NCBI RefSeq assembly: GCF_000189295.2
Contig: NC_016803.1
Coordinates: 600,001-632,000, forward strand
DNA length: 32,000 nt
Origin: Pseudodesulfovibrio mercurii
Lineage (GTDB): Bacteria > Desulfobacterota > Desulfovibrionia > Desulfovibrionales > Desulfovibrionaceae
Direction of reading: 5' to 3'
Under the pieces are notes generated by a model. The model did no database searches, was not told the DNA's origin, and was given only the letters and a program-made list of their open reading frames with translations. The translations under genes were made by a program, and so were the position numbers. Below, piece after piece: positions 1-32,000 of this stretch; within the stretch, counting starts at the first letter, position 1, and every line of letters starts with the position of its first letter.

Positions 1-87
1 TTCGAGGAATTCATTTGCCAGATCGACTTCGACAAGGTGATGGACCTCGGCCATCTCAAGGGCAGCATGTGGATCACCAAGAGGTGA
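1..87 (+). CDS. 3' fragment of a CDS cut by the window edge (hypothetical protein)
   Basis: Frame 1 is open from base 1 to TGA at 85-87 (...FEEFICQIDFDKVMDLGHLKGSMWITKR*). A perfect 6-bp hairpin CCAGCC-AAG-GGCTGG lies at 95-109 just downstream. Too short to assign a family. Confidence 0.3.
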   Translation, partial: FEEFICQIDFDKVMDLGHLKGSMWITKR

Positions 88-153
88 GTCTCGACCAGCC
101 AAGGGCTGGAGTAGTCTTCCTGTGCGCGTCAGCATCGGCCTCTTATGCGTCCA

Positions 154-179
154 GAAAAATCAACAGGCCGAAAATCGTC
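154..179. repeat. Direct repeat copy 1 (GAAAAA..ACAGG-GCCGAAAATCGTC)
   Basis: The exact 13-mer GCCGAAAATCGTC at 167-179 recurs at 281-293. The flanking GAAAAA and ACAGG blocks are also shared. Confidence 0.6.
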
Positions 180-266
180 TGTAAACAGTCGGTAGTTCAA
201 CCGCCGCCAAGAGCCGGATTACCCTCGCTGTGCCTCTGGGGAAGCCTCAGTTCAAGCGCATATCCT

Positions 267-293
267 GAAAAAAACAGGAAGCCGAAAATCGTC
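267..293. repeat. Direct repeat copy 2 (GAAAAAAACAGGAA-GCCGAAAATCGTC)
   Basis: Second copy of the 13-mer (281-293), 114 bp from the first. It lies 44 bp beyond the stop of the minus-strand ORF 337..1251. Confidence 0.6.
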
Positions 294-336
294 CAGCTTC
301 TGTAGGACTTATGCACGAATACAGGACGACAAGACG

Positions 337-1251
337 CTAATCACTGAACTCGCGCAAGGTATCCCTGAACAAGGCCATGTCCTTCGCATCCAAGAAGATG
401 AGGTTGTCATCCATGGCCCTGATCTTGTCCAGATACTGCTGTTTCTTGTTCAGGCTGTCCACGAGCTTGAAGTACTCCGAGGAGCCTGTCTGCCCCTGAA
501 GTCGAGCCTCGATCTCGTGGATGTCCTGCTCCACGGCATCCAGCAACACGCGTTTGATCTCGTGATGGCAGTCATGCTTGACCGTGATCTCTTCCACCAC
601 GTCGAAGGGAACATTTTTCTCGTTCCACACGGCCCACCGCTTTCCGAGCTTTCCCCATGATTCGAAGCAGCTCGTGTGGTGAGTCGTCGGTTCATCGGAC
701 CCCATCTTTCGGAACAGCTTCTCCGGGGAGTCCGACACAACCTGCACTCGAACGGCCCGATCCTCCATCGTCCCGTCGAGATCATTGATCTTGACCCACC
801 AGCCCTTTACCAGATTCTGAAGTTCGTCCTCGGGCATGTCGTTTTCAAGCCTGCCAAGGAGATGAAGAATCGGTACACCTCGTTGCGTTTCCGGCATGAG
901 ACGCCAGAAGAACCAACTTCGGGGGAAGTTCGCCACGAATCGCCTGCGAAGGTTGGTGATCGCACGTTTCCAGTCCTTGGGAGAGGGCGAGGTCATGCAC
1001 GTCAACACGATGTAGTGCGTAGGCGTTTTGTGCAGTTTGATCTCGTTCAACGCCTTCTGGAGTGACAGCCTGCTCTTGTCCGTGAACCTGCTCCTCGACG
1101 GTGCTGCCGGTGACTTGCTGACCTTGGCCTTCTGCTTCTTCGGGCCACTCGCCTTGGGCTTGTTGTGATCAGTGATGCTGACGTACCCCGGCGCGATCCT
1201 GATGGTGTATTCGTCGTCGGGGTCGGGAATCCTGATATCGAGATCGGCCAT
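337..1251 (-). CDS. Hypothetical 304-aa protein; motif order loosely resembles HUH-type rolling-circle replication initiators (mobile-element associated)
   Basis: Long ATG-initiated ORF with protein-like composition. Segments THYIVLTC ... FFWRLMPETQRGVPILHLLG ... GKRWAVWNEKNVPF follow the order of Rep motifs I, II and the post-motif-III block in phage/plasmid Rep families. The match is by eye only. Confidence 0.6.
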   Translation of the reverse strand: MADLDIRIPDPDDEYTIRIAPGYVSITDHNKPKASGPKKQKAKVSKSPAAPSRSRFTDKSRLSLQKALNEIKLHKTPTHYIVLTCMTSPSPKDWKRAITNLRRRFVANFPRSWFFWRLMPETQRGVPILHLLGRLENDMPEDELQNLVKGWWVKINDLDGTMEDRAVRVQVVSDSPEKLFRKMGSDEPTTHHTSCFESWGKLGKRWAVWNEKNVPFDVVEEITVKHDCHHEIKRVLLDAVEQDIHEIEARLQGQTGSSEYFKLVDSLNKKQQYLDKIRAMDDNLIFLDAKDMALFRDTLREFSD

Positions 1252-1548
1252 GGTATCACCTGATTTTCTTCAATGATTTCGAGAAGTGCCGGAAGGAGAT
1301 ACCATCTACGTATACAGTTCGTCAAACGAGAAGAGGCTCACCGGTCAAAGTGTGCCTCCCAGAATTTTTATGCAGGTCGGTACGTGATCCGCTCGTGGGT
1401 CGTTCGAGGAGGGGGAGTCGGCATAGTTGACCCTGATTCGCCCATTCGATACTGCTGATAATGAAGGTGCGGCAGCTCTTCGCCAGACCCTTCCGAGCAG
1501 TGCTGGTAGATACCGAAGGTACTGACTTCGGATAGGAGGTGATGCCTT

Positions 1549-1662
1549 ATGGCCAAGACCAAGTCTGGAAAGAAGAAGGTCCATGTCCCCGAACATGTCC
1601 GCACGGACAAGAACGGGAAGAAGACCAAGGTGCGCGAGCACTACCGCTCCACCCCTGAATAG
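1549..1662 (+). CDS. Small lysine-rich basic protein, 37 aa (below the ORF-track length cutoff)
   Basis: ATG at 1549 lies 8 nt after a GGAGGT Shine-Dalgarno (1535-1540). Translation is MAKTKSGKKKVHVPEHVRTDKNGKKTKVREHYRSTPE*. 29 of the 36 codons after the ATG end in G/C (the ATG itself does too, 30/37), consistent with coding sequence. TAG at 1660-1662. Confidence 0.5.
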   Translation: MAKTKSGKKKVHVPEHVRTDKNGKKTKVREHYRSTPE

Positions 1663-1665
1663 GGG

Positions 1666-3165
1666 CTAACCGGCTGCCGCATCTTCACTTCTTGCCCGTC
1701 CTGCCTTCTTTTTTCCCTTCGCCGTTTCTCGCTCAGCCTTGATTCGCTCCAGCAGGACAGAGGCCGGTTCGTCGTTCGGGTCTTGGGGTACGAGTTCGCC
1801 TCGGAAGGCTTTGGCGAGAATGGATTGATCGAGATTGGCGACTTGGCCTATCAGCCCGATGCTGTTCTCTCTCTGTCCTTTGATGACAGCCAGAGTTTGT
1901 TTTATCTTCCGCGCAAGCTCCACCTGCTCATCTTGCGGAGGTATAGGGACGGCAAGAGCTTTCAGCTTTGAGCCGTTGATGTTCGCCTGTCCAACCTGCT
2001 GGCTCACGTTTTGTGAGACCCACTGGCGACCAAAAGGAGAGTTGATGTACCACACAACAACTTCAGGGACGATCTGCAACACTCTAACTCGAATCAAATA
2101 GGACGCGAATGAGAAGTCCTCATCAGAATCGAACATAGCAGTCTTGCCGACAAGCTCTGCACTGTTCGTCCGGTTGAAAAGGATGTCGCCATAATGCAGG
2201 CACAGCTCAGAGAGGTCTTTGTGACTGCGATCTAGATATTTCAGATTGTCATAAACAAGGTCGCCATCAACGATATTCCCCATCCGCAAGACAGGCATCT
2301 GAGTTTCATCGTCTGAGGTTTTTGCGGACGTTCCATACCTGACATCACATGCCAGTTCTTCAACCTTCGCCCAGCACCATCCTTCCGGCAGTTCCGGCAA
2401 CCCGCTCGCATCAACAGGCTCCGGCTCCTTGTACTTGGCCTTCCACTTGTCGTTCTTGGGATTGATGCCCTTGGCTCGCATCTTGGCGAGTTCCGCTTCT
2501 TCCCACCGGGCGCGGCGTTCGACACGGATGCGTTCGAGGAGCTTTTCGGCTGGCTCCACATCGGGATGCTGCTCGCGCCATTCTGCGGTCAGGTCGCCAC
2601 GGAAGGCGGCGGCAAGCACGGACTGCCGGAACTTCTCCAGCAGCGGCCCCACCGTCTCCAACGCCTCACGAGCACGGCGGCTCTTGGCTTGGAGCGCGTC
2701 GATCTTGTCAGCGATGCGGCGTTGTTCGTTTAGGGGAGGAACAGGAAATTCCGTTGCCTTCAGGAATTTGAAGTGCCGACTATAACCTCGGTCAGGAAGT
2801 TGAACCGTATTCAAAGCATAAGAATAGAGGTTGGTTGAAAGCGGTGAAAGGGGTTTCAAGACCTTCACCCCATCGGCACCTTGGACAAAAGGGAAATCGA
2901 CAAGTTTCACACAGCGCGTGTGATCACCAAACACAATGACGGGTAAATCTCCCTCAAAAGCAAGATCAAATTTGTCTGTTGCCCCACCGATGAGCGCAAC
3001 CCCTTGATCAACAACAGCAAGCGGAGCATTCTCGATGTATTCTTTTTGTTTTACCTTTTTGGTAGAAGATGTCAGATCTTCAAAAATGTCTTGAAAAACT
3101 GCCCAATCCCATTGAACTGGCAACTCCTCGGTGCTCCATTTCCCTTTGTCTGCCTGCTTAGCCAT
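1666..3165 (-). CDS. hsdS: Type I restriction-modification specificity subunit HsdS
   Basis: Two target-recognition halves separated by conserved helical spacers (LNEQRRIADKIDALQ and QDEQVELARKIKQTL) with a long central coiled region. ATG at 3165 is preceded by GGTGGGGA and overlaps the hsdM stop by 8 nt (GATGGCTAA). The track start at 3183 is GTG. Confidence 0.9.
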   Translation of the reverse strand: MAKQADKGKWSTEELPVQWDWAVFQDIFEDLTSSTKKVKQKEYIENAPLAVVDQGVALIGGATDKFDLAFEGDLPVIVFGDHTRCVKLVDFPFVQGADGVKVLKPLSPLSTNLYSYALNTVQLPDRGYSRHFKFLKATEFPVPPLNEQRRIADKIDALQAKSRRAREALETVGPLLEKFRQSVLAAAFRGDLTAEWREQHPDVEPAEKLLERIRVERRARWEEAELAKMRAKGINPKNDKWKAKYKEPEPVDASGLPELPEGWCWAKVEELACDVRYGTSAKTSDDETQMPVLRMGNIVDGDLVYDNLKYLDRSHKDLSELCLHYGDILFNRTNSAELVGKTAMFDSDEDFSFASYLIRVRVLQIVPEVVVWYINSPFGRQWVSQNVSQQVGQANINGSKLKALAVPIPPQDEQVELARKIKQTLAVIKGQRENSIGLIGQVANLDQSILAKAFRGELVPQDPNDEPASVLLERIKAERETAKGKKKAGRARSEDAAAG

Positions 3166-4594
3166 CAAGTTCCCCACCTTCACCCAACATCCCCACCAGT
3201 TCTTCTATCTCCTGCATGGCAATCCTCAGATTCTCCATGATCTGGCCTGCCAACTCTTCCGGTTCCGGCAGGTCTTCGGCATGGTCGGCATTCTCGTCGC
3301 GGAGCCAAGTGATATCGAGGTTGTCGGCCCGCTTGGCGATGTCGTCTCGCGAATAGCAGCGGAAGCGGCCTTCCTCGCCCTGATCCACTCGTTCGGAGCC
3401 GCCGTTGGGATCGTCGCCGTAGGCCTGCTCGAAAGCGGAGAAGTGAGCGCGAGTGAGCGGGGTGCGTTTGCCGAAGCTGGGCATGTTGGTCCGCAGGTCG
3501 TAGACCCAGACCGCCTTGGTGTTGCCCTTGTCCGTCTCGCCGCGCTGGAAGAACAGGACGTTGGTCTTGACGCCCTGTGCGTAGAAGATGCCGGTAGGCA
3601 GACGTAGGATCGTATGCAGGTTGCACTTGTCCATGAGGTCGGTGCGAATCTTCCGACCCGTGTTGTCCTCGAAGAGCACGTTGTCGGGCAGGACCACGGC
3701 GGCACGGCCACCGGGCTTCAAGCCCCTGTAGACGTGCTGAAGGAAGGCAAGCTGGCGGTTGTTGGTCGGGAAGGTGAAATCCTCACGGCGCGTGTGGCCT
3801 CCGCCTGTTGCCGTGCCGAACGGCGGGTTCGTCAGGATGACATCCGCCTTCGGCATGGATGCCCCCTGCGGCCCGAGGGTGTCGCCGAGCGCAATGGGGG
3901 TCTCGATGCCGTGCAGCATCAAGTTCATCAGGCAGAGGCGGTGAACGTCCTGCACCAACTCCATGCCTTGGAAGGCCTGCCGCCGTTGGAAGTTCTGCTT
4001 CGACTCCGGCAGGTTGTACAGGTTGCCGGTGCGCTCCCGAATGTAGGCGTCCGCGTTGATCAGGAAGCCGCCCGTTCCCGCTGCCGGGTCTTGGATGACC
4101 TCCCCGGCCTGCGGTTGCATCAACTCAACCATGACTTCGATAAGCCGACGCGGTGTGAAGTACTGTCCGGCTCCCCGCTTGGACTCGGTGGCGTTCTTTT
4201 CGAGCAACCCCTCGTACAGGTCGCCGAGACCTTCTTCCCGTGCGCTGTACCAGTCCAGTTCATCGAGGGAATCCACAAGTTTCCGCAGGTTCTTGGGCTG
4301 CTGGATGAAGCTGGAGGCGTTAGCATAGATGTCCTGTACCAGCTTCGATCCTTGAGTGCCGAGGTCGATGAGCAGCTTCTTGTAGAACGTGAGTTGCTCC
4401 ACACCGTCCATCTCGACCAGTTTCTTCCAGTGGTAAGCCTCGGGAAGCTGGTCTTCCTTCTCGGTCTCCTCCGCCATCTTCAGAAAGAGGAGGTATGTCA
4501 GCTCGTTTACGTACTGGTGGTAGGTGACACCGTCACCCCAAAGTATATCGCAGAGCTTCCACAGCTTCTGCACGATGTCTTGTGTTGTGGTCAT
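3158..4594 (-). CDS. hsdM: Type I restriction-modification N6-adenine DNA methyltransferase subunit HsdM
   Basis: HsdM N-terminal region, AdoMet motif DPAAGTGGF and catalytic NPPFG motif. Immediately upstream of hsdS with overlapping stop/start. Confidence 0.95.
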   Translation of the reverse strand: MTTTQDIVQKLWKLCDILWGDGVTYHQYVNELTYLLFLKMAEETEKEDQLPEAYHWKKLVEMDGVEQLTFYKKLLIDLGTQGSKLVQDIYANASSFIQQPKNLRKLVDSLDELDWYSAREEGLGDLYEGLLEKNATESKRGAGQYFTPRRLIEVMVELMQPQAGEVIQDPAAGTGGFLINADAYIRERTGNLYNLPESKQNFQRRQAFQGMELVQDVHRLCLMNLMLHGIETPIALGDTLGPQGASMPKADVILTNPPFGTATGGGHTRREDFTFPTNNRQLAFLQHVYRGLKPGGRAAVVLPDNVLFEDNTGRKIRTDLMDKCNLHTILRLPTGIFYAQGVKTNVLFFQRGETDKGNTKAVWVYDLRTNMPSFGKRTPLTRAHFSAFEQAYGDDPNGGSERVDQGEEGRFRCYSRDDIAKRADNLDITWLRDENADHAEDLPEPEELAGQIMENLRIAMQEIEELVGMLGEGGELDG

Positions 4595-4595
4595 G

Positions 4596-4955
4596 TTATA
4601 GCTTCTTGCCTTCTATGCTAACACGGTGTTTGTTGGCGAAATGCTCCCTAACTGCCGATGCATGCAAAAGCATATCGCAGAAAGGGCATCTGATTTTTAT
4701 TGTCTGATGGGTGCGCTCGATGTGGACATAAAGGAGGTGGATAGGAACAACTTCGATACAAAATGGACACTTGGCTTTATTCTCCGGCGGGACATTCCAA
4801 GGAGCTTTCGACCAGAAATCACGAGGATGATCCCAATTGGTTAACGGTCTGCGATCACTACACGGAGGCTCTTTGCTTATGTCGTCGTACACCTTGTGAC
4901 GTGGATCTTGATCTGGTTCGGGCTTTGGCGTGGGGTCATGCTTGAGCTTCGTCAT
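4596..4955 (-). CDS. Small protein (119 aa) with two tandem C2H2-type zinc-finger motifs, embedded in the type I RM operon
   Basis: ATG at 4955 follows AAGGA and lies 5 nt after the hsdR stop (TAA 4961-4963). Its own TAA (4596-4598) is 1 nt from the hsdM ATG (4594). CPFCIEVVPIHLLYVHIERTH and CPFCDMLLHASAVREHFANKH share identical C-x2-C-x11-H-x4-H spacing. The track start at 4979 is GTG. Confidence 0.7.
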   Translation of the reverse strand: MTKLKHDPTPKPEPDQDPRHKVYDDISKEPPCSDRRPLTNWDHPRDFWSKAPWNVPPENKAKCPFCIEVVPIHLLYVHIERTHQTIKIRCPFCDMLLHASAVREHFANKHRVSIEGKKL

Positions 4956-4960
4956 AGTCC

Positions 4961-7900
4961 TTACCCCGCGTCCTGCCACAAGGCGTCATTAAGTTCGCCG
5001 AGCACTTCTTCCAACTGACCGTCGAACACCCTGTCCAACCGTCGAAAACCGCCATCCGCTTTGAACTGGCCGCTGTTCAATGCGTCCCTGTCCACGATGG
5101 TCTCTTCCAACATCTGTGCGCCGATACGTTCTAACCACTTGCGCTGCGGGTCCGTCCAAGGCCTGCTGGCAAGGATGCGTTCCATGGCCCGTTCGACCCT
5201 CTTTTGATAAGGAACAAGCGGAGAACCCAAGGCGAGTTGGCGGATGAAGCCGATGATGGAGGCGGCGATATCCTGATTGGTGGCATCCCGCCAAGCGGTC
5301 CGAAGTTTGACCTCGGAATAGCCTTGCTCGTCAAGCAGGAGTTTCAATTCCCGGAGCTGCTGCCGAGTGAGGTCACGGGGCCGTTGCAACACGACCTTGA
5401 TGGCCGCCACGTCGTTCTTGTGTGTGTCGATGTACTGCCTGAATGCGTCGAGGTAGTCCTTCGGCTTCACACTGTCGCCGTAGCCCCGCTCTTCCCGGAG
5501 GACTTCGTCGTCATGGTGGGAGATGAGTTGCTTCGGCCTCTTCCTCATTCTCAGATTGTCCAAGAACGCGCCGAGCCCTTGGAGGCTGGTCAACATCCGG
5601 CTTGTGGCCTGCAAATCCGTCTCGGCCAATTTCTGAGCGAATTGTTCGGTATCGTCTCCCGTGATGGTCGTGAACTTCTCCAGGGCATCGCCCTCAAGAA
5701 GACGTTTCTTGCGCTGGAACTTGGCTCGGAACTGATCGATGACCGTTTTGCGCACATCATCCGCCTCCGCCTCTTCCAGCTCCTTGATGAGCTGGTCGAA
5801 CGTGACGGAGGGATTCTGTACCACCGGCTTCATGGTCGAGTAATCCTGAATGGCCGAGTACATATCCACGGCATCGAAGATGCGGAAACACTCCTTGCCG
5901 ATCTCATCGCACAGCCGGGTCGCCCGGCCCATCATCTGCTCGTAGAGGATGCGGCTGCGGACTCGGCGCAGGAACACGAGGTTGGTGATCTTCGGCACGT
6001 CGATGCCCGTGGTCAGCAGGTCCACAGTGACGACCACATTCGGCATCTTCTCGTTCTTGAAGTGCCGGATCAACCCCAGCGGCTTGTCCGCCGTCCCTGT
6101 GATCTTGACGATCGCGTCGTCATCAACGGAACCATATTGATCGGCGAACGCCTGCTTGAGCAGGTCCACCACCATGTCGGCATGGCTGTCCGTAGCGCAG
6201 AAGATGAGTGTCTTGCCGTCGAATGTCGGATCAAGATGCTTGGCCAGACACTCGCACACGACCTTGTTGAACGGCTCGGTGATGACACGCTTATTGAACT
6301 CCTCGATCTCCACCGACACCTCATCGTCGAGATTCCATGTGTCGATCTCCCCGCTCTTCATGTCGAGCACTTCGATTTCTTCCCCGGCCTTCCATGTGAT
6401 GCCGTCCTCGGCCAAACGCGTGACGATGCGGATGGGCGGCTCATGGTCCACAAGGTAGCCGTCGATGACCGCCTGACGGTATGAGTAAGTATAGACCGGT
6501 TCGCCGAAGAGTTCGGTGGTGTGCAGTGCTGGCGTTGCCGTGAGACCGATCCTGACCGCGTCGAAATGGTCGAGTACCCGGCTGTACTTGGAGATATAGT
6601 CCCGCTCGCTTCGGAAGGTCAGTTCCGCTTCCGACATGTCCTTGTCGAGATTGTACCCCCGGTGGCACTCGTCCACGATGACGCAGTCATACTGGTCCAC
6701 AGGCAACGGCTGTTCGCCCTCGCTAGAGAACAGGAGCCGCTTGATCATGCCTTGGATGGTAGCGATCTGAAGCCGGGTGTCCTTGTCAGGCTTGATGTCG
6801 CCCAGCTCCTTCACGTCGTAGATGTCATTGAATGTCTGGTGGCTCTCCAACCGGAAATCCTTGAAGGCGTCCGCAGTCTGTTCCCCGAGGGACGTTCGGT
6901 CCACGAGGAAGAGCACCCGGCGGAATCGCTTGGCCTTGCAGAGCCGGTAGACCAGCCCGATGCAGGTTCGCGTCTTGCCCGTCCCCGTCGCCATGGCTGT
7001 GAGGATGTTGCGCTCACCTTTGGCGATGGCGTCTTCAATGGCTCGGATGGCTTCATGCTGGTAATAGCGCAGATCGAGGTAGTCCGAGGAGTCCTTGGCA
7101 AGGGTCTCGTCAGCCTCGGGGATGTCCTGCCCCAACAGCTCAATCAGCCCCTGCGGTGTCGGCCACGCGGTCAGAGGGCGGGCAAGGTTGGTCGGGACAC
7201 GGGCGTCACGGAACCAGATGCCGCTCTTGGTCCGAACCTGCTTGAGGAACGGTCTGCCATTGGAGGAAAGCAGGAAGGGGACGATATGGTCATCCCACGG
7301 CTCGCCTTCAGGAAGTCGCTCCTCCCCCTTGATCACATAGCCCTTGCTGTACCGCTGGGCCTGCTTGATCGCGGCGGAGACATCGACCCGCTTGCGCTTG
7401 GCCTCGACCGTCGCGACTGGAGTTATGCCCACAAAGAGGACGTAGTCGGCTGGCCCCGTTGCTGTCGGCCATTCGGCGATGGCGAGATTCCTCCCTTTCT
7501 GCGGGCGCACACCGGCCTTGAAAGTGATGCGCTGTGTGTCCGCTTCCCATCCGGCATCACGAAGCTGGTCGTCGATGAGTTTGCGGGTGTCGGCCTCGTC
7601 GAGGTCCACCGCATCCTCGGCCACCGTCTTGATGGTCGCCTTGGTGAGGTTGATCTCGTCTTGGCTCTTTTCGGCTGTCTGCCTTTGCAGCTCTCCGAGT
7701 CGTTCGGCAAACCGTGCGTTCTCCTGCGTCTGTTGCTGCTCGGTCTCTCGAAGAAGAGCCTCGGTGGTTGAAAGCTGTTGGTAGGCCTCTTCCGCCCTCT
7801 GCTGTGCCTCCTGTTGCGCTTGCTCCGTCTCAGCGAGCTGCCTGCGGAGTCGTCCCAGTTCCTCGGCAAGGGCGTCATCTGCTTGTTGTGGTTTGGCGGG

Positions 7901-8329
7901 AGGCAGAAACGGCCCCGGATCGAATGCCTTGTCCTCACCGAAGGAACGATGGAACCAGATGGCGAGGATGCGGGCAAACCGAAGCGCGTCGAGTGCGTGT
8001 TGCGGCTCTCCTTCGAGTTCGTGGGCTGCGACGTTCCCGGCTTTGCGAAGTATGTGGAGGACTTGGTTGATCTTCGGGGTCAGGAGGCCTTCATCATCGA
8101 GGCGGCGAATGATGCGGAGGGCGGTGTCTCCCTCGTAGATGGGGACGGCGGATCGGACGGCCACCTGCTTCGTGAGCAGTTCACCAAAGAGACGCACCTT
8201 GAACAGGGCGGCATTCGGGTCCGCGAATACCAGCCGTTCGGCCTGCGCTGCACACTTGAGCAGCAGCTCGTCATGCTCTGCGAGGAACCAGAAGTTCGGT
8301 GATTGGATGGTGTCGCTTGTCCGGTCCAT
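4961..8329 (-). CDS. hsdR: Type I restriction enzyme R subunit HsdR (DUF4145-like N-terminal domain, coiled coil, PD-(D/E)xK nuclease, SF2 helicase)
   Basis: Walker A MATGTGKT, DEAH-box VIVDECHRG, nuclease-like ADYVLF...VEAKR, and a C-terminal region resembling EcoEI-type HsdR tails. The ATG at 8329 has GGAGA 6 nt upstream. The track start at 8434 adds 35 non-conserved residues. Confidence 0.95.
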   Translation of the reverse strand: MDRTSDTIQSPNFWFLAEHDELLLKCAAQAERLVFADPNAALFKVRLFGELLTKQVAVRSAVPIYEGDTALRIIRRLDDEGLLTPKINQVLHILRKAGNVAAHELEGEPQHALDALRFARILAIWFHRSFGEDKAFDPGPFLPPAKPQQADDALAEELGRLRRQLAETEQAQQEAQQRAEEAYQQLSTTEALLRETEQQQTQENARFAERLGELQRQTAEKSQDEINLTKATIKTVAEDAVDLDEADTRKLIDDQLRDAGWEADTQRITFKAGVRPQKGRNLAIAEWPTATGPADYVLFVGITPVATVEAKRKRVDVSAAIKQAQRYSKGYVIKGEERLPEGEPWDDHIVPFLLSSNGRPFLKQVRTKSGIWFRDARVPTNLARPLTAWPTPQGLIELLGQDIPEADETLAKDSSDYLDLRYYQHEAIRAIEDAIAKGERNILTAMATGTGKTRTCIGLVYRLCKAKRFRRVLFLVDRTSLGEQTADAFKDFRLESHQTFNDIYDVKELGDIKPDKDTRLQIATIQGMIKRLLFSSEGEQPLPVDQYDCVIVDECHRGYNLDKDMSEAELTFRSERDYISKYSRVLDHFDAVRIGLTATPALHTTELFGEPVYTYSYRQAVIDGYLVDHEPPIRIVTRLAEDGITWKAGEEIEVLDMKSGEIDTWNLDDEVSVEIEEFNKRVITEPFNKVVCECLAKHLDPTFDGKTLIFCATDSHADMVVDLLKQAFADQYGSVDDDAIVKITGTADKPLGLIRHFKNEKMPNVVVTVDLLTTGIDVPKITNLVFLRRVRSRILYEQMMGRATRLCDEIGKECFRIFDAVDMYSAIQDYSTMKPVVQNPSVTFDQLIKELEEAEADDVRKTVIDQFRAKFQRKKRLLEGDALEKFTTITGDDTEQFAQKLAETDLQATSRMLTSLQGLGAFLDNLRMRKRPKQLISHHDDEVLREERGYGDSVKPKDYLDAFRQYIDTHKNDVAAIKVVLQRPRDLTRQQLRELKLLLDEQGYSEVKLRTAWRDATNQDIAASIIGFIRQLALGSPLVPYQKRVERAMERILASRPWTDPQRKWLERIGAQMLEETIVDRDALNSGQFKADGGFRRLDRVFDGQLEEVLGELNDALWQDAG

Positions 8330-8414
8330 TGGCATTCTCCAGTCCAACATGGCGAGAAACATCGCGAACCTACAACAGAACGCCCGATAAAGGAAGTTCT
8401 TGAGCTTGACAAAC

Positions 8415-8434
8415 TCGGACCATTTTCGGACCAT
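8415..8434. promoter_or_regulatory. Tandem 9-bp direct repeat TCGGACCAT-TT-TCGGACCAT beside a TTGACA hexamer, upstream of hsdR
   Basis: Two perfect 9-mers with an 11-bp period (8415-8423 and 8426-8434). TTGACA lies on the + strand at 8406-8411; its near-complement TTGTCA reads toward hsdR. Confidence 0.3.
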
Positions 8435-8587
8435 CTACCCAGATCAGCAACCGCTGTTAGCGGAACCGACCACACGGCAAGACCTTGCCGTTTATGAAGG
8501 AAGGTGAGGGAGATGCGAGGCCGATCCGGTCTCGGCGACGAGAGAGTGTCGCATTCTCCCACCCTCTCCGCCATATTTCTCAAGACG

Positions 8588-8622
8588 AATCCCGGCAGCA
8601 CCCTGCCGGGATTTGTTTTTTA
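8588..8622 (+). terminator. Strong intrinsic terminator with no upstream + strand gene
   Basis: Perfect 11-bp stem AATCCCGGCAG / CTGCCGGGATT with loop CACC, followed by TGTTTTTTAT. The U-tract is present only on the + strand. Confidence 0.7.
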
Positions 8623-8751
8623 TCCCACGCCACATCAACCGTTCCTATTCTGTAGACAACACGGTCTTTCATCCTATTTACCCCTCTCCTCCCCCCCAAT
8701 CACCCAACCCCAGGATTGCTTCCCGCTCAAGAACATTATAGAGGGGTGGCC

Positions 8752-9042
8752 ATGAGTTACCCGCATGAAGCAAGAGCTGTTGAGGATGTGGTGGCGCAGG
8801 CCGCGCGGCATATCGGGCACCATGGCGGCCTGGCCGGGGATTGGTATGTCGGCATCGAGGAAAAGGGGTCGGACCGGGACAGCCGGAACGACCGCTGCCT
8901 GATGAATTACCTGCTGGCCTCGGAAGACGACGCCAAGACGGCCATGTCGCGGCTGCTCGACCGGGGGCTGCAGGCCGACGACGAGTACGGGGCCGAGCCG
9001 ACCATTCTGTTCATCTACACCAGGAAAAAGAAGGCGGCCTGA
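8752..9042 (+). CDS. Hypothetical small protein (96 aa)
   Basis: ATG at 8752 is preceded by GAGGGG. Translation starts MSYPHEARAVEDV...DWYVGIEEKG and ends ...ILFIYTRKKKAA. GC-rich codon usage like the core genes. No family recognised. Confidence 0.6.
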   Translation: MSYPHEARAVEDVVAQAARHIGHHGGLAGDWYVGIEEKGSDRDSRNDRCLMNYLLASEDDAKTAMSRLLDRGLQADDEYGAEPTILFIYTRKKKAA

Positions 9043-9209
9043 GGCGGCCCGACGCCCTTTTGGTCCGCCGCCAGGCAGATTGCGACGGCACTGCGCCGCC
9101 CGTGTGATCCGCCGCCAGGCACGGCAAAGACATCGATGCTCCGCCTAGGTGCACCGGCACCCGGCGCGTCCTCGCCGCCGTCCACCCCTTCGCCCCCTTT
9201 CATCGACCA

Positions 9210-9242
9210 TAAAAAAAGGACCGACGGTCGCCCGCCGGTCCC
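9210..9242 (-). terminator. Intrinsic terminator of the TSCPD gene
   Basis: On the minus strand, GGACCGGCGG-GCGA-CCGTCGGTCC (10-bp stem, one mismatch) is followed by TTTTTTT (A-run 9211-9217 on +). It lies 44 bp past the stop at 9286. Confidence 0.7.
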
Positions 9243-9285
9243 TGTGCGCTCCGCCGCTGCCGGTTCGAACCGGCGGCGCGGAGGG

Positions 9286-9606
9286 CTAGCTGGACGTGTG
9301 CTTGTTCTTGTATTCCTGGAGGGCGTGGCAGAACTGGTCCACGCAGGAGGTGGACTTGGAGCCGCAGGTGATGCCGCTGAAACGGTCCAGGACGAAATCG
9401 ACGTTCATGCCCTCGATCATGGCGGCGATGGCCTTGAGGTTGCCCTCGCAACCGCCGGAGAAGTTGACGTAATCGATGCTGCCGTTGTCCACGACGAAGT
9501 CGATTTCCTTGGTGCAGACGCTCCCTTCCGGGATGAAGTGTTCGACCCGTGCGCGGGGGCCGGGCACAGTGCGCATGGGAGCGGCCTGACGATGTGCGTT
9601 ATCCAT
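9286..9606 (-). CDS. TSCPD-domain protein, TIGR03905-like
   Basis: GSVCTKEIDF...FSGGCEGNLKAIAAMIEGM...GITCGSKSTSCVDQ matches the conserved Cys pattern and TSC(P/V)DQ motif of the TIGR03905 family. The start is uncertain: ATG at 9606 or 9576; the track start at 9615 is TTG. Confidence 0.8.
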   Translation of the reverse strand: MDNAHRQAAPMRTVPGPRARVEHFIPEGSVCTKEIDFVVDNGSIDYVNFSGGCEGNLKAIAAMIEGMNVDFVLDRFSGITCGSKSTSCVDQFCHALQEYKNKHTSS

Positions 9607-10866
9607 TGTATTCAATCCATTTCCTTTTACGGTTCAAGCCGGACGAACCGGCTATAATACACGCCCCATGCCGCGACGGCGGCCCCTGCGGGCCAATGCG
9701 GCCGCCCTCCTCCGGCATGTCCCGAATTGGGGACACGGGAGGACGCGGCGCGTCGTCCGTGGGCACGGAGACGATTCCTCAAGGCAATTGCGGGAACGTT
9801 GCACATCGACGCAAACGACCATGCAAAATGGTTCCGACAACCAGGAGCCCGCGTTTGGGCAGGCCCCGCTCGTTCCCGCAGCGGAGGGAGAGGTTATCAA
9901 CCTCTGCTGAAAACATCTCGGACACGGCCGCCCGGCGCGAACAGCCCGGCGAACACCCTATGATACAACCAGAAGATCATGGGCACTGCCGAACCGAACG
10001 CTTGTGCTTTATTTCTCAAGCCCTACCTGAGACGAAGCGCAAACCGGACAAACGCATGTCATTGAACTCTCTCCACCAAGTGGCGAATGACGGGCTTTTC
10101 CCGCTCGCCGGGGAGTTGAACTACAGAAAGTCGATACCCCTGTCAAACCTCAATTGTGAAACATGGAACATTTTTTCCTACCGATCTTGCAGGTAATTGC
10201 CCAGACCAGGGGCAATCCCCCGACATGTTTAAAAAAAAGCATTATTAATCAAATTGTTATAGTTTATGTCGCGGACTTTTCCCGCCTTCGTCATTTTCCC
10301 TGGATGAACATCTTCCTCGACACCCCTCGTTTTATCATTTCCCGACAAGGCCGGGCGGAGCTCCGGGAAGGACGACCGGCCAACCATGCCCGAAAAGGCT
10401 TCACACTGCTTGTATCGCCCTTTCGTTTACGAGGGGGAACGATGCGCACATGTGCATCGGTGCCGCGACGGCAGGCACGATGGCCTCCACAGGAGGAGAT
10501 GAAAGGCGCAGGGAACCGGACCGGGCGGAGGGCCGGCGCGGCGCATCCGCCGAATCGACCGCCCCCGCCTCGACCGGCCCACCGGCCGCGAAATTCCCAT
10601 GGCCGGACGCTTTGCATTTGCCGCGCGATGGGCTACAAGGGGGCTGATCGCACGAAGGCTGCTCGCTGTTCCGGGATCGATTCCCCAGGTGCGTCCATAG
10701 GACGCGCGTGCGGAATGGGAGCCGCCATGTTCCGTCATCACCCCCTTCGACTCCACGCCCCCCATTCCGTCGCGGCCCGCCGCGCCACGGCCGGTTCACC
10801 GTCCGCGCGCCCCCTTTGACCCGGGACGGCTTGCCCCACTCAACCCAATCATTCGGAGAAAAAACC

Positions 10867-11121
10867 ATGGACCCGTATATCGCAGCAACCAACGGCGTGG
10901 TCATGATCATCCTGATCATCCTCCTGGTCATCCTGTCCTTCTGCCTGATCTTCGCCCCCCTGTTCATCTGGAAATGGACCAAGGCTACCAGGAACGAGGT
11001 CACGCGGCTCAACGCCAACCTCATCGTCCTGGTGACCATGCTCAAGCGGTGGGAAAATCGCTACCTTCTGGTGGACGGCGAACAGAGCCCGGACCACAAG
11101 GAGGAACGGGTGTTCAAGTAG
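10867..11121 (+). CDS. Small single-pass membrane protein (84 aa), hypothetical
   Basis: ATG at 10867 lies 8 nt after GGAGA. The N-terminal hydrophobic helix [25 protein letters not shown] is followed by a charged tail. The upstream part of track ORF 10708..11121 is Pro/Arg-rich and unlikely to be coding. Confidence 0.55.
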
Positions 11122-11167
11122 CCAGTGCCGGGACGCCCCGGCAACGGCCCGCCCCAACCCGCCCGTC

Positions 11168-11193
11168 CGGACCGCTTTCCGCGGCCGTTTTTC
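11168..11193 (+). terminator. Possible intrinsic terminator after the small membrane protein gene
   Basis: CGGACCGC-TTTCC-GCGGCCG forms a stem of about 7 bp with one bulge, followed by TTTTTCTCC. Confidence 0.35.
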
Positions 11194-11288
11194 TCCTTGT
11201 CCCCGGCCTCCTTCGATCGTACATTCCCTATCGTCCACAGCCCATTCCGTCCGACAGGAACAGTCTTCAGCCACAGGAGATTCGTCGC

Positions 11289-12098
11289 GTGCACTGGTTC
11301 ATGGAGCAAAACGCCGTCTTTCAGGCCTTCCTGGCCACCCTGTTCACCTGGGGCGTGACCGCCCTGGGCGCGGCCCTGGTCTTCACGGCCAGGGACATCT
11401 CCAAGCGGACCCTGGACATCATGCTCGGGTTCGCCGGAGGCGTGATGATGGCCGCCAGCTACTGGTCGCTCCTGGCCCCGGCCCTGGAGATGAGCGGGGA
11501 CATGGGAACCTGGGCCTTTGTCCCGGCCGCCGTGGGATTCGTGCTCGGCGCGTCCTTCCTCCGGCTGGTGGATATGGTCCTGCCCCACCTGCACCTGAAC
11601 GCGCCCCTGTCCGAGGCGGAGGGCGTCAAGACCAACTGGCGGCGCAGCACCCTGCTGGTCACGGCCATCACCCTGCACAACATCCCCGAGGGGCTGGCCG
11701 TGGGCGTGGCCTTCGGGGCCGTGGCCGCCGGGCTCGACTCCGCCAGCCTGGCCGGGGCCGTGTCCCTGGCGCTGGGCATCGGCATCCAGAATTTCCCCGA
11801 GGGCACGGCCGTGTCCGTACCCCTGCGCCGCGAGGGCATGTCGCGCACGAAGGCGTTCCTGTACGGCCAGGCCTCGGGCATGGTCGAGCCCGTGGCCGCC
11901 GTGCTCGGCGCGGCCGCCGTGCTGGTGGCCCGGCCCCTGCTGCCCTACGCCCTGGCCTTTGCCGCCGGGGCCATGATCTTCGTGGTCGTGGAGGAGGTCA
12001 TCCCGGAATCCCAGTCCTCGGGCAACGGCGACCTGGCCACCATGGGCGTGGTCTTCGGCTTCACCCTGATGATGATCCTGGACGTGGCCCTGGGTTAG
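11289..12098 (+). CDS. zupT: ZIP-family divalent metal transporter (ZupT-like)
   Basis: Multi-pass membrane protein with ZIP signatures [10 protein letters not shown] and QNFPEG. GTG at 11289 lies 8 nt after AGGAGA (11275-11280). An in-frame ATG at 11301 is the alternative start. Confidence 0.9.
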
Positions 12099-12203
12099 GG
12101 GCCGACCGCCCGGTCGGCACCGGCGCGTGCGGGGCCGTTGGCGGAAATGCCCGGCTGCCCCGGCCGTCTTGCCTCAAGGCGGTCCTGCGGTGTATCAAGC
12201 CCC

Positions 12204-12533
12204 ATGCCCTCCCCGTTCACCGAAAAGATCATCGAGACCATCCGGGCCATCCCCGAGGGGCGCGTGTGCACCTACGGGACCGTGGCCGCCCTGGCGGGCA
12301 ACCGCCGGGGGGCGCGCCAGGTGTCCAGGGTGCTGCACTCCAGCTCGCGCAAGGAGAACCTGCCCTGGCACCGGGTGATCAACCGCGAGGGGCGGATCTC
12401 CCTGGACCGGTTTCAGGGGTACGAGGAGCAGAAACGGCTGCTCCTGGCCGAGGGCGTGTCCTTCGACGACACGGACCGCATCGACCTGGTCCGCTTCGGC
12501 TGGCGTCCCATCCCGGCGGACGCGGGCGCTTAG
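12204..12533 (+). CDS. Alkyltransferase-like (ATL) protein: MGMT DNA-binding domain with Trp in place of the acceptor Cys
   Basis: 109 aa with TYGTVAALAG...RQVSRVL...LPWHRVIN. PWHRV replaces the PCHRV active site of O6-alkylguanine-DNA alkyltransferases, as in ATL/YbaZ-type proteins. Confidence 0.85.
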   Translation: MPSPFTEKIIETIRAIPEGRVCTYGTVAALAGNRRGARQVSRVLHSSSRKENLPWHRVINREGRISLDRFQGYEEQKRLLLAEGVSFDDTDRIDLVRFGWRPIPADAGA

Positions 12534-12571
12534 CGATTGCCAAGCGGTCCCGGTTCGTCTATTCCTCTCCG

Positions 12572-13468
12572 ATGCCCGGCAACCGCCCCCTGGGATTCCT
12601 CTTCGCCCTGCTCGCCGTGACCATATGGTCCGGCAACTTCCTCATCGCCAGCGGATTCGTCAACGACATCCCGCCCGTGACCCTGGCCGCCCTGCGCTGG
12701 GTGACGGCCACGGCCGTGTTCCTGCCCTTTGCCCGGCGGGACATGCAGCGGGACATGCAGGCCCTGCTCGACAACCGCTGGGAACTCCTGGTGGCGGCCG
12801 TGACCGGCGTGACCCTGTTCAACACCCTGGTCTACGTCAGCGCGCGGACCACCGAGGCCGTGAACATGGCCCTGTTCGCCTCCACGACCCCGGTCTTCGT
12901 GGTCATCCTGGCCCGCATCTTCCTCAAGGAGCGCATCTCCCTGTTGCGCGGGGCCGGGCTGGTCATCGCCATCGCGGGCATGCTGGCCATCGCCACGCGG
13001 GGGAGCCTCGGGGTCCTCCTGCACATGACCTTCCGCGCGGGCGATCTGGTCATGCTCCTGGCCGGGTTCCTGTGGGCCGTGTACTCCATCCTGGTCAAGC
13101 GCAAGCCCGCCGCCGTCAGCCGCAACGCCTACCTCGGCGCGACCTTTCTCCTGGGGACCCTCCCGCTCATCCCTGCGGCGCTGCTGGAAAACTGCTTCGC
13201 CCCGGCCTGGACCCTGACCCCGGCCGTGCTCGGCGCGGTCCTGTACATCGGCATCCTGGCCTCGCTGGTGGCGTTCTTCCTCTGGAATTCCGCCATCATG
13301 CACATCGGACCGGGCAACGCCGCCCTGTTTCAGTACTTCATGCCGGTCTTCAGCGGCATCGGGGCCTGGTTCCTGCTCGGCCAGCCCGTGACCACGGTCC
13401 ACGGCGTGGGGTTCGTGCTCATCTTCAGCGGCGTTGTCATGGCCACCCGCCCACAGCGCCCTGCCTGA
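12572..13468 (+). CDS. EamA/DMT-family transporter
   Basis: 298 aa with about ten hydrophobic segments in two EamA-like halves. The ATG at 12572 begins the hydrophobic protein. The upstream part of track ORF 12266..13468 is Gly/Pro/Arg-rich and overlaps the ATL gene. Confidence 0.9.
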   Translation: MPGNRPLGFLFALLAVTIWSGNFLIASGFVNDIPPVTLAALRWVTATAVFLPFARRDMQRDMQALLDNRWELLVAAVTGVTLFNTLVYVSARTTEAVNMALFASTTPVFVVILARIFLKERISLLRGAGLVIAIAGMLAIATRGSLGVLLHMTFRAGDLVMLLAGFLWAVYSILVKRKPAAVSRNAYLGATFLLGTLPLIPAALLENCFAPAWTLTPAVLGAVLYIGILASLVAFFLWNSAIMHIGPGNAALFQYFMPVFSGIGAWFLLGQPVTTVHGVGFVLIFSGVVMATRPQRPA

Positions 13469-13521
13469 TTTCACGGGATAGGGGTTGCTTTTTCACCGGG
13501 TTTCGCCATAGATTGACGACC

Positions 13522-13968
13522 ATGAAACAGCTATTCGTGACCGCCCTTCTCGCCCTGGCCCTGGCCGCCCTCTTCGCCTGCTCCACCAAGGCCCCGGACC
13601 TGGGCATGAGCGAAGGCAAGTTCGCCGTCTGTCCGCCCGACCTCGACTGCGTCTCCTCCCAGGCCACCGACGACAAACACCGGATCGAGCCCATCCGGGC
13701 CACGGGCGATCCCGACAAGGTCATGGTCGATCTGGGCACGGCCGTGGAGTCCGTCTTCGGCGGCAAGGTGCTCCTGACCGAGGGCAACTACCTGCGCGCC
13801 GAGTTCAAGAGCCGCATGCTGCGCACCATGGACGACGCCGAGTTCTTCTACGACCAACAGGCGGGCCTGATCCAGGTCCACGCCGTGTCCAGAGGCGAGG
13901 CCTTCAACTTCTCGGACAGCCGCGACCGCATCGAAGAGGTCCGGATGATCTTCGAAAACATGCAATAG
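13522..13968 (+). CDS. DUF1499-family lipoprotein
   Basis: Signal peptide with lipobox LFAC, then CPPDLDCVSS...YLRAEFKSRMLRTMDDAEFFY...VHAVSRGEAFNFSDSRDRIEEVR, which is typical of DUF1499. Confidence 0.8.
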   Translation: MKQLFVTALLALALAALFACSTKAPDLGMSEGKFAVCPPDLDCVSSQATDDKHRIEPIRATGDPDKVMVDLGTAVESVFGGKVLLTEGNYLRAEFKSRMLRTMDDAEFFYDQQAGLIQVHAVSRGEAFNFSDSRDRIEEVRMIFENMQ

Positions 13969-13983
13969 CCGTTTCCCGCAGAC

Positions 13984-14019
13984 AAAAAAAAGACCGCCTT
14001 TCCGGGCGGTCTTTTTTTT
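13984..14019. terminator. Bidirectional intrinsic terminator between convergent genes
   Basis: A8-AGACCGCC-TTTCCG-GGCGGTCT-T8. The stem is flanked by an A-run and a T-run and serves the DUF1499 gene (+) and the ferredoxin gene (-). Confidence 0.8.
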
Positions 14020-14035
14020 GGGCCAAACCGAACGT

Positions 14036-14218
<183 letters not shown>

Positions 14219-14376
14219 TCAACCTCCTGAGATACTGGGATTTGTTAAAAATGGAGTCCCATTTGCCCATACGTATACCCCGCGAGCCAATTTGGTGGCA
14301 ACTGTTTTTCGGGACAATCCACCGAAACGCCAAATCCCCGTTGGCAGTCCGGGACAAATGCAGTACTCCACGGTCC

Positions 14377-15108
14377 ATGCTGGAAACAATCGCCATCGTC
14401 TTCATCGTGCTCGCCGCCGCCTTCCTCCAGGGGCTGACCGGGTTCGGCTTCGGGCTCATCGCCCTGCCCCTGTTCGGGTTCTTCCTGGACATCAAGACCA
14501 GCGTGCCCCTGATGGTTCTCCTGGCGGTGATCATCAGCCTCTACCTCGCCGTCCGCCTGCGCAAAAGCATCCATCTCCAATGCACTTTCACACTGATGGC
14601 CGCCAGCATCCTCGGCATCCCTCTGGGCGTCTACGCGCTCAGGCAGATCCCGACCAGGGGACTGTCCGTTGGCGTGGGCGTCATCATAGTCGCCTTCACC
14701 AGCTACCAGTTCCTGGTCCGGCCCGAGCCCCGTACCTTCGGCAAACGGATGACCGTCCTGGCCGGGTTCTGCTCGGGACTGCTCGGCGGCAGCCTGGGCG
14801 TGGGCGGCCCGCCGGTCATCATCTACACCGCCCTGCAACCCTGGACCAAGGATCAGACCAAGGCCACCCTGGCCTGCTTCTTCGCCCTGTCCGGCCTGGC
14901 CATCATCATCGTCCAGGCCGCGTCCGGCATGATCACAAGCGAGGTCCTGCACCTCTACGGCCTGAGCCTGCCCGCCCTGCTCATCGGCATCTTTCTCGGC
15001 ACCAAGGCCTACGAACGCCTCTCGGACCGTGGCTACCGGCAGCTGGCCTTGGTCCTGGTCTTCCTGCTCGGCTGCATGATGCTCTACCGGAACATCCTGC
15101 CCATATAA
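14377..15108 (+). CDS. TSUP (TauE/SafE) family membrane transporter
   Basis: 243 aa, multi-pass, with LQGLTGFGFGLI and GGSLGVGGPPV glycine motifs typical of TauE/SafE. The ATG at 14377 starts the hydrophobic region. Confidence 0.85.
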   Translation: MLETIAIVFIVLAAAFLQGLTGFGFGLIALPLFGFFLDIKTSVPLMVLLAVIISLYLAVRLRKSIHLQCTFTLMAASILGIPLGVYALRQIPTRGLSVGVGVIIVAFTSYQFLVRPEPRTFGKRMTVLAGFCSGLLGGSLGVGGPPVIIYTALQPWTKDQTKATLACFFALSGLAIIIVQAASGMITSEVLHLYGLSLPALLIGIFLGTKAYERLSDRGYRQLALVLVFLLGCMMLYRNILPI

Positions 15109-15264
15109 GCGCAACGCATTGAAATAACGAATAATCATTCCAGCACCGGTCGTCGCGCGCCGCCCGCTGTCCGATTTTACGGCGAGCGCCGCGACTTTTT
15201 CTTTATAAGCGGATGGTTATCTGTAATAACAGGGAACACGTACAAACCACTGCGGCCGGTAGCC

Positions 15265-17472
15265 ATGCGTGAACTGCTGAAACGATTGTTCAAGAGGGAC
15301 CAGCTGATACTCCTGGGAGCGGGCGTATCGGTCACGGTCATCATGATCGCGCTGTTCCTCAGCCAACCGAAATTCCTGCACCTGCTCAACCTGAAGATCT
15401 ACGACAACTACCTGCGCCAGTATCACCAGCCCGCCGCCACCCAGGTGCCGGTGATCATCGACCTGGACGAGAAGAGCCTGGCCGAACTGGGCCAGTGGCC
15501 CTGGCCGCGCTACCGGGTGGCCCTGCTGCTCAAGTACCTGACCGCCTACGGCGCCGTGGCCGTGGCCTCGGACGTCATTTTCAGCGAACCGGACCGGACC
15601 TCCCCGATGGTCATGCAGGCCGACGTCAGGCGCGAGCTGCACATCGACATGCGTTTCGAGGGGCTGCCCAGGGACCTCATGGATTACGACAGGCTGCTGG
15701 CCTACAATCTCAAGGACGGGCCCTACACCCTCGGGTTCGACTTCAGCCGCGACAGGGCCGTCGCCAACAACGATTGCTGCGTACGGCCCGCCCGGACGGC
15801 CGTCCTGTCGCCGCCCGGCGCGCCGTCGCCCCACGACTGCCTGCCCGAGGGCGACCGGATGATCTGCCCCATCCCGGTCCTGGCCGAGGCGGCCCCGGAG
15901 AGCGGCTTCATCACCATCACCCCGGACCTGGACTCCGTGTACCGCCGGGTGCCCCTGCTCTACAGCCACGACGGACAGATTTACGCCAGCCTGGCCCTGG
16001 CCACCCTCATGCAGGCCACGGGCGAAAAGAACATCATCATCAAGATGTCGCCCGTGGGCATCGAATCCATCAAGTTCAACGACGTGGTCGTCCCCACGGA
16101 CGCCGGCGGGCAGATGCTCATCAACTACCGCGGCCCCATGCGGACCTTCGAATACATCTCGGCCGCGGACGTCCTCGCCCGCAAGCTGGCGCCCGGCTCC
16201 CTGCGCGGCAGGATCGCCTTCATCGGTACCTCGGCCTCGGGGCTCAAGGACATCCGGGCCACGCCGCTGGACCCCGGCTTCCCCGGCGTTGAGGCCCACG
16301 CCACCATCGTGGACAATATCCTGTCCAAACAGATCCTCTCGGTGCCGGACTGGGCGCCGGGCCTGGAGTTCCTGGGCATGCTGGCGGGCGGACTGGTGAC
16401 CACCTTCCTGCTCATGTGGGCCCGCGCCTCGTGGATCATCCTGCCCCTGCTCGGCATGGGCTGCGCCATGTGGTACGGATCCGTGCTCTTCTACAGGGAG
16501 CAAAACCTCTTCATCTCGCCCATGTACTCCTACCTGACCCTGGGCCTGACCTTCATCACCCTGACCCTGATCAAATTCTGGCGCGAGGAGACCGCCAAAC
16601 GGTACATCCACGGGGCCTTCGCCCACTACCTCGCCCCGTCGGTCATCTCGCAGATCATGGACAACCCGGACGCCCTGTCCCTGGACGGCCAGGAAAAGAA
16701 CATCACCATCCAGTTCTCGGACGTGCGCAACTTCACCTCCCTGTCCGAAAAACTCTCGCCCACCCAGGTCACGGACCTGCTCCACGACTACCTGACGCCC
16801 ATGACCCGGATCATCACCGAAAACGAGGGCACCCTGGACAAGTTCATCGGCGACGCGGTCATGGCCTTCTGGAACGCCCCCCTGGACATCGAAAACCATC
16901 AGGAAAAATCCCTGCGCGCCGCCCTGGCCCAGCAGCGCAGACTCGAGGAACTGAACAAGGTGTTTCTCGAAAAATACGGCTTCGCCATCGCCGTGGGCAT
17001 CGGCATTCACTGCGGCCCGGTGCGTGTGGGCAACATGGGCTCCAGCGACCTCTTCGACTACACCCTCATCGGCGACAACGTGAACCTCGCCTCGCGCCTG
17101 GAGGGACTGACCAAGTACTACGGCCAGAAGATCGTGGTCAGCCAGGCCATCCGCGACGCCTGCCCGGACGGCCACTACTTCCGCATCCTCGACAACGTGC
17201 GGGTCAAGGGCAAGAAAGAGCCCGTGACCATCTATACCGTGTACGCCCCGGAAGAGGCCGAAGCGCGGCGCGACGAACTCGCCCTCCACGAACGCGCCCA
17301 CCAGGCCTACGTGGACCGCGACTTCGAAACCGCCGAAACCCTGTTCCGCCAACTGCGCGGATACGGAAGGGACACCATCCTCTGCGACCTGTACATCGAA
17401 CGCTGCGAACACCTCCAAACCGAACCGCCCGCCTGCGACTGGGACTGCGTCTTCACGCACAAGACGAAATAG
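15265..17472 (+). CDS. CHASE2 sensor-domain class III adenylate/guanylate cyclase
   Basis: N-terminal TM helix plus a CHASE2-like periplasmic region, then a TM bundle, then a cyclase domain with FSDVRNFTSLSE, KFIGDAVMAFWNAP and GDNVNLASRLEG. Confidence 0.9.
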   Translation: MRELLKRLFKRDQLILLGAGVSVTVIMIALFLSQPKFLHLLNLKIYDNYLRQYHQPAATQVPVIIDLDEKSLAELGQWPWPRYRVALLLKYLTAYGAVAVASDVIFSEPDRTSPMVMQADVRRELHIDMRFEGLPRDLMDYDRLLAYNLKDGPYTLGFDFSRDRAVANNDCCVRPARTAVLSPPGAPSPHDCLPEGDRMICPIPVLAEAAPESGFITITPDLDSVYRRVPLLYSHDGQIYASLALATLMQATGEKNIIIKMSPVGIESIKFNDVVVPTDAGGQMLINYRGPMRTFEYISAADVLARKLAPGSLRGRIAFIGTSASGLKDIRATPLDPGFPGVEAHATIVDNILSKQILSVPDWAPGLEFLGMLAGGLVTTFLLMWARASWIILPLLGMGCAMWYGSVLFYREQNLFISPMYSYLTLGLTFITLTLIKFWREETAKRYIHGAFAHYLAPSVISQIMDNPDALSLDGQEKNITIQFSDVRNFTSLSEKLSPTQVTDLLHDYLTPMTRIITENEGTLDKFIGDAVMAFWNAPLDIENHQEKSLRAALAQQRRLEELNKVFLEKYGFAIAVGIGIHCGPVRVGNMGSSDLFDYTLIGDNVNLASRLEGLTKYYGQKIVVSQAIRDACPDGHYFRILDNVRVKGKKEPVTIYTVYAPEEAEARRDELALHERAHQAYVDRDFETAETLFRQLRGYGRDTILCDLYIERCEHLQTEPPACDWDCVFTHKTK

Positions 17473-17474
17473 GA

Positions 17475-17772
17475 GGATGCCTCCGGCGGCCAGGGGGGAA
17501 GGGGAGAGAGAGGGAACCCTTTGGAAAGGGTTCCCCTCTCTCTCCCCTTCCCCCCTGGACCCCCCAACCCCACTCTCTCCCTCCTAAACTTTTCAGCGCC
17601 GCTTCGCGGGGTGGGTAGCGGAAGATTTATTCTGTTACTGAGATATTATGGATGCGATGTGGAGTCGAAAAGACGCACGGAGTCTGCGCCCATTCGGCCT
17701 CCGCAAAGCGGCGCCAAAAGTTTTGGAGAGCCAGAGAACCTTTTTCAAAAGGTTCTCTGGCCGCCGGAGGCG
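17475..17772. mobile_element. About 300-bp MITE/BIME-like palindromic element, copy 1
   Basis: Terminal inverted repeats GGATGCCTCCGGCGGCC (17475-17491) and GGCCGCCGGAGGC (17759-17771). Long hairpin 17490-17558 and short hairpin 17731-17760. Inverted subterminal boxes AAACTTTTCAGCGCCGCTTCGCGG and CCGCAAAGCGGCGCCAAAAGTTTT. AT-rich centre. A related copy lies at 25539-25844. Confidence 0.6.
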
Positions 17773-17812
17773 AAAAAAAAGGGCCGCCCTGCGGGGCGGC
17801 CCTTTTCGATTT
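17773..17812. terminator. Bidirectional intrinsic terminator
   Basis: A8-GGGCCGCC-CTGCGG-GGCGGCCC-TTTTCGATTT, between the cyclase gene (+) and the oxidoreductase gene (-). Confidence 0.75.
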
Positions 17813-17828
17813 GTTCAGATGACCCGGT

Positions 17829-19091
17829 CTAGGGGTTGTTCATCATGGCTTCGATGAAGCTGTCGGGCCAGAGGGCCGGGGAAGGGTCGCCTTCCATGAG
17901 CCGTTCCTTGCCCGCCTCGTCCAGTTCGAAGCCGTTCTTGATGAAACTGGTGTAGAACCCGGCCGCGTCGATGGCCCCGATGAGGATGCATCCGGCGAGC
18001 ACGTTGTTCTTGAAGATGAGCTTGCGGTAGATCGAGTTGTCGCGGTCCAGGAATACGGCGGTTTCGTAGTTGTCGTCGTCGGCCAGGTTGGTCTCGCCCA
18101 CGGAGATGGTCGGCAGGCCGTAGTAGGTGATGGAGTTCATGGACAGGCCGCCGGTGTACGGGGTTTCGGCCCCGGCCATGTTGCGGCCCGCGTAGCGACC
18201 CTGGGTGTAGGCGTTGGGCCAGATGGGCCGGACCGTGTATTCGCCGGTCAGCAGGTCCTTGGCCTCGGCCACGTCGCCGGCGGCGAAGATGTCCGCATCG
18301 GAGGTGGCCATGTAGTCGTTCACGCGGATGCCCTTCTCGGTGGTCAGTCCGGCCTGGACGGCCAGTCCCATGTTCGGGCGCACGCCAGCGGCCACGATGA
18401 CCACGTCCGCCGGAACGAGCCCCTGGTCGGTCTCCACGCCCTTGATGGCGCCGTCCTTGTAGCGGACGATCTCCTTGGTGGCCGTGCCCTGCATGAAGCG
18501 GATGCCGTTCTTTTCCAGGTGGTTGACGATGAGTTCGCCGGCGGTCTCGTCGAAGTAGGTGCGCATGATCCGGGAGCGGACCACGATGGTCACGTCCACG
18601 CCCTTCTCGGCGAACCCTTCGGCGGCCTTGAGGGCGATGAGGCCCGCGCCGATGACCACGACCTTCTTGACCTTGTCCACCAGGTCCTTGAGGGTCTCGG
18701 CATGGGCCACGGTGGTGAAATTGTACACGCCGGGTCCATCGATGCCCGGCATATTCGGCTTGACCGGGGTGCCGCCCGTGGCCAGCAGCAGCTTGTCGTA
18801 GTTGATCCGGTCGCCGCAGTCGAGGGTCAGGACCTTTCCGGCCGGGTCCACGGACAGGACGCGGGAGCCCAGCCGCATGGTCACCCCGTTCCGCTCGTAA
18901 AACTCCTCGGGGCGGAACGGCAGGGTCTCGAACTTGATCTTGTCCGAGAGATAATAGGAAATGAGCGGGCGGCCGTAGGTCGGCACGGTCTCGTCACTGA
19001 CGACCGTGATGGTCCCGGTCTTGTCGTGCTGGCGAATGCCCTCGATGGCGCCGATGGCCGAAACACCATTTCCTACAATAACGTAATCCAT
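17829..19091 (-). CDS. NAD(P)/FAD-dependent oxidoreductase (pyridine nucleotide-disulfide oxidoreductase family)
   Basis: Two Rossmann motifs (VIVGNGVSAIGA and VVVIGAGLIALKAAE) with GD-containing FAD motif AAGDVAE. 420 aa. Confidence 0.9.
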   Translation of the reverse strand: MDYVIVGNGVSAIGAIEGIRQHDKTGTITVVSDETVPTYGRPLISYYLSDKIKFETLPFRPEEFYERNGVTMRLGSRVLSVDPAGKVLTLDCGDRINYDKLLLATGGTPVKPNMPGIDGPGVYNFTTVAHAETLKDLVDKVKKVVVIGAGLIALKAAEGFAEKGVDVTIVVRSRIMRTYFDETAGELIVNHLEKNGIRFMQGTATKEIVRYKDGAIKGVETDQGLVPADVVIVAAGVRPNMGLAVQAGLTTEKGIRVNDYMATSDADIFAAGDVAEAKDLLTGEYTVRPIWPNAYTQGRYAGRNMAGAETPYTGGLSMNSITYYGLPTISVGETNLADDDNYETAVFLDRDNSIYRKLIFKNNVLAGCILIGAIDAAGFYTSFIKNGFELDEAGKERLMEGDPSPALWPDSFIEAMMNNP

Positions 19092-19339
19092 GCGGAACTC
19101 CTCCTGATCCAGGTCTCAAGGCGTTGACAAATCTGACAAACCCGAGTCGTCAAAACTTGCCGGACCGACTTTCTACACATTTTTTAGTAAAAAATCCATA
19201 GATAATAATTAAAACGGGTGTTTCAAGATAACCTATTGATATAAAAAGATAAACGTATCGGCAAAAGATTTGCCAGAAGGAGGAAGAAACGGTATTTAGG
19301 GCTCCGCCAAAACCACATCAGAACACGAGAATTCACGAC

Positions 19340-20758
19340 GTGAGCATAGACGGACACAAGATACTCATTGCCAACCGGGGCGAGATCGCCGTGCGGATCA
19401 TGGAGGCATGTTCCGACCTCGGCCTGCCCTTCGCGGCCCTGTACACCGAAGAGGACTCCCAGTCCGGCCACCTGGACGTGGCCCGCCGACTGGGCGGGGA
19501 GAAATCCCTGTACCGCATCCACAACTACCTCGACGCCGGGGACATCCTGTCCGTGGCCGATGAGGCCGGGGCCACGGCCATCCATCCCGGATACGGCTTC
19601 TTTTCCGAAAACTACCGGTTCGCCCGGCGCGTGGTCCAGCGGGACCGCGCCATGACCTTCATCGGACCCTCCTGGGAGGTCATCCGCGACCTGGGCGACA
19701 AGATCAACACCAAGCGCATCGCCCGCACCCTGGGCGTGCCCACGGTGCCCGGCTCGGACCGGGCCATCTACGACGAGCTGGAGGCCGAGGCCATCGCCGA
19801 AAGCCTGTTCGAGTTCCAGGCCAAGATGGGCATAAACAGGCCCGTGGTCCTGGTCAAGGCCTCGGCGGGCGGCGGCGGCATGGGCATCGACGAGTGCGAG
19901 GACATGGCCCGCTTCCGCCAGACCTACCGGCGCATCCGCAACTACTCCCTGCGGACCTTCAACGACGAGGGCGTGCTCATCGAGCAGCGGGTCTTCAACT
20001 TCAACCACCTGGAAGTGCAGATCGTGTCCGACCGGTCCGGGACCAACCCGGTCCACTTCGGCACGCGCAACTGCTCGGTCCAGTCGCCCGGCCTGCAAAA
20101 ACGCATCGAGGTGGCCCCCGGCTTCTGGCCCCAAGGGTTCGCCTATTCGTTCGACGCCCAGAAGGTGCTCGACGACATCACCGGCTACTCCCTGTCCATC
20201 GCCAAGGAGATCAAGTACGACAACGTGGGCACCTGGGAGTGGATCGTGACCCCCAACGGCGATCCGTTCCTCATGGAGGTGAACACCCGCATCCAGGTGG
20301 AGAACGGCGTGTCGGCCTGCATCAGTTCGGTCAGGGGCGACCGCGACGTGAACCTCATCCGCGAGCAGATCCGGATCGGCTTGGGCGACCCCCTGGGCTA
20401 CACCCAGGACGACGTCACCTTCGACGGCGTGGGCATCGAATACCGGCTCATCGCCGAGGACACCGAGAACGGCTTCACCCCCTGGGTGGGCCGCATCGAG
20501 GAGCTCAAGTGGCAGGAGCGGGACTGGCTGACCGTGCACACCCACGTGCCCACGGATCGCACCTACCAGATTCCCACGGAGTACGACCCCAACCTGGCCC
20601 TGGCCATCATCTGGGGCAAGGACCTGGAGGAGGCCAAGGAGCGCGGCCTTCGGTTCCTGAACGACCTGAAGCTGAACGGCTCCGACTCCGCCGGGGGACC
20701 CATGAAGTCGAACGTCCCCTTCCTCCTCGCAAAAACCGCCAACCTCCTCGAATTCTAA
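19340..20758 (+). CDS. accC: Biotin carboxylase (AccC-like)
   Basis: KILIANRGEIAVR, ATP-grasp SAGGGGMGI, MEVNTRIQVE. GTG start at 19340; there is no in-frame ATG/GTG/TTG between 19265 and 19340. Confidence 0.9.
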   Translation: MSIDGHKILIANRGEIAVRIMEACSDLGLPFAALYTEEDSQSGHLDVARRLGGEKSLYRIHNYLDAGDILSVADEAGATAIHPGYGFFSENYRFARRVVQRDRAMTFIGPSWEVIRDLGDKINTKRIARTLGVPTVPGSDRAIYDELEAEAIAESLFEFQAKMGINRPVVLVKASAGGGGMGIDECEDMARFRQTYRRIRNYSLRTFNDEGVLIEQRVFNFNHLEVQIVSDRSGTNPVHFGTRNCSVQSPGLQKRIEVAPGFWPQGFAYSFDAQKVLDDITGYSLSIAKEIKYDNVGTWEWIVTPNGDPFLMEVNTRIQVENGVSACISSVRGDRDVNLIREQIRIGLGDPLGYTQDDVTFDGVGIEYRLIAEDTENGFTPWVGRIEELKWQERDWLTVHTHVPTDRTYQIPTEYDPNLALAIIWGKDLEEAKERGLRFLNDLKLNGSDSAGGPMKSNVPFLLAKTANLLEF

Positions 20759-20762
20759 GCCT

Positions 20763-23009
20763 ATGAATATAGAAAAAACACTGCAGTCCCTCCTGGGCCG
20801 GGTCAACTACGCCCGCGACATCCTGGGCAACAAGTCCCGCCCCGAGCTCGACGCGTTCGCCACGGAGATCAGCGGGTTCCAGGCGAAGAACGCGGACCTG
20901 ACCGAGGAGCAGACCATCCGGGCCGTTGAGTCCCTGGACAAACGGCTGTCCACCATGGAGACGGCCATCGACGCCCAGCTGACCGCCATGGACAAGGTGC
21001 GCATCGTCCGCCACCCCCAACGGGCCAGCCTCAAGGACATCCTCGAGAACGTCTACGACAACTACACCGAGATGGGCGGCCAGGACGAGCACTCCATCGA
21101 CCCCGGCATGCTCATCGCCCGCGCCTACATCACCCGGCGCCGGGGCAAAAAGATCATCAACCAGCCGGTCATGGTCGTGGGCCAGGAAAAGGGCCACGGC
21201 GAGGAGTTCCGCAACGGCGGCTCCATCAAGCCGTGGGGCAACTCCAAGGCGCTCAAGTACATGAAGGTCGCGGCGCGGGAGCAGATCCCCATCCACGCCT
21301 ACGTGAACACGCCGGGCTCCTACCCCATTGAGGACTTTCCGGGCGCTGCCCAGCAGATCGCGGAAAACATTTACGAAATGGCCGGACTGGACGTGCCCAT
21401 CGTGGCCATCTTCTCCGAGGGCGGATCGGGCGGCGCCGAGGCCATCGGCATGGCCGACAAACGCCTCATGCTCTCCCACGGCTACTACTCGGTCATCTCG
21501 CCCGAGGGCGCGGCGGCCATCGAGGGCCACATCCGGGGCTCCGAACGCGCCCCGGCCGAACTCATCGAGTCCTGCGCCCTGGCCCAGCGGATCACCGCCC
21601 AGGACAACCTGGCGGGCGGCTACATCGACGGCATCATCCAGGAGCCTCCGCTGGGCGCCCGGGCCGATCACTTCGACTTCTTCAAGCAGGTCCGCGAGCA
21701 GGTCATCCGGGCCACGGACGAGGTGGCCCTCAGCGTGCGGGGCGTGCACCTGTTCCGCGCCGTGGCCCTGCGCCACTTCAAGAAGAACACCGACGTCATC
21801 GTCCGCTGGTCCCTGAACGAGAAGGCCCGCGAGCGGCTGGTGGCCAAACGGTTCCGCAAATACCGGCGCATGGCCCAGCAGGCCTACCAGGACAACCGCT
21901 CCCTGCTGGAAAAGATGAGCGCCACCAGCTCCGGCATCGTCTCCAACACGACCAGCCTGATCCTGTACGGGCTGATCAAGCCGTTCAAGCAGCGCGTGGA
22001 GCGCATCGCGGAGGAGTTCCTGGACGAGGTCCACGTGATCACGGCCAGGTTCTACGCCATGTTCCGGGGGCTGCTGCGCAAGGTCGGCGTCACCTCGGGC
22101 ATGGACAGGCAGAAGGAGATGGAGCTGACCGGTCTGTCCCAGTCCGAGCCTGAAACGCCCGCCCTGGTCAACGACAGCGACTACGTCTCCCCCCAGGCCC
22201 TGGTGGACCGCGAGATCACCTGCCCGCACTCCAAGAAGCGCGGCTGCCTGGACATCTGGGCGCGCGACCTGTTCACCGACTACGCGGGCGTCTGCCCCAA
22301 CTGCGGCTACAACTTCCCCATGGAGTACCAGTGGTACCTCCACAACGTCTTCGACCGGGGCTCGGTGCGCGAGTTCAACCGGGACATCGCCTCGGGCAAC
22401 CCGACCAAGTTCCCCAACTTCGACGCCCGCATTGAGGCCGCCAAGAAGAAGACCGGCCTTGAGTCCAGCTGCCTGACCTTCAACGCCACCCTGGAGGGGC
22501 TGCGCGTGACCTGCGCCACCCTGGTGGCCAACTTCCGGGGCGGCTCCGTGGGCGCGGCCGAGGGCGAGAAGTTCATCCGCGCCCTGGAACTGGCCCAGAC
22601 CAAGCACCAGCCCTTCCTGGCCTACATCCACGGCACGGCGGGCATCCGCATCCAGGAGGGCGTCAACGGCCTGATCCAGATGCCCAGGGTGACCATGGCC
22701 GTGCGCCGCTACATCGAGGAAGGCGGCCTGTACATCGTGCTCTACGACACCAACTCCTACGCCGGGCCCGTGGCCTCCTTCCTGGGCTGTTCGCCCTACC
22801 AGTACGCAGTGCGCTCGTCGCGCATCGGCTTCGCCGGCCCCGGCGTCATCAAGGAGACCACAGGCATGGAGATCCCGCCCAACTACCACAACTGCTACAA
22901 GGCCCTGTCCAGGGGCCACATCCAGGGCGTGTGGAGCCGCAAGGATATCCGCAAGAACCTGCACCAGGCCTTCCTGACCATCGGCGGACGGAACCTCTAC
23001 TACCGCTAA
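20763..23009 (+). CDS. Acetyl-CoA carboxylase carboxyltransferase, fused alpha (AccA-like) and beta (AccD-like) halves
   Basis: The N-terminal half has AccA-like RHPQRASLKD...GQEKG...NTPGSYP...EGGSGGAEAIG...SVISPEGAAAI. The C-terminal half has an AccD-like Zn-ribbon (CPHSKKRGC...CPNCGY) and GGSVGAAEGEKF. It starts 4 nt after the accC stop. Confidence 0.9.
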   Translation: MNIEKTLQSLLGRVNYARDILGNKSRPELDAFATEISGFQAKNADLTEEQTIRAVESLDKRLSTMETAIDAQLTAMDKVRIVRHPQRASLKDILENVYDNYTEMGGQDEHSIDPGMLIARAYITRRRGKKIINQPVMVVGQEKGHGEEFRNGGSIKPWGNSKALKYMKVAAREQIPIHAYVNTPGSYPIEDFPGAAQQIAENIYEMAGLDVPIVAIFSEGGSGGAEAIGMADKRLMLSHGYYSVISPEGAAAIEGHIRGSERAPAELIESCALAQRITAQDNLAGGYIDGIIQEPPLGARADHFDFFKQVREQVIRATDEVALSVRGVHLFRAVALRHFKKNTDVIVRWSLNEKARERLVAKRFRKYRRMAQQAYQDNRSLLEKMSATSSGIVSNTTSLILYGLIKPFKQRVERIAEEFLDEVHVITARFYAMFRGLLRKVGVTSGMDRQKEMELTGLSQSEPETPALVNDSDYVSPQALVDREITCPHSKKRGCLDIWARDLFTDYAGVCPNCGYNFPMEYQWYLHNVFDRGSVREFNRDIASGNPTKFPNFDARIEAAKKKTGLESSCLTFNATLEGLRVTCATLVANFRGGSVGAAEGEKFIRALELAQTKHQPFLAYIHGTAGIRIQEGVNGLIQMPRVTMAVRRYIEEGGLYIVLYDTNSYAGPVASFLGCSPYQYAVRSSRIGFAGPGVIKETTGMEIPPNYHNCYKALSRGHIQGVWSRKDIRKNLHQAFLTIGGRNLYYR

Positions 23010-23035
23010 CCCCCGCCTCTGATTCGACAAACGAA

Positions 23036-23062
23036 GGCAGCCCCCACAGGCTGCCTTTTTTT
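23036..23062 (+). terminator. Intrinsic terminator after the acc genes
   Basis: GGCAGCC-CCCACA-GGCTGCC followed by TTTTTTT. Confidence 0.8.
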
Positions 23063-23254
23063 GTCCGCAACCGAATTTTACGCATCCTGACACCGATCGG
23101 TAACAACCGAAGCCGCGACGCATGTAACAGATTCGATGCGCAGGTCACCCGGCGGTGCCCGCATCGCCGGTACCCCGGCGAAATGGCGAGACCTCTTGAG
23201 CCATGCAATTTCGTCAACACACGATCCGCCCGACTCGACCACAGGGGAATGACG

Positions 23255-25489
23255 ATGCACACGGTACTTCCAGCGGATATGCTGACCGGCCTGTCGGCCG
23301 GGAGCATGTTGCCCCGGACCCTCGTCCTGATCACCATCCGGGACTACGTCAAGCTCCGGGAAATGTACGGCCAGAGCTTCGTGGACCTGCTCGAAAAGGA
23401 GCTGCGCGACTCCCTGGCCGCCACCGCCGCCGGGAACAACGCGCGCCACGTCCGCGTCTCCCGGCCCGAGCCGGGCAAGGCCGCCTTCCTCGTGCCCCAG
23501 GACAACAACCCGGCGGACATCGCCTACGAATACAAGACCCAGGCCCAGAAGGACCTGGAGCCGACCATGCTCCGCCACACCGGGCTCGGCATCGACCTGG
23601 GCATGGGCTTCGCGCCCATGACCTGCCCGGACGACGAAAACCGCCGGGCGGAGGCCCTGGACCGGGCCCTGCAAACGGCCCGGCGCATGGAGAGCCGCCC
23701 CCTGGACATGAACGAGCTGTCCATCACCGGGCGGTTCAACACCATCCTGGTCCAGGGGTGGGTCTCGGCCCACTATCAGCCCATCCTCGACTTCCGCACG
23801 GACACCATCCTGGGCTGGGAGGCACTGGCGCGCGGGCCCGAGGGCTCGGCCTTCCGCTCACCGGTCATGCTCTTCCAGACCGCCGAGGGACTGGGCCGCC
23901 TGTTCGCCCTGGAAAAACTCTGCCGCGAGGCGGCCATCCGCAACGTGGGCGAGCTGCGCGACGGCCAGAAACTCTTCCTGAACATCCACCCCAAGACCAT
24001 GGCGGACCCGGCCTTCTCCCCCGGCCAGACCCTGGAACTCATGGACAAGTACGGCCTGACCCCGGACAACGTGGTCTTCGAGATCACCGAGCAGCATTCG
24101 GTCCAGGACTTCGACCTGTTCTACCGCACCCTGGCCCACTACCGCAGCCAGGGGTTCCAGATCGCCGTGGACGACGCGGGCGCGGGCTACGCGGGCCTGA
24201 CCCTCATCGCCGAGCTCCAGCCCGACTACATCAAGCTCGACAAGTCGCTCATCGACGACATCCACAAGGACCCGGTCAAGCGCGCCCTGGTCGAGACCAC
24301 GGCCACCTTCGCGGACAAGATCGGCTCGCGGATCATCGGCGAGGGCATTGAGACCCGCGACCAGGCGGTCTGCCTCAAGGACATCGGCGTGCACTGCGGC
24401 CAGGGCTATTTCCTGGCCCGGCCCGCCGCGCCCAAGCCGGACGTCAACGAGGAATGCCGCCACCTCAAGACCGTGGGCGACATCGCCAACAACATCATCT
24501 GCTCCCCGCCCGTGGGCGACCTGGCCAAGGCCCCCCACGCCGTGGAGATGGACTGCCTGGTCTCCACGGCCCACGAGTTCTTCCGCAGGAACGACACTTT
24601 CACCAACATCGTGGTCGTGCGCGACAACGTGCCCAAGGGGCTGGTCATGGAGTACCACCTCAACCGCCAGCTCTCCTCCCAGTTCGGCATCGCCCTGTAC
24701 CACAAGCGGTCCATCGACGCGATCATGGACAAAAGCCCGCTCATCGTGGACGTGGACATGCCCGTGGAACAGGCCGCGCGCACGGCCATGAAGCGCGAAC
24801 ACATCAAGGCCTACGACGACATCATCGTGACCAAAAAAGGACTGCTCTACGGCGTGGTCACGGTCCAGGACCTGCTTAACGTGCTGGCCAAGATACAGGT
24901 GGAGATGGCCAAGGGCACCAACCCCCTGACCGGCCTGCCCGGCAACGTGGCCATCGAACAGGAGGTGGAGTCGCGCATCAAGCAGAAACGCCCCTTCTCC
25001 ATCATCTACGGGGACCTGGACCACTTCAAGGTCTACAACGACACCTACGGCTTCAAGAACGGCGACCGGATCATCAAGCTGGCCGCGGACATCATGTCAT
25101 GGGCCACGCGCAAGCACGCCCCCAGCGACGCCCGCCTGTGCCACATCGGCGGCGACGACTTCGTGCTCATCACCCCGCCCGACGCCGTGCGCAGACTGTG
25201 CGCCTCCATCACCCGCTGTTTCGGACGCTTGGTCAGGAACTGCTACTGCCTCGAAGACCAGCAACGCGGCTGGATACAGGCCAAGGGTCGCGACGACAAG
25301 GAACGCAAATACCCCCTGGTGACCATCTCCCTCGGCGTCATCGAGATCGACGGCCCCTGCTCCCTCATGGAGATCGGCGAACGCGCCGCGCACATCAAGA
25401 AATACGCCAAGTCCATCCCCGGCAACTCCGTGGCCATCGACCGCCGCCCCGCCGTGGGCAAGGTCGAATCGGCTGCCGTCTGCAAATGA
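23255..25489 (+). CDS. c-di-GMP signalling protein: degenerate GGDEF-like / EAL / CBS pair / GGDEF (GGDDF)
   Basis: EAL-domain motifs: EALAR, NIHP, EITEQ, DDAGAGY, KLDKSLI, GEGIET, GQGYF. A CBS pair covers roughly residues 430-550. The C-terminal GGDEF domain has NPLTGLPGN, DLDHFKVYNDTYGF and HIGGDDF. The ATG at 23255 is 7 nt after GGGGA; an ATG at 23249 is also possible. The track start at 22931 lies inside accAD and reads through its terminator. Confidence 0.9.
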   Translation: MHTVLPADMLTGLSAGSMLPRTLVLITIRDYVKLREMYGQSFVDLLEKELRDSLAATAAGNNARHVRVSRPEPGKAAFLVPQDNNPADIAYEYKTQAQKDLEPTMLRHTGLGIDLGMGFAPMTCPDDENRRAEALDRALQTARRMESRPLDMNELSITGRFNTILVQGWVSAHYQPILDFRTDTILGWEALARGPEGSAFRSPVMLFQTAEGLGRLFALEKLCREAAIRNVGELRDGQKLFLNIHPKTMADPAFSPGQTLELMDKYGLTPDNVVFEITEQHSVQDFDLFYRTLAHYRSQGFQIAVDDAGAGYAGLTLIAELQPDYIKLDKSLIDDIHKDPVKRALVETTATFADKIGSRIIGEGIETRDQAVCLKDIGVHCGQGYFLARPAAPKPDVNEECRHLKTVGDIANNIICSPPVGDLAKAPHAVEMDCLVSTAHEFFRRNDTFTNIVVVRDNVPKGLVMEYHLNRQLSSQFGIALYHKRSIDAIMDKSPLIVDVDMPVEQAARTAMKREHIKAYDDIIVTKKGLLYGVVTVQDLLNVLAKIQVEMAKGTNPLTGLPGNVAIEQEVESRIKQKRPFSIIYGDLDHFKVYNDTYGFKNGDRIIKLAADIMSWATRKHAPSDARLCHIGGDDFVLITPPDAVRRLCASITRCFGRLVRNCYCLEDQQRGWIQAKGRDDKERKYPLVTISLGVIEIDGPCSLMEIGERAAHIKKYAKSIPGNSVAIDRRPAVGKVESAAVCK

Positions 25490-25538
25490 TGTTTTGTTAA
25501 AGTGAGACTTAAAGGCCGCTGCGCGATCGTGGACGGAT

Positions 25539-25844
25539 GATGCCTCCGGCGGCCAGGGCGCTGCCCAGGACCCGCTTAAGAACCTCTTGAAAGAGGTTCT
25601 TAAGAATCTCCAGAACTTTTTGGTTCCGCTTCGCGGCCTGCGAGGACGTAATTTCTTCTTTTTATGCCCCTTACTCTCGCTCCAGACGGAATTTCCCTTT
25701 CAAACCATCCCCCCGCTCCCCTCCCCGCGAAGCGGCGCCAAAAAGTTTAGGAGGGGAGAGGGGATGGAGGTCCGGGGGAAGGGGAGAGGGAAAGCCCTTT
25801 TCAAAGGGTTTCCCTCTCCCTTCCCCCGGCCGCCGGAGGCATCC
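25539..25844. mobile_element. About 300-bp MITE/BIME-like palindromic element, copy 2 (inverted relative to copy 1)
   Basis: TIRs GATGCCTCCGGCGGCC (25539-25554) and GGCCGCCGGAGGCATCC (25828-25844). Short hairpin 25575-25604 and long hairpin 25772-25829. Subterminal boxes AACTTTTTGGTTCCGCTTCGCGG and CCGCGAAGCGGCGCCAAAAAGTTT. Confidence 0.6.
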
Positions 25845-25849
25845 ACAAC

Positions 25850-25879
25850 AAAAAAGGGCCGGTGCAACCGGCCCTTTTT
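25850..25879. terminator. Bidirectional intrinsic terminator
   Basis: A6-GGGCCGG-TGCAA-CCGGCCC-T5, between the GGDEF/EAL gene (+) and ettA (-). Confidence 0.75.
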
Positions 25880-25891
25880 CGTTGATGCAGC

Positions 25892-27574
<1,683 letters not shown>

Positions 27575-27618
27575 GTATGGAGAACCTCGTTGAAAGTGAA
27601 TGTCGTGCAGCAGTGGCC

Positions 27619-28449
27619 CTAGGTATACGACTGCAACACCGCTTTCAAGTCGTTTTTGTCATAGGCGTGGTCGGCCAGCCGGTCGCCGTGGGCGAAGACC
27701 GGCTTGTCCGCGCGGTACAGGACGCCCAGGGGGATGCGCTCGCCGAACTCCTCGCTCAGGGCCATGGCCGACGCCCAGTCCGTGGGGTCGTGGTCTTCGA
27801 GGATGTAGGTCCGCTCCTTGTACCAGGCGTAGGTGTTGACCTTGTTGAAGGAGACGCAGGGCTGGAGGATGTCCACCAGGGAGAACCCCCTGTGGGCCAT
27901 GGCCTCCTTGATGACCGCCACCAGGTGTTCGGGCTCGCCGGAGAAGGCCCTGGCCACGAAGCTCGCCTTCATGGCCACGGCCGTGGCCACGGGGTTGAAG
28001 CCGTCGGACCGGTTGCCTTCGGGCTGGGCCTTGGTCACGTGGCCGCGCGCCGAGGTCGGGCTGGCCTGGCCCTTGGTCAGGCCGTAGATCTGGTTGTCGT
28101 GGACGAGGACGGTCAGGTCCATGTTGCGCCTGACGGCGGCCAGAAAGTGGTTGCCGCCCTCGCCGTAGCTGCACCCGTCGCCCGAGGAGACGAGCACGCG
28201 CAGGCCCGGATTGGCCATCTTGATGCCTTGGGCCACGGGCAGGGACCGGCCGTGCAGGCCGTTGAACATGTTGCAGCGCAGGTAGTGCGGCAGCTTGGCC
28301 GCCTGGCCGATGCCCGAGGAGATGACGATGTCGCGGGGCGCGAGGTCCTGTTCGGCCAGGGCCTGCTTGAGGCACTTGAGGATGGAGAAGTTGCCGCAGC
28401 CGGGGCACCACGCGGTCTCGAATTCGCCGTATTCTTCGATGGAAACCAT
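27619..28449 (-). CDS. 2-oxoacid:ferredoxin oxidoreductase, beta (TPP-binding) subunit
   Basis: N-terminal WCPGCGN motif and TPP-binding SSGDGCSYGEGGNH. 276 aa. Starts 15 nt after the alpha-subunit stop, with GGGAG upstream. Confidence 0.9.
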   Translation of the reverse strand: MVSIEEYGEFETAWCPGCGNFSILKCLKQALAEQDLAPRDIVISSGIGQAAKLPHYLRCNMFNGLHGRSLPVAQGIKMANPGLRVLVSSGDGCSYGEGGNHFLAAVRRNMDLTVLVHDNQIYGLTKGQASPTSARGHVTKAQPEGNRSDGFNPVATAVAMKASFVARAFSGEPEHLVAVIKEAMAHRGFSLVDILQPCVSFNKVNTYAWYKERTYILEDHDPTDWASAMALSEEFGERIPLGVLYRADKPVFAHGDRLADHAYDKNDLKAVLQSYT

Positions 28450-28464
28450 ATGTCGCTCCCTGGT

Positions 28465-30150
28465 CTAGAGGATGTCGGAAAGGCCCTTGAGCACGTATTC
28501 CCAGGTCATGGCCCGGCCGTCGAAACGCAGGATGCGGTCCTTGACGGCGAAGCCGGTTTCCCGGGCGAGGAGCCCGGCGAACTGGGCCGTGGCGTTGCCC
28601 TCCACGGCGATGACCGTGCCCGCGCTTTCCAGGAAGTCCATGAACTGTTCCTCGCGCAGGGGGTAGACCTGCTTGAAGTGCAGCACGCCGAAGGTCTTGT
28701 TCGAGTCGATGCGCTCGCAGGCCTCGATGCAGGCGCCCAGGGTGGGCCCCCAGCAGACCAAAACCACGTCGGCCCCCTCCTCGCCGTAGTAGTCGGGGCC
28801 GATGACCTCCTCGAACAGGCCGGACTCCTTGCGCAGCCGCTTGGAGTTCATGGCCACGCGGATGGCCTTGTCCTCGGTGATGTGGGAGTTTTCCTCGTGC
28901 TCGTGGGAATCGGCCCGGACCAGGGCCTCGGTCACGCCGGGGATCAGGCGCGGCGAGATGCCGTCGTCGGTCAGGGCGTAGCGCTTGTACTCGCCGCCCT
29001 GCCAGGCGAGGAGCGGCCCGGCCACTTCGGGCAGGTCGTCCAGGTCGAAGGGCTCCACGTCGCGGAAGGAGTCGGCCAGGTACTGCTCGGACAGGATGAA
29101 GATCGGGGTCTGGTAGGTCTCGGCCAGGTCAAAGGCCCGGTGGGTCAGGTAGAAGCAGTCCTCGGGCGTGGCCGGGGCGAAGATGGCCCTGGGGAACTCG
29201 CCGTGCCCGGCGTGGAGCACCAGGTTGAGGTCCGCCTGTTCGGTGCGGGTGGGCAACCCCGTGGCCGGGCCGGGCCGCTGGACCACCACACAGACGATGG
29301 GGGTCTCGGACACGCCGGCCAGGCTGACGGCCTCCTCCATGAGGGCGAAGCCGCCGCCCGAGGTGGTCACCAGGGCGCGGGCACCGGCGTAGGACGCGCC
29401 GAGCGCCATGTTCATGGCCGCGATCTCGTCCTCGACCTGCTCGTATTGCAGCCCCAGCGGCGCGCCCTTGGCGATGAGGGTCATGGCCACGCCCGTGGAC
29501 GGGGTCATGGGATAGAAGGACACGAAATTGCAGCCCGCGGCCAGGGCGCCCAGGCCGATGGCCTCGTTGCCGTTGAGCATCATCCGGCCACGGGTACCGG
29601 CCGGGGTCACGGCGCAGGTGAAATCGTGGTCCTGCTCCGCGACCCAGGCGTAAGCCCTGCGCAGGACCTCAAGGTTGGCCTCGACCACCTCGCCGCCCTT
29701 CCTGGCGAAGGTCTGGGACAGCAGCTCCTCAAGGATGGCGAGGTCCAGGTTCACGGCCCGGCCGAGCACGCCGAGCATGGCCGTGTTGTGGAACAGCGGC
29801 TTGGGCGCGAGGTCGGCGTAGGGGATGCGCAGTGCGTTCAGGCCCGTGGTGTCGAGGTCGGCCCCGGCCACGACCAGACCGCCCCGGTTCAGGGCGCCGA
29901 GGTGCTTGTCCAGGGTCTGGGCGTCGAGGGCGGCCAGGATGTCGATGGCCTCGGTCCCGCCGAGCAGTTCCTCCCCGCTGATGCGGACGGCGTAGGAATT
30001 GTGCCCGCCGCGCACCCTGGACATGTAGCGCTGGGTGACCACGAGGTGGTATCCGGCCCTGGTGACGGCCCTGGAGAGCAACTGGCCGATGGTCACGAGC
30101 CCCTGGCCCGCGGCGCCGCCGATGACGATGTTGATGCTTTTTCCCTGCAT
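28465..30150 (-). CDS. 2-oxoacid:ferredoxin oxidoreductase, alpha subunit with N-terminal gamma-like domain
   Basis: MQGKSINIVIGGAAGQGLVTIG... (gamma-type POR domain) is followed by an alpha-type domain (NGNEAIGLGALAAGCNFVSFYPMTPST). The ATG at 30150 has GGAG upstream. The track's longer N-terminus runs through the ferritin terminator. Confidence 0.9.
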   Translation of the reverse strand: MQGKSINIVIGGAAGQGLVTIGQLLSRAVTRAGYHLVVTQRYMSRVRGGHNSYAVRISGEELLGGTEAIDILAALDAQTLDKHLGALNRGGLVVAGADLDTTGLNALRIPYADLAPKPLFHNTAMLGVLGRAVNLDLAILEELLSQTFARKGGEVVEANLEVLRRAYAWVAEQDHDFTCAVTPAGTRGRMMLNGNEAIGLGALAAGCNFVSFYPMTPSTGVAMTLIAKGAPLGLQYEQVEDEIAAMNMALGASYAGARALVTTSGGGFALMEEAVSLAGVSETPIVCVVVQRPGPATGLPTRTEQADLNLVLHAGHGEFPRAIFAPATPEDCFYLTHRAFDLAETYQTPIFILSEQYLADSFRDVEPFDLDDLPEVAGPLLAWQGGEYKRYALTDDGISPRLIPGVTEALVRADSHEHEENSHITEDKAIRVAMNSKRLRKESGLFEEVIGPDYYGEEGADVVLVCWGPTLGACIEACERIDSNKTFGVLHFKQVYPLREEQFMDFLESAGTVIAVEGNATAQFAGLLARETGFAVKDRILRFDGRAMTWEYVLKGLSDIL

Positions 30151-30170
30151 GCCTGCTCCGGGTTGCGGTA

Positions 30171-30208
30171 ACAAAAAGGCCGGGAGAACGGCTTGCATTC
30201 TCCCGGCC
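30171..30208 (-). terminator. Intrinsic terminator of the ferritin gene
   Basis: On the minus strand, a perfect 11-bp stem GGCCGGGAGAA / TTCTCCCGGCC with a 9-nt loop is followed by TTTTTGTT. Confidence 0.75.
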
Positions 30209-30223
30209 GGTCGGTGTGGTCGG

Positions 30224-30730
30224 TTAGGCGTTGGTCGGCGGGGTGAAGACCCTGGTGCCGAGGTCGCGGTCGAGCATGAACAGCCCGCCGCCGTCGCCGA
30301 CGAGCTTGAGCTTGCCCACGGCATCGCCGACGCTCTCCTCTTCCTCGACCTGCTCGGAGATGAACCACTGCAGGAAGATGCCCACGGCGTGGTTGCGCTC
30401 CTGCACGGCCAGGTCGGCGATCTTGTTGATGCGCGCGGTCACGCCCTTCTCGTGTTCCAGGGCGTCCTCGAAAGCGGCCAGGGGGGACTCCCAGTCATGC
30501 TGCGGGGCCTCGATGGTGCCGAGCTTGGCGTGGCCGCCCGCGTTGTTGATGTAGTTGAAGAAGCGCATGGCGTGGAACATCTCTTCCTGGTACTGGGCGT
30601 TCATCCAGGCGGCGAACCCGGACAGTCCCACATGGGTGAAATGGGAGGCCATGGAAAGATAGAGGTTGGCGGAATAGATTTCCCAGTTCATCTGATCGTT
30701 GAGCGCATCTTCCAATTTTTCGCTGAGCAT
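30224..30730 (-). CDS. Ferritin (bacterial non-haem type)
   Basis: 168 aa. MLSEKLEDALNDQMNWEIYSANLYLSMASHF...QEEMFHAMRFFNYI...EHEKGVTARI shows the ferroxidase-centre Glu/His pattern of Ftn. AAGGAGA lies 9 nt upstream of the ATG at 30730. Confidence 0.9.
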   Translation of the reverse strand: MLSEKLEDALNDQMNWEIYSANLYLSMASHFTHVGLSGFAAWMNAQYQEEMFHAMRFFNYINNAGGHAKLGTIEAPQHDWESPLAAFEDALEHEKGVTARINKIADLAVQERNHAVGIFLQWFISEQVEEEESVGDAVGKLKLVGDGGGLFMLDRDLGTRVFTPPTNA

Positions 30731-30802
30731 GACTGAAGTCTCCTTGACTGTATTGTTTTTGTAGGTGCGGGCGGGGCGCGCCATCGCCCCTCGTCCCAGT
30801 GG

Positions 30803-30819
30803 GTGATAATAAGCATCAC
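30803..30819. promoter_or_regulatory. Palindrome GTGAT-N7-ATCAC overlapping a TATTAT -10-like hexamer upstream of ferritin
   Basis: GTGATAATAAGCATCAC. On the minus strand the -10-like TATTAT (30806-30811) lies inside the palindrome, about 75 nt upstream of the ferritin ATG. Confidence 0.25.
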
Positions 30820-30913
30820 AAGCAAAAAGGCCAGAGCATGCTAGACCATTTTTTCGCTGTTTTTGCAAGTCGCCACGGTCTGCGACGGAACGGCGTCGCC
30901 CGGCCCCGCGCGG

Positions 30914-32000
30914 CTAGTAGAGGCGATTCTGGTCGAAGATGGCCCGCAGCCGGTAGGCGAGGTGCGTGTTGCGGTTGCCCGAGGTGGCGTTGGCCAGGCC
31001 GATGCGGAAGGCCCGATCCGAGCCGATGAGCACGGCCAGTTCGCGGGCGCGGGTCAGGCCGGTGTAGAGCAGGTTGCGCTGCAACAGCAGGAAATGCTGG
31101 GTGACGATGGGCATGACCACGGCCGGGTACTCGCTGCCCTGGGACTTGTGCACGGAGACCGCGTAGGCCAGGCCCAGTTCGTCCAGCTCCGAGGCCTCGA
31201 AGTGCACCAGGTTGCCGTCGAACTCGACCATCAGCTCCTGCTCCTCGGGATCGACCTCGGATATCCAGCCCAGGTCGCCGTTGAACACTTCTTTGTCGTA
31301 GTTGTTCTTGAGCTGGATGACCCGGTCCCCTTCCCGGAAGGTGGCGAACTTGCGCTTGAGCTCGCGCACGCCCGGACCCGGCGGGTTGAGGCGCGCCTGG
31401 AGGGCCGCGTTCAGGGCCTGGGTGCCGACCTCGCCCTTGTGCATGGGGGTGAGCACCTGAATGTCGCGCAACGGGTCCAGGCCGTAGCGCTCGGGGATGC
31501 GTTCGCAGACCGAGTCGAGGATGAGCCGCTGGACCTTGGCCGGGTCCTCCTGGGGAATCCAGTAGAAGTCCGCCTCGGGCGGCGGGCACGGGTGCTGGCG
31601 CGGAAACTTGCCCTCGTTGATCAGGTGGGCGTTGACCACGATGAAGCTCTCCTGGGCCTGGCGGAAGATGTGCGTCAGCACGGCGCAGGGCACGCGGCGG
31701 GACTCGATGAGGTCGCCCAGGACGTTGCCCGGCCCCACGCTGGGCAGCTGGTTCACGTCGCCCACCAGGATCAGGCGGCAGGTGTGCGGCAGGGCCCGCA
31801 GGATGGAGACGAAGAGCTGGGCGTCCACCATGGAGGCCTCGTCCACCACGAGCACGTCGGCCTTGAGCTTCTGGTCCTCGCAGTAGTGGAACCCGCCGTC
31901 GGGCTGGAACTGGAGCATGCGGTGCACGGTCTTGGCCGGGTGGCCGGTGGCCTCGGCCATGCGCTTGGCCGCCCTGCCCGTGGGCGCGGCCTGCTTGACC
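30914..32000 (-). CDS. recD2: RecD2-like SF1B ATP-dependent DNA helicase (5' end outside the window)
   Basis: The frame is open to the window edge. Motifs: AAPTGRAAKRM, VVDEASMVD, LILVGDVNQLPSVGPG, SVHKSQGSEYP, LLYTGLTRAR. Confidence 0.9.
   Translation of the reverse strand, partial: VKQAAPTGRAAKRMAEATGHPAKTVHRMLQFQPDGGFHYCEDQKLKADVLVVDEASMVDAQLFVSILRALPHTCRLILVGDVNQLPSVGPGNVLGDLIESRRVPCAVLTHIFRQAQESFIVVNAHLINEGKFPRQHPCPPPEADFYWIPQEDPAKVQRLILDSVCERIPERYGLDPLRDIQVLTPMHKGEVGTQALNAALQARLNPPGPGVRELKRKFATFREGDRVIQLKNNYDKEVFNGDLGWISEVDPEEQELMVEFDGNLVHFEASELDELGLAYAVSVHKSQGSEYPAVVMPIVTQHFLLLQRNLLYTGLTRARELAVLIGSDRAFRIGLANATSGNRNTHLAYRLRAIFDQNRLY

Follow-up and report, generated by a model that had tools for sequence, protein, structure and literature searches.

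In a type I restriction-modification operon of Pseudodesulfovibrio mercurii, the single gene lying between hsdR and hsdM codes for a protein of 119 residues that is, on the joint evidence of its sequence and of structure prediction, a genuine tandem C2H2-type zinc-finger protein of the Di19/TRAF/RNF125 type. The gene is one rare allele of what comparison of related operons identifies as a hypervariable one-gene slot in its type IB clade, and the only two relatives that we recovered likewise adjoin genes for enzymes combining a nuclease with a superfamily-II (SF2) helicase. We tentatively propose, with a probability of roughly 0.4, that the protein acts as a protein-binding adaptor or modulator, its partner being either the adjoining helicase-nuclease or a phage factor directed against that enzyme.

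The finger gene and its junctions with the hsd genes

The stretch of DNA analysed here (henceforth the window) comprises 32,000 nucleotides, and the features of the operon within it are as follows:

1666..3183, minus strand: hsdS, with two target-recognition domains (Methylase_S x2)
3158..4594, minus strand: hsdM (HsdM_N and N6_Mtase domains)
4592..4598, minus strand: downstream junction TAA-C-ATG, the right homology breakpoint (from the sequence and homology comparison)
4596..4955, minus strand: tandem C2H2 (Di19/TRAF-like) zinc-finger ORF, 119 aa (from translation, Pfam zf-Di19, two homologues and an AF2 model)
4626..4688, minus strand: finger 2, CPFCDMLLHASAVREHFANKH, residues 90-110, ligands C90, C93, H105 and H110 (from sequence and AF2)
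4707..4769, minus strand: finger 1, CPFCIEVVPIHLLYVHIERTH, residues 63-83, ligands C63, C66, H78 and H83 (from sequence and AF2)
4794..4814, minus strand: W-x-K-A-P-W-N motif directly ahead of finger 1, with P52 and W53 invariant in five module copies
4878..4955, minus strand: conserved N-terminal linear motif, residues 1-26, MTKLKHDPTPKPEPDQ...YDDI, inside a predicted disordered region
4956..4966, minus strand: upstream junction, the left homology breakpoint (hsdR TAA overlapping AAGGA)
4961..8434, minus strand: hsdR, type IB-like (DUF4145, HSDR_N, ResIII, Helicase_C and EcoEI_R_C domains)

Translation of positions 4596-4955 on the minus strand yields the 119-aa product MTKLKHDPTPKPEPDQDPRHKVYDDISKEPPCSDRRPLTNWDHPRDFWSKAPWNVPPENKAKCPFCIEVVPIHLLYVHIERTHQTIKIRCPFCDMLLHASAVREHFANKHRVSIEGKKL, and this ORF takes up the entire gap between hsdR and hsdM on the same strand as both. 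The stop codon of hsdR (TAA, 4961-4963) overlaps an AAGGA sequence and is separated by 5 nt from the ATG of the finger gene at 4955, and a single base stands between the TAA of the latter (4596-4598) and the ATG of hsdM at 4594, as an original prediction made from this DNA had described. The tightness of the two junctions (5 nt and 1 nt) suggests that the finger gene is co-expressed with the hsd genes through translational coupling. The NCBIfam model NF008521 recognizes the upstream gene with a score of 1561 bits (cut-off 729). Translation of this gene probably begins in fact at the ATG at 8329, and that of hsdS is likely to begin at the ATG at 3165, which overlaps the end of hsdM. Rfam and tRNA scans of the window returned no match.

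A tandem C2H2 protein with a predicted Di19-like fold

C2H2 fingers of the eukaryote type, arranged in tandem, are to our knowledge very unusual among bacteria. The two motifs of the window protein share the identical spacing C-x2-C-x11-H-x4-H, within the general C2H2 ligand pattern (C-x2-4-C-x~12-H-x3-5-H), and are joined by the 6-residue linker QTIKIR. This reproduces the arrangement seen in the original prediction, and it is far from what composition would produce: the exact motif occurred once in 0.07% of composition-preserving shuffles and twice in none of 500,000. The predicted resemblance to eukaryote-type fingers was likewise upheld, in that the protein matches the Pfam domain zf-Di19 (PF05605) at E = 2.5e-7, its score of 31.3 bits exceeding the gathering cut-off (27.5). 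Neither Pfam, NCBIfam, PADLOC nor PHROGs revealed any domain besides the fingers in the 119-aa protein, whether catalytic or membrane-spanning.

An AF2 model, built from an alignment of three sequences, predicts two beta-beta-alpha units with pLDDT values of 82-92 across residues 50-119. Finger 1 has strands at 60-62 and 69-71 and a helix at 72-82, and finger 2 has strands at 87-89 and 96-98 and a helix at 99-110; when read as secondary structure, both fingers place their cysteines within the hairpin and their histidines within the helix. In ligand pattern, profile score and predicted fold alike, the protein qualifies as a C2H2/zf-Di19 finger. Foldseek searches with this model against the PDB and viral models recovered zinc fingers exclusively, among them ZFAT, TRAF6, CTCF, Kaiso, KCMF1, RNF125, CEP104 and TRAF-type proteins; all of these matches are weak (E >= 0.03), as expected for domains so tiny. 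Comparable relationships emerged when the family profile was run against PDB sequences, which retrieved TZAP, ZNF524, ZNF217, Di19, LYAR and RNF125, as well as the UBZ fingers of RAD18 and WRNIP1; the weak PDB matches include Di19 (9qt9), RNF125 (8gbq) and TRAF6 (3hcs).

The N-terminal half had been thought probably disordered, and pLDDT falls below 50 for residues 1-4 and 17-42, in keeping with that view. Disorder is only part of the picture, in that residues 1-26 hold the linear motif conserved in all three known members of the family. As read from the sequence, the finger helices have P/H/L/V and H/S/A/E at their base-contact positions, and QTIKIR is no TGEKP-type linker. The modules of the family span a pI range of 4.4-9.2: the finger region of the window protein is basic (pI 9.1), and both modules of P0002 (pI 4.4 and 5.6) and module 1 of P0001 (pI 5.5), the two relatives introduced below, are acidic.

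A family of three members, two of them with a duplicated module

With the finger-protein sequence alone as query, a word-indexed search of 5.8 billion proteins gave no match. An exhaustive phmmer search against 1.84 billion cluster representatives recovered 30 matches at E <= 1e-3; among the 11 of these that we inspected, only two, P0001 (233 aa, E = 2e-24) and P0002 (260 aa, E = 1e-8), align outside the finger region, and the remaining nine resemble eukaryote-type finger arrays. A profile of the family run against the 5.8 billion proteins again retrieved only P0001 and P0002, each of which is a singleton. Across searches covering about 15 billion proteins, the known family therefore consists of three members. 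At the nucleotide level, tblastn against 72,556 plasmids and 50,697 phages found no match to the finger gene at E <= 1, and scans for loci in viral and JGI metagenome contigs with the family patterns recovered no relative; of the 71 fetched loci, all searched in six-frame translation with the profile HMM, only the two that encode the relatives gave a hit (L001 for P0001 and L002 for P0002). NCBIfam contains no match to the window protein and PHROGs a single insignificant one (E = 0.59), and none of the families in PADLOC-DB 2.0, the PDC candidates included, matched the window protein, P0001 or P0002.

P0001 and P0002 each contain the whole module twice, in the order short helix, PW motif, finger, finger. 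An AF2 model of P0001 shows the finger pattern four times, albeit with a confidence (pLDDT 51) too low to bear on how the modules pack against each other. The five module copies thus available are 24-39% identical to one another, and across all five P52, W53, P57, C63, C66, Y76, H78, H83, C90, C93 and H105 are invariant; P10, Q16, Y23 and I26 of the N-terminal tail are invariant in all three family proteins. This conservation pattern is strong evidence for a translated and constrained protein that is predicted to bind metal.

The hsdR-hsdM junction as a hypervariable slot

To place the gene in its wider context we fetched 60 type IB loci from species-representative GTDB genomes, none of which carries a homologue of the finger protein, and measured the hsdR-hsdM junction in the 46 with both gene ends. 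The two genes abut (gap <= 30 nt) in 11 of the 46 and are separated by 71-262 nt in 4 and by 0.35-2.7 kb in the other 31. The cargo found in the slot is diverse. Fifteen gammaproteobacterial loci hold SoFic-like Fic proteins and three Myxococcota loci an AAA_21 ABC-type ATPase together with a partner; elsewhere there are an Mrr-type endonuclease, pairs of small ORFs resembling toxin-antitoxin modules, some of them VapBC-like (PIN), and several small ORFs that are either cysteine-rich or uncharacterised. The operons closest to that of the window have the following slot contents, given with their identity to the window genes:

L063: 180-aa ORF with a hydrophobic, probably transmembrane N-terminus (hsdR 91%, hsdM 95%, syntenic flanks)
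L001: doubled finger protein of 233 aa, P0001 (hsdR 83%)
L003: unrelated 171-aa ORF with a hydrophobic N-terminus (hsdR 80%, hsdM 90%)
L064: 371-aa ORF (hsdR 76%)

In all four operons the slot gene is joined to hsdR and hsdM as tightly as in the window, and its G+C content is in every case below that of its own operon. DNA homology between the window and L003 or L063 breaks off at the hsdR stop codon and returns at the hsdM ATG; in L001 alone it continues for ~56 nt into the finger gene before resuming at the hsdM ATG. On these comparisons, the hsdR-hsdM junction is, in this type IB clade, a precise and hypervariable one-gene slot. Its content is replaced faster than the enzyme genes, probably by homologous recombination in the conserved flanks.

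The composition of the finger gene points in the same direction. At 0.48, its G+C content lies below that of hsdR (0.59) and hsdM (0.60), and its GC3 of 0.51 compares with 0.76 and 0.80, which amounts to foreign codon usage. The lower G+C relative to hsdM had been picked up in the original prediction and read there as a sign of a separately acquired insert, a reading sustained by GC3 and by the two homology breakpoints, one at the stop codon of hsdR and the other at the start codon of hsdM. By these marks the finger gene is a horizontally acquired, low-GC, single-gene cassette. An imperfect 20-nt direct repeat (4586-4605 and 4931-4950, 16/20 matching) flanks the cassette; we rejected it as an insertion footprint, since no counterpart was visible by eye in L001 and short pairs of this kind often arise by chance.

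The same comparisons bear on the suggestion that the gene is a candidate new accessory component of type I restriction-modification, which is not supported in the sense of a conserved component. In a tree of HsdR the window protein pairs with L063 and not with L001, and no residues of HsdR are specific to finger-bearing operons (0 splits as against 13 for the nearest-neighbour pair, among five sequences). Thus, neither of the properties expected of a core subunit, conserved presence and co-adaptation with HsdR, is seen for the finger protein. As related operons carry unrelated genes (L063, L003 and L064) or nothing at all in the slot, the finger protein is an optional rider and cannot be an obligatory subunit of Hsd, and any effect that it has on Hsd must be dispensable given that operons 91-95% identical do without it. 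To call it a new type I component is therefore an overstatement, as the gene is but one rare allele of a hypervariable slot for embedded genes.

Genomic contexts of the two relatives

P0001 occupies the same hsdR-hsdM slot of an orthologous type IB operon, in which the HsdR protein is 83% identical to that of the window (over 601 aa) and the first 16 residues of HsdM are identical. P0001 itself is duplicated and only about 39% identical to the window finger protein. P0002 is encoded by the first gene of a different operon, preceded by a divergent intergenic region. A gap of 39 nt separates this gene from the next one downstream, whose 1187-aa product combines a DUF559/DUF2726-like nuclease region with a RecQ-family helicase core and matches the PADLOC models DpdF and PsyrT; the gene for a 258-aa coiled-coil-like protein follows in turn. 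Homologues of this helicase with 46-70% identity retain the downstream partner and are not accompanied by the finger gene, in place of which one of them is preceded by a PLD-family gene.

The finger gene hence adjoins a nuclease plus SF2-helicase defence gene in all three members (HsdR twice and the DUF559/RecQ-like protein once), although L001 and L002 come from one sample (SRR17165182) and association statistics based on three members are weak. A census of homologue neighborhoods had been proposed at the outset as the test of a link to restriction or defence; the association with helicase-nuclease defence genes was found in 3/3 cases, and the gene is absent from homologous operons of both types. 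Judging by these comparisons, it is optional in the hsd and the RecQ-like operons alike.

Relationship to known systems

The closest structural parallels are the zf-Di19/RNF125/TRAF-type fingers (PF05605), which are eukaryotic and share the CP-x-C ... H-x4-H ligands and the tandem beta-beta-alpha units. The window protein differs from them in being bacterial and only 119 aa long, in lacking a RING, a UIM and the Di19 C-terminal domain, in possessing its own PW motif and N-terminal tail, and in being encoded in a restriction operon. The classical DNA-binding arrays of the Zif268/CTCF type have a TGEKP-like linker and polar or basic residues at helix positions -1, 2, 3 and 6; from these the protein is set apart by the QTIKIR linker, by the P/H/L/V and H/S/A/E residues at the contact positions and by the unconserved pI of the modules. 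The bacterial Ros/MucR proteins also have a Cys2His2-type zinc domain. In these, however, it is a single, larger globular finger domain, unlike the two classical-sized fingers of the window protein, and ROS_MUCR gave no Pfam or NCBIfam match at E <= 1, which leaves the protein outside that group.

C proteins and RptR use helix-turn-helix domains. Like the type II C proteins and RptR, the finger protein is small, probably dimeric and encoded in or beside a restriction-modification operon; unlike them, it has no helix-turn-helix Pfam match at E <= 1 and no operator was found.

With regard to genomic position, it had been pointed out that type I loci host extra genes, and the literature amply supports this. 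The anticodon nuclease PrrC is embedded in the EcoprrI type IC operon and is thought to associate with the restriction-modification enzyme and to act upon phage counter-defence (PMC3874165); the TgvAB genes are embedded in a type I operon of VPI-2 in Vibrio cholerae (PMC11411939); DarTG2, with its regulator RptR, is nested in a type I operon of EPEC (PMC12255303); and the 'guilt-by-embedding' survey of Payne et al. counted 3,231 families of proteins embedded within BREX, DISARM and type I systems (bioRxiv 10.1101/2024.01.29.577857). The finger gene resembles PrrC in being a non-Hsd gene nested in a type I hsd operon. In contrast to PrrC, which has NTPase and nuclease domains, its product has no effector, and in particular no latent effector nuclease domain of the kind expected of a PrrC-like guard; the two genes also belong to operons of different type I families and occupy different positions within them. 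With the embedded defence genes of the Payne survey, TgvAB and DarTG2 it shares same-strand nesting between hsd genes and variable presence, and both in the window and in L001 it lies on the same strand, nested within a multi-gene defence system, as embedded genes do. It departs from them in having no PADLOC match, the candidates from that survey included, and in being a single small protein that is predicted to act only by binding. In the full-text literature we found no paper that connects bacterial restriction, or defence against phages, with fingers of the C2H2 or zf-Di19 kind.

Functional inferences

Our preferred reading, that of a protein-binding adaptor or modulator, envisages that the finger protein would be made together with the Hsd proteins and, as it has no catalytic or membrane domain, would act through binding. 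Both relatives being internal duplications, the functional unit is probably two modules, so that the window protein would function as a homodimer. It would dock on the nuclease/SF2-helicase enzyme, or on a phage factor targeting that enzyme, and this docking would tune or guard restriction. We favour this reading because all three members abut an immune protein with nuclease and SF2-helicase domains, a recurrence beside one enzyme class in two unrelated operon types. Many of its nearest fold relatives, namely the fingers of TRAF6, RNF125 and KCMF1 and the UBZ fingers, serve in protein interaction. The lack of conservation of module charge and the non-classical linker and helix contact residues likewise speak for binding to protein more than to DNA. 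Still, DNA is bound by Di19 and by many other proteins of the C2H2 class, and the finger region of the window protein is basic (pI 9.1), so that a DNA-binding role is also possible.

That latter possibility takes its most explicit form in a transcriptional controller, a dimer of which would bind DNA and regulate the genes downstream, namely hsdM-hsdS in the window and the helicase operon in L002, in the manner of the type II C proteins or of RptR and BrxR, which likewise lie beside defence operons. Small regulators tied to type I systems are indeed known (RptR, PMC12255303), the finger gene lies immediately upstream of hsdM in the window and comes first in the L002 operon, behind a divergent intergenic region, and its matches include the DNA-binding fingers of TZAP, ZNF524, CTCF and Di19; the basic charge of the window finger region would also suit such a role. 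Nevertheless, the acidic modules of P0002 and P0001 and the hydrophobic or small residues at the recognition positions of the helices do not, and a search of the region upstream of the L002 gene and of positions 1-10000 of the window for operators and sigma-70-like promoters near the gene brought up nothing convincing. The one candidate site that had been put forward, the direct repeat ATGGTCCGA-AA-ATGGTCCGA at 8406-8434 upstream of hsdR, is fully conserved in L063, which has no finger gene; we therefore set aside the finger protein as a binder of this repeat, and the idea of a controller acting there is weakened. Together with the existence of near-identical operons that lack the finger gene, these observations make a controller, the main rival to the adaptor reading, possible but doubtful.

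The variability of the slot could also be taken to mean that its genes share the operon for co-expression only, in which case the finger protein would be an autonomous embedded anti-phage or anti-anti-restriction factor that has no contact with Hsd and, for example, sequesters a phage protein or nucleic acid. Such a factor would be in line with the literature on embedded genes, with the finding that TgvAB functions without HsdR (PMC11411939), and with the mutually unrelated nature of the other slot alleles (Fic, ABC ATPase, Mrr, VapBC and the proteins with hydrophobic N-termini). We consider it unlikely, given that no effector, enzymatic or membrane domain was detected, that no PADLOC model, including those for PDC embedded candidates, matches the protein, and that in two unrelated types of operon the gene stands beside an enzyme of one and the same class, a nuclease plus SF2 helicase. 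A neutral or selfish hitch-hiker, that is, a decaying or function-less ORF caught in a recombination-prone slot, would account for the extreme rarity of the family (three genes among about 15 billion proteins), for the foreign codon usage, and for the divergence of the slot proteins of the window and L001, which are 39% identical as against 83% for hsdR. The zinc ligands and the PW motif are, however, invariant in five diverged module copies, a conservation that makes this explanation very unlikely; moreover, the gene has an uninterrupted frame and tight junctions in each of the two hsd operons, and the whole module has been kept in duplicate in two lineages.

TRAF/RNF125-type fingers regulate helicase-based innate immunity in animals. 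A bolder extension of the adaptor reading would cast the combination of the PW motif and the tandem C2H2 fingers as a portable, non-catalytic partner of nuclease/SF2-helicase immune enzymes such as HsdR and the RecQ-like protein, for instance a labile inhibitor or a sensor that releases or redirects the enzyme in infection. It would then be a bacterial counterpart of the TRAF/RNF125-type fingers, and the type IB junction a dedicated slot for interchangeable guard modules; we offer this as speculation and think it quite improbable as a whole.

Significance

The embedding of genes in type I operons is already known, and it is the tandem-finger fold that is unusual for bacteria. As only three genes of the family are known, its extreme rarity limits its general importance. 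If the finger protein does modulate or guard the helicase-nuclease, it would nonetheless represent a new, non-enzymatic class among the accessory genes embedded in immune operons. The slot itself is perhaps of broader use, as a compact place to mine for new defence and regulatory genes.

Cargo of the hsdR-hsdM junction

Among the type IB loci that we fetched from species-representative genomes, 15 gammaproteobacterial ones, among them loci of Shewanella, Aeromonas, Colwellia and Serratia, have in the slot between hsdR and hsdM a gene for a Fic protein of the SoFic-like type (about 356-394 residues), which combines the Fic_N, Fic and SoFic-like_C domains. The junctions in question are L026, L028, L030, L033-L035, L038, L039, L041, L043, L049, L052, L053, L055 and L060. 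Small two-gene modules occupy the same slot in the type IB loci L014, L017 and L018: the L017 module codes for a PIN (VapC) toxin, as confirmed by Pfam, and a PIN toxin was assigned in L014 by homology to that of L017. A further pair in L014 appears to be ParDE-like, as judged only by reading the sequences, and the remaining slot ORFs of these three loci were likewise classed by eye. In the closest relatives of the window operon, which lack the finger gene, the slot genes are:

L063, 6818-7360: 180-aa ORF with a hydrophobic N-terminus
L003, 7803-8318: 171-aa ORF with a hydrophobic N-terminus, unrelated to the 180-aa ORF of L063
L064, 6479-7594: 371-aa ORF

Pfam searches recovered no match for the 180-aa and 371-aa products, and neither Pfam nor PADLOC gave one for the 171-aa product. 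We consider all three to be candidate embedded defence effectors.

Sequences flanking the finger gene and hsdR

The finger gene is bracketed by an imperfect repeat, and two further elements lie ahead of hsdR:

4586-4605 and 4931-4950: imperfect 20-nt direct repeat (16/20) around the cassette
8407-8412 (-): -35-like TTGTCA
8415-8434 (-): direct repeat ATGGTCCGA-AA-ATGGTCCGA, directly upstream of TTGTCA

One copy of the 20-nt repeat (4586-4605) takes in both the stop codon of the cassette and the start of hsdM, and the other lies within cassette codons 2-8. Since inspection by eye revealed no counterpart in L001, the relative operon with a doubled finger protein, this repeat is probably due to chance. 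Comparison of the window with L063 and L003 showed that the ATGGTCCGA-AA-ATGGTCCGA repeat is fully conserved in the former relative, which is not the case in the latter, and that the TTGTC...TATCGGGC stretch is kept in all three. This repeat may be the site of a regulator at the promoter of hsdR, but it has no specific tie to the finger gene.

The NCBIfam model match to the mechanical hsdR ORF begins only at residue 45, and the L064 and window proteins diverge ahead of 'IQSPNFWFLAEHD'. Together these observations suggest that the first 35 codons (8329-8434, minus strand) are probably not translated, with translation likely to begin from the ATG at 8329 (MDRTSDT...).

Neighbors of the hsd operon

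Two further genes lie near the operon:

337-1251 (-): ORF of 304 aa, some 0.4 kb downstream of hsdS
10974-12098 (+): gene for a zinc transporter of the ZIP family, some 2.5 kb upstream of hsdR

The 304-aa ORF has no match in Pfam or PADLOC; its region is kept in L063 at 87% DNA identity, and the ORF is perhaps part of the same island. Housekeeping-type genes (DUF1499, pyridine-nucleotide oxidoreductase) surround the transporter gene, which is about 6 kb away from the finger gene, and the proximity of a zinc transporter to a zinc-finger gene is most likely coincidental.

A nuclease-helicase operon with a variable upstream gene

In L002, where a doubled finger protein (P0002) is encoded upstream, and in its relatives L066-L070, the operon codes for a DUF559/DUF2726-like nuclease fused to a RecQ-like helicase (about 1200 residues), directly followed by a partner of 258-318 residues whose gene overlaps it or lies within about 20 nt. 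The pair is conserved, with identities of 46-70%, and the upstream gene varies, coding for a doubled finger protein or a PLDc_2 protein, or being absent. The L002 segment 1924-7082 and its relatives possibly represent an undescribed defence operon.
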